Shown piece after piece: positions 1 to 64,000 of a stretch of DNA of 64,000 bases. The DNA comes from an uncultured Candidatus Saccharibacteria bacterium (GTDB taxonomy: Bacteria; Patescibacteriota; Doudnabacteria; UBA920): NCBI GenBank assembly GCA_964631145.1, contig CAZVXT010000001.1, forward strand, positions 553,797 through 617,796, given 5' to 3'. The first letter of the stretch is position 1. Each line of letters begins with the position of its first letter. The position numbers were made by a program, and so were the translations under genes. The notes under the pieces were generated by a model, which ran no database searches, was not told the DNA's origin, and saw nothing but the letters and a program-made list of their open reading frames with translations.

Positions 1-2
1 TT

Positions 3-185
3 GAAAATTTACCAAATCCATACACCGAAAAAGAATTAGATAAAATATGCGAAATTCTTAATAGGAATTTATTTGATGTTCATGTTGAAAAAGAAGCTTA
101 TGAGAAAGCAACCAAACAAGTTGCCGTAAATACTGATATGAGAGCAAAATTATTGGCTATTTTAGGGCAAGCTGAAAAAACATAA
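3..185 (+). CDS. C-terminal fragment of a CDS entering from upstream of the window (hypothetical protein)
   Basis: Open frame 3 from window start to TAA at 183-185 (…AILGQAEKT*), followed by an intrinsic terminator. Confidence 0.3.
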   Translation, partial: ENLPNPYTEKELDKICEILNRNLFDVHVEKEAYEKATKQVAVNTDMRAKLLAILGQAEKT

Positions 186-220
186 AAGGGAAACAGATAT
201 AAGTTTCCCTTTTTTATTTT
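186..220. terminator. Bidirectional rho-independent terminator
   Basis: Hairpin gggaaac/gtttccc then T-run; A-run on the other side serves the convergent minus-strand gene. Confidence 0.55.
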
Positions 221-2153
221 ATAATTCGTAAGTTTGACCAGGATTAATTCCATCATCTAGCGGTGGTGTATATACATCTACTTTGGATTTTGGGATAGGT
301 TGATTCTTAGAATTAGTAAAAGAATTTTCAATAGCACTGGATAAATTATCAACTAATTTTGACTGGCTTTCTGCTTGAACTTGTCTAGCAGTATCCCAAA
401 TATCTGTTTTATTCTTTTTAGGAGGATAAGTTTTTGGACCCTTGTTAAACACTTGCCCTGTATTAACTCTCTTATTAAAACTACTTTTATTATAATTTGG
501 TTTAGGTCCAAAAGAGTTGGAATCTTTATTATATTTACTATCAGAATTATCTTGATTTGATCTTACAAAGTTATTGTCAGGTTTTTTATTGTTAGGTATG
601 GCAAAATTTTTCTGATTCTGATTCTCATTTTGAGGTTGCTTAAATTTTTCTAAAAATTCGGAAGAAATTTGGACGCCAGGCTTAGACTGTTCTTCAATAT
701 CAGTATTTGGCTTTAATAAATCCGAAGCTTTTTCTTGTTGAGGAGAGGAACCATAATTTTGATTCTGTTTATAGTTATTAGGACGAGAATCTTCAGAGCG
801 TGTAAACACTTTCGCAGCTTCTGTGTCATCGCCTACAGAATGCGCAGAAGCTTCATGAAATTCAGCACCCATCCAGCGGCTGATTTTATCCTCAACTTGC
901 TCTCTTGGGTTAGCATACCGCTCCCGGGAAACTTTAATAACTTTGTCAGCATCACCTACTGACCAATTTTCATCAATCATTATAGTTTTAGCAGTAAAAG
1001 GATCGCTCGCAACACCATTAATCATTAACTTCAAAATAATATGAGCTTTGGGCAGATTAACAATATCATTTGGAGTAAATGCAGGAGCAAACTCTGTTTC
1101 CAAAAATTCTGCATCTGCAGCACCAACTCTAAACACCACCATACTTCCTACGTTACCAAACACAGCATCTCGAACTTTATTATTGCCATCAGGTGTTAAC
1201 TGTCCTATATATTGATGTCCCATAATCAAGTTAAGTCTGTATTTTCTAGCTTCACTTAAAATAGTTGCAAAACTGTCAGTAACGAAGTTTTGAAACTCAT
1301 CTACATACAAATAAAAATCTTTACGCTCGTGTTCTGGAATATCCACGCGGGATAAAGCAGCTAATTGTAGCTTTGTAATTATCATTGCCCCAAGCAATGC
1401 AGAGTTGTCTTCCCCTACTTTACCTTTTGATAAATCTAGCAACAGAATTTTTTGATTATCCATAATCTCGCGTAAATCTATAGTAGACTTTGGTTGTCCT
1501 ACAATATTACGAATAACCGCAGAAGATAAAAATTGTCCAACTTTATTTTGAATTGGAGCGACGGCTTCTGTACGGTACTTTTCTGCATAGTTAGCAAATT
1601 CTTCGACCCAAAAAGCCTTAACCATTGGATCTTTAATATTGTCCACAATTTTTTTACGATATTTTTTGTCGACATACATACGGACAATACCAAGCATGGT
1701 ATTGCCAGGGCTATCTAATAAAGCCAATATCGTATTGTTCAAAATATATTCCATACGACTAGACCACATACTAGCCCAAATCTTGGTAAAAACACCCATC
1801 AGCCCAGAAGCAACCAAATGCTTATACTGCGATTGTACAGACTCTAATATATTAAAAGCTATAGGAAACTCTAAATCTGCGGGGTTTACATAGATTACAT
1901 CATTAATACGAGACTTCGGAACATAGTCTAAAATCTTTCTGACAGAATCACCGTGAGGATCTATAAAGCAAATACCTTTTCCATTGCGAATATCCTGCAC
2001 GGCCATATTTTCGAGCAATGTTGTTTTACCCATACCAGACTTACCTATTACATACATGTGCTTTCGACGATCGTCTTCTTTAATACCAAAAGGAACCTGC
2101 TGATTGCGGTAATTTGTTTTTGCGAAAAAATTAATTAGTTCTTTATTATCCAT
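219..2153 (-). CDS. VirD4/TraG/TrwB-like type IV coupling-protein-family ATPase (AAA_10/DUF87-like) with ~220-aa N/Q/K/S-rich low-complexity C-terminal tail
   Basis: Walker A GKSGMGKTT, Walker B-like YLYVDEFQNF, motifs IDPHGDS and MGHQYIGQL typical of TraG/TrwB coupling ATPases; C-terminal third is compositionally biased. Confidence 0.55.
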   Translation of the reverse strand: MDNKELINFFAKTNYRNQQVPFGIKEDDRRKHMYVIGKSGMGKTTLLENMAVQDIRNGKGICFIDPHGDSVRKILDYVPKSRINDVIYVNPADLEFPIAFNILESVQSQYKHLVASGLMGVFTKIWASMWSSRMEYILNNTILALLDSPGNTMLGIVRMYVDKKYRKKIVDNIKDPMVKAFWVEEFANYAEKYRTEAVAPIQNKVGQFLSSAVIRNIVGQPKSTIDLREIMDNQKILLLDLSKGKVGEDNSALLGAMIITKLQLAALSRVDIPEHERKDFYLYVDEFQNFVTDSFATILSEARKYRLNLIMGHQYIGQLTPDGNNKVRDAVFGNVGSMVVFRVGAADAEFLETEFAPAFTPNDIVNLPKAHIILKLMINGVASDPFTAKTIMIDENWSVGDADKVIKVSRERYANPREQVEDKISRWMGAEFHEASAHSVGDDTEAAKVFTRSEDSRPNNYKQNQNYGSSPQQEKASDLLKPNTDIEEQSKPGVQISSEFLEKFKQPQNENQNQKNFAIPNNKKPDNNFVRSNQDNSDSKYNKDSNSFGPKPNYNKSSFNKRVNTGQVFNKGPKTYPPKKNKTDIWDTARQVQAESQSKLVDNLSSAIENSFTNSKNQPIPKSKVDVYTPPLDDGINPGQTYEL

Positions 2154-2168
2154 AATAAATAAAAATAG

Positions 2169-3353
2169 TTAGCCAATTGGCAAATTTGAAGGTGGTTGAA
2201 TCTTCTTCATTTCTAAACTTTCTACATTTGATAGCTGCGAAGGAGTGGTAATAGGAAAATGGAATATCGTAGCTAATTCTTCAGTGTTGAGTATAAATTT
2301 TGGTAACCCTACCCACATACTACGCCCTTTAAAGGCATTAAACAACTCTATCTTTCGTCTTCTAACCCACCAATTAATATAAGGAGCTTCTAATGTTGGA
2401 GAGATGCGATAATCTTTTTTTGGTGAAAATCCAGGTTTAAATCCATTAAAGTTTGCGGAGCCGAATATTTTAAACGGACTCAATACAAGTTTCTTTGCAT
2501 TTTTATTGAAAGATGATTTTAAACCCATATGCAAAAGTCTAATTTTTGTAGCAAATGCCGGTCTTCCCATTTTTGCTTTAATAGCCGTGATTCTTTGTTT
2601 TGTAATATCATCTAATGCCATATACTCTTTACCAGCTGATAATTTTTCGATTTGCTCTTTTGCTTCCGCTTCCCAATCTGCATCATTAACAGGTTGAATA
2701 ATCGTTTGAAGACTATAAATTTCGTTTGCGCTAATGGTCTTAAAAGCTTCAAACAGCGGTGATAATGGGTCAACTAATACATTACTAACTTCTGGTCCGG
2801 TTAATCCTTCAAATTCTCTATAAGTTCTGATTGGAATACTTTGAGATTTTAATAACACAAATTCTGCTGCAAAAATATCATAAGAAGTATCATCCGGGTC
2901 GTATGTAAAATTAGCTAGATAATCTTTCACTTCTGTAATTTCTAAGGTAGGATAGCTTGCGTATAAAGCAGCTTCTACCAAATCTCTTTGCTTTGCTGGA
3001 ATACGAAAAACATATGAAATATAACCACCTAAACTTACTATTTCCATAGATAATTTGAAAACAGTTTTACCTTCTAAATATTTTTCTTGGAAAGTAAAGT
3101 TATCAAGCAAAATATGCAACTGCATCAACACTTGCTCAGCGCTATAAAAACTTGTTGGATTTTCTTTCGGCGGCTTTATCTCTAAAAACACCCACTCGAT
3201 TGTAGATTCATATTGCCCTTGGATCTCATCCATATACATCTGATATAGCAAATAGATTCCAAGTATTACAAAAAAGACAAAACCGCCATGACTAAATACA
3301 AGCCAGGCGATTTTAAGTACATATAAAATATTAGGGAATATGCTAGTGTCCAT
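2169..3353 (-). CDS. Hypothetical protein with N-terminal transmembrane helix, co-oriented with coupling ATPase
   Basis: 394-aa ORF, hydrophobic N-terminus (IAWLVFSHGGFVFFVILGIYLL), 16-nt spacing to downstream ATPase gene. Confidence 0.5.
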   Translation of the reverse strand: MDTSIFPNILYVLKIAWLVFSHGGFVFFVILGIYLLYQMYMDEIQGQYESTIEWVFLEIKPPKENPTSFYSAEQVLMQLHILLDNFTFQEKYLEGKTVFKLSMEIVSLGGYISYVFRIPAKQRDLVEAALYASYPTLEITEVKDYLANFTYDPDDTSYDIFAAEFVLLKSQSIPIRTYREFEGLTGPEVSNVLVDPLSPLFEAFKTISANEIYSLQTIIQPVNDADWEAEAKEQIEKLSAGKEYMALDDITKQRITAIKAKMGRPAFATKIRLLHMGLKSSFNKNAKKLVLSPFKIFGSANFNGFKPGFSPKKDYRISPTLEAPYINWWVRRRKIELFNAFKGRSMWVGLPKFILNTEELATIFHFPITTPSQLSNVESLEMKKIQPPSNLPIG

Positions 3354-3386
3354 TATTTATGTTTGTTTTTATATCAGTTTAAAATA

Positions 3387-4535
3387 TTAGCGTGTAGCCA
3401 AATCGTAAAGATTTTTGCCAACTTTTTTGAAAAGTTTTTTGTTAGATAACCCCACCAAAACTGTATTCTTTTTCACTAAACGCTTTTCTAAAACATGCTT
3501 GATAATCTCATCGCGAGTCATTTCGTGTCCAGATTCTTTAAGAACCTCTACAATAATATCAGAAACAACGCCGGGTTTGTAACCCCATTCGGTTAAGGCG
3601 TAAATACCACGTCCAACCAAAACAAAACGCTTATCTTTGATTAATTTATTATGAACAGTTTCTTTGTAAGCTTTGCGCTTATCAATGCCGTGCTTATTAA
3701 TCAACTCTGTGATCATAGAATAGTGTTCTGGTTTGCCATGATGTTTCATTACCAAATAAGCTTTATCGCCTACATCTTTAGGCTTTATTTCATTCCAGTG
3801 CCCTAAGCCAAATTCTCCAAATGGATTCTTTTTAATGCCAGCGGCGCTTTGAAGGTAATTAAGAACTACTTTAGGAGTTAATTTATCTTGATAGGTTTCA
3901 AAAAACTGAGATTTTTCCAATTTTTTTATGAAAGTATCAGGATCAATTGGCTTACCATGTTCATCTAATAAAGTTTTTGTAGTTTTAACAAATTCTATAA
4001 GAAAATCTTTATCAAAACCAATTTTGCTCCATGATCGCAATACATGCTCATCGCCAGTATGTTCTTCAATTTCTACTATTAACTTAAGCAAAAACTTAAT
4101 GGCATTTACATCACTTTCTGTTTCTGCGCCAAGATAAGTCATTAAAGAATCTTCAGACATAATGCCACCGTGTTCATGAATTGCAGACAAAATTAAATCA
4201 CGAGCTTCGATAAACTCTTCTAATTCTGCAACACCACGCTTAAGGTTCTTTAATAATTCTTTTTCGATTTGGCGAACGCGCTCTCTTGTTAAACCTTGTT
4301 CATCACCAACAGTTTTTAAGGTTTGACTAGATTCTCCCACCAAACCATAACGCTTGGAGAGAATATCTTTTTCTCGATCTTTAAGCGGTCCAAGAATTTT
4401 AGTAACGATTAAGTTAAGTTCAAATTGTTGTAAAGATTCTTTATTGTGAGAATCAATAATTGTATCCAAAATACCCATAAAATCAGTATAATTAAAAGAT
4501 ATTCTGATTATATCATACCATTCTAAAATGGTCAA
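3387..4535 (-). CDS. Sigma-70 region-4-like HTH domain protein (putative regulator)
   Basis: N-terminal DREKDILSKRYGL…LKTVGDEQGLTRERVRQIEKEL matches sigma-70 region 4 / LuxR-type HTH; C-terminal winged-helix-like tail. Confidence 0.4.
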   Translation of the reverse strand: MTILEWYDIIRISFNYTDFMGILDTIIDSHNKESLQQFELNLIVTKILGPLKDREKDILSKRYGLVGESSQTLKTVGDEQGLTRERVRQIEKELLKNLKRGVAELEEFIEARDLILSAIHEHGGIMSEDSLMTYLGAETESDVNAIKFLLKLIVEIEEHTGDEHVLRSWSKIGFDKDFLIEFVKTTKTLLDEHGKPIDPDTFIKKLEKSQFFETYQDKLTPKVVLNYLQSAAGIKKNPFGEFGLGHWNEIKPKDVGDKAYLVMKHHGKPEHYSMITELINKHGIDKRKAYKETVHNKLIKDKRFVLVGRGIYALTEWGYKPGVVSDIIVEVLKESGHEMTRDEIIKHVLEKRLVKKNTVLVGLSNKKLFKKVGKNLYDLATR

Positions 4536-4681
4536 ATAATAAAGTGAAAGAAAATATTATTAAAAGTCCAATATTTCCTAGTATTTTTATTAATATTTGA
4601 TGTATATTCTTAAAAAATTTTATTCAGTATAACACAAAAGCATAAAGTTAAACCTTATGCTTTTGAATATTTTAGATAAAT

Positions 4682-5608
4682 TTATTTAGCTAATTTTCTA
4701 TTTTTCCAGTTTTGCCAGATTACCAAAGTTGGACTAGCAACGAAAATTGAAGAATAAGTTCCAACTGCAATACCAATAAACAAAGCTAGAACGAAATATC
4801 TAATAGTATCACCACCGAACAATAATAAGGCTAGCAATACCAACAACACTGTTAAGCTGGTATTAAGAGACCGAACCAATGTTTGACTAATACTATGATT
4901 AACAATAAATTCTAAGCTTTTGCCTCCATAAACGCGTAAATTTTCGCGAATACGATCGAAAACAATAATTGTATCATGAACAGAGAAACCTAATACTGTT
5001 AACATGGCGGTAACGAACATGCTATCAACTTCTACTTTTAAGTAATGCCCTAAAATTGAAAATACTCCCAAAACAACAAGTAAGTCGTGAAGCAATGCTA
5101 CGATAGCGGCTACACCAAATTGCCAAGAGGATATTGGACGGTTAACCTTACGAAAGGCGTAAGCGATATAGATAATGATACCTATAGAAACCAATAATAA
5201 CTGGTAAATAGCTTTTTTAGTTAACTGCTCCCCTACAACTGGACCGATGGATTCAAATCTTAGTTCTTCGAAGTTACCAAATTTTTCTTTAATTTTTGAA
5301 AGCAAATTATCATGAGCTGATTTTTCCATATCACCTGTTTTGAAAATTATTCCATTATTATCTGTAGGTTGAGTTTGGAATGAGCCTATGTTTTGCTCTG
5401 TAAGAAAAGAATTAAACTGAGCTTGATCAACAGATTTTTCAAATTTAACTTCTGTTACGGTACCACCTTTGAAATCGATACCAAGATTTAATCCATACAC
5501 AGCTAATGAACCAACACCTAAGACTAAGATTGCAATCGATACTGCGATTAAATATTTGTAATAATTTAGTAGCTTCATTTTATTTATTATCCTTGATTTT
5601 AATTCCAA
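4682..5608 (-). CDS. secF: Protein translocase subunit SecF
   Basis: GIDFKGGT motif, six TM helices pattern, directly downstream of secD. Confidence 0.85.
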   Translation of the reverse strand: MELKSRIINKMKLLNYYKYLIAVSIAILVLGVGSLAVYGLNLGIDFKGGTVTEVKFEKSVDQAQFNSFLTEQNIGSFQTQPTDNNGIIFKTGDMEKSAHDNLLSKIKEKFGNFEELRFESIGPVVGEQLTKKAIYQLLLVSIGIIIYIAYAFRKVNRPISSWQFGVAAIVALLHDLLVVLGVFSILGHYLKVEVDSMFVTAMLTVLGFSVHDTIIVFDRIRENLRVYGGKSLEFIVNHSISQTLVRSLNTSLTVLLVLLALLLFGGDTIRYFVLALFIGIAVGTYSSIFVASPTLVIWQNWKNRKLAK

Positions 5609-7070
5609 ATAGCCAAGGATGAGAGAATAGCTTGGCAGTTACAAAGAGTTTAAGTAGAGTTCTAGTTACAGTAATTGCACTAAACATAGAAATTAAGATA
5701 CCGATAGACAAAGTTACAGCAAAACCTTTAATTGATGGGGTACCAAATAAATATAAGATTATAGTTGTAATTAAACTCGATACATTTGAATCTCTAATAG
5801 ACATCCATGCTCTAGCAAATCCATCCTCAATAGCCTTTGGAACGTCTTTGCCAGCACGCAATTCTTCTTTCATACGTTCGAAGATCAAAATATTAGCGTC
5901 TACTGCCATACCGACTGACAAAATGAATCCTGCAATACCAGCCAATGTTAAGGTTACGGGAGCTAATGCACCATTGATTAACATCAAAACCAAATAACTA
6001 AGCAGTGCCATTAAGCCAAAATACCAGCTCACTGTAATTCCTAATAAGAAGAATGCGCCAACTAAGACTACTGCAGTTACCGAAATACCAATTTTAAAGA
6101 TCGCAATAGACATTAATACATACAAAAGCAATGCGGCAACAGCAAGTAATCCTGGAAATCTATAGAAAAAGACCATAAAGAGGGCAACCAATAACAAGCC
6201 TATCAATCCAGCAATAATAGATTTTTGGATTGACTCTTTACCTAAAGTTGCACCAACATTTTGCTGGGAGATTAATTTAATCGGTACTGGCAATGCACCA
6301 GAATTTAAGCGGGTAGCAAATAATTTTGCTTCTTCAGGAGTAAAGTTTCCAGAAACAATAGCTTCGCCATTAGTAATTGCAGTTTGTACAGTTGGAGCAC
6401 TAATTATTTGACCATCCAAAATAATTGCAATTGGCTTTCCAATATTTGCTTTTGTTAAATCAGAAAATAATTGGGTACCTTCATCATCAAATTGCAATTT
6501 TACTACAATTTCTGAAGCTAATTGGCTTTTGCCAGAACTTTGCGCTTCTGCAATTGCCTTCTTCAAATTTTTACCTGATAATTTTGTAGGTATCCAGGCA
6601 GACAAAGGATCTATAACAACTTTTCCATCCGGACCAACTGTTGCATCCTGTGGCTTATTAGGGTCACCTTGAGTTCTAAATTCTAATAAAGGAGTTTGCC
6701 CTATTTGATCAATGGCTTTGTTAATATCAGTAATACCTGGAAGTTCTACAACAATCTGGTCAGTACCTTGTGTTTGAACTACTGGTTCGGATACTCCAAA
6801 ACTATTAACACGACGCTCAACAGTATCTCGAGCCGCTTGCAAGGCTTCACGCTTATCCCCTTCAGCAATATCTTTAAAATCAGCTTGATATACAAGATGT
6901 GCGCCACCTTGCAAATCCAAGCCTAAATGTATACCATATTGCTTGTTAAAATTGATTTTTAGCTTTCTTAAGTCAATTTTACTGCCGCCTGGCCAAACAA
7001 TCCATGCAGTAGCCAGCCCTAAAAGGACTATAAAGACAAAAAGTACTACTCTTTTGTAAAATGCTTTCAT
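5580..7070 (-). CDS. secD: Protein translocase subunit SecD
   Basis: LGLDLQGG motif, periplasmic domain plus C-terminal TM bundle; overlaps secF start. Confidence 0.85.
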   Translation of the reverse strand: MKAFYKRVVLFVFIVLLGLATAWIVWPGGSKIDLRKLKINFNKQYGIHLGLDLQGGAHLVYQADFKDIAEGDKREALQAARDTVERRVNSFGVSEPVVQTQGTDQIVVELPGITDINKAIDQIGQTPLLEFRTQGDPNKPQDATVGPDGKVVIDPLSAWIPTKLSGKNLKKAIAEAQSSGKSQLASEIVVKLQFDDEGTQLFSDLTKANIGKPIAIILDGQIISAPTVQTAITNGEAIVSGNFTPEEAKLFATRLNSGALPVPIKLISQQNVGATLGKESIQKSIIAGLIGLLLVALFMVFFYRFPGLLAVAALLLYVLMSIAIFKIGISVTAVVLVGAFFLLGITVSWYFGLMALLSYLVLMLINGALAPVTLTLAGIAGFILSVGMAVDANILIFERMKEELRAGKDVPKAIEDGFARAWMSIRDSNVSSLITTIILYLFGTPSIKGFAVTLSIGILISMFSAITVTRTLLKLFVTAKLFSHPWLFGIKIKDNK

Positions 7071-7107
7071 TTCTTAATATTTTTTAATTCTTTTGTATTA
7101 TACTAGG

Positions 7108-9669
7108 TTATTTTTGTTTAGCAAAGCCCTTAAAATAGCTATCTACTAATTCTGAATCTCGCTTAATCCAAGCCAAATTTATTCTAATCTTTTCGATAGT
7201 CTGAGCAACTGATTGCTTTTCTGTTTTTAAATATGGTTTAGCGTAATTTTGAAACTCCTTTAGTAGCTCATTAGTGCTAAAATCTCTCGCTCCTTCTATG
7301 ATATAGCCCATTAACTTGCCACCCATAAACATTTCTCTTAGTTGTTTATCTCTTGATTTTATTTCTTGCCACATCAAATGTGAAGTTTTTGAAATTAACA
7401 TCCCATGGATAATAGCAATTGGCAGGTCTTGAGGTCTAACTTGTCCAGAAAAAATAAACTCCAGTACTTGCTTGTATTCTTTTTCTCCTTTAGTTCTTAG
7501 CATTGCCGCTACAAGTTGATTTCGTTCTTCTTGAAGAGTAGCTTTTTTGTATTTATCAAATAGCGTGCTTAAAACTTTATTGTCACTGTAACTTGCTACA
7601 GCTAAAATTGCAGTTTTATGATTCCTATCAATACTTTTATTTTTTTCATACAAACTAAATTGTTTTTTTGCATATTGTTCGACTTCTTTCAGCCCAGCCA
7701 AGCCCGCATTACTAATAGCCAAAGATCTTAAAAGCTTTTGACTATCTGTATCATTCTTTTGGGAATTATATCCAAGCCTTGTTAAGACATTTGCGTACAA
7801 TTGTTTTTTCCAATTTAGAAAACTTTCGTAATATTTCTTATTTGAGGTAAAGAATACTCTTTCAATTTGTGCTAAATTCCCTGATATTTCTGCCCATACA
7901 ATATAACTATCTTCTGTCGCAGATATTTGGTTTACCACTTCCAAATATACGTCAGTTTGCACATATCCAGAAATCGCTAATAAGTACAAATTTCTAATTA
8001 AGGCTAATCTATCGTTAGAACCAATCTGCTTATTTTGCATCGCGCTTACTAATAAAGCAAGATATTTAATTGGGTAGTTTGTTATATAAAAACTTTGTTC
8101 ATTTGGATTGAGCTTAATAAATTTATAATTATTCTCGATATGCAAATGTGATATAGCCTTATTTGCTAAAATCATCCCACTCTGTTTATCATGATCAATT
8201 AACGCCTGCACCGGCACTTGCCATAAAGTTTTATCTTCATTCTTTTGAAGTGTAAAACGCTTTTGTGATAACTCTAACCCCTTTTTAGCATCAGTTATAG
8301 TAATAACTGGGTAACCTTTATCCTGTGTCCAAGCTTTTACTAAAGCAGAAATATTCTTATTAGACACCTTATCAAAAGCAGCCCACAAATCTTCCGAACT
8401 CGTATTTCCATAAGAATGCTTTTTTAAATAAATACGAAGTGCGTCCCGAAAATTATCAGCTCCGATATATCCCGAAATCATGCGCAAAATACTCGCTCCT
8501 TTACTATAAGAAATACCGTCAAATATTTCGCTAATCTCATGCGAGTGCTTAACTTCCACTTCTATTGGATGAGTCGAGAGCAAAGCATCTTCCTTAAGTG
8601 CATAAGACTGTTCTGATAATACAAACTTTGTCCAGAATCTCCACTCTGGAAATAACTCATCTACAACCAAATACGCCATATAGCAGGCGAAGCTTTCATT
8701 TAGCCACAAATGCGTCCACCACTTCATTGTGACCAAATTTCCAAACCACTGATGAACTAATTCGTGAGCAATAACTTCTGCAACTCGCTGTCTATTAATC
8801 AAAGATGTGTGCTTTTCATCTACCAATAAAGCAGTCTCTCTAAAAGTAATAGCGCCCCAATTTTCCATAGCGCCAGCTGCAAAATCTGGAATTGCTAATA
8901 AATCTAAGGTTTTAAGAGGATACTTAATACCAAAATAATTTTCTAAAAACTCTAAGCTTCTCTTTGCCGTCTCTAAACTAAAGGCAGCCAAATTGCTTTT
9001 GCCAGGTGTTGTATGAACTTTAATGACTGTGCCATTTTTAGTCTTTGTTTTAATATGATCTAACTCTCCAATTACGTATGCTAATAAATAGCTCGACATT
9101 TTTGGCGTTGATTCAAAATGCACAATCTTTTTATCCTTGCCTAATTTTTCAATTTTCTTTTCTTGAGTATTAGAAACAACTTGTAAATTTTTTGGAACGA
9201 CAATAGACAAATCGAAAATGGCTTTATGACTAGGCTCATCAAAACATGGAAAAGCCCGTCTTGCATCTGTGGCTTCAAATTGAGTGGTAGCCAAATGCTT
9301 TTCTTTTTTGTCATGAGTATACTTACTTCGATAAAACCCGTGGAGTTTATCATTAATACTTCCTGTAAACTCTATACATAAATTACCTTTTCCAAGTAAG
9401 CTAGTCGCAAATGTCAAAATAACTGTTTCAGAATACTTGTCATACGAAACATCTTTGCAATCTATTTGTTTTTTACCAAACTTAAAAACAGCCGAATTGA
9501 TTTCTATGTCGATACAATGCAAAACTATTTCTTTTGTTTTCTTTTTTATATCTATGTTAATAGCTTCAGATCCACTAAATGTAAAATTTTCTAAATCTGG
9601 GACAATTTGAAGAGTATATCTAATTGGCACCACATGATCTGGCAGCCGGTGATTGTTGGATTGTTTCAT
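7108..9669 (-). CDS. pepN: Aminopeptidase N (M1 family zinc metallopeptidase)
   Basis: GAMEN exopeptidase motif (AAGAMENWG) and HELVHQWFG…E zinc-binding HEXXH-E motif. Confidence 0.85.
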   Translation of the reverse strand: MKQSNNHRLPDHVVPIRYTLQIVPDLENFTFSGSEAINIDIKKKTKEIVLHCIDIEINSAVFKFGKKQIDCKDVSYDKYSETVILTFATSLLGKGNLCIEFTGSINDKLHGFYRSKYTHDKKEKHLATTQFEATDARRAFPCFDEPSHKAIFDLSIVVPKNLQVVSNTQEKKIEKLGKDKKIVHFESTPKMSSYLLAYVIGELDHIKTKTKNGTVIKVHTTPGKSNLAAFSLETAKRSLEFLENYFGIKYPLKTLDLLAIPDFAAGAMENWGAITFRETALLVDEKHTSLINRQRVAEVIAHELVHQWFGNLVTMKWWTHLWLNESFACYMAYLVVDELFPEWRFWTKFVLSEQSYALKEDALLSTHPIEVEVKHSHEISEIFDGISYSKGASILRMISGYIGADNFRDALRIYLKKHSYGNTSSEDLWAAFDKVSNKNISALVKAWTQDKGYPVITITDAKKGLELSQKRFTLQKNEDKTLWQVPVQALIDHDKQSGMILANKAISHLHIENNYKFIKLNPNEQSFYITNYPIKYLALLVSAMQNKQIGSNDRLALIRNLYLLAISGYVQTDVYLEVVNQISATEDSYIVWAEISGNLAQIERVFFTSNKKYYESFLNWKKQLYANVLTRLGYNSQKNDTDSQKLLRSLAISNAGLAGLKEVEQYAKKQFSLYEKNKSIDRNHKTAILAVASYSDNKVLSTLFDKYKKATLQEERNQLVAAMLRTKGEKEYKQVLEFIFSGQVRPQDLPIAIIHGMLISKTSHLMWQEIKSRDKQLREMFMGGKLMGYIIEGARDFSTNELLKEFQNYAKPYLKTEKQSVAQTIEKIRINLAWIKRDSELVDSYFKGFAKQK

Positions 9670-9694
9670 TTTTTTATTATAACAAAAGTATTGC

Positions 9695-10255
9695 TTAAAT
9701 TTTAGAAATTAGTTTTTTTAACTTTTTAAAGTCTTTTAAAATTACAGGCCTTAGCTTAGGGCTATATAAAGGTGCTGCGGGATGATAACTTAAAAAATAC
9801 TGAACGCCATCATGCAAAATAATTTTTCCATGATCGTTTGCCATATTTACTTTCTGGTTTAATAAAGTCATTGCTGATACTGCCCCCAAAATCACAATAA
9901 CTTTTGGACTGATAACTTTTATTTGTTGTTGCAAATGAATTTTACCGTGCTCTATGTCTTCCGGCTTAGGAGTAATGTATGTTTGAGGTAAGTACTTAAC
10001 AGCGCTCGTAATAAAAATATCTTTATCAGAAATTTGAATTTGCTCTAACAAATCTCTAAGCAATTTTCCTGCGCGTCCAATAAACGGCTTACCAGTGATA
10101 GATTCATTTTTCCCAGGTGCTTCACCTACTAGCATTATTTTTGAATTAGCACTTCCCTCCCCTGGAACCAAAATTCCCTTTACTCGATTTAGACAAAACT
10201 TACAAGTTAAAATACTCTTTTGAACTTTTTCCAGTTGTTTTTCTTTTAGACCCAT
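9695..10255 (-). CDS. Uracil-DNA glycosylase, family 4
   Basis: GEAPG motif (LVGEAPGKNE), FeS Cys ligands (CKFCLNR), HPAAPLY C-terminal motif. Confidence 0.8.
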   Translation of the reverse strand: MGLKEKQLEKVQKSILTCKFCLNRVKGILVPGEGSANSKIMLVGEAPGKNESITGKPFIGRAGKLLRDLLEQIQISDKDIFITSAVKYLPQTYITPKPEDIEHGKIHLQQQIKVISPKVIVILGAVSAMTLLNQKVNMANDHGKIILHDGVQYFLSYHPAAPLYSPKLRPVILKDFKKLKKLISKI

Positions 10256-10330
10256 ATTGGTATTTTATCATGAGACATTGACTTGAAAACATATTATTGA
10301 TACCATATGTAGATTTAACTAGGAGGAAAT

Positions 10331-10729
10331 ATGGAAGAAAAAGTTCAAATTATTGTTTTAGCAACTTACCTTAATCCAATTGATGATAATTATGAATGTG
10401 AATTTTATTGCACTGGCAGAAGATTAAACATGGATGAAGTATATAAATTGGGATTAAGCAAACTATATAAAGGCAAGAGCCCGTATTGCCCGGCTTGGTA
10501 TGAAGTTAAGCCTGGTAATAAAATTTATTACAGAAATGTAGATAGAGACAGAAACTTCTATCAGCATATTGAATATACTGTCCCCAAAGATGGGTTTAAA
10601 GAACCAATATCTATTTACGATCTGTTTTCTGTTTTTGCTGGATCATATCAATTTATGTGGCTTACCGAAGAGTGTCAGTATAAAGAAATTAGCAATAAAG
10701 AATTTTTAGAAAAAACCATAGGATTATAA
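10331..10729 (+). CDS. Hypothetical protein
   Basis: 132-aa ORF with GGAGG RBS (aactaggaggaaatatg); no recognised domain. Confidence 0.5.
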   Translation: MEEKVQIIVLATYLNPIDDNYECEFYCTGRRLNMDEVYKLGLSKLYKGKSPYCPAWYEVKPGNKIYYRNVDRDRNFYQHIEYTVPKDGFKEPISIYDLFSVFAGSYQFMWLTEECQYKEISNKEFLEKTIGL

Positions 10730-10730
10730 A

Positions 10731-10768
10731 TCAAAGCCGCAGATAATTCTGCGGCTCTATTTTATTTA
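10731..10768. terminator. Bidirectional intrinsic terminator between secA and upstream + gene
   Basis: Hairpin gccgcagataattctgcggc followed by T-rich tract. Confidence 0.5.
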
Positions 10769-13470
10769 TTTAGATTCTTTTGGTGTTGCTGGGAGTTTAT
10801 TAATCCGCACTTTTTGTACTTCATTCCACTACCGCAAAAACATGGGTCGTTTCTTCCAATAGTTTCACCCCTAGGATCTGCATTAGTATTTTCCATTGCT
10901 GTTTGACCAGCTGCAGTTAGCACAACATTATTTTGGCTTGGTGCTTCAGCCTGCAGTCCTGTAGAAACACGTAAAATGGTACTACTTACCTGCTTATCAA
11001 TTTCTGCCAATAATCTGTTAAATAATCCGTGACCTTCTTTTTTATACTCCACTAATGGATCACGCTGTCCATAACCGCGAAGTCTTACCGAGTCCCGTAA
11101 ATGATCCATAGTATCTAAGTGTTCCATCCACAAAGTATCGATGGCTTGTAAGTTTACCAATCTTCCGATTTGTGCAAATTGTTCTGCACCAAATTCTTGC
11201 AGCTTTTGGTCTAAAGCTTTGTCTATTACTAAATTAATTTCATCTAAGAGTGCAAATTCTTTATCTGCTGCACTATTTACATTAGATAAAATTTGATTAT
11301 AAACTTCATTAGTAATTAGTACAAAAGCTGAAATATCTTTAATACTTTCTTTAACTGCCTCATCTTCATCTAAGCTCTCAAAATAATTTTTGATAATTTG
11401 AGCAACTTGAGATTTTAAAAGTTCTTCAAAAAAAGTTTTAGCATCAAATTGACCATTTTCTAAACCTGGCAAAAACAAACGGCGCTTTTTGTAAATTACA
11501 TTGCGTTGGTGATTTAAGACATCATCAAATTCTAATACGTGTTTGCGAGTGTCAAAGTTTAAGCCTTCTATTTTCTTTTGTGCAGATTCAATAGATCTAG
11601 ACACCATTTTTGCTTCGATTGGCTGATCGTCAGGGATTCGAAGAGTTTCCATAATGCTTTGCATACGAGTACCACCAAAAAGCCTCATTAAGTCGTCTTC
11701 CATAGAAACATAAAATTGGCTATAACCAGGATCACCTTGGCGTCCGCTACGCCCACGAAGCTGGTTATCAATACGGCGAGATTCATGTCTTTCACTACCA
11801 ATAACAGCCAAGCCGCCGCTAGCTTTTACTTTTTCTGCTTCTTCTTTATCAACTGGATTACCTCCGAGTAAAATATCCACACCGCGACCAGCGATGTTAG
11901 TAGCCAAAGTTATTGCACCAGGGCGACCGGCTTGAGCAATAATCTGAGCCTCACGTTCATGATTTTTGGCATTCAAAAGTTCAAACTGCAAACCTTCTTT
12001 TTTTAGAGCATCTGCTAAAATTTCGTTTTTAGCAATACTAACAGTACCAATCAATACTGGCTGTCCATTTTTATGACGCTCTTTTACATCTTTAGCAATA
12101 GCTGCAAACTTTGCGGCTTCATTTTTGTAAACCAAGTCAGCGGCATCTTCTCTTTGCATGCCTTTATTAGTAGGAATTTGATCTACCTCTAATTGATAGA
12201 TTTTGAAAAATTCTTCTTCTTCAGTTTTTGCAGTACCTGTCATACCAGAAAGCCTGCTATACAACCTAAACAAATTTTGAAAAGTAATTGTAGCAAGAGT
12301 TTTGCTTTCTTGCTGAATTTTTACATTTTCTTTTGCTTCAATAGCTTGATGAAGACCTTCGCTATAACGACGTCCAAACATTAATCTTCCGGTAAATTCA
12401 TCAACAATAATGACTTCACCATCTCGAACGACGTAATCTCTATCACGTTTGAATAAAGTTTTAGCACGCAGTGCAGCTTCTATATGATGAAGAGTCTGCG
12501 CACCTTTTGCGGTATCGTAAATGTTACCGACATTTAATATCTTTTCGATTTTATTAATACCATCATCTGTTAAACTTGCAGCCTTATGCTTTTCATCTAC
12601 TGTATAATCTTTTTCTTCTTCTAGCCCAGAAACAAGTTTTGCAAATTGATAATACTTATCTGTTGGATCTGTGTCTGGCTGAGAAATAATTAAGGGCGTG
12701 CGAGCTTCATCAATCAAAATACTGTCAACTTCATCAACAATAGCAAAAAATAATTCGCGTTGACGAAGCTGGCTTGCATGCTGAACCATGTTATCGCGCA
12801 AATAATCAAAACCAAATTCATTATTGGTTCCAAACGTAATATCTGCACGATACGCTTCTTGCCTAGAAACAGGACGCATATGCTTAACATCCAAAACTAA
12901 TCCTTCTGTTTGACTTTCAATTTCTGCAATCTCCTCTGCTTCGGGCATGTATTCTGGGTCATACAAAAAAGAAGCTTCGTGTTGAATGCTGGCAATTGAT
13001 AATCCCAACTTGTGATAAACAGGACCCATCAAACTAGCTTGCCATCGTGCTAAATAGTCGTTAACTGTAACAATATGAGTACCTCTTCCAGAAAGAGCAA
13101 ATAAAGCCAAAGGCAAAGTAGCTGTTAAAGTTTTACCTTCACCAGTTTTCATTTCTGCAATACGGCCTTCAGCCAAAACTAATCCACCTGCAAGCTGGAC
13201 ATCATAATGAAACAATCCAATTGCCCGACGTGCTGCTTCTCTAGTTAAAGCAAAAACTCTGCTTCTAATTGTTTTTAATTCTTTAAAAATTTGATCAGTA
13301 TCAGATACTTGGGATAACTTATTTTTAAATTCAGACATCTCTTCTAAAATCTGCTGATCTGATAATTTCTTTATTTCTTCTTCTAAACTATTAATTTCTT
13401 CAATCTGAGCTTGGTATTTGGTTAAAGGATTGCTCGAACCTCTGGAAAATAAACGTGTAAATATAGACAT
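10762..13470 (-). CDS. secA: Preprotein translocase ATPase SecA
   Basis: DEAD-like motor motifs, C-terminal zinc-binding CFCGSGMKYKKCG; ORF track start 13524 but canonical SecA N-terminus begins at M19 (MSIFTRLF…, 13470). Confidence 0.9.
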   Translation of the reverse strand: MSIFTRLFSRGSSNPLTKYQAQIEEINSLEEEIKKLSDQQILEEMSEFKNKLSQVSDTDQIFKELKTIRSRVFALTREAARRAIGLFHYDVQLAGGLVLAEGRIAEMKTGEGKTLTATLPLALFALSGRGTHIVTVNDYLARWQASLMGPVYHKLGLSIASIQHEASFLYDPEYMPEAEEIAEIESQTEGLVLDVKHMRPVSRQEAYRADITFGTNNEFGFDYLRDNMVQHASQLRQRELFFAIVDEVDSILIDEARTPLIISQPDTDPTDKYYQFAKLVSGLEEEKDYTVDEKHKAASLTDDGINKIEKILNVGNIYDTAKGAQTLHHIEAALRAKTLFKRDRDYVVRDGEVIIVDEFTGRLMFGRRYSEGLHQAIEAKENVKIQQESKTLATITFQNLFRLYSRLSGMTGTAKTEEEEFFKIYQLEVDQIPTNKGMQREDAADLVYKNEAAKFAAIAKDVKERHKNGQPVLIGTVSIAKNEILADALKKEGLQFELLNAKNHEREAQIIAQAGRPGAITLATNIAGRGVDILLGGNPVDKEEAEKVKASGGLAVIGSERHESRRIDNQLRGRSGRQGDPGYSQFYVSMEDDLMRLFGGTRMQSIMETLRIPDDQPIEAKMVSRSIESAQKKIEGLNFDTRKHVLEFDDVLNHQRNVIYKKRRLFLPGLENGQFDAKTFFEELLKSQVAQIIKNYFESLDEDEAVKESIKDISAFVLITNEVYNQILSNVNSAADKEFALLDEINLVIDKALDQKLQEFGAEQFAQIGRLVNLQAIDTLWMEHLDTMDHLRDSVRLRGYGQRDPLVEYKKEGHGLFNRLLAEIDKQVSSTILRVSTGLQAEAPSQNNVVLTAAGQTAMENTNADPRGETIGRNDPCFCGSGMKYKKCGLINSQQHQKNLNK

Positions 13471-13616
13471 AAATATTACCGGAAAACCGGACTTTCTTTT
13501 AAAATTACCAATTAAGTATACCAAATAATATATCAGTGGTCACATAAGTTTATGTTGACATATAGTGAAAAATATGTTACTTTTATATGTCTATCAAGAC
13601 ACAAAGGAGGAAAATT

Positions 13617-14414
13617 ATGATTAAAAAATTATTATTTATTGCGTTGTTGATTGGTTTTACATTTGGTTGTAGTAATAGTGGTAAAAGAGTCGTTAATGTA
13701 AATTCAAATTCGGGAGTGAAAACAGCTACTCCCATCACACCTACTACTAACCCTACTCCAGATCGAAAAGCTGAGCAGGTTAAAGAAGTAAAATATAAAT
13801 GGGACCAAATTATCAATCCCAAAAATCAGTTCCTGGATGAGGTAAAGGGTGTAAAATTTTGCACAATAGAGAATCGCTATCAAGAATTTAAATACTTTTA
13901 TGAAGGTATGCCGAATCCAAAAAATCCAAAAGGGTCATATGGTTACGATTTGGTTACATATCAAGATCTGGATTTAAAACAGGAAGATGTATTAAAAAAA
14001 TACCAAGAATTAACCAAAGAATGGCTGGATGCACTTAAGGCGGAATTTCAAAAGCCAGTTCTTAAAGGTTGTAGTATTGGCGAAGGTGGCACAAGCTATA
14101 GTCAATACACAGACATAACTGCGGAAATTGAAAGTCTCGTCTCAGACTCAGATCAAGCAATTGATTTTATCAAGGCTAAAGAGCTGCGAGATATGTGGCT
14201 TAAAGCCTTCCAAAAAGATATTGCTTTGATTAAAAACGATCCAGAGCAAAAATCTGAATTAGAAGATATTATTAGAAGGGCAACTGAGGATTATAAATTT
14301 GAAGAAAAGGAGCTTTACACAAGCGTAGCTCCAAAAAGCTCTACAAACTCCAACTCCAAAGGCAATTCTAATTCTACAAGCAACTCTAATGTAAATTCAG
14401 CAGTAAATAAATAG
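13617..14414 (+). CDS. Lipoprotein, hypothetical (N/S-rich C-terminal tail)
   Basis: AAAGGAGG RBS then MIKKLLFIALLIGFTFGCSNSG signal peptide with lipobox LIGFTFGC. Confidence 0.65.
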   Translation: MIKKLLFIALLIGFTFGCSNSGKRVVNVNSNSGVKTATPITPTTNPTPDRKAEQVKEVKYKWDQIINPKNQFLDEVKGVKFCTIENRYQEFKYFYEGMPNPKNPKGSYGYDLVTYQDLDLKQEDVLKKYQELTKEWLDALKAEFQKPVLKGCSIGEGGTSYSQYTDITAEIESLVSDSDQAIDFIKAKELRDMWLKAFQKDIALIKNDPEQKSELEDIIRRATEDYKFEEKELYTSVAPKSSTNSNSKGNSNSTSNSNVNSAVNK

Positions 14415-14509
14415 GCTAAATCTAACCGGCAGAAAGTGTTGCCGGTTTTTTCTTGACTATAATATGAAAGTGAATTATAATTTTGAGAATATCTAAAGGA
14501 GGTATTTAT

Positions 14510-14923
14510 ATGGATTTAAGAGAAACCAAACTAACAATAGACCTTAAGGATCTATCATTAAATAGAATATTTGTTAATCCAAAAAGTGAGAAATCCGTTT
14601 TACAGCAATTGATCGAATCCCAAGCATATGGAGATCTACAGCTAGCAGAATATATTGCCAATTTAGAAAATATAGCCCCTAATGATAGTAACGGCATTTT
14701 TATACCAAACTACTTTAGAGACAGCAATATTGATCCCAATGTTTTGACAGGAGAAGTAATAGACGCCGATTATGGCAGCAAGTTATTATTTCCAGAGCAA
14801 AATAATGAAAATATGGGAATTGCTTGTATATATTGGTCCGGTGCTGGTTTATATAAAATCGCCTGGATAACAAATTTTGATTATGGAATATGTTATATGG
14901 TTAAGAACAGTAATCTTGATTAA
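14510..14923 (+). CDS. Hypothetical protein
   Basis: AAAGGAGG RBS 7 nt before ATG at 14510; no recognised domain. Confidence 0.5.
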   Translation: MDLRETKLTIDLKDLSLNRIFVNPKSEKSVLQQLIESQAYGDLQLAEYIANLENIAPNDSNGIFIPNYFRDSNIDPNVLTGEVIDADYGSKLLFPEQNNENMGIACIYWSGAGLYKIAWITNFDYGICYMVKNSNLD

Positions 14924-14943
14924 TTATTCATCAAAAAATTTTA

Positions 14944-14975
14944 AAAGACTGCAATAGATGCAGTCTCTTTTTTAT
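14944..14975. terminator. Bidirectional intrinsic terminator
   Basis: agactgc-aatagat-gcagtct hairpin plus T-run. Confidence 0.55.
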
Positions 14976-15304
14976 TCCCCTCTCTTAAACCAATTGCCAA
15001 TTCTGCGGCGTAAGGATAATTTTTTATCCTTTGCTTTAGCCAACTGTGTGGATATTTTAGGAATAACCAAATCTAAGGCTTGGTAAAAATCATCACCATG
15101 ACTTTCAGCATAATAACCACCTGGGGTAATTTTTATTTCTACCCTGCTAAATTGACCAGAATTATGCTTACTATCTTCTTGTAACTCTACATGAACTTGA
15201 TGCTCAGGTCGCAAATACTTATTTAATATACTTAACTTATCTTCGATACTATCTCTTATTGCATCTGTTAAAGTTGTTCCTGTAGCTGTAATATTTATTG
15301 CCAT
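14972..15304 (-). CDS. hpf: Ribosome hibernation promoting factor / RaiA (short form)
   Basis: MAINITATGTTLTDAIRDSIEDKL…HVELQ…RVEIKITPGG typical of sigma-54 modulation/HPF family. Confidence 0.8.
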   Translation of the reverse strand: MAINITATGTTLTDAIRDSIEDKLSILNKYLRPEHQVHVELQEDSKHNSGQFSRVEIKITPGGYYAESHGDDFYQALDLVIPKISTQLAKAKDKKLSLRRRIGNWFKRGE

Positions 15305-15351
15305 ATTGTTATTTCTCCTTAACTACATTATACCATCAAAATAACAAGATT

Positions 15352-16755
15352 TTAATTTATCAAATTATATGCCAGACGATTAAAATTACCTACCGCCATT
15401 ACTACAACTACATCATTATCATATAACTCTTGGCGTAAAATATGTAGAGCTTGATCTTTGTCAGCTACTAGTCTGGCATTAGGCTGATTTTTGATTATCT
15501 CTTCCAGAACCTGACTGCCTGTAATTGTATGTTCTGGTCTTTTTTCTCTGGCTGGATAGATCTCTGCCAACAAAACCTCATCTGCATTATTAAATGCTTT
15601 GGCTAAATCTGGCAAAACGCTTTGTGTTCGACTAAATGTATGAGGCTCAAATACTGCCCACAACTTTCTGGTTGGAAATCTTTCTTTTAAAGCACTGAGA
15701 GTTTCTCTAATAGCCGTTGGGTGATGAGCATAGTCATCAAATATCAAAATACTATCTCTAGTTCCAACTAACTCCATTCGTCGCTTTACCCCATAATACT
15801 CATCCAAACCATCTTGCACTTGTTCGTGGCTAAAACCTAAAGTGCGAAGCAAACTTATTACCCCTAAAGCATTATAAACATTTATTCCGCCAAATAAATT
15901 TATTTTATATGCTTCTGTTGCTGGTTGTCCATTTACTTTTTTTTCTACATCAAAGCTTGTGTGTGATTCTAAAGTTTGTATATTTTTTGCAACAAAATCT
16001 GCTTCATTTTTTATACCAAATGATACTTGCCCAATATTGTGACCATGCATTATTTTATTAAGTTCACTGCTATCAGAATTATATACAACCAAACCATCAT
16101 CAGGCATCTTTTCGATCATCTGATTTACTTCGCTCACCAACTCATCAAGACTTGCAAACATATCTGGATGATCAAATTCTAAATTATTTAATAAGCAAAT
16201 GTCTGGATCATACTGTGCAAATTTAGGGGTAGGATCATCGTGCAAAGCCTTATACTCATCACCTTCTACAACAAAATAATGACCGTCGCCGACAAAAAAA
16301 TTGCTTTCTTCTTTTTGTAGCACAGCACCAGTCATAAAGGAGCTTTGATCTATGTAATGAAGGGCAACACCAAGCATGCCGCTAGTTGTAGATTTACCAT
16401 GTGTTCCGGCTACCACAATTCTTAATTTGTCATTCATTAAGTTTCTAAGTAGCTCACTAAAAGAATAAAGTCTAATTCCCTGTTCTTCCAACCACATCAC
16501 TTCAGGGTTATTCAAGTCTTCTCCGGCTGATGCTATATAAAAATCAGCGCCGCTATTTTTTATATTTTCTACGTTATAACCTGTAAAATATTGGATCCCA
16601 TATTTATCTAAAACAGATTTAGCAGGATCATATAACTCTTTACTATCACTACCCAAAACTTCATGCCCTAATTCTTTAGCAATACCAGCAACTGCTGACA
16701 TTGCAATTCCACCAATGCCGATAAAATAAATTTTTTCTGTTCCTGTTAAATTCAT
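15352..16755 (-). CDS. murC: UDP-N-acetylmuramate--L-alanine ligase family (MurC/Mpl)
   Basis: N-terminal FIGIGGIAMSAVAGIAKELGHEVLGSD and ATP-binding VAGTHGKSTT Mur-ligase motifs. Confidence 0.7.
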   Translation of the reverse strand: MNLTGTEKIYFIGIGGIAMSAVAGIAKELGHEVLGSDSKELYDPAKSVLDKYGIQYFTGYNVENIKNSGADFYIASAGEDLNNPEVMWLEEQGIRLYSFSELLRNLMNDKLRIVVAGTHGKSTTSGMLGVALHYIDQSSFMTGAVLQKEESNFFVGDGHYFVVEGDEYKALHDDPTPKFAQYDPDICLLNNLEFDHPDMFASLDELVSEVNQMIEKMPDDGLVVYNSDSSELNKIMHGHNIGQVSFGIKNEADFVAKNIQTLESHTSFDVEKKVNGQPATEAYKINLFGGINVYNALGVISLLRTLGFSHEQVQDGLDEYYGVKRRMELVGTRDSILIFDDYAHHPTAIRETLSALKERFPTRKLWAVFEPHTFSRTQSVLPDLAKAFNNADEVLLAEIYPAREKRPEHTITGSQVLEEIIKNQPNARLVADKDQALHILRQELYDNDVVVVMAVGNFNRLAYNLIN

Positions 16756-16756
16756 A

Positions 16757-17785
16757 CTATAAATGCTTTTTAATAATTTGAATTTGCTCTTCGTTGTGAG
16801 CTAAGATCTTTTGCTTATCTGCAATCAACTGCCACATTTGTGGCAAAAACTGCTTTGCTGTGTCTTTCCCTAGTTGATAATAATCTTGGGTTTTGCCAAA
16901 ATCTGTAAAGTGCAAGAAGAAATACTTTTTTAAAAAAGAAATTTTTGGTGCTGGGGGCACTATGAGCAAGTCGCAATTAAAGTTACTATCAGGGTCATGG
17001 TTTTGCTGAGCTTTGATCGCCAAATCCAAAGCTTTGCCCAAAACACCGAATAGGTTATGGCTATTTTTTACCACATCATCAATGGATTGATAGGTTGAAA
17101 AAAAATCAGAGTCAGTTATAAAGTTGCTTAATTTTTCGTTTAATAGCCTAATTGGTTTAGGCCAAAGAATTTTACGAATAGTATTCAACCACGACTTTAA
17201 CACAATTTGCCACTTACTAAACACATGTCTTGTAGCTCGAAGATCTATACCAATAACAATATCTGCACCAGCTGTTTGGCAAACAGAACCCGGAACAATA
17301 CTTAAAATACCCCCGTCAACTAATGATTTATTACCCCATTCAACCGGTTCAAAAATACCAGGCAAAGTAGAAGATGCGCAAATTGCTTTAGCTATATCCC
17401 CATACTGCAAATCCACTTCTTCACCGGAGTTTATATCAGTTGCAATGATCGCAAGTTTAGGATGCACATCTTCAAAATTTTTATTTCTAGTAAACACTCG
17501 TAAGTATTCTTCTACTTTGTGCAAGTTATACAAACCACCGCTGGTTTGACTACGTTCAATCAAGGATGATAAAAATTCTATATCTAGCGCTAAAGCCTGT
17601 TCCTTTAATTGATTCAAACTCCCACATGCAAAACTTCCTGCAACAATAGATGCTCCAGACATTGATGCTATAAAATCTATGGGAAAATTATTTTCCTGTA
17701 GTACTTCTAAAAATCCTATATAAAATACAGAGCGAGTAGATGCACCGCTAAAAGCTAAAGCAATTTTTAATTTAGAACTTTCCAT
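16757..17785 (-). CDS. Patatin-like phospholipase
   Basis: Oxyanion FSGASTRS, GxSxG-like SMSGAS nucleophile elbow, catalytic DGG (LVDGGILS). Confidence 0.65.
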   Translation of the reverse strand: MESSKLKIALAFSGASTRSVFYIGFLEVLQENNFPIDFIASMSGASIVAGSFACGSLNQLKEQALALDIEFLSSLIERSQTSGGLYNLHKVEEYLRVFTRNKNFEDVHPKLAIIATDINSGEEVDLQYGDIAKAICASSTLPGIFEPVEWGNKSLVDGGILSIVPGSVCQTAGADIVIGIDLRATRHVFSKWQIVLKSWLNTIRKILWPKPIRLLNEKLSNFITDSDFFSTYQSIDDVVKNSHNLFGVLGKALDLAIKAQQNHDPDSNFNCDLLIVPPAPKISFLKKYFFLHFTDFGKTQDYYQLGKDTAKQFLPQMWQLIADKQKILAHNEEQIQIIKKHL

Positions 17786-18890
17786 TAAAGATTTTTTCTA
17801 CAATTAATTTTACAATTTTCTGATCAGCATCACTAGGTATAAGTTTTGATATATTGTTTATATATTTATTCTGCCTATCCGAACTTAGTAATAGATTATG
17901 CACTTCTTTAGGTAAATCCACTTCAGACTGATCAGCTATATAAGCGGCTTCCTGTTTGTATAAAAGTTCCGCGTTCTGTTCTTGATGACTTTGTGGCATA
18001 GGCAAAATAATAGCCGGTTTTTTATAAGTTGCCAAGTCAGTAATATTATTAATGCCAGCACGACTGATAATTAAATCAGATACAATATAGGCTTCGTTAA
18101 TCTCTTCTAAAAATTCGCATTGATAATAATTAGCAAATTTAACCTCAGGATTAAGTTTACCTTTACCGGCAATATGAATTATCTGGCAAAATTTTAACAA
18201 TTTTTCCAAGTTTTGCCAAACTAAAACATTTAGACCCATAGCCCCACTACTTCCGCCATTAACCAAAACTACAGGTTTTGAATCTAATAAATTAAAATTA
18301 GTTTTAATTTCTTCTTTAGATAATTTAACTTTAGTGTTTAATCTAGGGTTACCGGTCCAGAATACTTTATTATCTTTTAAATATTTATTACCAATACCCG
18401 ATCCTTGCAAAAAATCACTAGTAGAGTTTTCAAAACTTACCGTAATTAGCTTTGCAATCGTCATGCATAAAATGTTTGATAGACTAGGAACCAAGTCTTG
18501 TTGATGAATCATAACTGGTTTACGTAGAATCCATGCTGCCCACATCAAAGGTACTTGCGCATAACCACCGGCACCTAATATCAGTATTGGTTTATAACTG
18601 AATATCCAAGACAAGCTCTGAAAAAATCCAATTACAAATAAAACTGGAGATAAAAATGTTTGTAAAGAAAAATATCTCCTTAACTTACCGGTGATTATAT
18701 TTTTACTAATATAATTTTCCTTATTAGCAAAAATAGTACCCATGCCATGCTTAACATCTATAACCACTGGTTCAATATTATTATCCAAATCACGAAGAAC
18801 CTTTGCTACAGCAAGCAAAGGAACAATAGGACCAGCAGTTTGCCCACCTGCTAAAAAAATATGTCTTTTTTTATTCATTTTCTGGTTCAT
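17772..18890 (-). CDS. murG: Undecaprenyl-PP-MurNAc-pentapeptide-UDP-GlcNAc GlcNAc transferase (GT28)
   Basis: N-terminal LAGGQTAGPIVPLLAVA (GGTGGH-like) and C-terminal SRAG…KPAILPMPQSHQEQNAELL matching MurG donor-binding region. Confidence 0.7.
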   Translation of the reverse strand: MNQKMNKKRHIFLAGGQTAGPIVPLLAVAKVLRDLDNNIEPVVIDVKHGMGTIFANKENYISKNIITGKLRRYFSLQTFLSPVLFVIGFFQSLSWIFSYKPILILGAGGYAQVPLMWAAWILRKPVMIHQQDLVPSLSNILCMTIAKLITVSFENSTSDFLQGSGIGNKYLKDNKVFWTGNPRLNTKVKLSKEEIKTNFNLLDSKPVVLVNGGSSGAMGLNVLVWQNLEKLLKFCQIIHIAGKGKLNPEVKFANYYQCEFLEEINEAYIVSDLIISRAGINNITDLATYKKPAIILPMPQSHQEQNAELLYKQEAAYIADQSEVDLPKEVHNLLLSSDRQNKYINNISKLIPSDADQKIVKLIVEKIFNGKF

Positions 18891-20082
18891 AAGTTTGACT
18901 GGTAGGTAATTTTATGGAGTTATCACTATCGACTAAAGTCATTGTAGAAGAAGGAGAATTATTGTGAAATGATTTTTCATAACACGACATGGTTAATTGC
19001 GCTGTCTTAACCCAATCAAACATACGAGATCTTTCTATACTTCGTTGTTGCATTTGTTCATGAAAAGGTAAATCGCTAACTAATAGATTAATTTTATCCG
19101 CTATATCCTCTAAATTTAATGGGTCGAAGTATATTGCTGCATTATCATAAACTTCATTAAATACTTCTGTATTAGAAGCCAATACAGGAATTCCATATTG
19201 CATTGCTTCTACTGCAGGTAAACCAAATCCTTCATGTAGTGATGCAGTTATAAAAGCAAAAGCATTTTTATAAAGTGACGATTGAACATCATTATCAGTA
19301 AATCCTGTAAATAATAAATGGTCATTATGCTTGATTAACAAAGATTGATCTTTAATTTCTGGATAATGCGGATCAACCTTTCCAGCAATGACTAAATCCA
19401 AGTCAAACTTATACTTTTCAAGAAATAAATCAAAAGCCTGGCATAAAACAACAATATTTTTTTTACGCTCTAACGTACCAACAAACAACAAGTAAGGTCG
19501 ATTTAAACCATAATTACTTTTCACACTTTCGAAGTCTGCTTCTTCATTACTCTTACGTCCAGGGGCTTCTAAAGTAACAATAATTTTTCGCGGCTCGATA
19601 TTAAGATATTTAACTATTTCATTTTTAGCAGATTCTGTAACTGTGATCACAAACTCAGACTTCCTAGCTGCGAAATTGATAATATATTTATAAATTAAAA
19701 ACTTATAATATGTGCTTTTTTTATGTCCACTAATTTTATGATGCACCATGTCATGAATTGTCACGACAAATTTACCGCGATAAAAAATAGGAACATTAAA
19801 ATTTGGGAAATGCACTAAATCTAATTTATATCGATTAAGTAAACGCACAAATAGTATTTGCTCTTGCCAAGAATAATGCCTATACGGAGCCTCAACTAAC
19901 TGAGCACCTTTTCGCTTTAAAGATTCAATTTCTGAGGAGATGACATTTTCGGGATTATAAAAAATTATAAACTGATGCTTGCTTGCATATAAATCTAGCA
20001 AATGATCAAGCAACTCAAAACTATAGCGCCCTATACCCGCATTCCTTGTTCCACCCATTCTAAAATCAAATCCAATTTTCAT
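18871..20082 (-). CDS. Glycosyltransferase family 4
   Basis: EGFGLPAVEAMQYGIPVLASN GT4 signature. Confidence 0.75.
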   Translation of the reverse strand: MKIGFDFRMGGTRNAGIGRYSFELLDHLLDLYASKHQFIIFYNPENVISSEIESLKRKGAQLVEAPYRHYSWQEQILFVRLLNRYKLDLVHFPNFNVPIFYRGKFVVTIHDMVHHKISGHKKSTYYKFLIYKYIINFAARKSEFVITVTESAKNEIVKYLNIEPRKIIVTLEAPGRKSNEEADFESVKSNYGLNRPYLLFVGTLERKKNIVVLCQAFDLFLEKYKFDLDLVIAGKVDPHYPEIKDQSLLIKHNDHLLFTGFTDNDVQSSLYKNAFAFITASLHEGFGLPAVEAMQYGIPVLASNTEVFNEVYDNAAIYFDPLNLEDIADKINLLVSDLPFHEQMQQRSIERSRMFDWVKTAQLTMSCYEKSFHNNSPSSTMTLVDSDNSIKLPTSQTYEPENE

Positions 20083-20084
20083 AA

Positions 20085-21203
20085 TTAAGATTTATATAAA
20101 CTATTTTTAATAACCTCTACCGTTTTGTCCCAAGAAAATTTAGAAGCTTGCGCTAAACCTTTCATACTTAATTGCTCTCGCAACTGCTTATCGTTTAATA
20201 CTTCATGCAATACTTTTGCAATGTGAGCCGAATTATATGGATCTACTAACAATGCAGACTCTTCGCACACCTCTGGCAAGCTAGAAACATTTGATGTCAC
20301 AACTGGTGTCCCGACTGCCATAGCTTCTAAAACAGGCAAGCCAAAACCTTCAAATATACTTGGCCACACAAAAACTTTTGCCATTTTTATTAACGCAGGC
20401 TTATCTGATTCTGGAACATAACCAAGCAAATGAATTTGTTTGTTTTTTGGACTATTGTTTATCTGAGAGATAACATCATTATAATTCCAGCCAAACTTTC
20501 CCGCAATAACCAAATGCTCATTACCTTGGAGCATGTTAAATGCCTCGATAAGTTTTATTAAGTTTTTGCGTGGCTCTATCGTAGCTACAAATAATAAATA
20601 TTCTTGAGGGAGTAAATATTTATTGCGCACACCACGCATCACGGATTGATCAATATTCGGGCGATATCTATCATGATCAACGCCCAAATGAGCAACTGTA
20701 ATTTTATTGGGATCTACGCCACAGATTTCGACAATTGATTTTTTTGTATATTCGGAAACAGCAATAATTTGATCTGCTCTTTTGCAAAGTTTTTTTATGT
20801 TTACCAGTCTATGCCAAATACGAGATTTTAAAGAATAAAATTCTGGCATTAATAATGGAGACAGGTCATGAATAACCAAAGTTAATTTGGTAGTGCTTCT
20901 TAGAGCAACCAAATTTGGATTCGGCATAAAAACATGATTAGTTTCGCCTGCCAAACTTTCGATTTTTGGAATTCCAAAGATTTTGATTAGAAGATTTAAA
21001 ATTCTATTTGGAATTCGGGTTTGTTTATACTGTGCATTTATAAACTGAAATTGCTCAAAAGTTTTTAAACCAAATCCATTATAAAATAATTTATAAGTGT
21101 TTTGATGATCAGTGGATATCAAGCGTTCTATAACGTTAGTAGTAAAAAATTCCACTCCGCTAAACTCTAAGTTATTTAAACTACGCAAATCTATGGTTAT
21201 CAT
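20085..21203 (-). CDS. Glycosyltransferase family 4
   Basis: EGFGLPVLEAMAVGTPVVTSN GT4 signature. Confidence 0.75.
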   Translation of the reverse strand: MITIDLRSLNNLEFSGVEFFTTNVIERLISTDHQNTYKLFYNGFGLKTFEQFQFINAQYKQTRIPNRILNLLIKIFGIPKIESLAGETNHVFMPNPNLVALRSTTKLTLVIHDLSPLLMPEFYSLKSRIWHRLVNIKKLCKRADQIIAVSEYTKKSIVEICGVDPNKITVAHLGVDHDRYRPNIDQSVMRGVRNKYLLPQEYLLFVATIEPRKNLIKLIEAFNMLQGNEHLVIAGKFGWNYNDVISQINNSPKNKQIHLLGYVPESDKPALIKMAKVFVWPSIFEGFGLPVLEAMAVGTPVVTSNVSSLPEVCEESALLVDPYNSAHIAKVLHEVLNDKQLREQLSMKGLAQASKFSWDKTVEVIKNSLYKS

Positions 21204-22324
21204 AAAGAGTTAAGAATAATCTCCATTAATTTATTTTGAAAATTTTGCTTACTAAATTTTTTTGCATGACCAACCATTACTTCTTTCTTATATTTTTTTA
21301 TATCGAAGTTTAATAACACGTCGCTAAAATGATTATTATTAAAATTGTCCAACAACTCTCCTGTCTGCCCCGATATTACCGTTTCCAAACTACCAGCTTT
21401 TGCTAAGGCGATAGTGGGAGTACCACATGCAGCCGCTTCTAAAGGCATTATTCCAAAATCTTCTATTTGCGGAAAAATAAATGCTTTTGCATTTTGGTAT
21501 TCTGTTTTCAATTCTTCATCAGAAACCCTACCAAGAAATTTAATGGTTGGTCCAGCTATAGATTTTAGATATTCTCCTGCCCTACCAGTGCCCGCAACAT
21601 GCAAGTTTAAACCTAACTTATTACAAACTTTGATTACTAAATCGTGTTCTTTGTATGGCGCCAATCTTCCAGCAATCAAAAAATAATCACGGGAAGGTTG
21701 CTGAGCTGGAACAAAAAAATCTGCATCTACAAATGGATACACTACTTCTGCATTCCTACCATAAAAAGTCTTTATTCTATTTCTAACTTCTATAGAATTA
21801 GCAACAAAAGCATTAACTTTAGCAGCCACCATTAAATCCCATTTTTTTAGCCACCAAAAATAAAATCTTGCTAATGGCTTTGTAATGCTTGGTAATTCAT
21901 TTAAAGCATAATCTTCATCAGTCCATAAAAATCTTGTTGGTGTGTGGCAATAATTAACATGAACAGCTTGACCTTTATTTAAGCCTTTAATATAAGCAGA
22001 ACTCGAGCTAATAATTAGGTCGTAATTGGATAATGAATCGAGTTTTAAAGCTACAGGTATTAAAGGAAATAAAAATTGAAACCGAGGAAACAATTTATAC
22101 AGAGTTTGCAAAATACTATAAATAAAAGTTTTTGGTTTTACTTTTAGAGAATCAATAACCTTTTGCTCACCGGCTAAAGTATAAACCGGGCTATCTGGAA
22201 ATAGTTCTATGATTGCTTCAAAAACACGCTCAGCTCCTCCATACTGGGTAAATGAGTCATGTGCTAGTAAAACTTTTTTTGATAGTAACTCTTGTTTAGT
22301 AATCATCTTGTGGTTTTGTGCCAA
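21200..22324 (-). CDS. Glycosyltransferase family 4
   Basis: EDFGIMPLEAAACGTPTIA GT4-like signature; 4-nt overlap with neighbours (operon). Confidence 0.7.
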   Translation of the reverse strand: MAQNHKMITKQELLSKKVLLAHDSFTQYGGAERVFEAIIELFPDSPVYTLAGEQKVIDSLKVKPKTFIYSILQTLYKLFPRFQFLFPLIPVALKLDSLSNYDLIISSSSAYIKGLNKGQAVHVNYCHTPTRFLWTDEDYALNELPSITKPLARFYFWWLKKWDLMVAAKVNAFVANSIEVRNRIKTFYGRNAEVVYPFVDADFFVPAQQPSRDYFLIAGRLAPYKEHDLVIKVCNKLGLNLHVAGTGRAGEYLKSIAGPTIKFLGRVSDEELKTEYQNAKAFIFPQIEDFGIMPLEAAACGTPTIALAKAGSLETVISGQTGELLDNFNNNHFSDVLLNFDIKKYKKEVMVGHAKKFSKQNFQNKLMEIILNSL

Positions 22325-23738
22325 AGAATAATTGATAAAATGTTTTCACTAAAATTTTTACATCCCACCACAAGTTCCAATGTTCGATGTATAAAGTATT
22401 AAGTTTAATTTCTTCTTCAAATGGTAAATCAGGCCAAGACATTTGAGCTAATTGAGAAACTCCAAATATACCTGGCTTAATGCTAAACATTCTACGGTAA
22501 CGGTTTCGATAACGCTCCACCTCATCAATCACATGGGCGCGTGGACCAACCATACTCATATCCCCCTTCAACACATTCCAAAATTGAGGCAATTCATCCA
22601 ATTTAGATTTGCGCAAAAATCTCCCAACTCTTGTAACTCGAGGATCTTGCTTAATCTTTAAAAATGGACCTTCTGCTCCGCCACGATCATTATTTTCCCA
22701 AAGCTTAATTCGCACCGCCTCTGCATCATTACCACCATACTCATCACCCACACTAAGATGCGTATACATACTACGGAATTTATAAAAACGGAAGTCCTTA
22801 CCTCTTCCACCTCGAGGAGCTGCATATATAACCTTACCAGGGCTATCAAGCTTTATTGCAATGTAAATTGCAAGAAATATTGGGGATGTCAAAACTAAAC
22901 ATGCCCCGCTAGCTAGGATATCAAACAATCTTTTTACCACTTTTCCCCAGCCATCAAGCGGGGTATTTTTTAAGCTAATAACTGATGTTCCTCCTAACTC
23001 TATATATTCGACGCTATTTTTTTGAACATTATAAAAATTTGGAACAAAGCTAAAACCCAATCCTTTATTTCTAGCAAACTCAACCAAGTTGCTACTTTGT
23101 GCATCTGATAAAGAAGGATTAGTCTGCAAGACTTCATCAAAACCTTTCTCGTAATATAAAGCTTCTAATTTTTCTAAAACTTGGTCGCCATAATCCAATT
23201 CTGCAACGACCTTATATCCAAAAGTTTTGTCTCGAAGTCTATTTAAAATATGTTTTGATTGCTCATTAATACCGTTAACGATTATCAATCGGTGTAATCC
23301 ATAACCTCGCTTAAAAAACCACTGCTGGATTAATTTCAAAATTAACCTACCTATCCAAACAAAAACTATTGCAAACAACCAAGTTCCTAAAATAATAAAT
23401 CTAGACGGAAAAATTGTATGATCAAAGAAAAATAAAATAATTACAAACAACAGCCCTAAAGAACTACCCAAACTTATTCTTGAAATTTCAAAAATAAAAC
23501 CACGAGTTCCTTTTAAATTATATAAACCTAATAATGCATACCCTAAAATTAAAACCGGAATAATCATCAACAACACTTTTATAAATTGAAGCAAAGGTAA
23601 AGTATAAGCTACTGGACCAACTAATTGCGATTGCTGTAAATGTATTCTTAAATAAAAGGCAGCGATTCCAGCTAAAAACAAAAAAAAGACATCAGCTGGG
23701 ACAGATAATAAATTAAATACAAGTTCTGATTTCTTCAT
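22296..23738 (-). CDS. Undecaprenyl-phosphate sugar phosphotransferase (WbaP/bacterial sugar transferase family)
   Basis: N-terminal TM helices and C-terminal KLDELPQFWNVLKGDMSMVGPRA signature. Confidence 0.85.
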   Translation of the reverse strand: MKKSELVFNLLSVPADVFFLFLAGIAAFYLRIHLQQSQLVGPVAYTLPLLQFIKVLLMIIPVLILGYALLGLYNLKGTRGFIFEISRISLGSSLGLLFVIILFFFDHTIFPSRFIILGTWLFAIVFVWIGRLILKLIQQWFFKRGYGLHRLIIVNGINEQSKHILNRLRDKTFGYKVVAELDYGDQVLEKLEALYYEKGFDEVLQTNPSLSDAQSSNLVEFARNKGLGFSFVPNFYNVQKNSVEYIELGGTSVISLKNTPLDGWGKVVKRLFDILASGACLVLTSPIFLAIYIAIKLDSPGKVIYAAPRGGRGKDFRFYKFRSMYTHLSVGDEYGGNDAEAVRIKLWENNDRGGAEGPFLKIKQDPRVTRVGRFLRKSKLDELPQFWNVLKGDMSMVGPRAHVIDEVERYRNRYRRMFSIKPGIFGVSQLAQMSWPDLPFEEEIKLNTLYIEHWNLWWDVKILVKTFYQLFFGTKPQDDY

Positions 23739-23821
23739 ACTTTTATTATAGCAGTTTAAATAATTAAGAAAAAACTTAACTATTTGACAAAATGTAATAA
23801 TTTCTTTATAATTTGAAGGCT

Positions 23822-24212
23822 TTAAGCAAGTCGAGCGATTACTTCCTATTTTAGGTCATGCGCGGTAAATCCACGAATATATTTAATACTAATTACTGCT
23901 CATAATCTAAAATAGGAAGAGGAAAGTCCGAACACTTAGTTTGAAAGATTCATATGAGCTTTTAAACAATGGTAACGGGTAACACCCGTCGAGGGCAACC
24001 TTAGAGATGCGAGCAGAGACGCTGTCTTCAGCAATGAAGCAGCTTCCCAAATTTATTTGGGAAGAGCCGCTATGGCAACACAGCGGGTGAAACGGCTAAA
24101 TTCTTATCAAAGTGCAATGCCAAATTTGGTAGGCAGCACGAGATTATTGGCAACAATAATCCTAGATAGATTATCGCTTAGAAACAAAATTCGGCTTACG
24201 AGCTTGCTTAGA
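23822..24212 (+). ncRNA. rnpB: RNase P RNA (bacterial)
   Basis: GAGGAAAGUCCGAAC (P4 5' strand) and ACAAAAUUCGGCUUACGAGC (P4 3' strand) conserved blocks; P1 helix taagcaagt/gcttgctta closes the ends. Confidence 0.85.
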
Positions 24213-24294
24213 GCTAAAATAAAAACACACGAAATTTTAACATGAGTTATTTTTTTCGCGTGTTTTTAATTTACAAAATTGTTTAGGAGGAAAA

Positions 24295-24513
24295 ATGTTT
24301 GCAAAAGATTTTTATAAAACACAAACCAAGTCATCTAAAAGTTTAATTGGAAGAGAGATCTCAGTCATCCTTTCTAATACCATTGCCAGTAGTTGTGTTA
24401 TCAATGAAAAGCTACAAAACGAATTAGGAAGACAAATTAACACAATCCCCGACTCTTGTTCAGAAACAGAGAAAATGATTTATATCAATTCGGTATTAGC
24501 GTTGTTTAAATAA
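24295..24513 (+). CDS. Small hypothetical protein (72 aa)
   Basis: TAGGAGG RBS 6 nt upstream of ATG. Confidence 0.4.
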   Translation: MFAKDFYKTQTKSSKSLIGREISVILSNTIASSCVINEKLQNELGRQINTIPDSCSETEKMIYINSVLALFK

Positions 24514-24527
24514 GGAGAGAATACAAC

Positions 24528-24695
24528 ATGACAGAAGAGCTTGAGATAACAAAAATAATAGCAAGTAATAACCATTACAAACATTTTCATGCGAAAGATA
24601 GTTCTTATACACTAAAAGATCGAGTAGATGACTTCATAGAAGAAGCAAAAAAAGGTTATAAAATAATTATTACTTCGCACGCTTTTTTTTGCTGA
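24528..24695 (+). CDS. Small hypothetical protein (55 aa), below ORF-track threshold
   Basis: AAGGAGAG RBS then ATG at 24528; MTEELEITKIIASNNHYKHF… ends TGA 24693-24695. Confidence 0.3.
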   Translation: MTEELEITKIIASNNHYKHFHAKDSSYTLKDRVDDFIEEAKKGYKIIITSHAFFC

Positions 24696-24835
24696 TAAAT
24701 GCACATACCATACGGAGTATCACTTAAGCATATTCTACGATAAGATCCCCATTACAAACGGAGGAAGAAGGTTCGTTCAGTAATCAAGTTAATTGTGCGT
24801 TCTTTTGGACAGCTAAAGTTTATAAATAAAAGATA

Positions 24836-24864
24836 AAGCGGTTGAAAATCAACCGCTTTTTTAT
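24836..24864. terminator. Bidirectional intrinsic terminator downstream of uppS
   Basis: gcggttg-aaaat-caaccgc hairpin flanked by A-run and T-run. Confidence 0.6.
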
Positions 24865-25550
24865 TTGCCAAATCTTCGCTGCCTTAAACTTAATTCGTTT
24901 AATGCTAAATTAAATTCATTTTTAGTAAATTCTGGCCATAATTTTTCTGTAAAATAAAATTGACTATTAGCTGTTAGCCACATCATAAACCCAGCAGACC
25001 AATGCGGTTGCCCACCTGTACGGATGACCAAATCTACATCAGGTAGATCCCCTGTCCACAATACTTTACGCAAATCAACATTTTCTATATTACGTTTTTG
25101 CTTAAGCGCATTAATTGCAGACAGCATCTCCCTTTGACCGTCATAAACAAATAGTATAGTTAAAATGTATTTAGAAAATTTTTCGGTTTGAGAAATTATA
25201 TTTTCTATAGATTGAATGACATTTTTATCTTTAATAAAATCTCTCCACTCACCTACTAAATTAAATTTAACTTTACGCTCAATAAAACTTTTTAACAACT
25301 TAGGATTTTCTAATTCATTTGCCAAAAGCTTTAACAAAAACTCCACTTCAATTTTAGAACGTTTTTTTAAATTATCATATGAAGCTGCCCAAAAAGTAAT
25401 ATGGCTAACTTTATTATCAAATGCAGCATAAGCAATTTCCCAAAATCTCTTCACACCTTCTTCGTGACCTTGCCATGGCAAAAAATGCTGGACTTTTGCC
25501 CAGCGTCTATTGCCATCAGGAATTATTGCTATATGCTTTGAATTATCCAT
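24861..25550 (-). CDS. uppS: Undecaprenyl pyrophosphate synthase (isoprenyl transferase)
   Basis: HIAIIPDGNRRWAK catalytic motif and C-terminal RFG. Confidence 0.85.
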   Translation of the reverse strand: MDNSKHIAIIPDGNRRWAKVQHFLPWQGHEEGVKRFWEIAYAAFDNKVSHITFWAASYDNLKKRSKIEVEFLLKLLANELENPKLLKSFIERKVKFNLVGEWRDFIKDKNVIQSIENIISQTEKFSKYILTILFVYDGQREMLSAINALKQKRNIENVDLRKVLWTGDLPDVDLVIRTGGQPHWSAGFMMWLTANSQFYFTEKLWPEFTKNEFNLALNELSLRQRRFGK

Positions 25551-25974
25551 TATTTTTGTTTCTCTCAGAACTTATATCTACTTGTCTTTCTAAACGGTTT
25601 AAAATCTGTTTAATTTCTTTTAATGAAGCAAATTCTTGCTCAATTTCATCCTCAGTTTTTTCTGCTAAAACTTTTTCTTTTCTTAATCCTGAAATTAAAA
25701 TTTCATTACCTATAAAACTAGAAACAAAGACGCCAGAAAAAAGCAATATCACAAAACCAATAATAAAAGACAATGGACCGTCCCACCATAAAATATCGCT
25801 TAAGTTGATTAGAGATTCGCTTTGCACATAAATCGTAACTAGTGCATCAGCAGTATGCCAAATTCCCCGCCAAATCAAAACCACGCCAATACTAACAATA
25901 ATTCCGTATAGAAATGGATGATGACTTAAATAATAACGTATCGGATTTTCTATTTTTTCAAAAATCTTACTCAT
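25543..25974 (-). CDS. Hypothetical membrane protein, translationally coupled to uppS
   Basis: Two predicted TM helices; 8-nt overlap with uppS start. Confidence 0.45.
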   Translation of the reverse strand: MSKIFEKIENPIRYYLSHHPFLYGIIVSIGVVLIWRGIWHTADALVTIYVQSESLINLSDILWWDGPLSFIIGFVILLFSGVFVSSFIGNEILISGLRKEKVLAEKTEDEIEQEFASLKEIKQILNRLERQVDISSERNKNNG

Positions 25975-25978
25975 CTAA

Positions 25979-26473
25979 TTACTCCCAAACCTCGTCTGCA
26001 CTTGGACCATAAATTGAAGGAACCTTTCCGCCCGCAGCGCGCAAATAAGCAGCTAGTTGTCCACGATGATGAATGGTGTCAAAAAGCATACCAAGAAGAG
26101 CAGAAGATCTTGTTCCTTCATCCCCATAAAAATTAAAAGGCTTTTCTAATTCTGATTCATCTATATTGTTAAGAGCTGATAAAAATTTTTCGTTTATTTC
26201 GTCCAATATTTTTGCTCCGCCAATACCATCCTCAAAAGGTTCTACTTTTGCATAAACGTCTTTCCACTCTTCCATTTCAAGTGCCTTATCTCTACTCAAA
26301 AATAATTCTAAAGTACCGAGTTCTCCAATAATCGCAAGTGCTAAATCTTTGGCGTTTCTAGATTTTTCATCTGGCTTATAAGACATTCCTGATGCAGGTA
26401 TATTGGCAATTACTCTAGAAAAAGTTGCTAATTCTTTAGTAAAATACTTAATTAGTTCTTGTTTTGTTAACAT
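25979..26473 (-). CDS. DinB/YfiT-like (DinB_2 superfamily) protein
   Basis: C-terminal FDTIHHRGQLAAYLRAAG four-helix-bundle His motif. Confidence 0.6.
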   Translation of the reverse strand: MLTKQELIKYFTKELATFSRVIANIPASGMSYKPDEKSRNAKDLALAIIGELGTLELFLSRDKALEMEEWKDVYAKVEPFEDGIGGAKILDEINEKFLSALNNIDESELEKPFNFYGDEGTRSSALLGMLFDTIHHRGQLAAYLRAAGGKVPSIYGPSADEVWE

Positions 26474-26535
26474 AATCTATAAATTAATTATAGATACATT
26501 TTATCATTTTCCTACATTTGGGTAAAATTATTATA

Positions 26536-27306
26536 ATGAATCAAATATTGCTAATTAATAAACCTGTCGCAAAAACACCTCTAGAAGTTATTCATTTTGT
26601 TAAAGAAAAAATTAAAAAGTTTAAAAATGAAAAATTTACTTATGCTGGCAGATTAGACCCTATGGCAGAAGGTTTGCTTTTACTTTTATATGGACAAAAT
26701 TTGCACAATAAAAATAACTTTCTAAATCTTAATAAGGAATACCAAGCTCAAATCGTATTAGGAATCAACACAGATAGCTACGATGCACTTGGTCTACCAA
26801 CACTGATTAGTAAACAATGCTATGATACAGATCAAATTAAAAATAGTTTATTAAATTATATAGGAAACATTTCTTTACAACTCCCCCCTTACAGCTCAAA
26901 GCCTGTTAATGGCAAACCTTTATTCTGGTGGGCACAAAATAATAAACTAAACGATATTGAAATACCAATAGCCACCACTCAAATTTTTGATATAAAAGAT
27001 ATAAAATTTGAAGTCTTACCATTTTATATTGTTAAAGATTATATAATAAAAACTGCTTCCCAAGTAAATGGCGATTTCAGACAAACCCAAATTATTGATC
27101 ATTGGCAAAATTTTAACTTACCATCAGAACAAAAGCTACAAATTATAAACTTCACAATCTCTTGCAGTAGCGGTACTTATATTAGAAGCATTGCAAACAA
27201 AGTCGGCATAGAACTTGATAGCGGAGCATTTTTATTAAAATTAAAACGAACCAAAATTGGTCCGTATAATTTAGAGCAAGCTATAGATATAAACTTACTG
27301 AGTTAA
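26536..27306 (+). CDS. truB: tRNA pseudouridine(55) synthase
   Basis: INKPVAKTPLEV…AGRLDPMAEGLLLLLYG catalytic Asp motif; ATG at 26536 preferred over TTG 26518. Confidence 0.75.
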   Translation: MNQILLINKPVAKTPLEVIHFVKEKIKKFKNEKFTYAGRLDPMAEGLLLLLYGQNLHNKNNFLNLNKEYQAQIVLGINTDSYDALGLPTLISKQCYDTDQIKNSLLNYIGNISLQLPPYSSKPVNGKPLFWWAQNNKLNDIEIPIATTQIFDIKDIKFEVLPFYIVKDYIIKTASQVNGDFRQTQIIDHWQNFNLPSEQKLQIINFTISCSSGTYIRSIANKVGIELDSGAFLLKLKRTKIGPYNLEQAIDINLLS

Positions 27307-27669
27307 CTGCAACACATCTTGCGGTTTAATTTGTTCAATCTGCTGTGGAGATACCCCTGCACCAGAAAGAAGTGCTTTAAATAATAAATAAGTTCCCAGC
27401 ATCGATATGGTAGTAAAAATTATGCAATATAAAGCAACTCGTTTTGCATCGTCTTCAGATTTAAAATACAACCAAACTGCTATTAAATACCCCAATGGTG
27501 GAGCAAATAAAGACAGCATATAACTCCATCGTTTAATTCCGGAGCTTAAACTGTTACTATTTGCATTTGCCAAAGCATTTTCCATTAAAGCAGCTACATT
27601 GATATTTTTATCTTCTTTTATAAGCTCCTGATATTCACCTACTAAATTAGATAGTTTTTTCTCATCCAT
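27295..27669 (-). CDS. Hypothetical membrane protein
   Basis: 124-aa ORF with two hydrophobic helices. Confidence 0.4.
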   Translation of the reverse strand: MDEKKLSNLVGEYQELIKEDKNINVAALMENALANANSNSLSSGIKRWSYMLSLFAPPLGYLIAVWLYFKSEDDAKRVALYCIIFTTISMLGTYLLFKALLSGAGVSPQQIEQIKPQDVLQLTQ

Positions 27670-27673
27670 AGTT

Positions 27674-28249
27674 TTATTTTTTAATTGCTACTGTTGTTTC
27701 TTCAAATTTTTCTATAACTTCCCAAGTTGGAGAATTATTTAGCTCCTCGAAGAACTGATCACTAGTGCGGCTTGTTAAATGATTATTGCCACAAAATAAT
27801 ATACCACCATGCTTTAACAACCTTTGATAATGTGGTAAAAATTCATAGTGAATTTGAAATCCATCAAAAAAAATAAAATCAAAACTATCTTCCGGTAAGT
27901 CGCCCAACACTTCTTCTGCAACTTCGAATAAAATTGTATAGTTGCTATTTTCTGTATACTTTGAAATAAATTTCTGAGAAGACTTCCAATGCTCTTCATT
28001 TTTCTCTATAGAAATTATTTCTGCTTCAGGGCAAGTCTGTAATAGCAAAGTCGTAATAAAACCTGTACCTGTACCTATTTCTAGAATATTCTGAGGCTTG
28101 TATTTCCGGCAATAATTAACGAGCTTATTATATGATTGATAAGGATGGGCGCTGCAATTATGCTCTGCAACATGTGCCCTAGCTTGTACGAATAAATCTT
28201 CAAAATTGATCATATAATATATTTTTACATTTTTTTGAACCAATAACAA
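27674..28249 (-). CDS. Class I SAM-dependent (O-)methyltransferase
   Basis: ILEIGTGTGFITTLL motif I, FDFIFFDG motif. Confidence 0.65.
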   Translation of the reverse strand: MLLVQKNVKIYYMINFEDLFVQARAHVAEHNCSAHPYQSYNKLVNYCRKYKPQNILEIGTGTGFITTLLLQTCPEAEIISIEKNEEHWKSSQKFISKYTENSNYTILFEVAEEVLGDLPEDSFDFIFFDGFQIHYEFLPHYQRLLKHGGILFCGNNHLTSRTSDQFFEELNNSPTWEVIEKFEETTVAIKK

Positions 28250-28317
28250 TTAACCATTGATTTATTTAAGACATTTAATTATAATACCCAAACTAAAACA
28301 ATATTTTCGGAGGAAAA

Positions 28318-28899
28318 ATGAAACAAAAAGAGTACAAATTTTGTCCTTTATGTGGAAAGAACTTGCAAAACATTCTTTGCGAAAACGAATTTTATTTAGG
28401 ATGCATAGATATAATGGAGTGTGGATTTATACACTGGGATCAACCAAAATTAGTGGTAGCTGTTTTAATACCAATTTTTTCAGATAACGTGAATATAAAC
28501 ATCCCTAACCAAAATATGGTTAAGCATAATGGCATTGTTTTGATAAAAAGAAAGATACCGCCATTTCCTGGAAAATGGTGCTTACCAAGAGGTTTTGTAA
28601 AAAGGCATAGTCATCCAAAGGCAGAAGGTTCGCGAGAAGCATTAGAAGAAACTGGTTTAATCACCAGAGTAGAAAAGATTGCCGCCGTGTGCAACCCAAT
28701 GCCGGGTGAAATTAACAACATGACCATCACTTTTATTTCAAGAATTGTTGGTGGAAAACTGCAAGCTGGTGACGACGCAGCAGAAGTAGGAATTTTCGCA
28801 GATAATAATTTACCAGAGTTATGTTTTAGATCTGACAAGCAAATTATAAAAGACTGGTTTGGTGGCAGATATGGAACACTTACAGGTGAAGATTTATAA
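28318..28899 (+). CDS. NUDIX hydrolase with N-terminal zinc ribbon (NudC-like)
   Basis: CPLCGKNL…C…C ribbon then NUDIX box GKWCLPRGFVKRHSHPKAEGSREALEETGL. Confidence 0.65.
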   Translation: MKQKEYKFCPLCGKNLQNILCENEFYLGCIDIMECGFIHWDQPKLVVAVLIPIFSDNVNINIPNQNMVKHNGIVLIKRKIPPFPGKWCLPRGFVKRHSHPKAEGSREALEETGLITRVEKIAAVCNPMPGEINNMTITFISRIVGGKLQAGDDAAEVGIFADNNLPELCFRSDKQIIKDWFGGRYGTLTGEDL

Positions 28900-28939
28900 A
28901 TTAAAATAGACCAATAAGGTCTATTTATTTTTTTACAAA

Positions 28940-29344
28940 TTATTTACTAGCTGGCAAACTTTCGCATGCCTCGCCATCTTTATCACCATCTAACCTATTA
29001 GTATCTTTACTTACACCGCCTGCATTGGTAAAGAATTTTTGAGCTTCTACTTTAGTAGTAAAATCGTCACAATTATACTCGTCTGTTGGTTTGCCCTTAG
29101 AACTATCAGTAACCACATTACCCTCTTTGTCACGCAAAACTTTTGATTGCGCAACCCCTTGACCAGAAAGCAACTTGCCCAAATCCCAGTCATTATTTGT
29201 TGCCTCTAAACCCAAAGCTCCCAATAAAATTACAATAATAATTCCTACAATCCCTTTAGCAGCCTTGCGGCTCCCGCTCCCAGAAAAATCAGTCGCGCGA
29301 TCTTTAACTTTACCTACAACTTCTTTAATATCGTTTTGATTCAT
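28940..29344 (-). CDS. Excalibur calcium-binding domain protein with N-terminal membrane anchor
   Basis: C-terminal YNCDDFTTKVEAQKFF…DGDKDGEACE (DxDxDGxxCE) Excalibur signature. Confidence 0.65.
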   Translation of the reverse strand: MNQNDIKEVVGKVKDRATDFSGSGSRKAAKGIVGIIIVILLGALGLEATNNDWDLGKLLSGQGVAQSKVLRDKEGNVVTDSSKGKPTDEYNCDDFTTKVEAQKFFTNAGGVSKDTNRLDGDKDGEACESLPASK

Positions 29345-29533
29345 AAATTTAGATATAAAAATATAATGCTATAGCAATAACTAAGAGAACAATAATAACC
29401 GCTAAACGGATTTTTTTATTGCCTCGTGCTTGTTGTATATCCATGTATTTTTTTACTTAATTATTTATATTATACCATATTGACAGTATTAGAAAAACTT
29501 TATAATATATTAAGATTAATTCTAGGAGGAAGC

Positions 29534-29725
29534 ATGGACCAATCAACAATAATGCTATTGAACTTTATTTCATGGTTAATTATCTTTACATTTAAATCAG
29601 TAATAATTTATTTGGTTTTAAAAGTTACTATAAAATTAATTACTATCTTCATTGCAAAAATTGCAATGTATAGCGAAGGGTATAAAAACCGAGTAACAAG
29701 ATCAAGGGCAAATAAAATTGAATGA
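29534..29725 (+). CDS. Small membrane protein (63 aa)
   Basis: TAGGAGGAAGC RBS before ATG 29534; two hydrophobic helices. Confidence 0.4.
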   Translation: MDQSTIMLLNFISWLIIFTFKSVIIYLVLKVTIKLITIFIAKIAMYSEGYKNRVTRSRANKIE

Positions 29726-29773
29726 AAAATAAAATCGGAATTTACTTCCGATTTTTATTTAGTTTATGATTTA

Positions 29774-30280
29774 CTATTTAGCAGAGTAAATAACAACACC
29801 TTTTTCTAAAACTTCTTCAATAAAATTATTATTGCCAAATAAAGGTGTGATATTATCCCCATCCCAAAGTCCAAACAAAAATATAGATTCTCCACAATCC
29901 CAATCACTGCAACCTATCCACTGACTTTTAAATACAGACGACTTAGACCGATCCGCATTCATAGTTAGCGGATATAACATAATGTTTTCACCCGGAGCAA
30001 TGAGACCATTGCATTTAGCACAAATCAGAAAATTATTTTTAATATAATCTACTACATAAGGACCACAAAACGGACTATTTGGATTTGAAGAATACATCTT
30101 TCCTAAAATATAAACATCATACTTTTGGTTATTTTTGTGACCACATTCAAAATCTTTATACCCTGATGCTTCTATAATTTTTATATAAGCATCTGAGCAT
30201 TTTATGAATTTAGTTTCTGCCTGAGATTGACTACTAGTATGATTTTTTACACCATCATTACTTTCAATAATACCGTTCAC
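29774..30280 (-). CDS. Hypothetical Cys-rich protein
   Basis: 168-aa ORF with 11 Cys; no recognised domain. Confidence 0.4.
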   Translation of the reverse strand: MNGIIESNDGVKNHTSSQSQAETKFIKCSDAYIKIIEASGYKDFECGHKNNQKYDVYILGKMYSSNPNSPFCGPYVVDYIKNNFLICAKCNGLIAPGENIMLYPLTMNADRSKSSVFKSQWIGCSDWDCGESIFLFGLWDGDNITPLFGNNNFIEEVLEKGVVIYSAK

Positions 30281-30472
30281 ACTTTTAGATACAGTAATTT
30301 TACTTCTTAAAAATACAACTTATACATTATAATAAGCATGAATAGCATAGAAGCACTCCAATCAAATATAACATTTAAGTTTCCTCCTAAAATATTTTAA
30401 TAAAGTATATTAAAAATTGAACGTCCTGTCAATGACTCTATGTATAAAAAAACTTATTTTTCTTACGTGTTT

Positions 30473-30895
30473 TTATAACTCTTTTGACAATGATTGCAAA
30501 ACTTTAATAACAGACACAATGTCTGATGTTTTGTGACTACTAAGCAAAGCTGAGCTTAACTCAGTAGCCCTAAGCAATCCTTCTTCTAACAACCTTTTAC
30601 CACCGGAGGCTAATAATACATAACTAGCCCGAGCGTCGCGGCTATCAGATTGCTTTTTTACCATGCCAATTTTCTCCATGGGTAATAATATTCTAGTAAC
30701 CCCAGAAGCAGTTAAGCCTATCTGCTCTGCCAAATCTGTGCGACGCAATTTATTATCTTCCGCTTCAGAAAGCGCAAGCAAAATCATAAATTCAACCATA
30801 CTAAGTCCACCTAAAGAGTTATCAAACTTTCTAGTAAGAATATATTGCAATTTAAATAAGTGAAAAAAGAGTTTTATTCTATCTGATGTGTTCAT
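30473..30895 (-). CDS. MarR family transcriptional regulator
   Basis: Winged-helix region LAEQIGLTASGVTRILLPMEKIGMVKKQSDSRDARASYVLLASGGKRLL. Confidence 0.75.
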   Translation of the reverse strand: MNTSDRIKLFFHLFKLQYILTRKFDNSLGGLSMVEFMILLALSEAEDNKLRRTDLAEQIGLTASGVTRILLPMEKIGMVKKQSDSRDARASYVLLASGGKRLLEEGLLRATELSSALLSSHKTSDIVSVIKVLQSLSKEL

Positions 30896-30903
30896 ACTAT
30901 TTG

Positions 30904-30942
30904 ATTAATATTTGATATATCAAGTATATATCAAATATTAAT
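30904..30942. promoter_or_regulatory. Perfect 17-5-17 inverted repeat upstream of marR (candidate MarR operator)
   Basis: attaatatttgatatat-caagt-atatatcaaatattaat, 9 nt upstream of marR start codon. Confidence 0.5.
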
Positions 30943-30985
30943 TAGAGTCAATAGTTCTAACATTATCAATTCGATGGATCAATTC

Positions 30986-31573
30986 TTAAGTTGTGATAGT
31001 TGGATTATTAGAATATCCAGGATGATGAGTTTGCATAACATTCCATATAGACTGGTGATCCCCCGCTTGGATGCCAGAAATAACCTCTTTTAAGACATGC
31101 AAAGAATTATTTTCTCTTTTAAGGTCTTCTGCTTTGTGGTCCGGATTATGTTTTGATGAATAATAATCTATCTCAAAGTCATTTCCAAAAACTATATCAA
31201 AAATATATTTAGTCCTATTCAAGTGGTCATCTGAGGTTACTACAGCAATATTGCGCCAATTATTTGGTAAGCAAAAATCTACCTTACTAAAATATGCATT
31301 ACCTAAAGTGTCTTTAGAGTGATTTTCTTCTAAAATAAAATCTGGATTAATGCCTAATTCTACAGCATATTTCTTCATAGCAAGAGCTTCGGAACAAACA
31401 GGATTTTCTGTAAGTCTATAGGACCACAAACCAGACATTAAAATTTTATTCGCTAATTGTTGCTCAAAAAGTTCAAATCCCTTTCTTACCCTCAAACAAG
31501 AATCGTTAGGCAAACTACCGTCGCTGTTTATACCCCTACCCAAAACTATAATGACATCATATTTATAATTCAT
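30986..31573 (-). CDS. DUF218 (YdcF/ElyC/SanA) family protein
   Basis: YDVIIVLGRGINSDGS…RVRKGFELF…KILMSGL typical DUF218 core. Confidence 0.6.
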   Translation of the reverse strand: MNYKYDVIIVLGRGINSDGSLPNDSCLRVRKGFELFEQQLANKILMSGLWSYRLTENPVCSEALAMKKYAVELGINPDFILEENHSKDTLGNAYFSKVDFCLPNNWRNIAVVTSDDHLNRTKYIFDIVFGNDFEIDYYSSKHNPDHKAEDLKRENNSLHVLKEVISGIQAGDHQSIWNVMQTHHPGYSNNPTITT

Positions 31574-31707
31574 ATCATAATTATATCAATATTATTCAAG
31601 CCTGCTAATAATTTGTTATTATGCCACCGCTTTGACATTTTGGCAAAAATAAAGTAAACTTCATAAAGTATGATTTATTGAATAAAACTTGACGGAGGAA
31701 GTATTGC

Positions 31708-32145
31708 ATGTTTTTGTACCCAGAAATAACCCCAGAATTTACAATTTTACACATTCAAGATAAAGTTATCGACAATCAAATTAGCTCTGGATTATTACAC
31801 CAGACCTTGCTGGATATGACTACAAAATTAGAACATGATTTATATATAGAGCTAATTAACGTTCCTGAATTGTGCGATTCGGCAATTGGAGCACTCATGG
31901 TAGTGGGCTCAATAATTAACAAATTGGGATACAGCTTATATATTTCAAATCCTAATAAATATATTTTAAATAGATTTTTACAAACAGGCTTAACTAATTT
32001 GGTAAAAATTACTTATAGATCTTACAATTACACGATCTTTTTACCTTTAGAATTGAAAGCAGATTTAAATGAAGATTTTATAAATATAGCTTTTCAAAAT
32101 ATATTTCAACTCCCGGTCCAGCAAACAAGCAATATGATAAATTAA
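31708..32145 (+). CDS. STAS domain protein (anti-sigma-factor antagonist-like)
   Basis: GGAGG RBS; LYIELINVPELCDSAIGALMVVGSIINKLGYSLYISNPNKYILNRFLQTGLTNLVKI resembles SpoIIAA/STAS fold. Confidence 0.45.
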   Translation: MFLYPEITPEFTILHIQDKVIDNQISSGLLHQTLLDMTTKLEHDLYIELINVPELCDSAIGALMVVGSIINKLGYSLYISNPNKYILNRFLQTGLTNLVKITYRSYNYTIFLPLELKADLNEDFINIAFQNIFQLPVQQTSNMIN

Positions 32146-32157
32146 ATATATTCAAAA

Positions 32158-32190
32158 AACCCTTGTGTTAAACAAGGGTTTTTATTTATT
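32158..32190. terminator. Bidirectional intrinsic terminator
   Basis: cccttgt-gttaa-acaaggg hairpin plus T-run. Confidence 0.6.
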
Positions 32191-32778
32191 ATTTTTGCAA
32201 ATATAATTTAAATAATTTTTTTTATTAGGCTTAAACTCTTCAGAATATAAAATTTCAAAATTATTATCTGCTAATAATTTTTCTAATTCTTGACGAGAGT
32301 AAAAACTAAATAGTCTAGGTTCCGAAACCTTTGTTGAAGTGCGATATTCTTGTTTATCGCCCTCTATCATTCCTATCCCAAAAATCCCTTTTGGTTTTAA
32401 TACTCTTCTTACTTCTTGAAGTGCAAATGTAATTTGTTCTTTGCTTACGTGCAGCAAAGAAGTGTAAGCCCATACTCCATCAAAAGAATTATTATCAAAG
32501 GGTAAATTTAAAAAATCCGCAACTTCTGCATCTAATCCTCTAGTGCGCGCCAACCTAACCATTTCTTCTGAAGCATCTATACACACAACTTCTTTACTGT
32601 TCTGTTTTAAAATTAATCCATCCCTACCTGGACCACAACCAACATCTAATATTTTTTTACTAGAAGCATTAATAAAATAATCAAAAAATGTTTTTGGAAA
32701 TCTTTCCCAAAAATCTACAGTCTCTTGATCATACTGCTCTGCAAAATTGTTGTATGCCTTTATTGTTTGGCTATCCAT
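32182..32778 (-). CDS. Class I SAM-dependent methyltransferase
   Basis: ILDVGCGPGRDGLIL motif I; internal ATG at 32778 removes overlap with upstream gene. Confidence 0.65.
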   Translation of the reverse strand: MDSQTIKAYNNFAEQYDQETVDFWERFPKTFFDYFINASSKKILDVGCGPGRDGLILKQNSKEVVCIDASEEMVRLARTRGLDAEVADFLNLPFDNNSFDGVWAYTSLLHVSKEQITFALQEVRRVLKPKGIFGIGMIEGDKQEYRTSTKVSEPRLFSFYSRQELEKLLADNNFEILYSEEFKPNKKNYLNYICKNNK

Positions 32779-32786
32779 AGCAGTGA

Positions 32787-33296
32787 TTATAAATAATAAG
32801 GTAAAATACACTCGCTCCTATTAAAGCAACATGGACGTCTTTTACCCATTTTTAATTTTGAGTGCGTAATGTTAATTCTACGCTTTCTAGTTTCTGGATT
32901 TTTTGTAGAATCTATCCACCTAATCCAATCCCATCTCGCCATAGGAGTAATATCATTCCACAACTTCTTAACTTCTAAATCTTTGTTTAATTCTACTTTC
33001 AAGTCTTTAGGAACTTCAGGTTCGGTCCAATCTTTAACAACCTCTAATTCAATATTTGCTAAATGTGCTGGCTTTAACTTTACAGAACTTGCTAGTTTTT
33101 TATCTAGAACCAAAAAATGCCCACCCTTACCATCTGGCTCTAAAGGCTTTTGAATTGTTTGATTATTAATGACAGCACTGACCATAACCATACCTCTCGA
33201 AGGCATTTTAGCGCTAACCGATTTTGGCAAAACAAAAATCTGTATATCACTATTATTATAATTAGTTAATTTAGTTTGAAATTTAATTTTAGACAT
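32787..33296 (-). CDS. DUF1905 / YdeI-OmpD-associated family protein
   Basis: C-terminal WDWIRWIDSTKNPETRKRRINITHSKLKMGKRRP matches YdeI-type helical tail. Confidence 0.5.
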   Translation of the reverse strand: MSKIKFQTKLTNYNNSDIQIFVLPKSVSAKMPSRGMVMVSAVINNQTIQKPLEPDGKGGHFLVLDKKLASSVKLKPAHLANIELEVVKDWTEPEVPKDLKVELNKDLEVKKLWNDITPMARWDWIRWIDSTKNPETRKRRINITHSKLKMGKRRPCCFNRSECILPYYL

Positions 33297-33299
33297 AAA

Positions 33300-33959
33300 C
33301 TATAGTATGGTTAATAAATCTTTTAAGTTTGTAATAGTACAATCCACCTCATTACTTTCAATAAGCCCATCTTCATTTTTGTACCAAATAGTTTTCATTC
33401 CTAACAATCGCGCTGGAAGCAATCCTCTTTCTACATTATCATCAATCATTATAGAAGTATCAAATTCCGCCCCAACTCCAGACAAAACAGTTTTAAAAAT
33501 TTCAGGATTAGGTTTATCAACTCCTAAATGTCCTGACATATCGGCTGTATGCAAAAATTGCAATAGCCCTGCAGATTCTAATTTATTTTTTGCGACAACA
33601 GACTGATTGGCAATGATACCTAGTTTATATTTTTTAGATAATTGTTGCAAGGTCTCAAATGCTTCCATCCTTATAGGTTGGTCGTAATATTGTGGGGCGT
33701 TTGTATAAGAAGACTTTAAATCAAGCAAGGCATTTTCAATATTATTAGAATTTACAAATATTTTTATAACATTTTCATCCAAAGATCCATCCATAGCACT
33801 TGCCCTCTTCCATTGTTGCTTAATATCATCCATGGTCAGATTAAAAGAATATTTTTGAATTATAGATAAATCATTTTTTTGTCTCCAATTCAAAAAACTA
33901 GATTCGTCTATTAATACTCCCCCGACATCAAAAAATAACCATTTAATACTTTCAAACAT
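33300..33959 (-). CDS. HAD-superfamily hydrolase
   Basis: Motif I FFDVGGVL, motif III/IV …MIDDN. Confidence 0.65.
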   Translation of the reverse strand: MFESIKWLFFDVGGVLIDESSFLNWRQKNDLSIIQKYSFNLTMDDIKQQWKRASAMDGSLDENVIKIFVNSNNIENALLDLKSSYTNAPQYYDQPIRMEAFETLQQLSKKYKLGIIANQSVVAKNKLESAGLLQFLHTADMSGHLGVDKPNPEIFKTVLSGVGAEFDTSIMIDDNVERGLLPARLLGMKTIWYKNEDGLIESNEVDCTITNLKDLLTIL

Positions 33960-34055
33960 TTAGATAGATTTATTAGTTTCAATTGATATTAGTATAACAA
34001 AACTTTCAATTAATCAAATTTAAAAGCACAACTGACTAGTTGTGTTATAAACTTT

Positions 34056-34556
34056 CTAAAAATTTTCTTTATCCCAAATTAAAATAGAATAAATGCCAAT
34101 TATCAAAGCTCCCACTGCTATTAATATCGCTGAAAAAAAGAAAATGTTACTCACTAAATAAGTAGACTGCAGTAAATTTAATCTAAATAATATTTGATTC
34201 CAATCATGAGAATCAACATCTCCTGTTAATAAAGGCAATCTCATCGCCAAAGCATCGCCTGCATAAACAGAAACATTAATTAAATTAATAGCTGTCCAAT
34301 AAATCATTATAACCACTGCTTCCCATTGTTGCCGTGCAAACAAAAAGTATCCAGCACAAATTAACGGCACTAAAATTTGCAATACTGATCCTCCTAGTAT
34401 TGTCATAAACTCGCCAAACAACATAAAAATTACATGACCTGCTTCATGGAATAGCAAATCTACATTATCTATAAAATGCCATGACAGCGATGTGTTTGCA
34501 TAATACAGAACATAGATAAATCCAAAAATAATGACTAAGAGTTTAAATATTTTCAT
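34056..34556 (-). CDS. Polytopic membrane protein with intramembrane HExxH (putative M50-like zinc metalloprotease)
   Basis: LLFHEAGHVIFMLFG within a hydrophobic segment; five predicted TM helices. Confidence 0.3.
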   Translation of the reverse strand: MKIFKLLVIIFGFIYVLYYANTSLSWHFIDNVDLLFHEAGHVIFMLFGEFMTILGGSVLQILVPLICAGYFLFARQQWEAVVIMIYWTAINLINVSVYAGDALAMRLPLLTGDVDSHDWNQILFRLNLLQSTYLVSNIFFFSAILIAVGALIIGIYSILIWDKENF

Positions 34557-34659
34557 ATTATTATTTTACCAAACAATTATCTTATAAACTTATGAGAAAA
34601 CTTATACTTGACATTTATATTTATATATGATATAATATCGAAAAATAGGAGGAATTTTT

Positions 34660-34986
34660 ATGAAAACTATTATCCACATCGACGATGATGAAACTTGGAG
34701 AAATTGGGTTGCTTATATTTTAGATAAAGCTGGGTATAAGCTATCATCTTTTAATAACATTAAAGATGCTAATGATTTTATATCTCAAAATGATATTTCT
34801 TTGGTGATCACAGATGGCAACATTGAGTCTGATAATGATGGTTATATTTTGGCAAAAGACTTGTATGAAAGTAAAAATAATGTTTTGCTTTTATCTGGTA
34901 AACACTACGAAAATATACCATTAATAAAAAAACTAGGATTTAATGAAAATAGTTTTTTGCAAATAGTTAAAAACATAATAGAATGA
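34660..34986 (+). CDS. Single-domain response-regulator receiver (CheY-like), orphan
   Basis: GGAGG RBS; IIHIDDDE acidic pocket, LVITDGNIESDNDG phospho-Asp region, LLLSGK. Confidence 0.45.
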   Translation: MKTIIHIDDDETWRNWVAYILDKAGYKLSSFNNIKDANDFISQNDISLVITDGNIESDNDGYILAKDLYESKNNVLLLSGKHYENIPLIKKLGFNENSFLQIVKNIIE

Positions 34987-35345
34987 GACAATGCTCATTC
35001 TTTTTTTATAAAAATTGATTTCATTTTATAAATGCATTAAGAGCATTAATCTTTTATTGACAAATTACCATTCCTATAATAAAGTAGTTAGTTATCTTAA
35101 TTGATAACATAAAAATAAGGAGTGTCATAAATATATGGTTCTTGAAGGCAAAATGAAATTAACATTAGAAGAGTTAATTGAAACTTTAACTAATGATGGA
35201 TAAATCCAAAAAATGTTTGAATTTGTTCGCTACCTTGAAAGATACGGCGAAACTTACGGAAAAGTCAGAGATCAACATAGAGTTGTATCGATAACAGCGC
35301 ACAATAATAGTTAAGTAGATTAAATCGGTAATGCAAGTATAAAAA

Positions 35346-35378
35346 TAAGGCGATAAATTTTATCGCCTTTTTATTTTA
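35346..35378. terminator. Bidirectional intrinsic terminator
   Basis: aggcgata-aattt-tatcgcct hairpin with flanking A/T runs. Confidence 0.6.
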
Positions 35379-35984
35379 TACAACTATTTTTAAAATATCT
35401 AAAGAAATTAAATCGATTCTTAATTGTTCTGCACTTTTATATAATAACGGCATATACCCAATTTTATCTGCACCTCTCAAAGATTGTGGAGAATCGTCAA
35501 TAAAAACTAATTCAGAAGGAGAAACTCCCAATTTATCAAATAACACTTGATAAGCTTGTGGATCGGGTTTTTGAAAACCAATTTCTGCAGATATCAAAAA
35601 AGTATCAAAGTGTTTATCCAAACCTTCTTCCTTTAAAAAAATTCCATTGCTACGAGTATTATTACTTAATAAACCGACTTTTAGTCCAGATTGCTTTAGT
35701 TTCTCTACTATATCAATTACTTGTTGGTTTATTTCCGCTTTACCATTTTCAACTAAATAATCTACAACATTTTTAAAATATTGTTCTTTATTAATTTGCT
35801 TAAGAATAATCTCCCACAATTCCCTATAAGAAATATCTCCTAGATTTGATAACTTGTTATGCTCAAAATAAACCGATTTTAAATCGTCTAAAGGAAAATT
35901 AATTATGCGTGAAATATCAGGAATCATCGGTTTGTGCATACTAATTACTCCCCCATAATCAAATCCCACAGCTTTTATATTCAT
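35376..35984 (-). CDS. HAD-superfamily hydrolase (beta-phosphoglucomutase-like)
   Basis: Motif I VGFDYGGVI, GLLSNN, FIDDS. Confidence 0.65.
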   Translation of the reverse strand: MNIKAVGFDYGGVISMHKPMIPDISRIINFPLDDLKSVYFEHNKLSNLGDISYRELWEIILKQINKEQYFKNVVDYLVENGKAEINQQVIDIVEKLKQSGLKVGLLSNNTRSNGIFLKEEGLDKHFDTFLISAEIGFQKPDPQAYQVLFDKLGVSPSELVFIDDSPQSLRGADKIGYMPLLYKSAEQLRIDLISLDILKIVV

Positions 35985-36091
35985 GATGTTATTTTATCAA
36001 ATCCCTACATTTTCTAAAAATAAACCAGAATTGACTTAATTATCATAATAGTATATAATTCTATGAAATTTTAAATTGGAGGATTTGAAAA

Positions 36092-36664
36092 ATGGACATA
36101 TCAAGTATTACAAATATTCAACGAAGCCTAAATTTTACAGAAAGAATAATAAATATTTTACAATGGTTATCAATTGTAGGTATATTAACCGGAATTGTTA
36201 ATTTTATTTTATATTTACCGCTGGGATACTTTTTTCTACCATGGTGGACCATTATTGCTTTTTGTGCAATGTTTATAGCAATGACGATTCTAGGTGTTCA
36301 AAAGTCACATATAAACACTGCACGTATAAATATAGATGGTAAAATAACCATTATAAAAGCCGAGGTAACGCTGTTTGATATTGAAAATATCGAAAGCAAG
36401 CTAAATCTTAGCAATAAAAATAAGGAAGAAAAGTTAAGAATAATCACAGAAGCGCTCGATACCTTACAACAAGTATTGAAAGCTAACTCTTTTTTAGAAA
36501 TTTTTAACAAGAAAAAAGTAAAAATACCAGAGGTTGTAAAAACAGTGGTTCCGCAAAATACATTAAACTTAATCCATCAATATGAAGAAGGTGAAATATC
36601 TGTGGTATATATGCATCACCATGTTAGTGGAGTTAAAGAAATATTTAAAAAATTATATACATAA
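36092..36664 (+). CDS. Hypothetical membrane protein
   Basis: GGAGGA RBS; two N-terminal TM helices then coiled-coil-like region. Confidence 0.45.
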   Translation: MDISSITNIQRSLNFTERIINILQWLSIVGILTGIVNFILYLPLGYFFLPWWTIIAFCAMFIAMTILGVQKSHINTARINIDGKITIIKAEVTLFDIENIESKLNLSNKNKEEKLRIITEALDTLQQVLKANSFLEIFNKKKVKIPEVVKTVVPQNTLNLIHQYEEGEISVVYMHHHVSGVKEIFKKLYT

Positions 36665-36785
36665 TAAAATATATCATAGAGCATATAAGCTCTATTTTTT
36701 GTATATTTTTTAGTAAAAAATAAACATCAATATAATATTTTTAAAAATTAAAAAGCACTCTTATTTCAAAAGTGCTTTATTGTTA

Positions 36786-37616
36786 TCAAAAAGTTTGCAA
36801 AGTTATTCTTGCATCAAGATTTGGAGTGCGAGATATAGATTTCTTTCTTTGATTCTGCCTTTTTATCTTTGTGCGTAAATACTTGGCAATTTTTTTATTA
36901 TATTCATCTATATTATTCTTATAATCAAATGTCCAAAAGAGATTATCAAGAATTTTGCCATGCCTTGCGGCAATTTTTGCCGAAGTTAATTTACTGGTGC
37001 AAAATTTGCCATTTACCGTAAAACGCATACATTTGGACCTCTTATCAAACCTAAGTCCGGGCTTATCAAAGACAAAACCGAACGTTAAGTTATTCCAATT
37101 CTCTTTCCAAACAGCATGGTCATAAGGAATATGTAAATCGAAAAAGAACATAACTATTACTTCGACAACATAACCCGGCCACCCACATTCGGCAGCGCCA
37201 TATGGTGTAATCATTCCAAAATTTTTATTCCTACCTAATATTTTTTTAAATGCTGGCAAAGCCGCTGTCGAGTTATAAGCAGCATTAACAAAGTGTATCG
37301 GGTAAGAATATTTGCCTAGTAATTTTGCCAAATCTACATAAGTAATAACACGAAATTGTTCTTCAACGGTAAAAGTCCATCCTTCCGAATTTCCATAACC
37401 CATATAGATCAGCATTAATGGCTCATCTGGTTTTTGTAATTCCAATCTTTGTTCAAGCTGTTTAATAATTTCTTGAGTATCCAAACTCCCTAAGATGACG
37501 TAAATGTCTTCTTCGTTTAAGTTTGTATGCTCAGTCAGTTTGTCTTTTGTTCTTATAGCCGCATTAGGTAGCATATCTTTACTATCTATGCCGCCAATAA
37601 TAATCGCTTTAGACAT
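36786..37616 (-). CDS. Hypothetical protein
   Basis: 276-aa ORF with TAGGAGG RBS; no confident domain. Confidence 0.45.
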   Translation of the reverse strand: MSKAIIIGGIDSKDMLPNAAIRTKDKLTEHTNLNEEDIYVILGSLDTQEIIKQLEQRLELQKPDEPLMLIYMGYGNSEGWTFTVEEQFRVITYVDLAKLLGKYSYPIHFVNAAYNSTAALPAFKKILGRNKNFGMITPYGAAECGWPGYVVEVIVMFFFDLHIPYDHAVWKENWNNLTFGFVFDKPGLRFDKRSKCMRFTVNGKFCTSKLTSAKIAARHGKILDNLFWTFDYKNNIDEYNKKIAKYLRTKIKRQNQRKKSISRTPNLDARITLQTF

Positions 37617-37776
37617 ATTTTTCCTCCTAATATATTCAAAATATTCTTTTAAAGAACAGATTATTATAGCGAATATTTAAGGGCTTGTCAAAGCATGGAG
37701 AATTTATACGGATGAATTAAAGTAAATATTTATTATTAAATAAATACCAATACAAAAAAATCGCTATGAAGGCGAT

Positions 37777-37977
37777 TTAATGTGCGGCTCTCAACTTTGC
37801 TGCTTTTTCAACAACCTTTCTTTGATCTCTGTTTGCTTCCTTTACCACCTTTTCTATGACTTTTTTCTTATAAGACGATGAGGCATCATGAGAGAACCTA
37901 GAAAATTTGCTTTGCTTTATTTTATTTACCTTACCGCTAGTACCAAATATTTTATTTAAAAAATCCATCATATTCAT
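37777..37977 (-). CDS. Small basic protein (66 aa), translationally coupled to zeta-like kinase
   Basis: ATGA overlap with upstream gene; K/R-rich helical sequence. Confidence 0.4.
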   Translation of the reverse strand: MNMMDFLNKIFGTSGKVNKIKQSKFSRFSHDASSSYKKKVIEKVVKEANRDQRKVVEKAAKLRAAH

Positions 37978-38675
37978 TCGATTAATTTTCTAAGCTCGTC
38001 TTCATTATAAAAAATGTCTAGATGATTGTCAATATTTTCAATATCTAATCTTGTCTTACCAATATCATTATCATAATCTTTAATTACTAAATTTAACCTG
38101 ATTTGATGTCCAAAATCATTTTTTAACTTATTGACATTATTTTTTGAGGAGACAAAACCATTAATAAAAGCATCTTTTGTAATGTTTCTTCCTTCTAATA
38201 ATTCTCGATCTTGTGTGAACTTCCAAGCTATTATCGGATCCTGATACAAATAATATATTTCAATATAATTTCTGTATCGTAAACTTAACTCAATATTAGA
38301 TTTAGCAACAACGTAATTTGCCATTGTACCATCCAATACAAAGTTTTGATTATTTTTTAAAACAAAGTTATAAATTTCTGAAACACCAATACTTATTGCA
38401 TTTTGAAATAAATAAGCATTTGTACCATTATATATTTCAGAGGGCAAAGTATTTCTAATTTCATCCGGATCAATTCTCACCACACCATCACCTAGTTCTT
38501 TAATCAAATCTTTTGAAAATTCAGTTTTACCTGCACCTGGTGAACCAGCCATAAATACTGAAGCTGGCTTATCATCCGGTAAATAAATTTTTACATTAGC
38601 AAATTTATTAATTAAATCGTTTTTAGACTTACGAATATGTTTCGCTGCTTGCTTAGATAATTCTTCATCTTTCAT
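37974..38675 (-). CDS. Zeta-toxin-like P-loop kinase family protein
   Basis: VFMAGSPGAGKTEFSK Walker A, downstream RIDPDEIR and VLDGTM resembling PF06414; start moved to MKDEEL (38675) because the longer ORF overlaps tRNA-Trp. Confidence 0.5.
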   Translation of the reverse strand: MKDEELSKQAAKHIRKSKNDLINKFANVKIYLPDDKPASVFMAGSPGAGKTEFSKDLIKELGDGVVRIDPDEIRNTLPSEIYNGTNAYLFQNAISIGVSEIYNFVLKNNQNFVLDGTMANYVVAKSNIELSLRYRNYIEIYYLYQDPIIAWKFTQDRELLEGRNITKDAFINGFVSSKNNVNKLKNDFGHQIRLNLVIKDYDNDIGKTRLDIENIDNHLDIFYNEDELRKLIE

Positions 38676-38716
38676 AAACTCATCATAACAAAAAACCGCC
38701 TTCACGGCGATTTTTG

Positions 38717-38790
38717 TGGCAGGGGCTGTAGGAATCGAACCTACGCAAATGGTTTTGGAGACCATTGTACTACCATTATACGAAGCCCCC
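38717..38790 (-). tRNA. tRNA-Trp (anticodon CCA)
   Basis: Cloverleaf: GGGGGCT acceptor, anticodon loop CTCCAAA, T-arm GTAGGTTCGATTCCTAC, CCA encoded. Confidence 0.85.
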
Positions 38791-38842
38791 TGGTTTTTTA
38801 ATTATATCAAACAGCCCTTCCGAACTCGAAAGGGCCAATTGA

Positions 38843-38998
38843 TTACTTAGTTTCTTTATGCAAAGTTTGCTTGCGGCAACGGTTGCAATATTTCTTGATT
38901 TCTAGTCTGGCTTGAGTGTTCTTTTTATTCTTACGAGTTGCGTAATTTAAATTGTGACACTCAGTACATTCCATATCAATACGACGGTCTTGTGACAT
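38843..38998 (-). CDS. rpmG: 50S ribosomal protein L33
   Basis: [51 protein letters not shown]; CxxC…CxxC zinc ribbon; below ORF-track size cut-off. Confidence 0.8.
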
Positions 38999-39103
38999 AG
39001 TAGCTTCTTAATTTCTTAATTAAATGTGTCCCATGCAGGCAAATGTTAAACCTAGAATATTCTAGAGTTAGCATAAGCCAACATGATTGCTTAGATTAAA
39101 TTT

Positions 39104-39179
39104 CTGGAGCCGGCTGTCGGACTCGAACCGACCACCTACGGTTTACAAAACCGTTGCTCTACCGGATGAGCTAAGCCGG
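39104..39179 (-). tRNA. tRNA-Thr (anticodon UGU)
   Basis: GCCGGCTTAGCTCA… D-arm, anticodon loop TTTGTAA, T-arm GGTCGGTTCGAGTCCGACA, CCA encoded. Confidence 0.8.
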
Positions 39180-39461
39180 CACGACTCTTATAAAATTTAC
39201 TAAATTATTGTACCAGGTTTGACAAGTTTTGTCCAATCTTTTATGATTAGACGGTCTCACACATCTAAGAACTGCAAACAGTTACGAATAGCGGCAAAAA
39301 CACCCGTACCTCTATCTCCCACTCAATCCATAGGAGGAATCCGATTTTACCACTCCACATCAATCTAAACAGGGCAAGTCGGGCTCACATTTTTCTACAC
39401 CAAAAGCATTGCTTTTGGTTTTATTTTTTGCTAAAATCAATTCAATTTGTAGGAGGTAAAT

Positions 39462-39959
39462 ATGAATTTTATTGATAATTTTTTAGATAAAATATTTGAT
39501 CAGTTAGCTTTGCAAGCCAGCAATGCCAAACTAATCTTAAAACAGTTTTCTGCCAAAAATCTTGGTATTATTTGTGGAGGCAAAAACCCAAATTTTGATC
39601 AAGATCCAAAGCATCGCATTGTTGGCGTATGGACATATTGTTCAAACTGCAAATGGTTTGGTTTTACAGACGTAATAGACCCATGGTCATACAATAGTCA
39701 TTCTGATTGCGAAAATTGCTATGCCAGAATAGATTATTCGCCCAGACAAATTTTTGGTTTTAGCCTAGCTTACATAAACATGAAGCACCAAATTTTGTCC
39801 CAAAGACCAAGCAACAAAAACAAGTTAATGACCTTTGCAAAATGTTTATGGCAAAGCAGAACCACAGAAGAAATTCCTGAGCATCAAGAAGGCAAAACAT
39901 GGTCAGAATTAGAAAGAGACGCTGTATTAAAAATTAGCGTGGCGTGGCTACTTCAATAA
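39462..39959 (+). CDS. Hypothetical Cys-rich protein
   Basis: TAGGAGG RBS; CSNCKWFGF…CENCY zinc-ribbon-like pairs; opposite orientation to flanking tRNA genes. Confidence 0.45.
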   Translation: MNFIDNFLDKIFDQLALQASNAKLILKQFSAKNLGIICGGKNPNFDQDPKHRIVGVWTYCSNCKWFGFTDVIDPWSYNSHSDCENCYARIDYSPRQIFGFSLAYINMKHQILSQRPSNKNKLMTFAKCLWQSRTTEEIPEHQEGKTWSELERDAVLKISVAWLLQ

Positions 39960-39966
39960 ACCTTAA

Positions 39967-39994
39967 ACACGGAAGTTATCCGTGTTTTTTTATT
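39967..39994 (+). terminator. Intrinsic terminator
   Basis: acacgga-agtta-tccgtgt hairpin followed by T7. Confidence 0.65.
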
Positions 39995-40028
39995 AAAACA
40001 AAAACAGCCTGGCGAGACTGTCTTTGTT

Positions 40029-40115
40029 TGGTGGGCAGGACAGGATTCGAACCTGTGAAGGCACAAGGCCGGCTGATTTACAGTCAGCTGCGTTTGACCG
40101 CTTCGCTACCTACCC
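40029..40115 (-). tRNA. tRNA-Tyr (anticodon GUA, long variable arm)
   Basis: GGGTAGG acceptor, anticodon loop CTGTAAA, extended variable arm, T-arm CAGGTTCGAATCCTG, CCA encoded. Confidence 0.8.
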
Positions 40116-40124
40116 ATATTTTTC

Positions 40125-40200
40125 TGGAGCCGTTGTCCGGGATCGAACCGGAGACCTTCTCCTTACCATGGAGATGCTCTACCGACTGAGCTACAACGGC
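40125..40200 (-). tRNA. tRNA-Thr (anticodon GGU)
   Basis: GCCGTTGTAGCTCAGTCGGTAGAGCA, anticodon loop ATGGTAA, T-arm GGTTCGATCCC, CCA encoded. Confidence 0.8.
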
Positions 40201-40301
40201 AAACTACTTGAAAATATTTATAAGGCTTAGGCTACAAAAGTTAATAAATAGGAATATATTAACTTAATAATATTACTAAAATATCTATAATTTTTCAAGT
40301 A

Positions 40302-41072
40302 CTAATTAGGATTTTTTGATTCTAATTCAAATTTATAGTCTTGGTACTTTTTATTGTTTGGGTCCAATGATAATGCAGTGCTTATAGAATTAATTGCCGA
40401 GGCAAATTCGCCTAGCCCACTTTGTGCCAAAGCCAAATTAAAGAATCTACCAGGGTTACTATTATCCAAATCAACAGCTCTTTGATAGCTAGAAACAGAC
40501 TTAGAAAAATCTTTAACATGCAAACTTACCAGCCCGAGCCTTGCCCAATAGCTCACTTCTGTTGGAGCGTGATTAGTTAAATACTCGTACAAAGGAACTG
40601 CTTCATCAAACTTCTTTTCTTTGATGTAATATTGTCCTAACAAATCATAATTTACGAAGTTTTTAGGATTTTTGCGAATTTGCTGAATATAATATCCCTC
40701 ATCCTTAACTAAAATAGCAAATTTATCTTGTTCTTTTTCGGTTCCCAAAATCTTTTTAAAGTTATAGCGGACTTTAGGTCCAGGTTTAAGACCTTTTGCT
40801 TCTAATAAAAATTGGGTTAATTTATGAAAAATTACAACAAAAAAATTCTTAGTTTTAGAAAAACTAATGAACGGCAATCCTTTGGACCTAAGTGTTTTGT
40901 CTAAAGAATGACTCACTGCAATGTTAGAGCTAACATTCTTAGTCTCAACGTTGGCAGTGGCTTCTGGGAGTTTACGCAAAAACCACACCACCAATCCAAG
41001 TACAGATAATATAAATACTAAATTAAAAATTAAATTAAAGGCCAACACAAATAAATTTAAAAATAGAGTCAA
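40302..41072 (-). CDS. Tetratricopeptide-repeat protein with N-terminal TM anchor
   Basis: Hydrophobic N-terminus; repeated W-LG-Y/ A-x-x-Y-x-x-A TPR-like units. Confidence 0.55.
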   Translation of the reverse strand: MTLFLNLFVLAFNLIFNLVFILSVLGLVVWFLRKLPEATANVETKNVSSNIAVSHSLDKTLRSKGLPFISFSKTKNFFVVIFHKLTQFLLEAKGLKPGPKVRYNFKKILGTEKEQDKFAILVKDEGYYIQQIRKNPKNFVNYDLLGQYYIKEKKFDEAVPLYEYLTNHAPTEVSYWARLGLVSLHVKDFSKSVSSYQRAVDLDNSNPGRFFNLALAQSGLGEFASAINSISTALSLDPNNKKYQDYKFELESKNPN

Positions 41073-41101
41073 AATTAGGTTTTGACTCTATTATTATAAC
41101 A

Positions 41102-41686
41102 TTAACTACCAAGGATAAATCTAGAAAATCTGCGAACCTGAATATTTTCGCCCATTTTTCCTGTTGCTTCACCAAGAAGTTCTGCAACTGTTTTTGAACT
41201 ATCTTTAACGTAAGGTTGATTTAGAAGACAAACTTCTTCGAAATACTTCTGGACTTTACCTTCTAGCATTTTTTCTAAGATGTCAGCAGGTTTATCACCA
41301 GCCTGTTCTTTGTAGATTTCTTTTTCTTTTTCTACAACTTCACTAGGAACTTGTTCGCTAGAAACATACAAAGGATTACTTGCTGCAATATGCAATGCCA
41401 AACCTTTTGCTAGTTCTTTAAAATCTTCTGTGCGAGCCACAAAGTCTGTCTCACAGTTAAGCTCCACCAATGCTCCAATACGTCCGCCAGCATGAATATA
41501 ACTTTCGATCACACCTTCGTTGGCGATGCGATCAGCTTTTTTAGCTTGCTTTGCCAAACCTTTTTTACGCAAAATTTCTAAAGCTTTATCTTGATCACCA
41601 CCAGCTTCTTCTAAAGCTTCTTTTACATCTACAATTCCAGCTCCAGTTTGTTCGCGCAAGGATTTTAATAAATTGTTATCAGCCAT
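41102..41686 (-). CDS. tsf: Elongation factor Ts (short form)
   Basis: N-terminal UBA-like LLKSLREQTGAGIVDVKEALEEAGGDQDKALEILRKKG. Confidence 0.85.
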   Translation of the reverse strand: MADNNLLKSLREQTGAGIVDVKEALEEAGGDQDKALEILRKKGLAKQAKKADRIANEGVIESYIHAGGRIGALVELNCETDFVARTEDFKELAKGLALHIAASNPLYVSSEQVPSEVVEKEKEIYKEQAGDKPADILEKMLEGKVQKYFEEVCLLNQPYVKDSSKTVAELLGEATGKMGENIQVRRFSRFILGS

Positions 41687-41742
41687 AAATTTAATTTAAA
41701 TTAATTTTTTATTTTGCCTTAATAGGTTTAAAACTTGATTGA

Positions 41743-42447
41743 TTATTGCTTTGCATTAACTGCACTGCTACGACCTTCTGCAATAGCATCCGCAATAATA
41801 CCGGTAATCAAAGTAACAGCGTGACTAGAATCGTCATTTGCTGGAATTGGATAATTAACCAAATCTGGGTTTGTATTAGTATCTGTTATAGCAATTACAG
41901 GTACTTTCATTTTGCGAGCTTCTGCCAAAGCAATATCATCATGATGAATATCAACAATAAATACAGCTTGTGGGGTGCGCTTCATTTCTTTAATACCTTC
42001 AAAAAGTTGAGTTAACTTTTCAATTTCACGTTCGATAAGCAAACGTTCTTTTTTGGTATACTTTACATCAAAATCTGCAGAAGCTTTTTGTTGTTCTAAT
42101 TTTTCTAGCTTACGAACTGTTTTTTGAATAGTTCTGAAGTTAGTAAAAGTTCCACCTAACCAACGTAAGTTTACATACGGCATGCCAATCTTAGATGCTT
42201 GTGCTTTTACAATATCGCGAGCTTGGCGCTTTGTGCCTATAAATAAAATGTTACCGCCAGCTTTTGCAATATCACCAGCAAACTTTGCAGCCTTTTCTAA
42301 AGCTGTTTTGGTTTTTTCTAAATCAATGATATGTACATTATTGCGGGTCGCAAAAATATACTGCTTCATTTTTGGATTCCAGCGGGAAGCCTTATGCCCA
42401 AAGTGAGCACCGCTTTTTAGCAACTCTAAAAGACTAATATCTTTCAT
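41743..42447 (-). CDS. rpsB: 30S ribosomal protein S2
   Basis: LLKSGAHFGHKASRWNPKM N-terminal signature. Confidence 0.9.
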   Translation of the reverse strand: MKDISLLELLKSGAHFGHKASRWNPKMKQYIFATRNNVHIIDLEKTKTALEKAAKFAGDIAKAGGNILFIGTKRQARDIVKAQASKIGMPYVNLRWLGGTFTNFRTIQKTVRKLEKLEQQKASADFDVKYTKKERLLIEREIEKLTQLFEGIKEMKRTPQAVFIVDIHHDDIALAEARKMKVPVIAITDTNTNPDLVNYPIPANDDSSHAVTLITGIIADAIAEGRSSAVNAKQ

Positions 42448-42619
42448 GTTGTTATCCTTTCACACCTATTTCGCGTCCGGTTTTATCTCTAGTAAGAGCC
42501 ATAAAACTGCAGGATAACTGCGAAATATGTTTAATTAATACAAAAAAAGTATAACAAACCTTGACTATTTTGGCAAGGGCGGGTATAATTACCAAAGCAT
42601 AAACCTTGATTATTTTTAT

Positions 42620-42883
42620 ATGAAAACAGGAATTCACCCAAAATATAACGACACTGTACAAGTAGCTTGTGCATGTGGCAACAAATTTACAACTGGTTCA
42701 GTTTTATCTCAAATCGATACTGAAATCTGCAGCAATTGTCATCCGTTTTATACTGGAAAGCAAAAGATTTTAGATACTACTGGTAATGTTGACCGCTTTA
42801 GTAAGCGTCGTGCTGCTGGAGAAAAAGCTTTGGCAGAAAAGAAAGAAAAAAAGCCTCGTAAAGCTCGCGTTGCAAAAGCTTAA
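42620..42883 (+). CDS. rpmE: 50S ribosomal protein L31 with Lys-rich C-terminal extension
   Basis: [23 protein letters not shown]…[12 protein letters not shown]; extra ~20 aa K/A-rich tail. Confidence 0.8.
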
Positions 42884-42896
42884 CAAATACTTAAAA

Positions 42897-42923
42897 AAGA
42901 CCCATTTTCGGGTCTTTTTTTAT
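42897..42923 (+). terminator. Intrinsic terminator after rpmE
   Basis: agaccc-attttc-gggtc hairpin plus T8. Confidence 0.7.
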
Positions 42924-43008
42924 TCCCTGCTTATATTCTCAACTATTGACATTTTATTAAATTTATGATATGATATCATCATAAAATCAAAAAAAATTGG
43001 AGGAAACT

Positions 43009-43620
43009 ATGAGTAAAGATACTAAAGACTTTTTAGGATTTATGGGGTTAATTATTGGAATGATTTTGCTATCAGCAATTTTAACTGCAATATTTGGAGA
43101 TGGGATCATCAACATGATTGGCAGTTTAATTGTGTTATATGCTATAGTAGCCATCCCATGCCTGCTAATAGCGTTTGTCAGCCTGTTTGTATTTGTCAAA
43201 AAAGGCAATTACACCAATGGCAAAGAAACTCTACGTCGAGCATTTTTAATTAGTTTATTCTTTGTTTCATTTCATCTCGTTTTTAGCTGGCATTTAGGTC
43301 AACTAAAAAATGAATTTGATGCAAAAAGCTGGAACTGCAACGAAGACAGCATCAATGCTGTTTACGAATGCAACGGTAATCTTGATGAAATTATTTATCG
43401 TCGCAATATAACGATGAATAATTCTCACTTCATTAATGTTGGCAGTTGGTGGACAAATGGTTTAATCAATACCCGGTTTATGGCACACATCTTTGTGCCA
43501 GGAATCAAATGGATTAAAGATTGGTATTATGCTAAGCCGAAAGTTACAAAACCAATAAACAACTCAAAAATGACAAATTCAGAATCAAAAAATGAATCTG
43601 GCAAATGTGCCGGATGTTAA
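43009..43620 (+). CDS. Hypothetical membrane protein
   Basis: GGAGG RBS before ATG 43009; three N-terminal TM helices, Cys-containing extracytoplasmic domain. Confidence 0.45.
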   Translation: MSKDTKDFLGFMGLIIGMILLSAILTAIFGDGIINMIGSLIVLYAIVAIPCLLIAFVSLFVFVKKGNYTNGKETLRRAFLISLFFVSFHLVFSWHLGQLKNEFDAKSWNCNEDSINAVYECNGNLDEIIYRRNITMNNSHFINVGSWWTNGLINTRFMAHIFVPGIKWIKDWYYAKPKVTKPINNSKMTNSESKNESGKCAGC

Positions 43621-43721
43621 CAAACTTTGGGCACGAGACACACTCTCCTCTGCCCTTTTTTATTTACTTTATTCTTTTATAAGCCTTGTTTTAGGCTTTT
43701 TTTAATGGTAAAATAAACATT

Positions 43722-44792
43722 ATGAATCCTGCATTTATACAAATTTTAGAAGAATATCACAAACTAACTAACGAGCTCAGCTCTGGTGAAAATGTAGATA
43801 TTGCTAAACTCGGCAAGCGTCAAGCCGAGCTTTTGCCAGTGGTACAGAAAATTGAGGCACTTCAAAAAATGCAGAGCGATATAGAAGGCAATAAAGAATT
43901 TCTCGACAGCGATGATGAGCAAATGAAAAACATGGCTGCAGAAGAAATCAAAGAGCTGGAGTCAAAAATTATAGAAGTTACTGATCAAATTGAAGAGCTT
44001 CTTTTGCCAAAAGACCCAAACGATGATAAAAATTGTATCTTAGAAATGCGTGCTGGCGCTGGTGGCGACGAAAGTAGCTTGTTTGCAGCAGAAATGTTTC
44101 GAGCCTATTCAAAATATGCAGAAAGCCAAGGCTGGAGCACAAAAATTGTTTCTAGTTCCCGTAGCGATAGCGGTGGCTTTAAAGAAGTGATTTTTGAAAT
44201 TACCGGACGAAGCAGTGGGCAAAGTATGCCTTATTCAAAATTTAAATATGAATCTGGTGTACACAGAGTACAGCGTGTTCCCGAAACAGAAAAAAATGGT
44301 CGTGTACACACCTCAACTATTACTGTCGCTGTAATGCCAGAGCTTAAAGAAAGCGATTATCAAATTGATCCTAAAGATTTAAAGATAGAAGCCACAACCT
44401 CTTCTGGCGCTGGCGGACAAAGTGTTAACACTACATATAGTGCTATTCGTATTGTTCACATCCCTACAGGCATTGTGGCTACATGTCAGGACGAACGCAG
44501 TCAAGCTCAAAATAAAGAAAAAGCGCTAGCAGTAATTCGCGCTCGCGTTTCTAGCTACTACCGCGAGATTGAAGAAGCCAAGCTTACTGCTAATCGCCGT
44601 AGCCAAATTGGGACTGGTGATAGAAGTGAAAAAATCCGCACTTACAATTTCCCACAAGATCGTGTAACTGACCACAGAATAAATAAAAACTTTAATCAGA
44701 TTAGCCTTATCATGGAAGGAGAATTTGAAGATATTATTAGTAGTATCCAAAAAGCTGAAATCGAACTTAAAAAAGAAAACCTAGCCAAGTAA
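43722..44792 (+). CDS. prfA: Peptide chain release factor 1
   Basis: GGQ motif ([23 protein letters not shown]) and RF1-type P-x-T region (RVPETE). Confidence 0.85.
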
Positions 44793-45607
44793 TGACTATC
44801 TCTGAAGTTTTTAAAAAATATAATAATATCGAAGTTGAGCTGCTTTTAGAAAAAGTTTTAAAGCTATCTAAAGAGCAGCTTTTTGTTAATCACAAACAAG
44901 TATTAACGGCAAAGCAGGTAGATAAATTGACACGACTTGCTCATGAGAGAGTTAAGGGCAAGCCAATAGCTTATATTTTAGGATACAAACATTTTTATGG
45001 ACTAAAATTTAAGGTCAATAAAAACACTCTTATCCCCCGTCCAGAAAGCGAATGGCTGGTAGATAGAGCTATTAGCCATATTAAAAAGAATAGAGGCAGA
45101 GCTCTTAATATTGCAGATATCGGCACAGGTTCTGGCTGCTTGATAATTAGCACTGCCCATACTGCAGGTAATGATAAAATTAAATACTACGCTTCAGACA
45201 TAAGTTTAGAAGCTCTTAAAATTGCAAAGTATAACAGTCAAATACATCATGCAAATATTTCTTTTAAACATTCAGATTTATTATCAGGATATAAACAAAA
45301 ATTTGATTTAATATTTGCCAATCTCCCCTATGTTCCATTATCTTCTTACCAAAATTTAAAAGAAGGTTTAAAATATGAGCCTCGGAACGCAATTACCACC
45401 GAAGATGAAGTTTGGAAAATTTATAATAGATTTTTAGATCAAGCATCTAATAAACTTAATGCTAATGGCGTTATACTTTTTGAAATTGATCCTCTGCAAA
45501 AACCAATTTTAGGTAAAGAAATAAAAAAAAGAGTACCTGGAGCAAAAATTAAATTTGCTAAAGATATTCAGGGTTTATGGAGATACTGTGAGGTAAAAGC
45601 TGGTTAA
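44792..45607 (+). CDS. prmC: Release factor glutamine N5-methyltransferase
   Basis: IADIGTGSGCL SAM motif and NLPY (NPPY variant); overlaps prfA stop. Confidence 0.75.
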   Translation: MTISEVFKKYNNIEVELLLEKVLKLSKEQLFVNHKQVLTAKQVDKLTRLAHERVKGKPIAYILGYKHFYGLKFKVNKNTLIPRPESEWLVDRAISHIKKNRGRALNIADIGTGSGCLIISTAHTAGNDKIKYYASDISLEALKIAKYNSQIHHANISFKHSDLLSGYKQKFDLIFANLPYVPLSSYQNLKEGLKYEPRNAITTEDEVWKIYNRFLDQASNKLNANGVILFEIDPLQKPILGKEIKKRVPGAKIKFAKDIQGLWRYCEVKAG

Positions 45608-45633
45608 AATTATGTAAATTTTTAGGAGGAAAT

Positions 45634-45987
45634 ATGCAAGTTGTTATAAGCAAGCCGTTCATCAAATCCACTATAGGTTACTGGGGACAATTTATAATAG
45701 CGATAATAGCTGCCGTAATTAAATTTTTCTTTAATATAGATGTTTATACCATATCAATAATTGCTTCTTTTACTGCAGGAGTTATAAATTTTTATTATCA
45801 ACTACAATCTAAACATAGCATAAGCGATAGTCTTAGTAATTCGTTTTTTAAAATAGGTAAACTTTTTACTTTAATTATGGCTTTACTGATAGCTATATTA
45901 GATCCAATTCATAACTGCATAGACATGCTGCTATGGGTAACCGCGGCATACTTGCTAATTTATCTATTTCAAAAACCGCCTAAATAA
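45634..45987 (+). CDS. Hypothetical small membrane protein
   Basis: TAGGAGG RBS; three hydrophobic helices. Confidence 0.45.
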   Translation: MQVVISKPFIKSTIGYWGQFIIAIIAAVIKFFFNIDVYTISIIASFTAGVINFYYQLQSKHSISDSLSNSFFKIGKLFTLIMALLIAILDPIHNCIDMLLWVTAAYLLIYLFQKPPK

Positions 45988-46005
45988 ATAGGCGGTTTAT
46001 TTTAT
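45974..46005. terminator. Bidirectional intrinsic terminator
   Basis: ccgcct-aaataaata-ggcgg hairpin plus T-run. Confidence 0.55.
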
Positions 46006-46008
46006 ATA

Positions 46009-46662
46009 TTATTTAGTTTCTTCAGTTTCTGGCTTTTCTTCTGGACCAACCGCAGCAGCTACTGCAGCGGCTTCATCAACCTCAGAAGCTAAGTCAGCTT
46101 CAACATCGCGAGGTTCCTGAACTTTAGCAACTACTTCGTCTGCTTCTGCTTTAATCTTAACTTTACCACTAACTTTAATATCTTTAACTTCTACAACATC
46201 ATCAAAGGAAGCTAATTTAGAAATATCAACTTCTAAATGCTGAGGCAAGTCACCTGGTAAACATTCAACTTCAACTTCAGATAAAACTTTTACCAAAGTT
46301 CCACCAAAAGCTTTTACAGCATGGGATTCACCGATAAATTCTAAAGGAATATTAGCAGTAATTTCTTCATCCATACGAACTTCTAAAAAGTCTACATGAA
46401 TAGGTTCTGTGGTTAAATAATGCGCTTGAACATCTTGAATCAAAACATTCTTGATATCACCGTTTGGTAAAACCAAACCAATGATAGTGCTTTCACCAGC
46501 TTTACGCAAAACTTTAGTGAAATCAATTAAGTTAACGCTAAGGTGTTGGTTTTGTACACCATGTCCATACAATTCTGCAGGAATTAAACCTTGGCGGTAT
46601 AAGCCTTTAGCAGTACGAGTGCTAAGCTCTCTAGTATTTGCTTGTAAACTAATCTTTTCCAT
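46009..46662 (-). CDS. rplY: 50S ribosomal protein L25 / general stress protein Ctc form
   Basis: RTAKGLYRQGLIPAELYG…HVDFLEV L25 core plus acidic C-terminal extension. Confidence 0.8.
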   Translation of the reverse strand: MEKISLQANTRELSTRTAKGLYRQGLIPAELYGHGVQNQHLSVNLIDFTKVLRKAGESTIIGLVLPNGDIKNVLIQDVQAHYLTTEPIHVDFLEVRMDEEITANIPLEFIGESHAVKAFGGTLVKVLSEVEVECLPGDLPQHLEVDISKLASFDDVVEVKDIKVSGKVKIKAEADEVVAKVQEPRDVEADLASEVDEAAAVAAAVGPEEKPETEETK

Positions 46663-46664
46663 GT

Positions 46665-46973
46665 TTATAGTTTAGTAATTTCCACTTCAGTAAACGCCTG
46701 GCGATGACCGATCTTGCGACGGTACTTGCTTTTTGGCCTATACTTTAACACATGAATTTTATCACCACGACCTTGGTTTAAAATTTTTGCTTCAACTGAT
46801 TTACCTGACAAAAATGGGGTTCCTACCTCATAATCTTTTTCAGAGAAAACAGCTAAAACATCAGAAAAACTGATTGTATCACCGATTTCACCGGCTAGTT
46901 TTTCTACTTGAATTTTATCACCTTTGGCAACCATATATTGCTTACCACCGGTTTGAATAACTGCTAATGACAT
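46665..46973 (-). CDS. rplU: 50S ribosomal protein L21
   Basis: MSLAVIQTGGKQYMVAKGDKIQVEKL. Confidence 0.85.
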   Translation of the reverse strand: MSLAVIQTGGKQYMVAKGDKIQVEKLAGEIGDTISFSDVLAVFSEKDYEVGTPFLSGKSVEAKILNQGRGDKIHVLKYRPKSKYRRKIGHRQAFTEVEITKL

Positions 46974-47084
46974 AAAAATAAAGGTTTTATAAAATTTAAA
47001 TCAATACTTGGATATTTTATCTAACTTTGGCTGGTTTGTCAACAAAAAATTAAAATTATAAGGTTTTAACTAGTGCAAATTGGA

Positions 47085-48131
47085 CTAATGAAGGCTTGTG
47101 CTTAAAATTGTGTCCAAATCAGAGTATTTGAGTTCAAAACCCAAAATTTGGCTAATTTTTGAGTTATCAGCCACGGTTATAGTGGCATCCCCTTCACGAC
47201 GCGGAGATATTTGTACTGGTATAACCTTACCTAAAAATTTTTCTGTAGCGCTTAATATCTGCTTTACAGAATATCCCGAACTAGCCCCAATATTAAATAT
47301 TTGATGCTTTAATTGCTCCATTTTTGGCAAAACAGCACTGTGAGCCCTTGCAATATCCAAAACATGAACATAGTCCCTAATACCTGTACCGTCCGGAGTT
47401 GAGTAATCATCGCCCAGAATATTTAAGTATGGCAAATTGCCACTCGCTACTTCATTGAGCTGAGTTAACAAATGGCTTTTATGGGAAGAATATATAGTTT
47501 TATCAAAATCAGAACCACAAGCATTAAAATATCTAAATATAACTGCGTTAAGCGGGGTAAATTTTGTATAATATTCTATAATTTTCTCACATATCAACTT
47601 TGAATAACCATAAGGATCCAAAGGATTTGTTAAAGCACTTTCGTTGATAGGCATATCTTTCTGAATACCATAAACTGCTGCTGTAGATGAAAAAATAATA
47701 TTATTTACTGCTGCATTATGCATGACTGATAACAAATTCTGGGTTGCGACTGCATTATTCTTAAGATACCAATCAGGTTTTTCTACAGACTCGCCAACTT
47801 CAATACTGGCAGCCAAATGGATAACAGCATTAATCTTGTGTTCTAAAAAAATTCTATTTAAAATACTCAAATCCAACAAATCACCTTGGACAAATTTAGC
47901 TTTAGTATCTAGGTTCTCGGCTTTTCCAGTAGATAAGTTGTCCAAAATAATTACATCATAGCCATCTTTAATTAACTGCCTAACTACATGAGAGCCAATA
48001 TAACCAGCCCCACCGGTAACCAAAACAGTTGATTTAATAGACTGCCCTTGATTTTGAGCTTGAGTCACCAAGCGAGTTAACTGCTCAAGCTGTGGATCGA
48101 TTGTTAAAACTTTATTTAGTATTTGAGACAT
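47085..48131 (-). CDS. galE: UDP-glucose 4-epimerase with ~33-aa N-terminal extension
   Basis: VLVTGGAGYIGSH Rossmann motif, YxxxK; ORF-track start at 48164 is TTG, first ATG is 48131. Confidence 0.8.
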   Translation of the reverse strand: MSQILNKVLTIDPQLEQLTRLVTQAQNQGQSIKSTVLVTGGAGYIGSHVVRQLIKDGYDVIILDNLSTGKAENLDTKAKFVQGDLLDLSILNRIFLEHKINAVIHLAASIEVGESVEKPDWYLKNNAVATQNLLSVMHNAAVNNIIFSSTAAVYGIQKDMPINESALTNPLDPYGYSKLICEKIIEYYTKFTPLNAVIFRYFNACGSDFDKTIYSSHKSHLLTQLNEVASGNLPYLNILGDDYSTPDGTGIRDYVHVLDIARAHSAVLPKMEQLKHQIFNIGASSGYSVKQILSATEKFLGKVIPVQISPRREGDATITVADNSKISQILGFELKYSDLDTILSTSLH

Positions 48132-48268
48132 ATTGTTTTTATTATATCTCTTGATTAACAACAAAACAAATTGTTGATTTATATATAATTATAAACACTT
48201 TGCATTATATTTATTTTACGCAAAATAAAAACTCCTCACATAAAGTAAGGAGTCTTTATTTAAATGAC

Positions 48269-50260
48269 TTATGCTTTGATAAAAGCCATAAGAGCATTAC
48301 GCTTGCGCAAAACTACAAATCCTGCGGTAATTAAGCCGGCAAAGATTGCTGCAGATGTAGCAGCACTACCAGTCTTAGGAGCTACAAAGATTTGCTTACC
48401 TGGAATGTTAACAATTACAGTATTACCATAAGTGTTAGAAATCTTGTAAGTCAAATTTTGAGCTAGACTATTTTTGACACGAACTTTAAAGGTTTTAGTA
48501 ACAGTCTCACCTGCACGAATAGTTACGCTTGGGTAAGTAAGTACAGAACCACTTAAAGTTGCACCATTTGCTTCGATCAAGTCTGCAAGTGGTAACACTT
48601 GAGACAAATCATCGCGGATTACATAATTTACTGCATCACCAGTACCAGTATTGGTAGTAGTAAGAGTAAATGTTACAAAATCTTCGCGAGAAGCATCAGT
48701 AGTAGTAGCATCAACGTTTTTAGTATCGTTGAAAGCACGCTTAGAAAGAACAATATTTGGTTGACCTGGGTTAACAACTACAGTAACAGTTACGTCAGCA
48801 GGGTCATTAACTGGACCAACATTGTCAGCTGCAGCGTAAGCAATGTTGCGGATATAAGTATTTCCAGCAGCAGTTACGGTTGCAGAGAAAGTAATTTGTT
48901 TGCTTTGACCAGGGTTCATAGAACCTAAGATCAAATTACGAGTTGTAGTGTAAGTTACACCATCAACACGAACAGTAGCGGTATCTAAGTTTAATCCTGC
49001 AGGAATAACGTCATCAAATCTTGTGTTTGTTAAGACGGTATTACCAGTATTGGTAACAGTAACTTGATAAGTTACACGTTCACCAGTTTTTGCTGAAACA
49101 ACTTCATTGTAACCAGTTCCAGTAGTATCATTTTTAACTACTTTAGCAATAGAAATTGCAGGATTACCAGGGTTTACAACAGGGTTTACAGTTACTAAAG
49201 CAGTATCAGAAACAGAAGCTGTATTAGTACCCTTAGCAGTAGCGGTGTTTACCAAACTACCAGAAGTAGCAACAGTCTTTGAGTTATAAACAATAACTTT
49301 TTCTTGACCAACTTGCATATCACCAAGGCTAATAGCACCTGGGATTACACTTGATGATGTAATACCATCAATGGTCGCAGTACCAGTTTCGAAATTTACA
49401 CCAGCAGCACCAGTATCAGACAAAACAACGTTTTGTGCTACTACAGAACCAGTATTCTTTACAGCGATGCGATATTGAACACGTTCGTTTTGGTTAACTG
49501 CTACAGAATCAGCAAAAGCTGAATTCTTATCTAAACTACGAACTTGCTTGTTGATGCTTAAAGTAGTGTCTGAAGGAGTAGTTGTACCAGTAACTTTAAA
49601 TTTAAAGCTTAGGAACATACTAAATTCGAAACAAGACTTCATATCACCAAGAGTATAAGTAGAATTACCTATATTCAAAGCACCTTTACCAGCAACTGGA
49701 GCACCTTTGTAGTCATATACATAACCACTATTTGGCACTATTTCCAATTTAGCGTTTGCTGGAGTGTGGATAGTAAAGCTTTGAGTAACAGTGTTAGTGT
49801 TATCACCTTTGAAGGTCACACTAATTTTGTGTTGTGATCCAACAGTAGTATCTGTTACTGTGCTAATTTTTACATTCTTAGCAGTAGTTATAGCTGGGTC
49901 AAGGTTATTAGCTGCACCATTGTGAATGTACATCAATGCAACACCTTGTTGACCAACACCTAGATCCAAACCATTGCTCCAATCAGCAGCAGAAGTTGAG
50001 AACTGAGGGTTTTGTACGTCTAAAGCAGCATCAATTGCTGGAAAGTCCATACACTGAGGAGTATTACTATCAGTGTAAATTACCGGCCAATAGTTTAAGG
50101 TTGGCACAACTGGTGGGTTTTGACAGTTTTCTGCAGAAGTATGGATATTGGTTACCTGCGGAATTGCAAATAAAACAACAGCCAAACCAACAACAGCGAT
50201 TAAACTACCAAATAAACCAAGTTTAGCAAATGAGCGACTTTGGAAAATGTTCTTTAGCAT
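48269..50260 (-). CDS. DUF11-repeat surface protein with N-terminal signal anchor and C-terminal APKTG-TM-basic sorting-like signal
   Basis: Repeats such as RVQYRIAVKNTGSVVAQNVVLSD / RVTYQVTVTNTGNTVLTN / FVTFTLTTTNTGTGDAVNY; C-terminus VAPKTGSAATSAAIFAGLITAGFVVLRKRN. Confidence 0.6.
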   Translation of the reverse strand: MLKNIFQSRSFAKLGLFGSLIAVVGLAVVLFAIPQVTNIHTSAENCQNPPVVPTLNYWPVIYTDSNTPQCMDFPAIDAALDVQNPQFSTSAADWSNGLDLGVGQQGVALMYIHNGAANNLDPAITTAKNVKISTVTDTTVGSQHKISVTFKGDNTNTVTQSFTIHTPANAKLEIVPNSGYVYDYKGAPVAGKGALNIGNSTYTLGDMKSCFEFSMFLSFKFKVTGTTTPSDTTLSINKQVRSLDKNSAFADSVAVNQNERVQYRIAVKNTGSVVAQNVVLSDTGAAGVNFETGTATIDGITSSSVIPGAISLGDMQVGQEKVIVYNSKTVATSGSLVNTATAKGTNTASVSDTALVTVNPVVNPGNPAISIAKVVKNDTTGTGYNEVVSAKTGERVTYQVTVTNTGNTVLTNTRFDDVIPAGLNLDTATVRVDGVTYTTTRNLILGSMNPGQSKQITFSATVTAAGNTYIRNIAYAAADNVGPVNDPADVTVTVVVNPGQPNIVLSKRAFNDTKNVDATTTDASREDFVTFTLTTTNTGTGDAVNYVIRDDLSQVLPLADLIEANGATLSGSVLTYPSVTIRAGETVTKTFKVRVKNSLAQNLTYKISNTYGNTVIVNIPGKQIFVAPKTGSAATSAAIFAGLITAGFVVLRKRNALMAFIKA

Positions 50261-50524
50261 TTTCTTAATTCTCTCCCAAAATATTAATAATTTAATATTT
50301 TGATTAATTAATCTGTTGATTTACCCAACCTTTGCCGGCTGTAAATAAATCATATAAGTATACTTTATTTTTACTATTTTGTCAATATTTATAATCGGTG
50401 ATTGGTCATAAATATAACCAAAATAACAAAAAATGGCTTAATTTAGCCATTTTATGAGATAATTATATCCATTATTATATAGTTTGACAAGTCGGTTAAT
50501 TACTAGATTTATAATATTTTTATA

Positions 50525-50710
50525 TTAAATACCTGAATAAATAACACCTTTAAATTCGTTATTAACGATTAAAGGGATTCCTTTAAAAGCTTTAACCTGT
50601 TGAGCCAATCTTTGCACAGTACAAGCATGTTTTCTACCTGTAGCACAGTGGGCACAAAGTCTGCTTAATTTATTTATAATATCTCGTTTTGTTAATTCTA
50701 ATTCTGACAT
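50525..50710 (-). CDS. Small Cys-containing protein co-transcribed downstream of lexA
   Basis: 12-nt spacing after lexA stop; CAHCATGRKHAC motif. Confidence 0.4.
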   Translation of the reverse strand: MSELELTKRDIINKLSRLCAHCATGRKHACTVQRLAQQVKAFKGIPLIVNNEFKGVIYSGI

Positions 50711-50722
50711 ATATTTCTAATA

Positions 50723-51334
50723 TTATTCTAAGTTTCTAATTACCCCTACAACCTTACCCTGGATCATCCACTCTTCTTTGGGGTAAATATTTTGATAATC
50801 CGGGTTTTCGGCTTTTAAGTAAGCCCGGTTTTTAATTTGCACGAACCTTTTAACTGTTGCTTCGTCGTGCAGCAAAGCAACTACGATATCATTATTTTTT
50901 GCTTCTTTTGTTGGTCTGACAATTACCAAATCTCCTTCATGGATGCCGGCATTAATCATACTGTCTCCCCTAACTCTCAATAAAAATACATCTCGCCTAC
51001 CTTTGATAAATGTTTGAGGTAAATTTATCCAGTCTTCTATAAACTCTTCTGCTAAATGAGGACTACCCGCTTGTACTGATCCCAAAATAGGAACCCGGAT
51101 TAAACCTTTTTCTAAGCTATCATTTAAACTATTAAGAACTTGAATACCTCTTGCTTTACCGCTGGTCTTTATATAGCCACCTTCTTCTAATGCAGATAAT
51201 AATTTCGCTACAGCATTTTTAGATTTTACTTCTAAATGATTTGCCATTTCTGATAACGATGGAGGTAAATTATAATCTCTAATTTGTGAGACTATAAATT
51301 TTAATAATTGTTTTTGTCTGTCTGTTAGGCTCAT
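50723..51334 (-). CDS. lexA: LexA repressor
   Basis: N-terminal wHTH, cleavage-site region VQAGSP, Ser-Lys dyad (VRGDSMINAGI…VKRF). Confidence 0.85.
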   Translation of the reverse strand: MSLTDRQKQLLKFIVSQIRDYNLPPSLSEMANHLEVKSKNAVAKLLSALEEGGYIKTSGKARGIQVLNSLNDSLEKGLIRVPILGSVQAGSPHLAEEFIEDWINLPQTFIKGRRDVFLLRVRGDSMINAGIHEGDLVIVRPTKEAKNNDIVVALLHDEATVKRFVQIKNRAYLKAENPDYQNIYPKEEWMIQGKVVGVIRNLE

Positions 51335-51345
51335 ATATTTATTCT

Positions 51346-51363
51346 TAATCTATTTATAGATTA
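51346..51363. promoter_or_regulatory. 18-bp perfect palindrome upstream of lexA (candidate SOS/LexA operator)
   Basis: TAATCTAT-tt-ATAGATTA 12 nt upstream of lexA start; adjacent cGTTCGTAC element. Confidence 0.4.
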
Positions 51364-51438
51364 TACGTTCGTACACCCAATGTCAATATGTAAAAAACAA
51401 GGCAAATTTGCCTTGTTTAATAATTTATCCACAATTAT

Positions 51439-51669
51439 TTATGATAGTAAATATTTTAAGAATCCTATTAATGTATCAATAACAGTTTTAAGAACTGGAA
51501 TTGATGAAGGCAGTAATACAACTAAAAGAATTAAGTATATAAAATTCTTTTTCAGAACTTGAATTACAGAATAAACCAATAATCCAGCAATAATAAAAGG
51601 GATGACTGGGCGAATAAACTCTGGAAAAATATTGAGGATGCTATTATAAATATCTATTAAAGCTGTCAT
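51439..51669 (-). CDS. Small membrane protein (76 aa)
   Basis: Two hydrophobic helices; same strand as lexA. Confidence 0.35.
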   Translation of the reverse strand: MTALIDIYNSILNIFPEFIRPVIPFIIAGLLVYSVIQVLKKNFIYLILLVVLLPSSIPVLKTVIDTLIGFLKYLLS

Positions 51670-51677
51670 AAATTTAT

Positions 51678-52241
51678 TTAAATTGCTAATGATATATTTG
51701 GGTAGTCAAATATATCTTTTATGAATCTATCAAAAGTATCCTTTCTATCCTGAAATTCTTGCTGCGACATAACAGTGTAATTAATTTCTGTGTTAACTAG
51801 TTCACTATATTTTGTTATAAAATCTCCAAGCTTATTGTTATGCTTTCCTACCAATAAAATATCTACAGGCAAATTAGGTTGCATTACAAAAATTCCTGAT
51901 AAAACAATTTGCTTATAAGAACCAGTGGTTTTGATCCCTGCTAGCAAAGGATCTATGGTAGAAGATAATACATTATTAGTTTTCTGTAATTCCGTCTTTA
52001 TATTCTTTATCAAACCGCTATTAGAATTAACCTGATAAAACAACTCTTCTTCTTTATTAGAAGTTAATAGTAATTGATGATAAGCCAAACTTTTAAGTGC
52101 GCTAATAATTTGAGGTTTTGGACGACCAATGATAGTAACCAACTCCCCCGCGGCGTAAGCTCGGGGTACTGAAAATAGCATGTAAGTCAACAAATCTGTC
52201 TGAACTTCAGATTCTAAAATTTTTGATAAAATAGCTAACAT
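51678..52241 (-). CDS. Hypothetical protein
   Basis: ORF-track start 52343 overlaps the divergent gene; internal ATG at 52241 (MLAILSKIL…) gives a clean divergent promoter region. Confidence 0.45.
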   Translation of the reverse strand: MLAILSKILESEVQTDLLTYMLFSVPRAYAAGELVTIIGRPKPQIISALKSLAYHQLLLTSNKEEELFYQVNSNSGLIKNIKTELQKTNNVLSSTIDPLLAGIKTTGSYKQIVLSGIFVMQPNLPVDILLVGKHNNKLGDFITKYSELVNTEINYTVMSQQEFQDRKDTFDRFIKDIFDYPNISLAI

Positions 52242-52307
52242 ATTACTAATATTATACCATGTGGTGTTCCCACTCTGAATAAATGATATAATGAATATAA
52301 GAATAAT

Positions 52308-54341
52308 ATGAACCAAACAGAAACACAAGTTGTAAAAATCCACTTAGGAGATAACAAACAAACTAGCAGTTTTATATATACTTTGGCTGATTCTATCGAA
52401 GAAACTGGTGTAGAAATATACCTAGTTTGTGAATTACCTTTATTTAACCCCGCAGCAAGCAATGATTGCCAAAAAATCGCAGAAGCTATCGCTGGCTCTC
52501 TTCGCCGTAGCTATTCTAAAGCAGGAAAGATTAACATATTTGAAAATGCACTTTCTGCAATCAATGAAGAATTAGGAAAATTAATTAACATAGGCAAAAC
52601 TCACTGGCTAGGAAAGCTTAATGCTATTGTAGCGGCAAAACAAAATGACATATTAAGCATTTCTTCTGTGGGAAAAGTGTCTTCCCTATTATACCGAGAT
52701 AACGAATTTGTCTCTGTATCAGAAAGCACAAATTCTACACAACACTTAAAAACATTTGAAAACTTCTCTGAAGGTAAATTAAGACTAGGAGATATTTTAG
52801 TTCTATCCACATCTCAACTATTTAATCACATTTCTGCAGATAGAATTAAAAAACTACTTTCAAAAAGCGATCTACCAACTGTTGCCGATACAGTTATAAA
52901 TTTGCTTCAAGATGAACTTGGACCAGATGTTGCCTGTGCCACTATTTTTGCGGCTCAAGTTGAAGCTGGATCCATAGTTGATGAAGAGGTGGAATTGCAG
53001 CAATATTTAGACAATCAAAAAATTGAAGCACCGTCTACGATGTCTCAGGTAAAGCAACTGGTGCCTACAAAAACATGGGAATCTCTTGGTACTGCAAAAA
53101 AAATATCTCAAAATATATGGCAAGATGTTTATAAAAAATATCTAAAGCCAAGCTATTGGAAAAGTTTAGTAAACAATAGCGGCAAAACTTTGCAGGTTGT
53201 TCAAAATAGACTGTCCAGCACAGCTAGCAAAGTTAAACCATCAACAGTTTCTAACAATATCAGCAACTATAGCAAACAGAAAAAAATATTTTTTGCTTCT
53301 GCATTAATATTACTTATTGTTTTAGGCGCAAATATTACAATTAACAAAATTAAGTCTAACAAAAATAATACAATTGCGGCTTATGATTCTCAAATTTCTA
53401 ATATAGAAAAGCTAATTAATGACAGCAATGCGGCACTATTATACGATAATCAATCTCAAGCCGGCGATTTATATAACCAGATCAAAGATTTGTTAAATTT
53501 ACCTGAAGATAAGTTATCTAGCGAACAGCTGAGTAAATATCAATCGTTAAAATCCCAAGCAGACGAACTTAACAAAAAAATTACCAAAACAGATAGTGTG
53601 GATGTTTCGGAGATCGGTAGCTTAAGCAATAGCAATAACTTAATAAACTTAAGTAATTATCTAGCAACGGAAACCAACCGTACAATAGTTAGCTACAATA
53701 AAACCACAAAGAAGATAGAAGACAATACTTTAAAGTTAAGCGAAAGTGTAGTGGCTAGCGTCGCCTTGCAAAACAATCTGGCAGCAGTTTATACAGGTAA
53801 TGATATAGTTTTGTGGTCGCCTTCTGATGGAATTATTAAAGGTAGGTTTAGCGATAACTTACCATCAAAAAATGATTTCGGTGGAATCACAACATATAGC
53901 ACTAATAATAAAGTCTATTTTATAGACAAAAATTCAGGTGAAGTAAAAAGCTTAGCCCCTTCATCAACTGGTTTTTCTAATTTAACAACCTCCTTTAGCG
54001 ACCCAAGATTAAAATCTGCAAATAGTATTGCCATCGATAGTAATATTTACTTTATTTCTGGCGGAAAGGTAATTAAATTTAATTCAGGTAAAGAACAAAC
54101 CTTTAATGCTGCGGTTTCTAATCTACCGGACAGTGCAAAGATTTACACTTCTGTTGGAGCACAAAGAATTTATATCCTAAATCCACAAAGCAAGCAGTTG
54201 ACCATTCTTAACAAGGATGGAACCCTAGTTAAAAGCATCTCTAGCGACAAGTTTAGCGACCTAAAAGACTTTGCGATAGATGAAAAAAATAACACAGCTT
54301 ATATATTAAGCGGCACAAGTTTGTTAAAAGTATCATTATAA
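52308..54341 (+). CDS. PP2C-like (PPM-family-like) domain protein with central TM helix and C-terminal repeat-rich extracytoplasmic domain
   Basis: GDILVLSTSQLFNHIS and DVACATIFAAQV resemble PPM motifs 8 and 11; TM IFFASALILLIVLGANITI; C-terminal repeated hydrophobic-Y-F/I-I strands. Confidence 0.4.
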   Translation: MNQTETQVVKIHLGDNKQTSSFIYTLADSIEETGVEIYLVCELPLFNPAASNDCQKIAEAIAGSLRRSYSKAGKINIFENALSAINEELGKLINIGKTHWLGKLNAIVAAKQNDILSISSVGKVSSLLYRDNEFVSVSESTNSTQHLKTFENFSEGKLRLGDILVLSTSQLFNHISADRIKKLLSKSDLPTVADTVINLLQDELGPDVACATIFAAQVEAGSIVDEEVELQQYLDNQKIEAPSTMSQVKQLVPTKTWESLGTAKKISQNIWQDVYKKYLKPSYWKSLVNNSGKTLQVVQNRLSSTASKVKPSTVSNNISNYSKQKKIFFASALILLIVLGANITINKIKSNKNNTIAAYDSQISNIEKLINDSNAALLYDNQSQAGDLYNQIKDLLNLPEDKLSSEQLSKYQSLKSQADELNKKITKTDSVDVSEIGSLSNSNNLINLSNYLATETNRTIVSYNKTTKKIEDNTLKLSESVVASVALQNNLAAVYTGNDIVLWSPSDGIIKGRFSDNLPSKNDFGGITTYSTNNKVYFIDKNSGEVKSLAPSSTGFSNLTTSFSDPRLKSANSIAIDSNIYFISGGKVIKFNSGKEQTFNAAVSNLPDSAKIYTSVGAQRIYILNPQSKQLTILNKDGTLVKSISSDKFSDLKDFAIDEKNNTAYILSGTSLLKVSL

Positions 54342-54407
54342 AATAAAACCCAGCCTTGACTCGGGCTTTATTTTATGGTAATTTTATAAAAATTTCAGGA
54401 GGCATTT

Positions 54408-55001
54408 ATGAGAGAACAACCGCATACAGATATTACTGATGTAATGCTAGTTAATGGATATAAGACATTAAAAGCAATGCTATTATTTAATTATTTTACT
54501 GTTGGGCAAGTGTGCGAACATGCACAAGTTACCAGTGACTTTGTTAATCTTGTAATACAAGATTTTTCATTAGCTCAATATTTTCAACACTACGAAGAAA
54601 ATGATAATCCACTTGATTCGGAATATGTATTATCAAGTCAGGGCTGGAATGAAATATTTCAAATATCTGAAAATATGTATAACAACCAAATTTTAGTGCA
54701 TAGCACTTTAAATAGATTAGTAACTAAAGGCTTAATAAATGTTTATCCAGCCAACGATGAAACAATCATTGAAAGCCTAAAAATGACAGAAATTACTTTA
54801 GATGAATGTTTCAAATCTGATAAAAAATCGGTTAAAGAATTTAAATTAAGTGTTGCTAAATTTTATCTTGATTCATTAATCAATCATACAAAAGGTATTC
54901 AGGTTCTTGAACCTGAAAAACCAGATGTTCAAGAACTGGCAAAAAAAGTGAATCAGTGTATAAAAAAATTTCAAGAATATTCTGAAACATTAGCACAATA
55001 A
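54408..55001 (+). CDS. Hypothetical protein
   Basis: CAGGAGG RBS; 197 aa, no domain. Confidence 0.45.
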   Translation: MREQPHTDITDVMLVNGYKTLKAMLLFNYFTVGQVCEHAQVTSDFVNLVIQDFSLAQYFQHYEENDNPLDSEYVLSSQGWNEIFQISENMYNNQILVHSTLNRLVTKGLINVYPANDETIIESLKMTEITLDECFKSDKKSVKEFKLSVAKFYLDSLINHTKGIQVLEPEKPDVQELAKKVNQCIKKFQEYSETLAQ

Positions 55002-55003
55002 AA

Positions 55004-55035
55004 ATAGACCTCTACATGTAGAGGTCTTTTATTTT
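55004..55035. terminator. Bidirectional intrinsic terminator
   Basis: 22-nt perfect palindrome agacctctacatgtagaggtct plus T-run. Confidence 0.65.
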
Positions 55036-55448
55036 CAACATTCTGATAACATTGTCGAAATTTTTAGGTCTTTTATAATTCTATCAAAATCTATACCAAA
55101 AACAATTGAACTTATATCTTCCGCATCGCTTGTGCTTTTATTTTTAGCATACTCATAGCTAACTTTTTGTTTCCACCCACACGCACAATCCCATACAAAT
55201 TCGAAATCATAAATTGTTATGATTTTAAATTTATTACTTGGCAATAAAATATATTTATCAGCAAAAATAATTCTTTTTTCTCTAAAGTCATAAGGTAAAA
55301 ACAAGGCTTCTTCTTCAGTCAAAAAATCAGCGTTCTCTGCCATATAAATTTTTCCGCAAACACACTCTGCATCTTCTACCATAGAAGACAAAAAATCAAA
55401 CTCTTCCAAAACTTCTTTAATTTCTTCAAATGTTAAATTTTGAATCAT
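55035..55448 (-). CDS. Hypothetical protein
   Basis: 137-aa ORF; Cys pairs CVCGK…CACGW. Confidence 0.4.
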   Translation of the reverse strand: MIQNLTFEEIKEVLEEFDFLSSMVEDAECVCGKIYMAENADFLTEEEALFLPYDFREKRIIFADKYILLPSNKFKIITIYDFEFVWDCACGWKQKVSYEYAKNKSTSDAEDISSIVFGIDFDRIIKDLKISTMLSEC

Positions 55449-55564
55449 TATTAATATCCCCCGTTTTATATTTTGAATAAATAATACAGCAACTGTGCAG
55501 CCATGTAAAGCTTGACGCTAGACATAGTTAAACCTATAATACTTAAAAAATACGGAGGAGATTT

Positions 55565-56155
55565 ATGAACATAGAGAAGGTTTTTACATATGATACTTTG
55601 CAAGTTGATTTATATACGGTTCTACATATATCTCTAGGTATGAAAAAAGTTTCAACAGGATTGATATATGAGATAACCACTATACATATGCCAAGAATTG
55701 CCGGACTACTTAATCCGTTTCAAGATTATTTTGAGCCCAATTTTTGCTTTAATGAATTTAGGTTTATTGAAAGAACTATCACAAATCCACGAGTGATGGA
55801 AATAGCTCGAAATAACATATGGAATGATCACATATCACGTCCTAGAATTTTTAGACGTTTGATTAGGCAAAAGTTATGGATGAGCTTAGAGCAAAGTGAA
55901 GACAGATATAAGCAAGCGTGCTTAGCATTAAATGAACTAATTTCAAAAGTAGAAAATTCTGAAAAAAGCCAGCAATTAATAGCTCAAAATATTTTCTCAC
56001 TAATAAGCAGTAAAATTAAATTCCTAGAAGACATTGAAGCCGAGTTTAAAATTCTCTACAAAGATGCCATGCAAAACCCTCAATCTAAGCATTATAAAGA
56101 CTGGTGTAATAAAGTAATTTTTCAAAGAAAAATAAATATAATTACACCATTTTAG
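55565..56155 (+). CDS. Hypothetical protein
   Basis: CGGAGGAG RBS; 196 aa. Confidence 0.45.
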   Translation: MNIEKVFTYDTLQVDLYTVLHISLGMKKVSTGLIYEITTIHMPRIAGLLNPFQDYFEPNFCFNEFRFIERTITNPRVMEIARNNIWNDHISRPRIFRRLIRQKLWMSLEQSEDRYKQACLALNELISKVENSEKSQQLIAQNIFSLISSKIKFLEDIEAEFKILYKDAMQNPQSKHYKDWCNKVIFQRKINIITPF

Positions 56156-56161
56156 AATAAT

Positions 56162-56194
56162 AAAAAAACTCCCAATTAAGGGAGTCTTTTTTAT
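56162..56194. terminator. Bidirectional intrinsic terminator
   Basis: actccc-aattaa-gggagt hairpin with A7/T8 flanks. Confidence 0.65.
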
Positions 56195-56203
56195 TTGAAA
56201 CTA

Positions 56204-56608
56204 TTATTTCAAGTTTACAGTAGCACCAGCTTCTTCTAATTTCTTTTTCAATTCTTCAGCTTCAGCTTTTGGAGCACCTTCTTTAACTACTTGAGGAGCG
56301 CCATCTACCATGTCTTTAGCTTCTTTTAAGCCTAGACCAGTAACTTCACGTACTACTTTAATAACATTGATTTTGTTATCACCAGCAGATACTAATTCAA
56401 CGTTAAATTCGTCTTTTTCTTCTGCTGCTGCAGCGCCTGCACCCGCAGGCATAGCACCCATCATCATAGGAGCTGCTGCTGACACACCAAATTTATCTTC
56501 TAGAACTTTTACTAATTCAGAAAGTTCTAATACAGACAATTTTTCTATTTGACCTACTAAGTCTGCAAATTTTGCAGGAACTTCTACAGTCTTGTTTTCT
56601 TCTGACAT
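56204..56608 (-). CDS. rplL: 50S ribosomal protein L7/L12
   Basis: N-terminal dimerisation helix, Ala/Gly-rich hinge, C-terminal [24 protein letters not shown]. Confidence 0.9.
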
Positions 56609-56632
56609 TATTATATAAATTAATTAATAAAA

Positions 56633-57148
56633 TTATTTTTGAGCAACGGCATTAAGCACATTGATCAAACCACGAATGTTTCCAGCAAGAACATTTACGA
56701 AGCCAGAAACAGGAGCATTGATTGTACCAACGAGTTTTGCTCGTAGTTCGTCTTTGCTTGGAAGATCAGCCAAAGCCATCATCTGTGTACTATCTGCAAA
56801 TTTACCATCAACAACACCGCTCAAAATATTAATAGTTTTAATATCTTTGGAGATGTTTTTGATTATACGTGCAGGAGCTACCTCGTCTTGCTCTGAAACA
56901 GATAAAATCACAGGTAATTTATAATCTAATTCAGAAACTTGAATACCTTTTGCTTCAAAAGCTTTTTTGATCAAAGGAATTTTATAAACTTTTGCCTTTA
57001 CCCCTTCGCTACCCAAAGCACGACGAAGCTTATCCATTTCGACTACTGTAGTACCCCGGTATTCCGCTAACACTATAGATTTTGCAGATTCCAAACGAGA
57101 TGTTAACTCTTGGAAGTCTTGTTCTTTTTGTTGTCTTGTTTTTGCCAT
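56633..57148 (-). CDS. rplJ: 50S ribosomal protein L10
   Basis: MAKTRQQKEQDFQELTSRLESAKSIVLAEYRGTTVVEMDKLRR. Confidence 0.85.
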   Translation of the reverse strand: MAKTRQQKEQDFQELTSRLESAKSIVLAEYRGTTVVEMDKLRRALGSEGVKAKVYKIPLIKKAFEAKGIQVSELDYKLPVILSVSEQDEVAPARIIKNISKDIKTINILSGVVDGKFADSTQMMALADLPSKDELRAKLVGTINAPVSGFVNVLAGNIRGLINVLNAVAQK

Positions 57149-57210
57149 ATATTTCTTTCACTCTATAAAATACAGAGTATAATATCCGACCTTTTAACTG
57201 CATATCCGAA

Positions 57211-57234
57211 AATAAAAAACTCGGTTTCCCGAGC
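57211..57234 (-). promoter_or_regulatory. Terminator-like hairpin in rplJ leader (candidate L10 autoregulatory attenuator)
   Basis: On minus strand GCTCGG-GAAA-CCGAG followed by UUUUUUAUUUU, ~65 nt upstream of rplJ start, with no minus-strand gene ending there. Confidence 0.4.
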
Positions 57235-57369
57235 CAAATTATAATTACACTTTCTTTAAAAGGTGTAAAATATAATGTTCCTCGGTGGGCTTCTAACAAA
57301 TTTGATAGAATTTAAAGCCGTTTGGCCACCAACTGTCTTTGGATATTTAGTTAATAGTATTATACTACA

Positions 57370-57398
57370 TTGACTAAATTTGTCAAAACTGCTAAATT
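57370..57398 (+). promoter_or_regulatory. Sigma-70-type promoter with overlapping palindrome
   Basis: TTGACT-17 nt-TAAATT; palindrome TTGAC-TAAATTT-GTCAA overlaps -35. Confidence 0.4.
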
Positions 57399-57430
57399 AG
57401 CAAAAGATTTATTAGGGGGTATCTATACAT

Positions 57431-57763
57431 ATGGAAGGTGAAATACTGCTCCAACCTGAAGGCTCTGGGGTGCAATTAACTACTAGAAATTTATTTTTTA
57501 GTGCAGACTACATAATTAAAGGTTTTTGCTTTGAAAACCAAGACCATCACATGATTCTATGCTTTTTAAGCAAACTTGCTGGGAGAAAAGCTATAAAAAA
57601 ATTATTAGAACATGGGGTGATTAACGAATCTTTTGCTATAAAATTTGAAGAATATATTAAAAATTCAAATATTTCTGAATCTGAAAATGTTTATGATGAT
57701 ATACCATTTTATTGGGATAAAAAAAATTTAGTCCCCGAACAAAGATCAGAGTCTGTGCATTAA
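57431..57763 (+). CDS. Hypothetical protein
   Basis: GGGGG RBS; 110 aa. Confidence 0.45.
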   Translation: MEGEILLQPEGSGVQLTTRNLFFSADYIIKGFCFENQDHHMILCFLSKLAGRKAIKKLLEHGVINESFAIKFEEYIKNSNISESENVYDDIPFYWDKKNLVPEQRSESVH

Positions 57764-57774
57764 AATTATAAAAA

Positions 57775-57811
57775 TTTAAAAGCGACGAAATTTCGTCGCT
57801 TTATTTTTATA
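57775..57811. terminator. Bidirectional intrinsic terminator
   Basis: agcgacg-aaattt-cgtcgct hairpin plus T-run. Confidence 0.65.
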
Positions 57812-57815
57812 ACAA

Positions 57816-58295
57816 TTATTTACCCACCCAAGGATTACCATCATCGACACCACTATAAACACCAGAGGCTTTATTATTACGATCTATAACTTCTTGCTTT
57901 GCTTGCTTTGCGATTCTTTCCATATCCTCATAATCTAAAACTGGAAAATTACTCATTTTTTGAGCTGCCTCCCAAGCCAGGTTGAAGCCAACTTTCCAAT
58001 CTGGATTGTTTTGAGTAAAGCTCTCTTCTTTTAAAGCTTCTATTAAATCTTCTTTTACTCGCTCTATTCTATCTTCGGATACCTCATTATGATTTTGAGA
58101 AAGTGAGGATCTAAGTGCTTCGGAGTTTATAGCTAAAGCTGGGTTGATATCTTTTGCTGCTTGAGCGTAGTTATCTACTGCTTCTTTAGACCAAGCCTCG
58201 GACATTTCCTTTTCTTCTACTGTTCCCTCTTGACTCATTTGGTGCAAGTCTTCTATATCTGATCTTGCCCCATTAAATTTATCGAATTCACTCAT
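57816..58295 (-). CDS. Acidic hypothetical protein
   Basis: 159 aa, strongly acidic, helical. Confidence 0.45.
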   Translation of the reverse strand: MSEFDKFNGARSDIEDLHQMSQEGTVEEKEMSEAWSKEAVDNYAQAAKDINPALAINSEALRSSLSQNHNEVSEDRIERVKEDLIEALKEESFTQNNPDWKVGFNLAWEAAQKMSNFPVLDYEDMERIAKQAKQEVIDRNNKASGVYSGVDDGNPWVGK

Positions 58296-58394
58296 AATTT
58301 ATATATTAATTACTTTTATTATAACTTTTTTATAAAAATGGTTTTCCACAGCTTAATTAAAAAGAGCAATATTCCTATTGCTCTATTTTGGACT

Positions 58395-58679
58395 TCAAAG
58401 ATCAAGGCTTTGAAAGTCATGATTTGGTTTTGTGCTTTGCCACAAGATTGTGATCAAAGCCGCAACGCTCAACAACCCGAAAAGGATCAAAGTCAAAACT
58501 CCGGCTTGAGTTGCAAATTCTTCACCAAATCTTTGCATTGCGAGCAATGTCATAATGTCTTGAATTGGCGATGGAATTGTTTGTCCAGGACCAGCAATGA
58601 TGTGCTGAATCCATGCCACCAGAAAATTGGCAGCAAACAATGCAATGCTCAAAATTTTCCAATCAAAAATTTCTTTCAT
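58395..58679 (-). CDS. Hypothetical membrane protein
   Basis: AGGAGG RBS (rc of cctcct at 58686); two TM helices; preferred over overlapping + ORF. Confidence 0.4.
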   Translation of the reverse strand: MKEIFDWKILSIALFAANFLVAWIQHIIAGPGQTIPSPIQDIMTLLAMQRFGEEFATQAGVLTLILFGLLSVAALITILWQSTKPNHDFQSLDL

Positions 58680-58749
58680 TTTAACCTCCTATTTAAAAAT
58701 TTTAATACGATAATAAAGTTTAGGCAAATAAATTAACAGGTAATTTAAT

Positions 58750-58914
58750 TTACCATCTCTGACGACCAACTTTTCGTTGTTCGCGAAATTTTAATGTTTT
58801 ATTTTTATCATGAACCCGTCGCTCTCGACGCTTTTGCCTAGATTCGTTTTTAGATGCAACTGCATCAAAATTTGGATCCAAAGCTTTTATTTCGTTAGAG
58901 ACAGATAGCATCAT
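58750..58914 (-). CDS. rpsU: 30S ribosomal protein S21-like
   Basis: MLSVSNEIKALDPNFDAVASK…RQKRRERR…KTLKFREQRKVGRQRW aligns with S21 pattern; longer ORF to 58962 would abut the tRNA-like element. Confidence 0.35.
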   Translation of the reverse strand: MMLSVSNEIKALDPNFDAVASKNESRQKRRERRVHDKNKTLKFREQRKVGRQRW

Positions 58915-58965
58915 ATGTTCGCACCAGCCCTTGCTGATTAAGCTTTTTCTTATTTTTTTCATAAG

Positions 58966-59035
58966 GCACTAACAGGAATTGAACCTGTTATTCTAGATTA
59001 CTAGTCTAGCATATGTCCATTTGTACTTTAGCGCC
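58966..59035 (-). tRNA. tRNA-like element with AGU anticodon (possible tRNA-Thr(AGU) or pseudo-tRNA)
   Basis: Acceptor GGCGCTA/TAGTGCC, 3-bp D-stem, perfect anticodon stem CTAGA/TCTAG with loop CUAGUAA, T-arm ACAGG-TTCAATT-CCTGT; no CCA encoded. Confidence 0.35.
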
Positions 59036-59192
59036 AATATTCAATTTTGGAAGCACTACTTTTTGTAATACTCTCAAAAAAGAAGTGGTGTTGTATGCAG
59101 TTCTAAAATCTTTTCTCTAATTTTAGATCCATACCGGCACCACAGCCGAACTTGTTTTGGGACTTACACCCCCGGATCAGTTTCCGGATGCA

Positions 59193-59546
59193 TTACCAAC
59201 ATCTCGTATAAAACACAGTGTTGGTTGCCGTTGGTTGCTCGAAAGACATTTTGCTTTCCCACCACGAACCAAACGCCTTGCAGTAGCCAAGTTTTTTGAG
59301 ACGCTTATCACGCTCAGCAACTACAGCTTCTGATCTACGCTTGGCAGTGGTATAAAGCTTACCTTCCGAGTCCGTGCACTCACCGTTAGAATCAAATCTA
59401 CCAGGTGCAGGGCAATCTTCAACTCCGCTGCGAAACTCCTCCCACAAATCAGCCACTGCTTTTTGGGCAGCAAAATGATTTGCAAAAGTATTTCCAACGA
59501 CAACAATAGCGGCAAAAACAACGATAACAGCAATAATAGTTTTCAT
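59193..59546 (-). CDS. Secreted Cys-rich hypothetical protein
   Basis: GGAGG RBS; signal peptide MKTIIAVIVVFAAIVVVGNTFA; six Cys; locally elevated G+C. Confidence 0.45.
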   Translation of the reverse strand: MKTIIAVIVVFAAIVVVGNTFANHFAAQKAVADLWEEFRSGVEDCPAPGRFDSNGECTDSEGKLYTTAKRRSEAVVAERDKRLKKLGYCKAFGSWWESKMSFEQPTATNTVFYTRCW

Positions 59547-59586
59547 AATTTTATTTTCCTCTTTTTTATTTTTTATTTTAGACCAA

Positions 59587-59742
59587 TGGAGATGGCGGGA
59601 ATCGAACCCGCATCCAAGAATTTTAATACCTATTTATGCAGATTCAACTAAGTTTGCAGTCCTTAGTAACGCAAGTCCTTCTCGTGGTTGGTTATCCTTA
59701 CTTTCTACCCGGCTAAAATCCCTGTCGAAGCCTGTCACCCCC
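59587..59742 (-). ncRNA. ssrA: tmRNA-like gene (ssrA), unusually short (~156 nt), CCA not encoded
   Basis: 5' GGGGGUGACAGGCUUCGACAGGGAUUU matches the tmRNA 5' consensus; 3' GCGGGUUCGAUUCCCGCCAUCUCCA forms T-arm plus acceptor; G3-U70 Ala identity pair present; candidate tag ORF GCA AAC UUA GUU GAA UCU GCA UAA. Confidence 0.5.
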
Positions 59743-59789
59743 TTACCAATTTCCGAAATTTCTTTATAAAGCAATTCCGAAAAAAAGTG

Positions 59790-59822
59790 CGAAGCTAAAC
59801 AGCTTCGCAAGATATTAACCGT
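59790..59822 (-). terminator. Intrinsic terminator downstream of HicB-like gene
   Basis: On minus strand gcgaagc-uguuua-gcuucgc followed by U7. Confidence 0.6.
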
Positions 59823-59826
59823 GATG

Positions 59827-60525
59827 TTAATACCTGATTCTAAACTCTGCCCTTAAACCTAAGATTTGATTGAGATAATCTAAAGGTTCTACATCTACTG
59901 GCTTATCATAGACCAGCACAAACTGATCACTACGAACCATGGATGCTGGCTTGTTTTTTACCACAGCCATCATCCCTTTTTGCCTCTGACGACAAACACT
60001 ACAATCCCCATAACATCCATAAACTACAGTCATCACCATGTCATCAAGCACAGCAATCTGTCTAGAATTTTCCCATCCTGGGACAGTGATTAACCCAATC
60101 ACATTCCAGTCTTTTGAGTATGCCGCTGTTTGCAAGGAAATTTGCTTATCCCAAGCCTTCCTTTCAAGTTTTAGATTATACATTTCCCGTTTAAAATTAA
60201 TATTACGGACCAAAGATTGCAATGCCAGTTCTTCACTTCTACCAATTCCTCTACTTTGTTCAAACTCCAAACACTTTGCTAAATAAATTTTTCCCGAAGG
60301 CAAATCGTGAGTATTATAAGTAACAGTTAATTCTTCTGCACTATAAAGTCTATCTGGCATATCAGCAAAATATTCAGCATCTATAAATTCTTCAACTTTA
60401 TTTTGTAAATCTTTTTGAGCGTCTTCAATATTTTTACCTAATCCAAAAACGGTTGGAAACTGTTTGCATGTAGAGATAAATCCTTCTGAGGTTTTGGTGT
60501 TTCTTACGGTTCAAATTGTTTTCAT
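59827..60525 (-). pseudogene. HicB-like N-terminal domain protein interrupted by an in-frame TGA at codon 5 (ORF track reports only 59827..60360)
   Basis: GGAGG RBS 5 nt before ATG 60523-60525; reading MKTI*TVRNTKTSEGFISTCKQFPTVFGLGKNIEDAQKDLQNKVEEFIDAEYFAD continues in frame into MPDRLY…; the 55 codons between are stop-free and resemble a HicB/UPF0150 fold. Confidence 0.45.
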
Positions 60526-60581
60526 AATGCCTCCAAAAATTTGTAATTTTTATTTTTCCAAACAAACGAATATTCACTTGC
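60519..60581 (-). repeat. Promoter/5'-leader repeat copy A (shared with 61873..61940)
   Basis: 35-nt identical core ttttatttttccaaacaaacgaatattcacttgct plus shared ttcataat…cctcca SD region. Confidence 0.6.
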
Positions 60582-60620
60582 TGGGAAAAATTCCCAAAGT
60601 CACGTGCTTTGGGTTAATGA

Positions 60621-60962
60621 CTAATCATCATAGTCATAGTTTAAGTAAGTGTAATTTTCATCGCAATCCGAGACAGGAAAACCAAAATCTCTTAACTTTT
60701 GCTCATCCATTATTGGATAATCAAAAAGTTCAGCAATTGGAAATATCCTTGGGGTTACTACGTCCATCTCTTGCACATGTAATAACTCTTGATGAGAAGT
60801 GCTGGTGCAATAACAACCACACTTTTCTGTATCATCCCAAGTTAGATTATCAGCAACAAAGCTAACAATCGACTTTCTAATAGATTCCAGACTTTCATCT
60901 GGAGCTTCGACAGTATGATAGTTATTTTGACCATACTCCTTTAATACAATCATTAGTTTCAT
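60621..60962 (-). CDS. Hypothetical protein
   Basis: AGGAGGG RBS before ATG at 60962 (MKLMIVLKEYGQ…); preferred over overlapping + ORF. Confidence 0.4.
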   Translation of the reverse strand: MKLMIVLKEYGQNNYHTVEAPDESLESIRKSIVSFVADNLTWDDTEKCGCYCTSTSHQELLHVQEMDVVTPRIFPIAELFDYPIMDEQKLRDFGFPVSDCDENYTYLNYDYDD

Positions 60963-61122
60963 AGCCCTCCTATATAACTTTTTTCTGTTACTTGCTAATT
61001 CGCCGGTCAGCATATAAATTAGTCAAGTGTCCTAAAAGTTTTTTCCCTCTTTTTTAATCGACGTAAACACATCGACTAAAAAAGAGGTGCGAAGTTTTTT
61101 AGGCTTCGCATAAGTTTTCAAG

Positions 61123-61332
61123 TTAATAGAATTTCTTATCTTTAAAAGTGTTTATACTGCCGCCCCAATCGTCCTTTAACCATCCAATATACATACCGAG
61201 CTTAATAGCATCTGCTGTAGATATTGAATCAGGGACTTGGATATGATAACCACCTTTATTAAACGAAATATCTCCTTTAACTTTTAATGTTAAATCTACG
61301 AGTCGGGATAATGCCCAGTCAGGATTAAACAT
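61123..61332 (-). CDS. Hypothetical small protein (69 aa)
   Basis: GGAGGT RBS before MFNPDWALSRL…; intrinsic terminator downstream. Confidence 0.4.
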   Translation of the reverse strand: MFNPDWALSRLVDLTLKVKGDISFNKGGYHIQVPDSISTADAIKLGMYIGWLKDDWGGSINTFKDKKFY

Positions 61333-61469
61333 AATACCTCCACTACTTTCTTCTGTCTCTCGCTTACACACCAAAAGGCATTATGCAAGTCGAGTGTCCG
61401 GAAAGAACCTAATTACAAGTATAATTACTTGGACCATAGTTTAGTTTTGGTATTATGAACACCTTTTGT

Positions 61470-61661
61470 TTACTTATTGATTACTAATATAAACAACTCT
61501 CGTAAACAATATACTGCTACACCAACCATTAAAATCATAAATAAAGTTAGCATAATCATTTGTCCAGTATCGTGATTTGCTGCGGCTTCTTTGGAAGCTG
61601 TAGCTACAGCCACACACCCAACAGTTGAAATAATACACCCCAATATATAAAAAATCTTCAT
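61470..61661 (-). CDS. Small hydrophobic membrane peptide (63 aa)
   Basis: GAGGAGG RBS before MKIFYILGCIISTVGCVAVA…; two TM segments. Confidence 0.4.
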   Translation of the reverse strand: MKIFYILGCIISTVGCVAVATASKEAAANHDTGQMIMLTLFMILMVGVAVYCLRELFILVINK

Positions 61662-61746
61662 AAATCCTCCTCGATATAATCCCAATTTTTAAAAGACTAA
61701 ACAGTTAATCTTCTAAAAAAGAGGTGCAATATTAATTGCACAGGTG

Positions 61747-61878
61747 TTATAACACACGAATAAATCGTGCACACTCAGCGGCAATTGCCGGACCATAAGT
61801 GTTATATAAATGAGCAAAGCTCAATGAACCTACTACAATAAGCATGGCTCCCAATAATACTTCTACAATAAATTTCAT
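61747..61878 (-). CDS. Small hydrophobic peptide (43 aa) driven by repeat copy B
   Basis: GGAGG RBS before MKFIVEVLLGAMLIVVGSLSFAHLYNTYGPAIAAECARFIRVL; stem-loop terminator follows. Confidence 0.4.
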   Translation of the reverse strand: MKFIVEVLLGAMLIVVGSLSFAHLYNTYGPAIAAECARFIRVL

Positions 61879-61940
61879 AATTTCCTCCAGATTTTTTATT
61901 TAAAATTTTATTTTTCCAAACAAACGAATATTCACTTGCT
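61873..61940 (-). repeat. Promoter/5'-leader repeat copy B
   Basis: Same 35-nt core as 60547..60581 plus SD region. Confidence 0.6.
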
Positions 61941-62232
61941 TAGAAAAATGGCAAATCAAGTTTGCCGAGGTTTTTTGTCCCATTTACAATAGCGTGGAAC
62001 AAGTCTTTGGATAGTTCGACCATGCGCGCGGTAGCGAACAGTCCTAGTATCACATTTCGGACAACCGCAGTGTTCGTCTTCCAACTTGGCTGCGGCAACT
62101 TTAGGTGCGACATAAATGGTTATTTTTATGTTCATCATTTAAAGTATATTGCGGTCTCGCCTTGGTTTATAAACTATCGGCTAAATAATTTTTCTTTCCC
62201 CAAGATCCCCGCACTGTTTTTTTGAAACTTGC

Positions 62233-62478
62233 TTAGGCAGCAGCAACGGTTACTTTCTTCGCAGGTTTTCGTTTGAACTCTTGTCGCTTTTTATGAAGCT
62301 TCATAAGAGAATCATAACGATCACCCGCTCGATACCGCCGCGCGTCGGCATGGCTAACGATATTAGCTGCAGTTGCCGCGTTTAATTGAGCATCGATGCC
62401 AGCAAACTTCAATTTTGGTCTATGTTGAACCATATAAGCTAATTCAACTTCAACCAATTTTTCGATTTTGGTTATCAT
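62233..62478 (-). CDS. Hypothetical basic protein (81 aa)
   Basis: AGGAGG RBS; locally elevated G+C; 5'-UTR hairpin ccacc/ggtgg precedes the RBS. Confidence 0.4.
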   Translation of the reverse strand: MITKIEKLVEVELAYMVQHRPKLKFAGIDAQLNAATAANIVSHADARRYRAGDRYDSLMKLHKKRQEFKRKPAKKVTVAAA

Positions 62479-63059
62479 TATCTTTTCCTCCTATATAACC
62501 CACCAGCCACGGTGGTTTTATTTATTTTTATTTTCTTTTTCGAGATGACGAATTTACACTCATCCCCTCAAAAAAGGAGCCCAACTTAAAGTTGAGCATA
62601 AGTATGTGTTAGATGCTTTCCACAGCACCCTGCTGTAATTGGAGTTACAGCTTTCGCTTCCACTGCAGAGGAACCGCATTTTGTCTGACCTTCTCAGAAG
62701 ATGTCTTGCATAGACAATCCCAGCATCAATTTTTATCAAAATGATGACTTACACAAAATAGATTTTGACTAGACCTAGGAGTATATATATAGTTCATTAC
62801 CTTAGGGCAATAAAAGGCATTCTAGTATGCCACCTGACTTCCGAAGAACGAAGTCATTGGTCTAAGATATATACTTAATCAGGGTTATTTTGCAAAATTG
62901 CAAAAGTGACACGCAACCCTCCTAAATATTTTTAGCGTTCTATTTTAGATCGCCTATTTTAATTTTCAAATTTTGAAAACTAGAATAGACGGATGATTTA
63001 AGTTTGAAGTTTAAATCACCTCAATAAAATTTGTCTTGCGACATAAATTACCTCCTTTG

Positions 63060-63760
63060 ATAAAAATTTCCTATACGCTAGGATTACTTAGCGCCGGCGC
63101 GACCCAAGCCGGTAATCTGCTGCCCCTCCCATGGGGGTCGATATGGTCTTTATCGACATAGTCTTTTGGGTCTTGGGTAGACCGTTAGGTTTGCAGCCCG
63201 CTTTCGCGAGGAGCTTGTCCCCTAACCGGGCAAGCTCTTGGCGGCTTAAGCCGCTCAAGTCTGTCATATTTTTCAATTTTTTCTGTTCAGCTAAGTTTGT
63301 AACTCAACTGAACAGTTTGGGTGCTGAGCTGGTGGCTCATTGTTAACACCGCAGTCTGAAAATTTTCTTGTCACCTATTGTAACGAACTTTTTACAAAGC
63401 TTTGTCCAATAGGATCTCGCCATCACCGTTCTTGCGCGAGACTTTACGGATTTACGGTTGACCCAGATCTTGGGTTGTCAGTTACTCGTTTTCAGACGAA
63501 CCGGCAAAAATAAAGATTACTTTATCCCCGCCGGCCCGTCTGCAAAGTTGTAAGCTGGTGCTTAAACTAGCAAGCTAGTCTAAACATCTCTACAGTCGGG
63601 CGGACATATTAAAAAGCTGTAATCTTTGAATTAGATAACAACCTTTACAAGACCAACTCGCTGTGTGGCAAGTATTTATATGATTATTAGCCCCGTAATA
63701 GAGGCACTCCTGCCTACCAGCGATGTTCCTTTAATTTCTTAATGGAAACTAGCCGTAAAA
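63060..63760. other. ORF-free, G+C-enriched, stem-loop-dense region (candidate large structured RNA of unknown class)
   Basis: No ORF above 71 aa in any frame over ~1.5 kb (62480-64000); many perfect 5-8 bp hairpins such as CTGTTCAG…CTGAACAG, GAGCTTG…CAAGCTC, GCGGCttaaGCCGC, TCTCGC…GCGAGA. Confidence 0.25.
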
Positions 63761-64000
63761 GATTGTTATTTACTTTTCAAAATTTCAGCTTACAAAAGTA
63801 TTATACACGAATAATTATTTTTGTCAAGAAGTTTTAACAAAATTTTGTATATTTTTCTTTAAACATTGTTTTTATTAAGTATTTTGTAATAAATTATTGA
63901 TATTTTATATAAACATAATAAGATAAATCATGTAATTATTTGTTTTGGATAAAAATAAAAAAGCATCAATTGCTTTTGTAGAGTAAATCTACTTTGCAGT

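Follow-up and report, generated by a model that had tools for sequence, protein, structure and literature searches.

A duplicated hairpin element, possibly an RNA leader or insulator, in a small-gene island upstream of tmRNA in a Patescibacteria chromosome

Two copies of a non-coding element, identical over 35 nt, were found on the minus strand of a Patescibacteria (candidate-phyla-radiation) chromosome, each lying between an intrinsic terminator and a Shine–Dalgarno (SD) sequence. The element folds as a hairpin, and we take it to be more likely a copied leader or insulator in RNA than a promoter. The reading that we favor, at a probability of about 45%, is that an intercistronic hairpin, serving as leader or insulator, was duplicated in an island of small genes that is specific to this lineage and lies upstream of tmRNA. 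The analysis was carried out on a single 64-kb stretch of DNA (hereafter the window), which makes up ∼10% of the genome, and copy counts hold for this window. The island is bounded by a conserved non-coding region and by the tmRNA gene; its features are given below in the order of transcription.

62579–62597 and 62535–62576, minus strand: terminator (T1) and H2-type hairpin, respectively, upstream of p81
62233–62478, minus strand: p81, SD GGAGG, upstream member of the co-oriented array
61956–62138, minus strand: p60, without SD and unannotated, upstream member of the co-oriented array
∼61950–61966, minus strand: T1 after p60; H2 copy 2 uses the U tract of this terminator (61949 downward) as 5′ arm
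61903–61949, minus strand: repeat copy 2, 47 nt, core 61906–61940, upstream of p43
61747–61878, minus strand: p43, 43 aa, GGAGG 61884–61888, one hydrophobic segment, orphan
61724–61741, minus strand: T1 after p43; tail GCACCTCTTTTTT in common with T1 after p69
61686–61719, minus strand: H2-type hairpin upstream of the p63 SD; U tract pairs with downstream A tract
61470–61661, minus strand: p63, 63 aa, GGAGG 61666–61670, two hydrophobic segments, orphan
61123–61332, minus strand: p69, 69 aa, GGAGG 61337–61341, soluble orphan
61088–61110, minus strand: T1 after p69; stem GCGAAG/CTTCGC matches the terminator after the HicB-like ORF
61046–61087, minus strand: 19-bp hairpin of H2 type before p113; third-best covariance-model match
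60621–60962, minus strand: p113, 113 aa, GGAGG 60966–60970, acidic (pI 4.2), soluble orphan
60593–60613, minus strand: T1 after p113; H2 copy 1 uses the U tract of this terminator as 5′ arm
60545–60591, minus strand: repeat copy 1, 47 nt, core 60548–60582, upstream of the interrupted HicB-like frame
59827–60525, minus strand: HicB-like frame, ATG 60525, in-frame TGA 60511–60513 (codon 5)
59788–59809, minus strand: terminator after the HicB-like ORF
59584–59742, minus strand: short tmRNA gene, downstream edge of the variable island

The two cores are exactly identical, as the original prediction had stated, with copy 1 lying one nucleotide away from the position then given (60548–60582, not 60547–60581). 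Similarity extends over 47 nt at 94% identity (60545–60591 against 61903–61949) with a spacing of 1358 bp, and dinucleotide shuffles yielded no match to the core at up to three mismatches. A third copy was present neither in the window (at up to three mismatches or by covariance model) nor in the 5.6 kb upstream, the repeat is absent from the 25 related loci examined, and a 24-mer from its core had no match in three public collections (genome, metagenome and viral). The window holds only two copies, both in the small-gene island. Directly before each copy stands the intrinsic terminator, and after it the predicted GGAGG ribosome-binding site and minus-strand ATG (GGAGG 60534–60530 and ATG 60525 for copy 1; GGAGG 61888–61884 and ATG 61878 for copy 2). 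The SD regions, which had been described as matching, share this GGAGG, but past the 47 nt the likeness of the SD/ATG sequences is only the generic GGAGGnATTATGAAA. What is borne out is a duplicated non-coding element, placed as a leader before two minus-strand genes with SD sites, and the pair flanks a 1.3-kb block of four genes, p43, p63, p69 and p113.

Each copy folds as a 40-nt, 18-bp hairpin (H2), an imperfect palindrome whose ends form a perfect 7-bp match (ATTTTTC/GAAAAAT). H2 spans 60552–60591 in copy 1 and 61910–61949 in copy 2, where the loop is AUAU and the centre GAATATTC. Its 5′ arm is the U tract of the preceding T1, the module beginning at the first base past the T1 stem; ∼7 nt of module lie beyond H2, and a strong SD follows the module end at a distance of 17–21 nt. 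The intergenic regions upstream of p63, p113 and p81 each contain a diverged hairpin built in the same way. All five H2-type elements (34–42 nt), the two identical repeats and the three diverged ones, cluster in a 2.1-kb section of the 64 kb, and the T1+H2 modules separate six co-oriented small orphan genes (p81, p60, p43, p63–p69, p113 and the interrupted HicB-like ORF). Across the 64 kb, a covariance model of the repeat returned, besides the two copies, only the hairpin before p113 (E = 0.0026) and the one before p81 (E = 0.07). Covariation support for H2 is weak, with one compensated pair and three unpaired cells in three sequences only, and shuffles do not discriminate. We conclude that the repeat pair represents the youngest, still identical members of a local T1+H2 module family.

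Folding differs between the strands. For the five hairpins, the energies of sense versus plus-strand RNA were −20.2/−9.0, −15.5/−4.4, −15.8/−4.1, −26.2/−17.7 and −13.8/−7.3 kcal/mol, and in the sense-strand RNA every non-Watson–Crick position is a G·U pair. This G·U asymmetry is due in part to ascertainment, since two of the five hairpins were discovered by sense-strand folding, and in part to strand composition, G exceeding C on the minus strand; among hairpins discovered independently of strand it was 6/6, roughly p = 0.05.

The combination of T1 with H2 is also uncommon. When the 45 terminator-like sites in the window were ranked by a downstream hairpin that pairs with the U tract, the top four were all in the island. 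Among 591 terminator-like sites from 80 related loci, three qualify as T1+H2, two of them in the syntenic tmRNA-upstream region of one locus (L009), where T1, H2, GGAGG and an ORF of ∼30–35 aa with one transmembrane (TM) segment stand directly before tmRNA. Sequence is also shared between modules of the island. The motif predicted to be common to two terminators is real, GCACCTCTTTTTT being a 13-mer with sites only at 61090 and 61727 in 64 kb, and a second 13-mer, GTTATATAGGAGG, likewise has just two sites in 64 kb, both inside the island. The terminator stem GCGAAG/CTTCGCAC is common to the p69 and HicB-like ORF terminators, although as a short string it is not island-unique. Short motifs held in common by intergenic modules point to modular reuse.

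The small ORFs themselves look real, judging from their strong SDs, the substitution pattern of p63 and the gene calls of the NCBI record, in which all but p60 are annotated. In particular, p43, p63 and p69 exist as predicted, with 4–6 nt between GGAGG and ATG, and the first two are hydrophobic. Kyte–Doolittle profiles (17-residue windows > 1.6) gave one segment in p43 (approximately residues 1–25, followed by a C-terminus, ECARFIRVL, of mixed charge) and two in p63, which ends in LRELFILVINK without a charged tail; these profiles support the assignment of both as membrane-type peptides. p69 differs from them in being soluble. Each peptide had been credited with its own SD and terminator, which is correct for all three SDs but not for the p63 terminator: a hairpin scan of the region found no terminator-like hairpin downstream of p63, so that p63 and p69 look co-transcribed. 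Relative to a 97.5%-identical strain (L084), p63 has 13 nucleotide and three amino acid changes, all conservative, and three of four p60 substitutions are synonymous; from such comparisons we infer that p63 is under purifying selection, as are p81 and p60. p113 has four nucleotide and four amino acid differences from the variant strain. No paralogy was detected among the island proteins, and we take the small proteins to be real orphans of membrane or secreted type. Comparison with Pfam, PHROGs, NCBIfam and PADLOC produced nothing significant, searches of 5.8 billion proteins recovered only the query itself or 96–97% variants, and a PDB sequence search gave no match. AF2 models were poor (pLDDT 47.5 and 57.5) and Foldseek returned only noise. 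Phage and plasmid DNA and IMG/VR showed no similarity at the DNA or protein level.

The gene downstream of copy 1, originally described as HicB-like, turned out to be interrupted. The ATG encodes MKTI and is then followed by TGA, and the standard-code ORF of the frame is confined to 59827–60360 (177 aa, start 60360). Recoding of TGA was considered and rejected, as in-frame TGA is nearly absent from long ORFs; since TGA is a stop in this genome, the HicB-like frame is interrupted. Over its N-terminal ∼50 aa, the frame resembles a UPF0150/HicB-type fold at the sequence level (PF21748, E = 0.0019), but the match (15.1–18.5 bits) lies below the Pfam cutoff of 27.3, and the AF2 model of this N-terminus has pLDDT < 50. 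In contrast to HicAB systems, there is no HicA-like gene among the neighbors and no recognizable DNA-binding C-terminus. Instead, the C-terminal ∼90 aa constitute a rare domain with a CxxxCxxC signature (C..DCS.CR.R), whose only relatives in an exhaustive HMMER search of 1.84 billion representatives were two 97-aa proteins. A HicB-like gene is thus not sustained: the UPF0150 match is sub-threshold, the partner is missing and codon 5 is a nonsense codon.

The repeat had been proposed as a duplicated promoter. In an extended form of this proposal, the GAATATTC-centred palindrome would serve a dimeric repressor as operator and overlap a weak sigma-70 promoter, with p43 and the HicB-like gene co-regulated. 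The exact 35-nt identity, the palindrome with a −10-like AATATT at its dyad, and a position between terminator and SD, where a promoter is required if T1 is efficient, are consistent with it. However, promoters of this genome are near-consensus (TTGACA-N17-TATAAT), genuine ones scoring 10–12/12, and we therefore looked for −35/−10 hexamers of 10–12/12 with an N16–18 spacer inside the repeated sequence. The best sigma-70 match was 9/12 for copy 2 (TTGCCA-N16-AATATT) and just 8/12 for copy 1 (TTGGGA-N17-AATATT), and both −35 hexamers lie outside the repeat, in non-homologous terminator stems. No minus-strand promoter of at least 10/12 was found between 59.8 and 62.9 kb, whereas six perfect 12/12 promoters and many 11/12 sites occur elsewhere in the window. 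The rep2 allele of a variant strain (L087) carries seven changes in 41 nt that alter both half-sites and turn AATATT into AATTATT, but the hairpin fold is retained. Since, moreover, the imperfect positions of the palindrome are all G·U on the sense strand, no DNA-binding regulator was found and codon 5 of the HicB-like frame is a stop, we regard a promoter/operator as unlikely and the element as a sense-stable 18-bp hairpin.

The repeats might alternatively mark a recombination boundary, either as att-like junctions of a Campbell-type insertion or of cassette shuffling that involved the 1.36-kb four-gene block, or with T1+H2 as integron-like cassette boundaries lacking a nearby integrase. Direct repeats flank exactly four genes, the co-oriented promoterless ORFs are parted by imperfect palindromes, and the intergenic modules have short motifs in common. 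The stretch from a TrmB-like gene to tmRNA is non-homologous here and in L009, which makes it a variable hotspot. ENA contigs of the variant strain stop at module boundaries (61905, 61661 and 60596), although low coverage can account for such contig ends. Against this possibility, no integrase, transposase or HUH enzyme was found in the island, in 5.6 kb upstream or in 10 kb downstream, the tmRNA 3′ end has no att duplication, and there is no sign of an empty site or circular form. A dif/Xer site was also considered and rejected, there being no GC-skew switch and no resemblance by eye. We judge recombination at the repeats to be distinctly unlikely; it is not mutually exclusive with a leader hairpin.

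In integron cassette arrays and CALIN elements, promoterless cassettes are separated by attC sites. The island is similar in its co-oriented small ORFs without consensus promoters of their own, in the strand-specifically folding imperfect palindromes between them, in the block enclosed by direct repeats and in the variation of the locus among relatives. It differs in that a canonical terminator precedes each palindrome, no integrase is nearby and no trace of recombination was seen. The palindromes, at 40 nt, are shorter than attC; an attC site has R″ (RYYYAAC) and R′ (GTTRRRY) cores and a length of 57–141 nt, and by inspection the H2 elements (34–42 nt) have neither. A more speculative idea, which we consider improbable, is that the T1+H2 modules would be the boundaries of an undescribed small-gene cassette array beside tmRNA in this Patescibacteria clade. 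Recombination at the strand-specific hairpins would add, remove or shuffle its mini-genes, many of them for membrane peptides, or a dedicated scheme of read-through and RNA processing would express them, the 35-nt pair being the latest cassette event.

There is also little likelihood that H2 is a small REP/MITE-like palindrome, selfish or neutral, which landed by chance beside two terminators and has no role for the neighboring genes. Its build is REP-like, an extragenic 40-nt, 18-bp imperfect palindrome with perfect 7-bp ends that is presumably transcribed; its homology boundaries are discrete, and a closely related strain carries a diverged allele. However, only two copies exist in 64 kb plus 5.6 kb, both in the same island, both copies and the three diverged hairpins are placed identically relative to terminator and SD, and the parts inspected contained neither a RAYT nor a transposase.

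Least credible is the proposal that p43 and/or p63 are type I toxins, holins or bacteriocin/immunity peptides with the repeat in their control region. The genes are closely packed and have their own SD and terminator. Adjacent one-TM and two-TM mini-proteins in terminator-flanked units also recall phage lysis cassettes (holin/antiholin) and phage ‘morons’. In contrast to these, the island has no endolysin, no phage genes or domains among its neighbors and no PHROG or IMG/VR matches, and the charged hydrophilic C-terminal tail of a holin is absent from both p63 and p43. A typical type I toxin is hydrophobic, shorter than 60 aa, has a TM segment and ends in polar or charged residues (Fozo et al. 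2010, PMC2887945); p43, an SD-led single-TM peptide with a C-terminus of mixed charge, has these properties, and p63 (63 aa, two segments) is atypical. Repeated non-coding flanks are frequent at type I loci (hok/sok, ldr/rdl, ibs/sib and fst; PMC2887945), but, unlike at tandem type I loci, the repeat here comprises 47 non-coding nt and leaves out the peptide ORF, no toxin ORF is tandemly duplicated and the two genes downstream of the repeats are unrelated. Moreover, p63 appears to be under purifying selection as an ordinary two-TM membrane protein would be. No plus-strand antisense promoter of genome-typical quality (at least 10/12) was found between 59.8 and 62.7 kb, where only 9/12 matches occur, at chance frequency. 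The T1 hairpin at ∼61949–61967 could also terminate plus-strand transcripts. p69, in which KGG occupies residues 26–28, was considered as a possible bacteriocin with a double-glycine leader and rejected, because the leader spacing does not fit and no ABC/C39 exporter lies nearby. No PADLOC system, and hence no defence-island context, was seen among the upstream neighbors. The topology prediction and family comparison proposed at the outset thus gave the TM segments of p43 and p63 but no toxin, holin, bacteriocin or defence match, be it in the family models, in the 5.8- and 1.84-billion protein searches or in phage and plasmid DNA.

For the leader or insulator hairpin, the following scheme may be envisaged. 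The island would be transcribed chiefly by read-through from upstream promoters, with T1 attenuating transcription. In the read-through RNA, H2 would form a stem-loop beside T1 that acts as leader or insulator while the SD and the A/U-rich spacer stay free. The cistron that follows could have its 5′ end marked or protected by H2, in the manner of an intercistronic processing or stability element. A recent event at this locus, either duplication or gene conversion, may explain the 35-nt identity and have left the p43–p63–p69–p113 block between direct repeats. If T1 is efficient, however, the downstream genes need promoters of their own, which argues for a promoter in the module and against a leader. 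Hairpins between cistrons are well known in mRNA, including REP/BIME stabilizers, the RNase III sites of phage T7 and stabilizing stem-loops of 5′ leaders. H2 resembles them in being a 35–40-nt imperfect palindrome between successive cistrons, next to the 3′ end of the first and the 5′ leader of the second, in its sense-strand folding and in its recurrence between consecutive genes. It differs in its few copies, confined to one island with no RAYT-type enzyme seen, and in a stem made from the terminator U tract and a downstream A tract, its processing or stabilizing role being putative.

These results mainly correct the first reading of the locus, in that there is no evidence for a promoter or for a toxin, holin or bacteriocin module and the HicB-like gene is interrupted, and they document a strain-variable orphan island upstream of tmRNA. 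If the T1+H2 modules are functional, they would offer an ultra-small CPR genome a compact means to express runs of very small genes and keep them insulated, and would provide a sequence signature for real small membrane-protein genes that are opaque to annotation and homology searches.

The window, a chromosomal stretch from a Patescibacteria (CPR) bacterium of 33% G+C, carries RNase P RNA, tRNAs, an L10 leader and a tmRNA; for its L10 protein, identity to those of MAGs labelled Candidatus Doudnabacteria or Saccharibacteria does not exceed 76%. An array of small minus-strand genes (the island) lies upstream of the tmRNA. The features of this region are as follows, with small ORFs named by their length in amino acids:

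62233-62478, minus, p81
61956-62138, minus, p60
61903-61949, minus, repeat copy 2
61747-61878, minus, p43
61470-61661, minus, p63
61123-61332, minus, p69
60621-60962, minus, p113
60545-60591, minus, repeat copy 1
59827-60525, minus, HicB-like frame
59584-59742, minus, tmRNA

Six consecutive GGAGG motifs occur on the minus strand (60534, 60970, 61341, 61670, 61888 and 62491), each followed 3-9 nt further by an ATG. An upstream GGAGG is rare among the long ORFs of the window (7/47) and is found at 5 of its 150 small first-ATG ORFs, three of these five being p43, p63 and p69. The region has more terminator-like hairpins than shuffled sequence (9 vs 2.1 ± 1.2); they lie 3' of p60, p43, p69, p113 and the HicB-like ORF; terminator scanning and folding found none after p63. 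The p81-p60 segment (62000-62400) has 41-45% GC, compared with ~33% for the genome.

The duplicated 35-nt core of the original prediction was recovered, with copy 1 shifted by 1 nt, as an exact 35-mer at 60548-60582 and 61906-61940, where chance predicts none. Similarity extends to 47 nt (94% identity, 60545-60591 and 61903-61949) and, in alignments with flanks, is confined to it: the upstream sequences are unrelated and further downstream only a generic GGAGGnATTATGAAA is common to both. A 24-nt core was absent from 185,579 species-representative genomes, JGI metagenomes and IMG/VR. Logan contigs from SRR12712853 and SRR12712864, assemblies that are not independent of the window, are 100% identical to it and (k = 31) break exactly at the 35-nt repeat, so the duplication is present in those assemblies. 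Each copy starts at the base directly after a terminator stem (copy 2, 61966-61950; copy 1, 60613-60593) and folds as a 40-nt hairpin with an 18-bp stem including four G.U pairs, an AUAU loop and the centre GAATATTC. The 5' arm, AUUUUUC..., is the U tract of the terminator, and GAAAAAU closes the 3' arm.

A covariance model built from the two copies and run unfiltered over the whole window gave only four matches at E < 0.08, namely the copies themselves, one site preceding p113 (61038-61090, E 0.0026) and one preceding p81 (62525-62581, E 0.07). The same design is seen in a fifth hairpin, 3' of the p43 terminator (61686-61719). Independently, the 48 nt after each stem were folded for the 45 terminator-like sites in the window; the four most stable U-tract-pairing structures (-25.9, -20.2, -15.4 and -13.5 kcal/mol) all fall within the island, and the terminator of the HicB-like ORF ranks sixth. 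In 80 related loci, 3 of 591 terminator-like sites qualified, two of them in the syntenic region of L009, a locus of a related Doudnabacteria-like MAG, between the TrmB-like gene and tmRNA. There (7251-7440), a terminator is followed by a U-tract/A-tract hairpin, GGAGG and an ORF of ~30-35 aa with one transmembrane segment, and then at once by tmRNA; the same arrangement is thus found again in a relative, without any sequence conservation.

The repeat had been proposed to be a promoter/leader cassette. Six perfect TTGACA-N16/17-TATAAT promoters occur in the window, with many 11/12 sites, and two of the six directly precede RNase P RNA and the L10 leader; examples in the window are 23784(+), 34608(+), 37691(-), 38032(-), 57386(-) and 63827(-). 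In this CPR genome, promoters come unusually close to the E. coli sigma-70 consensus, which gives promoter prediction unusual weight here. The best match in the repeat is 9/12 for copy 2 and 8/12 for copy 1, with the -35 element in the non-homologous terminator stems; no minus-strand site of at least 10/12 was found between 59.8 and 62.9 kb, the nearest good promoters upstream being at 62969 (10/12) and 63827 (12/12). As sense (minus-strand) RNA, each of the five hairpins folds far more stably than its complement does, and every imperfect position is a G.U pair in the sense orientation; two of the five had been identified by folding the minus strand, which is itself G-rich, and hairpins found independently of strand give 6/6, roughly p = 0.05. 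Together, the promoter scan and the sense-strand bias favour a transcribed leader hairpin, presumably reached by read-through, over a promoter.

Island proteins gave no significant match in Pfam, PHROGs, NCBIfam or PADLOC and none in IMG/VR, INPHARED phages or PLSDB plasmids, leaving a toxin, holin, bacteriocin or defence module unsupported. A word-indexed search of 5.8 billion proteins returned only the query itself or a variant strain; no homologues were found in 80 related L10 neighbourhoods and no paralogy among the proteins themselves. AF2 models had low confidence, and fold searching gave only noise. Substitutions were counted against ENA contigs (L084, L085, L087, L088) of a strain 95.5-97.5% identical. 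For p63, 13 nucleotide changes yield three amino acid changes, all conservative (I6M, T21A, I58L), clearly pointing to purifying selection; p81 has 10 and four, along with a start-codon change from ATG to GTG, p69 three and two, and p113 four and four, so that selection on p113 may be relaxed. p60, a CxCxxC...C mini-protein without SD, is unannotated; with one amino acid change among four nucleotide changes (three synonymous), it may be a real gene. Hydrophobic segments number one in p43 and two in p63, which by inspection could alternatively comprise a signal peptide (AxA, residues 20-22) and a C-terminal anchor, whereas p69 is soluble and p113 acidic (pI 4.2).

The HicB-like assignment of the original prediction is weak, and its reading frame is interrupted. 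Past the ATG that copy 1 precedes, the codons run AAA ACA ATT TGA, identically in a Logan contig; TGA is a stop codon in this genome, in-frame in almost no long ORF of the window, and the next in-frame start is M56 at 60360. The N-terminal 62 aa (stop replaced by W) match PF21748 (UPF0150-like) at E 0.0019 and 18.5 bits, below the cutoff of 27.3, and no HicA was found. Exhaustive HMMER over 1.84 billion representatives returned only the protein itself and two stand-alone 97-aa proteins (P0004, P0005), which align to its C-terminal ~90 aa and have the C..DCS.CR.R signature in common with it. This domain (59827-60230), with the conserved pattern W.N.R...C..DCS.CR.R...K...VL.YD...L..LG, matched no Pfam family. 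Most plausibly, the frame represents a gene that was inactivated recently or truncated at its N-terminus, and the HicB-type character of its N-terminal part is weak and unconfirmed.

Further upstream, a perfect TTGACA-N16-TATAAT promoter (63827-63795) precedes ~460 nt without a convincing ORF. This stretch (63330-63830, minus; L009 3700-4260) is a candidate structured non-coding RNA or long leader: its GC content is roughly 45%, against 33% for the genome, its MFE z-score is -5.1, and together with the promoter it is 76% identical to the syntenic L009 stretch, a long hairpin showing changes that look compensatory. Rfam gave no match even at E <= 1, and searches of 83 loci and of JGI metagenomes revealed no further copies. 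Downstream of it lies p62 (MKNMTDLSGLSRQEL...TPMGG..., 63088-63276, minus), which has no SD; another related MAG carries a homologue at 43% identity (L015 302-487), and both genomes have an SD-led micro-ORF (7 or 16 codons) after it. The tmRNA gene is only 159 nt (131 nt in L009, 7516-7646), is missed by ARAGORN and matches Rfam model positions 1-374 with ~300 positions deleted; a possible tag frame ends ...ANLVESA*, and the molecule looks like a minimal form without most pseudoknots. In the orphan region just past its 3' end, a tRNA-like gene (58964-59035, minus; Rfam 48 bits, no ARAGORN call) has the anticodon loop CUAGUAA, hence anticodon AGU (Thr), and non-canonical D-stem pairs; tRNA-Thr(UGU) and tRNA-Thr(GGU) are already present at 39-40 kb.

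Since the interval from the TrmB-like gene to tmRNA is non-homologous between the window genome and L009, the island is lineage-specific. Two strings, GCACCTCTTTTTT and GTTATATAGGAGG, each occur twice in its intergenic modules and at no other place in the 64 kb, and the terminators after p69 and the HicB-like ORF have a common stem, GCGAAG/CTTCGCAC, a string that also occurs elsewhere in the window. The 47-nt direct repeat brackets exactly four genes. The shared strings and the bracketing are consistent with duplication on a local scale, with gene conversion or with shuffling of modules in the manner of cassettes; no recombinase was seen in the island or its surroundings (5.6 kb upstream, 10 kb downstream). 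The L087 allele of copy 2 has seven changes in 41 nt (628-668 vs 61910-61949) between flanks ~4% diverged, and still folds as a hairpin, now of 17 bp: one pair is compensated (A-U to U.G), another is improved and two are broken. A formal covariation test on three sequences did not set the hairpin apart from shuffles. L088, otherwise the same strain from a second ENA sample, has the allele of the window. The four contigs of the variant strain all end at or close to module boundaries (61905, 61913, 61661 and 60596). The L087 allele and these ends could reflect strain-level rearrangement, or merely low coverage. The observation in the original prediction is confirmed in corrected form, its interpretation in part: the leader is supported, whereas a promoter and a toxin, holin, bacteriocin or defence module are not, and the HicB-like frame is broken. 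As the likeliest reading we tentatively propose, at a probability of about 0.45, that the repeat is a duplicated intercistronic, terminator-adjacent leader or insulator hairpin, its mechanism inferred, in a strain-variable island of orphan small genes upstream of tmRNA.

What the first reader, a model, noticed from the sequence alone, without database searches (positions are those of the whole stretch)
62480..63760. ~1.3 kb with no real ORF, including a ~0.7 kb G+C-enriched block packed with perfect hairpins: candidate large structured RNA
In a compact, gene-dense window this is the only stretch where no frame stays open beyond ~70 aa. The 63060-63740 part is much G+C-richer than its surroundings and holds many exact stem-loops: CTGTTCAG/CTGAACAG, GAGCTTG/CAAGCTC, GCGGC-TTAA-GCCGC, TCTCGC/GCGAGA and CCCC-tcccat-GGGG. 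No tmRNA, SRP, RNase P or rRNA consensus blocks were recognised. This pattern suggests a large ornate ncRNA, a ribozyme/intron, or a badly decayed foreign gene. A 7-codon ORF (MSQDKFY) with a perfect AAAGGAGGT SD sits at its minus-strand 5' side.
Basis: seen in the sequence. Interest (0 to 1): 0.65.

Follow-up and report, generated by a model that had tools for sequence, protein, structure and literature searches.

The report
Conserved leader RNA plus small-protein gene
The "gene-free" stretch is the start of a minus-strand transcription unit in a candidate-phyla-radiation bacterium: an unclassified, about 305-base structured RNA with strong evolutionary support, followed by an overlooked 59-residue protein gene and a 7-codon mini-gene, not one giant RNA or a dead gene.

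Summary
No frame is open beyond 76 codons. Block 63060-63740 is the G+C-richest 680 nt of the window (45% against 33%). All listed hairpins exist, and Rfam 15 finds nothing. But the stretch is not one large RNA.

On the minus strand it holds, in order:
- a 12/12 sigma-70 promoter (63800-63827);
- a ~305-nt RNA (63488-63793) found in 13 distinct homologous loci of related Patescibacteria. Of 94 proposed pairs, 90% of cells are paired (about 42% in slid controls) and 41 pairs show double changes (14-17 in controls);
- a ~125-nt structured insert (63362-63487) shared with only two relatives;
- a conserved 59-aa basic-protein gene (63088-63267).
- a conserved 7-codon ORF (63021-63044), then hairpins and terminator-like sites.

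In relatives, small-protein genes start 9-37 nt after the RNA. A covarying alternative helix competes with its 26-bp terminal hairpin.

Best reading: a new cis-acting switch-like leader RNA. A stand-alone RNA or RNP is the main rival. It is not a Y RNA, an intron, GOLLD/ROOL/OLE or a pseudogene.

The parts
63822..63840 (-). Inverted repeat overlapping the -35 hexamer. In this genome it reads TTGTTA-N7-TTGACA; relatives have TGTCAA-N6/7-TTGACA. It is a candidate operator for the TrmB-family regulator encoded just upstream, beyond the window end.
   Evidence: Promoter regions of the 13 loci and L083 printed in register. The regulator gene is at L001 4139-4891 and matches Pfam TrmB at 8e-14. That this is an operator is inferred, not tested.
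63800..63827 (-). Sigma-70-type promoter TTGACA-16-TATAAT (12 of 12 matches). The inferred transcription start is near G63793.
   Evidence: Promoter scan. The same promoter architecture sits at the same distance from the RNA 5' end in all homologous loci.
63488..63793 (-). Conserved core RNA of about 305 nt. Domain 1 is P1 to P6, closed by the invariant pairing UAAGCUGA/UCAGCUU. Then come a hairpin domain, a second invariant CAGCUUAC, and a 26-bp terminal hairpin (P10) that has a covarying competitor helix.
   Evidence: nhmmer profile hits at E 1e-45 to 1e-89 in 13 distinct loci. Alignment A5. Structure, tested: 90.4% of cells paired against 39-45% slid, 41 pairs with double changes against 14-17, 0 of 500 shuffles as high. 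Alternative helix. Alternative folds lie 0-6 kcal/mol above the MFE for the competitor helix in 12 of 13 homologs. z = -7.3. Many G.U pairs fix the minus strand as the sense strand.
63362..63487 (-). Accessory structured module ('module 2'): a multi-stem junction with conserved linkers (CAACCGUAAAUCCGUAAAGUCUC ... GAGAUCCU ... AGGUGAC). It is present in only 3 of the 13 loci.
Evidence: Shared with L007 and L171. Consensus fold of the three sequences: 39 pairs, 14 with compensatory changes. Its own z-score is weak, -1.2.
63283..63315 (-). Perfect hairpin CUGUUCAG...CUGAACAG in the spacer before the small ORF. It is specific to this genome.
   Evidence: Read. Not conserved in alignments A2 and A3.
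63088..63267 (-). Small basic protein gene, family A (59 aa plus stop): MTDLSGLSRQELARLGDKLLAKAGCKPNGLPKTQKTMSIKTISTPMGGAADYRLGSRRR. It has an A/U-rich leader and no SD.
   Evidence: tblastn homologs in L163, L013, L007, L164, L166, L167, L175, L177, L083 and L112. Alignments A6 and A8. 10 unnamed database relatives. Differences are biased to the third codon position in close pairs. No Pfam match. AlphaFold gives one helix and is otherwise low-confidence.
63021..63058 (-). Perfect SD (AAAGGAGGU, 63050-63058) and the 7-codon ORF MSQDKFY (63021-63044).
   Evidence: The same 7-codon ORF follows family A in L163 (MSQDKFT) and L007 (MANESFY). The amino-acid changes are conservative while many nucleotides, and the stop codon, differ.
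62951..63017 (-). Two hairpins directly after the mini-ORF: GAUUUAA...UUAAAUC and CGUCUAUU...AAUAGGCG.
   Evidence: Conserved in position in L007, with changed stem sequences (CACGAUU/AAUCGUG; CGCCUAUU/AAUAGGCG), read from alignment A2. Segment z = -5.0.
62806..62831 (-). Intrinsic-terminator-like site (GGCAUACUAGAAUGCC followed by a U-run). It is a possible 3' end of a transcript of about 1 kb.
   Evidence: Terminator scan. Not conserved in relatives.
62569..62597 (-). Second terminator-like site (GCUCAACUUUAAGUUGGGC followed by UCCUUUUUUG), ahead of the 81-aa ORF.
   Evidence: Terminator scan. Weak similarity of 62517-62603 to L171.
62233..62478 (-). 81-aa ORF with a strong SD. It is the next gene of the variable small-ORF region, just outside the finding.
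   Evidence: ORF list. One 95% database relative. 39% identity to an 81-aa ORF in L162. No Pfam match.

Best explanation
The stretch is the first ~1.2 kb of a minus-strand transcription unit of a Patescibacteria (CPR) chromosome.

What is there:
- A consensus sigma-70 promoter, overlapped by an inverted repeat. The repeat is a likely operator of the TrmB-family regulator encoded immediately upstream.
- A conserved, highly structured RNA of about 305 nt that belongs to no described family.
- In this genome an optional 125-nt structured insert follows it.
- Then the gene for a conserved 59-aa basic protein (family A) and a conserved 7-codon ORF.

How it most likely works (inferred): the RNA is a cis-acting leader that switches between two folds.
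- In the ground state, the 5' end pairs with the first CAGCUU copy (P1) and the 26-bp terminal hairpin P10 forms.
- In the alternative state, an upstream segment captures the 5' strand of P10, and the invariant 5' end can pair with a second CAGCUUA copy.
- Which fold prevails would be set either by an unknown ligand or by the small basic proteins encoded just downstream (autoregulation, as with ribosomal-protein leaders). The fold would control expression, processing or stability of those genes.

Shown: the promoter match, the RNA's conservation and structure, the competing helix, the coding status of the small ORFs, and their position right after the RNA.

Inferred: transcription itself, the switch, the effector and the regulatory output.
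For: RNA reality:
- 13 distinct homologs, 53-88% identical in the pairs measured.
- 94-pair structure: 90.4% of cells paired against 39-45% when partners are slid; 41 pairs with double changes against 14-17; covariation score 0.35 against about 0.10; 0 of 500 shuffles as high.
- Many conserved G.U pairs exist only on the minus strand. z = -7.3.
- Perfect promoter at a fixed distance in all loci.

Leader role:
- Family A or family B small-protein ORFs begin 9-37 nt after the terminal hairpin in L163, L166, L167, L177 (family A) and L170, L175, L176 (family B).
- 10 of 13 loci carry A and/or B downstream on the same strand.
- Both ORF families show coding-type substitution patterns.

Switch:
- The helix of columns 225-236 with 296-307 is 88% paired, with UA/CG covariation, and excludes the lower stem of P10, which also covaries.
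- Two invariant CAGCUU copies are both complementary to the invariant 5' end. In L168 the pair G(-1):C changes to A:U.
- Forcing the competitor helix costs 0-6.3 kcal/mol above the MFE in 12 of 13 homologs; forcing the second CAGCUUA pairing costs 0.2-10 kcal/mol.
Against: - There is no expression data, so the transcript ends are inferred.
- P10 has no U-tract and masks no SD or start codon, so neither of the two classic riboswitch outputs is visible.
- The downstream genes are not uniform. L162, L168 and L171 have neither family A nor B. In this window about 220 nt (module 2 plus a hairpin) separate the RNA from ORF A.
- A consensus promoter and a 300-nt size would also suit an abundant stand-alone RNA.
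- Near-isoenergetic alternative folds are common in long RNAs, and the competitor helix rests on 12 pairs with four double-change positions.
- Most homologs were reached through the TrmB gene. The TrmB link is therefore partly by construction; only L007 was found independently, through L10 synteny.
Confidence: 0.55

Rival explanations
1. Stand-alone, trans-acting structured RNA, possibly the scaffold of a small ribonucleoprotein with basic proteins A and B. The small ORFs are merely co-transcribed or adjacent.
For: - Consensus promoter.
- The RNA is the constant element, while the downstream genes vary among loci.
- It is large and has long invariant single-stranded and helical stretches.
- Proteins A and B are very basic. 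The model of A is one helix plus a low-confidence tail, as in many proteins that fold on RNA.
- Family A also occurs without the RNA nearby in L013, L083 and L112.
Against: - No terminator separates the RNA from the ORFs in the minimal loci, and ORFs start 9-37 nt after P10.
- The covarying mutually exclusive helix is more typical of a regulatory switch.
- The two readings are not exclusive.
Confidence: 0.3
2. A Y-RNA-like partner of the Ro60 (Rsr) protein, left behind in this genome after loss of the rsr gene.
For: - In L007 the same RNA lies about 1.2 kb upstream of a TROVE-domain gene on the same strand.
- In L083 a TrmB gene, the same promoter type and a 417-nt noncoding stretch precede a TROVE plus vWA_Ro60 gene.
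- Bacterial Y RNAs lie within 4 kb of rsr on the same strand and can be cut from a precursor (PMC4201824).
Against: - Only 1 of the 13 RNA loci (L007) has rsr; in L083, where rsr is also found, the RNA was not detected. None is found in the window.
- Size is 305 nt against 80-130 nt.
- There is no conserved GNCGAAN0-1G motif and no T-arm-like loop in any of the 13 sequences.
- Nothing reached any Rfam family's gathering score on the RNA in the 11 further loci, and no relevant family matched at E<=5 in L007 and L083. I did not verify which Y-RNA families this Rfam copy holds.
- The L083 leader is not detectably homologous.
Confidence: 0.05
3. One large ornate RNA, ribozyme or intron of 0.7-1.3 kb spanning the whole ORF-poor stretch.
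For: Every segment of the minus strand folds better than shuffles (z -4.6 to -7.3, except module 2). Rfam has no competing annotation.
Against: - Conservation stops at about 305 nt in 10 of 13 loci.
- The region beyond is a protein gene with codon-type evolution, or is non-conserved.
- There are no group I/II, GOLLD, ROOL, OLE or HEARO matches even at E<=10.
- There is no flanking host gene that an intron would interrupt.
- No IscB, TnpB or RT gene lies next to it.
Confidence: 0.03
4. A decayed gene: pseudogene remnants of a foreign or lost protein gene, for example rsr.
For: Relatives L007 and L083 carry rsr further downstream in the same locus, while the window has only small orphan ORFs there.
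Against: - The homologous positions in 12 relatives hold the same RNA and small ORFs, not an intact long gene.
- tblastn with TROVE proteins finds nothing in the window.
- Alternative genetic codes do not open a long frame.
- Compensatory changes show selection on RNA pairing.
Confidence: 0.02

Closest known systems
Long autoregulatory leaders of ribosomal-protein operons (for example the L10 leader, RF00557, present elsewhere in this window, and the L20 leader of infC-rpmI-rplT)
   Same: A structured 5' leader on the same transcript as genes for small, very basic proteins. It has alternative pairings and lies in a ribosomal-gene neighbourhood (rplJ/rplL are 6 kb away).
   Different: Proteins A and B match no ribosomal or other Pfam family. 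No SD or start codon is masked. The leader is longer and more elaborate. Protein binding is untested.
Riboswitches with large aptamers and separate expression platforms (cobalamin, T-box, lysine, M-box)
   Same: A conserved multi-helix domain closed by a P1 helix, followed by a hairpin whose 5' strand has a competing, covarying partner. It lies directly upstream of ORFs.
   Different: No match to any Rfam riboswitch. There is no U-tract terminator and no SD sequestration. The downstream genes give no metabolic clue to a ligand. The distribution is narrow.
Bacterial Y RNAs (YrlA/YrlB, D. radiodurans Yrn1) encoded next to rsr (PMC4201824)
   Same: In L007 the RNA is upstream of a Ro60/TROVE gene on the same strand, within 4 kb, possibly on one precursor.
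   Different: It is three times larger. [quoted passage not shown] Most loci, including this window, have no rsr.
Large bacterial RNAs of unknown function (ROOL, GOLLD, OLE, raiA)
   Same: A G+C-rich island in an A+T-rich genome, many conserved helices, unknown biochemical function, and detection only by comparative analysis.
   Different: No sequence or structure match. It is smaller (305 nt). It sits at a fixed chromosomal locus rather than in a prophage or tRNA-linked site, and it is tightly coupled to downstream small ORFs.

Membership tests
Any Rfam 15 family (including group I/II introns, GOLLD, ROOL, OLE, HEARO, 6S, SRP, RNase P, tmRNA, T-box and riboswitches) | Covariance-model score at or above the family's gathering score | tested here: not met
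   There is no hit in 62000-64000 at gathering scores or at E<=10, only microRNA/snoRNA noise. Nothing reached gathering score on the homologous RNA in 11 further loci, and an E<=5 scan of L007 and L083 gave no hit on it either.
Bacterial Y RNA (YrlA type) | Encoded within about 4 kb of an rsr (Ro60/TROVE) gene on the same strand | tested here: not met
   There is no TROVE similarity in the window or in L001. The feature is met only in the homologous locus L007.
Bacterial Y RNA (YrlA type) | GNCGAAN0-1G motif near the 5' end in the Ro60-binding stem | tested here: not met
   A regex over the 13 core sequences and the whole window stretch finds it absent in 10 of 13. Where present, it is at non-homologous positions.
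Bacterial Y RNA (YrlA type) | tRNA-like module with a T-arm-like loop; length 80-130 nt | tested here: not met
   There is no GUUCRA-type loop in any homolog. ARAGORN finds nothing here. The length is about 305 nt.
Cis-regulatory leader or riboswitch (general kind) | Conserved structured domain supported by covariation | tested here: met
   41 of 94 pairs have double changes, 90.4% of cells are paired, and both controls lie far below.
Cis-regulatory leader or riboswitch (general kind) | Lies in the 5' untranslated region of the genes it controls, on the same strand, with no intervening terminator | tested here: met
   ORF A or B starts 9-37 nt after P10 in 7 loci. In the window the gap is about 220 nt, filled by module 2 and a hairpin with no U-tract.
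Cis-regulatory leader or riboswitch (general kind) | Mutually exclusive alternative structures | tested here: inconclusive
   The competitor helix is 88% paired with covariation. Forcing it costs 0-6.3 kcal/mol in 12 of 13 homologs, and forcing the second CAGCUUA pairing costs 0.2-10 kcal/mol. But it has only 12 pairs and there is no probing data.
Cis-regulatory leader or riboswitch (general kind) | Recognisable output: an intrinsic terminator, or sequestration of the SD or start codon | tested here: not met
   P10 is not followed by a U-run, and the small ORFs mostly have no SD.
Cis-regulatory leader or riboswitch (general kind) | Binding of a ligand or protein that shifts the fold | not testable with these tools
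   This needs in-line probing, SHAPE or EMSA.
Small protein family A (unnamed) | Reading frame and motif A[TD]xLLRKAG[FY]..G.P conserved across diverged loci, with codon-type substitution | tested here: met
   The frame is kept in 11 loci. 10 database relatives. Differences by codon position are 4/1/9 between L164 and L167, with 8 synonymous against 5 non-synonymous codon changes.

The most novel reading that the evidence does not exclude
The 305-nt RNA is a new class of either ligand- or protein-sensing switch, or the RNA core of a previously unknown small ribonucleoprotein (RNA plus basic proteins A and B). It would be specific to a Patescibacteria lineage, under a dedicated TrmB-type regulator, and functionally tied to RNA quality control, since Ro60 and a mini-tmRNA share the locus.
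Probability: 0.3. Interest if true: 0.75.

Novelty: new variant of a known kind. Interest (0 to 1): 0.5.

Why it matters
CPR/Patescibacteria have tiny genomes and few known regulators, and almost no lineage-specific RNAs have been described for them. This locus offers several things:
- A well-supported new structured RNA of about 300 nt, with a two-state architecture and a dedicated regulator gene.
- Two unannotated small basic protein families that gene callers miss.
- A testable candidate for a new riboswitch or autoregulatory RNP in organisms that cannot yet be handled genetically.

It is also a caution for scans of this type. A G+C-rich, hairpin-rich, "ORF-free" block in an A+T-rich genome can be a mosaic of a true RNA and a real 59-codon gene.

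Tried and rejected
- **Alternative genetic codes.** With UGA, UAG or UAA read as sense, no frame exceeds 106 codons.
- **Paralogs.** blastn of the stretch against the window finds none.
- **Phages and plasmids.** blastn against the phage and plasmid collections gives no match.
- **Pseudo-protein query.** Using the 62-aa ORF to scan genome contigs gave nothing. This shows that the source genome is not among the species representatives.
- **The 81-aa ORF as a handle.** It is an orphan, with one 95% relative.
- **Synteny through L10.** 80 loci gave only L007, plus a weak hit in L013 that later proved to be the family A ORF.
- **TrmB profile on metagenome contigs.** 80 loci gave no further nucleotide homolog by nhmmer or by CM R1. 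This scan did, however, reveal the Ro60 context in L083.
- **Full-length covariance model.** Only the 3' third was modelled (R1).
- **Y RNA hypothesis.** The motifs are absent.
- **Pfam for proteins A and B and the neighbouring small ORFs.** Nothing found.
- **AlphaFold of protein A.** pLDDT 66 with a single helix, too poor for a fold search, so none was run.
- **Combined alternative state.** Folding it with both helices is a pseudoknot that ViennaRNA cannot score. The two helices were scored separately.
- **Structure in the ORF A/B coding regions of relatives.** All z-scores are negative (-1.5 to -3.8), but a control ORF gives -3.2, so there is no evidence of a conserved RNA structure there.
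Full report
**1. The observation**

Reading 61800-64000 and listing ORFs confirms that no frame in 62480-63760 is open for more than 76 codons. Reassigning any one stop codon does not create a long frame; the maximum is 106 codons.

The window is 33.4% G+C. Block 63060-63740 is 45.2%, the richest 680-nt stretch of all 64 kb and in the top 0.1% of such windows.

The stretch folds far better than dinucleotide shuffles, and better on the minus strand: z -7.6 against -4.7. By segment, the minus-strand z-scores are -7.3, -1.2, -6.3, -5.0 and -4.6.

Rfam 15 finds RNase P RNA, tRNAs, a tmRNA and an L10 leader elsewhere in the window. It finds nothing here, even at E<=10. ARAGORN finds nothing here either.

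**2. Organism and context**

SecA, SecD, a Mur ligase, a release factor and L10 show that this is a bacterial chromosome.

The nearest species representatives, by L10, are Patescibacteria MAGs labelled Candidatus Doudnabacteria or 'uncultured Saccharibacteria'. Their L10 identity is at most 76%.

A Logan contig (L001) carries the same DNA and runs 5.5 kb beyond the window end. Upstream of the stretch, in minus-strand sense, lies a 250-aa TrmB-family regulator gene (Pfam 8e-14). It is followed by 2.1 kb without called genes. No IscB, TnpB or RT gene is present.

**3. Strand and promoter**

A perfect TTGACA-16-TATAAT promoter lies on the minus strand at 63827..63800.

Conserved helices contain many G.U pairs that would be A.C on the other strand. 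The sense strand is therefore the minus strand.

**4. Homologs**

Phage and plasmid collections have no match.

Among 80 loci around L10 genes, nhmmer found one clear homolog, L007. It sits in the same position between a TrmB ortholog (47% identity) and L10.

Searching the protein database with the TrmB alignment gave many orthologs. All that were fetched with enough downstream DNA carry the RNA. With the window, this makes 13 distinct sequences, 53-88% identical to each other in the pairs measured.

More distant TrmB loci (80 metagenome contigs) and the other L10 loci have no detectable copy, either with an nhmmer profile or with a covariance model of the 3' third.

One caveat: apart from L007, the homologs were reached through TrmB. 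'Every TrmB ortholog is followed by the RNA' is shown. The converse is not.

**5. What is conserved**

Conservation starts at the promoter and ends about 305 nt after the start, at window 63488-63793.

RNAalifold on the 13 sequences gives ten helices:
- a long closing helix, AAGCUGA/UCAGCUU plus UUUGUCA/UGACAAA;
- P2, UAACACUUUUU/AAAGGGUGUUA;
- a junction with a variable hairpin;
- a helix carrying the hairpin GAGCU...GGGCU and an invariant loop, ACGGGGCUAAUAAU.AUAU.AAUG;
- a second hairpin domain;
- a 26-bp terminal hairpin, P10.

Counting pairs gives:

| Measure | Structure | Partners slid by 1-3 columns |
|---|---|---|
| Cells paired | 90.4% | 39-45% |
| Pairs changed on both sides (of 94) | 41 | 14-17 |
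| Covariation score | 0.35 | about 0.10 |

No shuffle out of 500 reaches any observed value. This is a real structured RNA.

**6. Signs of a switch**

The invariant 5' end, (G)UAAGCUGA, is complementary to two invariant copies of CAGCUU(A).
- The first copy closes domain 1. Its extension covaries; in the window it reads UUUUGAA/UUCAAAG instead of UUUGUCA/UGACAAA.
- The second copy sits just before P10. In L168 the G(-1):C pair to this copy has become A:U.

Separately, columns 225-236 are complementary to the 5' strand of the lower stem of P10. They are 88% paired, and pair 228:304 occurs as UA in 7 sequences and CG in 5. The lower stem of P10 also covaries. The two helices cannot coexist.

Forcing the competitor helix costs 0-6.3 kcal/mol relative to the MFE in 12 of 13 homologs. 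Forcing the second CAGCUUA pairing costs 0.2-10 kcal/mol.

**7. What follows the RNA**

*(a) Module 2.* In the window, L007 and L171, a module of about 125 nt follows (63362-63487). It has conserved linkers, and 14 of its 39 pairs change in a compensatory way among just three sequences.

*(b) Small protein family A.* The window's 59-aa ORF at 63088-63267 belongs to a small basic protein family.
- Motif: A[TD]xLLRKAG[FY]..G.P.
- It is found in L163, L013, L007, L164, L166, L167, L175, L177, L083 and L112.
- It has ten unnamed database relatives.
- Substitutions are biased to the third codon position.
- It has no Pfam match.
- Its AlphaFold model is a single helix and is otherwise low-confidence.
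- This gene is 58% G+C. It contains the GAGCTTG/CAAGCTC, GCGGC-TTAA-GCCGC and CCCC/GGGG hairpins. Those hairpins are not conserved in relatives.

*(c) Small protein family B.* A second family of 45 aa (WIKxLCW...WKSPWHRHxAI..L..VNARRL) follows the RNA in L170, L175, L176, L166 and L007. In seven loci, ORF A or B starts 9-37 nt after P10. Ten of the 13 loci have A and/or B.

*(d) The 7-codon ORF.* The ORF with a perfect SD recurs after family A:

| Locus | Peptide |
|---|---|
| Window | MSQDKFY |
| L163 | MSQDKFT |
| L007 | MANESFY |

The nucleotides, and the stop codon, differ among the three. Two hairpins follow it. L007 keeps their positions with changed stem sequences.

*(e) The rest.* 62480-62950 is not conserved. 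It holds two terminator-like sites, at 62831..62816 and 62597..62579.

**8. Interpretation**

The best-supported reading is a cis-acting, switch-like leader RNA at the head of a small-basic-protein operon, transcribed from a strong promoter.

The -35 hexamer lies inside a conserved inverted repeat, TGTCAA-N6/7-TTGACA. That repeat is plausibly the operator of the adjacent TrmB-family regulator.

The effector could be the encoded basic proteins, as in ribosomal-protein leaders, or an unknown ligand. The output is unclear because P10 is neither a U-tract terminator nor an SD mask. A 26-bp duplex would be a good RNase III substrate; this is inference only.

The main rival is a stand-alone RNA or RNP scaffold. 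The two readings are compatible.

A Y-RNA-like role was considered, because L007 and L083 carry Ro60/TROVE genes downstream. The defining motifs are absent, and rsr is present at only one of the 13 RNA loci.

The giant-RNA, intron and pseudogene readings are contradicted by where conservation ends and by the coding small ORF.

**9. Novelty and score**

The RNA matches no Rfam family in any of the loci scanned. I found no description of it in the literature searches.

It is a new family of a familiar general kind: a structured leader or regulatory RNA. Its distribution is narrow (13 distinct sequences) and its function is unknown.

Interest is moderate, 0.5. It would rise if the RNA proves to be a new riboswitch class or RNP.

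Noticed in passing
window 59584-59742 (-): A very small tmRNA of 159 nt. Both halves of the tRNA-like domain match Rfam tmRNA (60.9 bits), but only 88 nt lie between them where the model has about 300. ARAGORN misses it. A possible tag frame reads GCA AAC UUA GUU GAA UCU GCA UAA (ANLVESA-stop). Equally small forms (131-154 nt) occur in L007, L176 and L177.
   Followed up: partly
L007 7454-7508 (+): A Hammerhead_3 match (42.9 bits, gathering score 48.5, E 2.5e-6) lies directly 5' of that genome's 131-nt mini-tmRNA. It could be a ribozyme that makes the tmRNA 5' end. There is no such match at the equivalent place in the window.
   Followed up: no
L001 4983-5009 and 5118-5165 (beyond the window end, minus-strand sense), and the equivalent places in L007, L083, L162-L170: Between the TrmB gene and the RNA promoter, nearly every locus has two mini-ORFs with perfect SD sequences that end in Trp-stop. 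Examples are MKKSGGNW, MRLSRHVYREGGTSW, MGW, MHW, MW, MNW, MKGGSW, MSGGNW and MTGGNW. L171 is an exception. The function is unknown; it could be a Trp- or termination-sensing leader device.
   Followed up: partly
window 63822-63840 and the equivalent places in 13 loci: An inverted repeat TGTCAA-N6/7-TTGACA overlaps the -35 hexamer of the RNA promoter. A further TGTCAA lies at +11 inside the RNA in most relatives. This is a likely operator of the adjacent TrmB-family regulator.
   Followed up: partly
L007 5293-6988; L083 6748-8349: A Ro60/TROVE (Rsr) gene occupies the variable slot downstream of the TrmB-promoter-RNA unit in two relatives. In L083 a 417-nt non-homologous G+C-rich leader precedes it, a family A small ORF follows it, and an RNase III gene lies upstream of TrmB.
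   Followed up: partly
L170 7742-7876, L175 7851-7985, L176 7610-7744, L166 3250-3384, L007 4297-4416: A second unannotated small basic protein family (45 aa, WIKxLCW...WKSPWHRHxAI..L..VNARRL) is encoded right after the core RNA. It has no Pfam match and was not detected in the window.
   Followed up: partly
window 59800-62480 (-), and the equivalent region in relatives: The segment between the RNA unit and the tmRNA is a hypervariable run of small orphan ORFs. It includes single-helix hydrophobic peptides, for example the 43-aa ORF at 61747-61878 and the 71-aa ORF at 61470-61685, that resemble small membrane toxins. Its content differs in every relative.
   Followed up: no
window 58964-59035 (-): A tRNA is seen by Rfam (48 bits, with mismatches marked by the alignment in the D stem) but not by ARAGORN. 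The anticodon loop CUAGUAA would give anticodon AGU (Thr), which is unusual for bacteria.
   Followed up: no
L001 1461-4023; L162, L167, L170 upstream of TrmB; L164 and L166: The region on the other side of the TrmB gene is also variable. It carries an HATPase_c_3 protein with two or three unknown partners, or GmrSD_N-like genes. This looks like a defence island.
   Followed up: no
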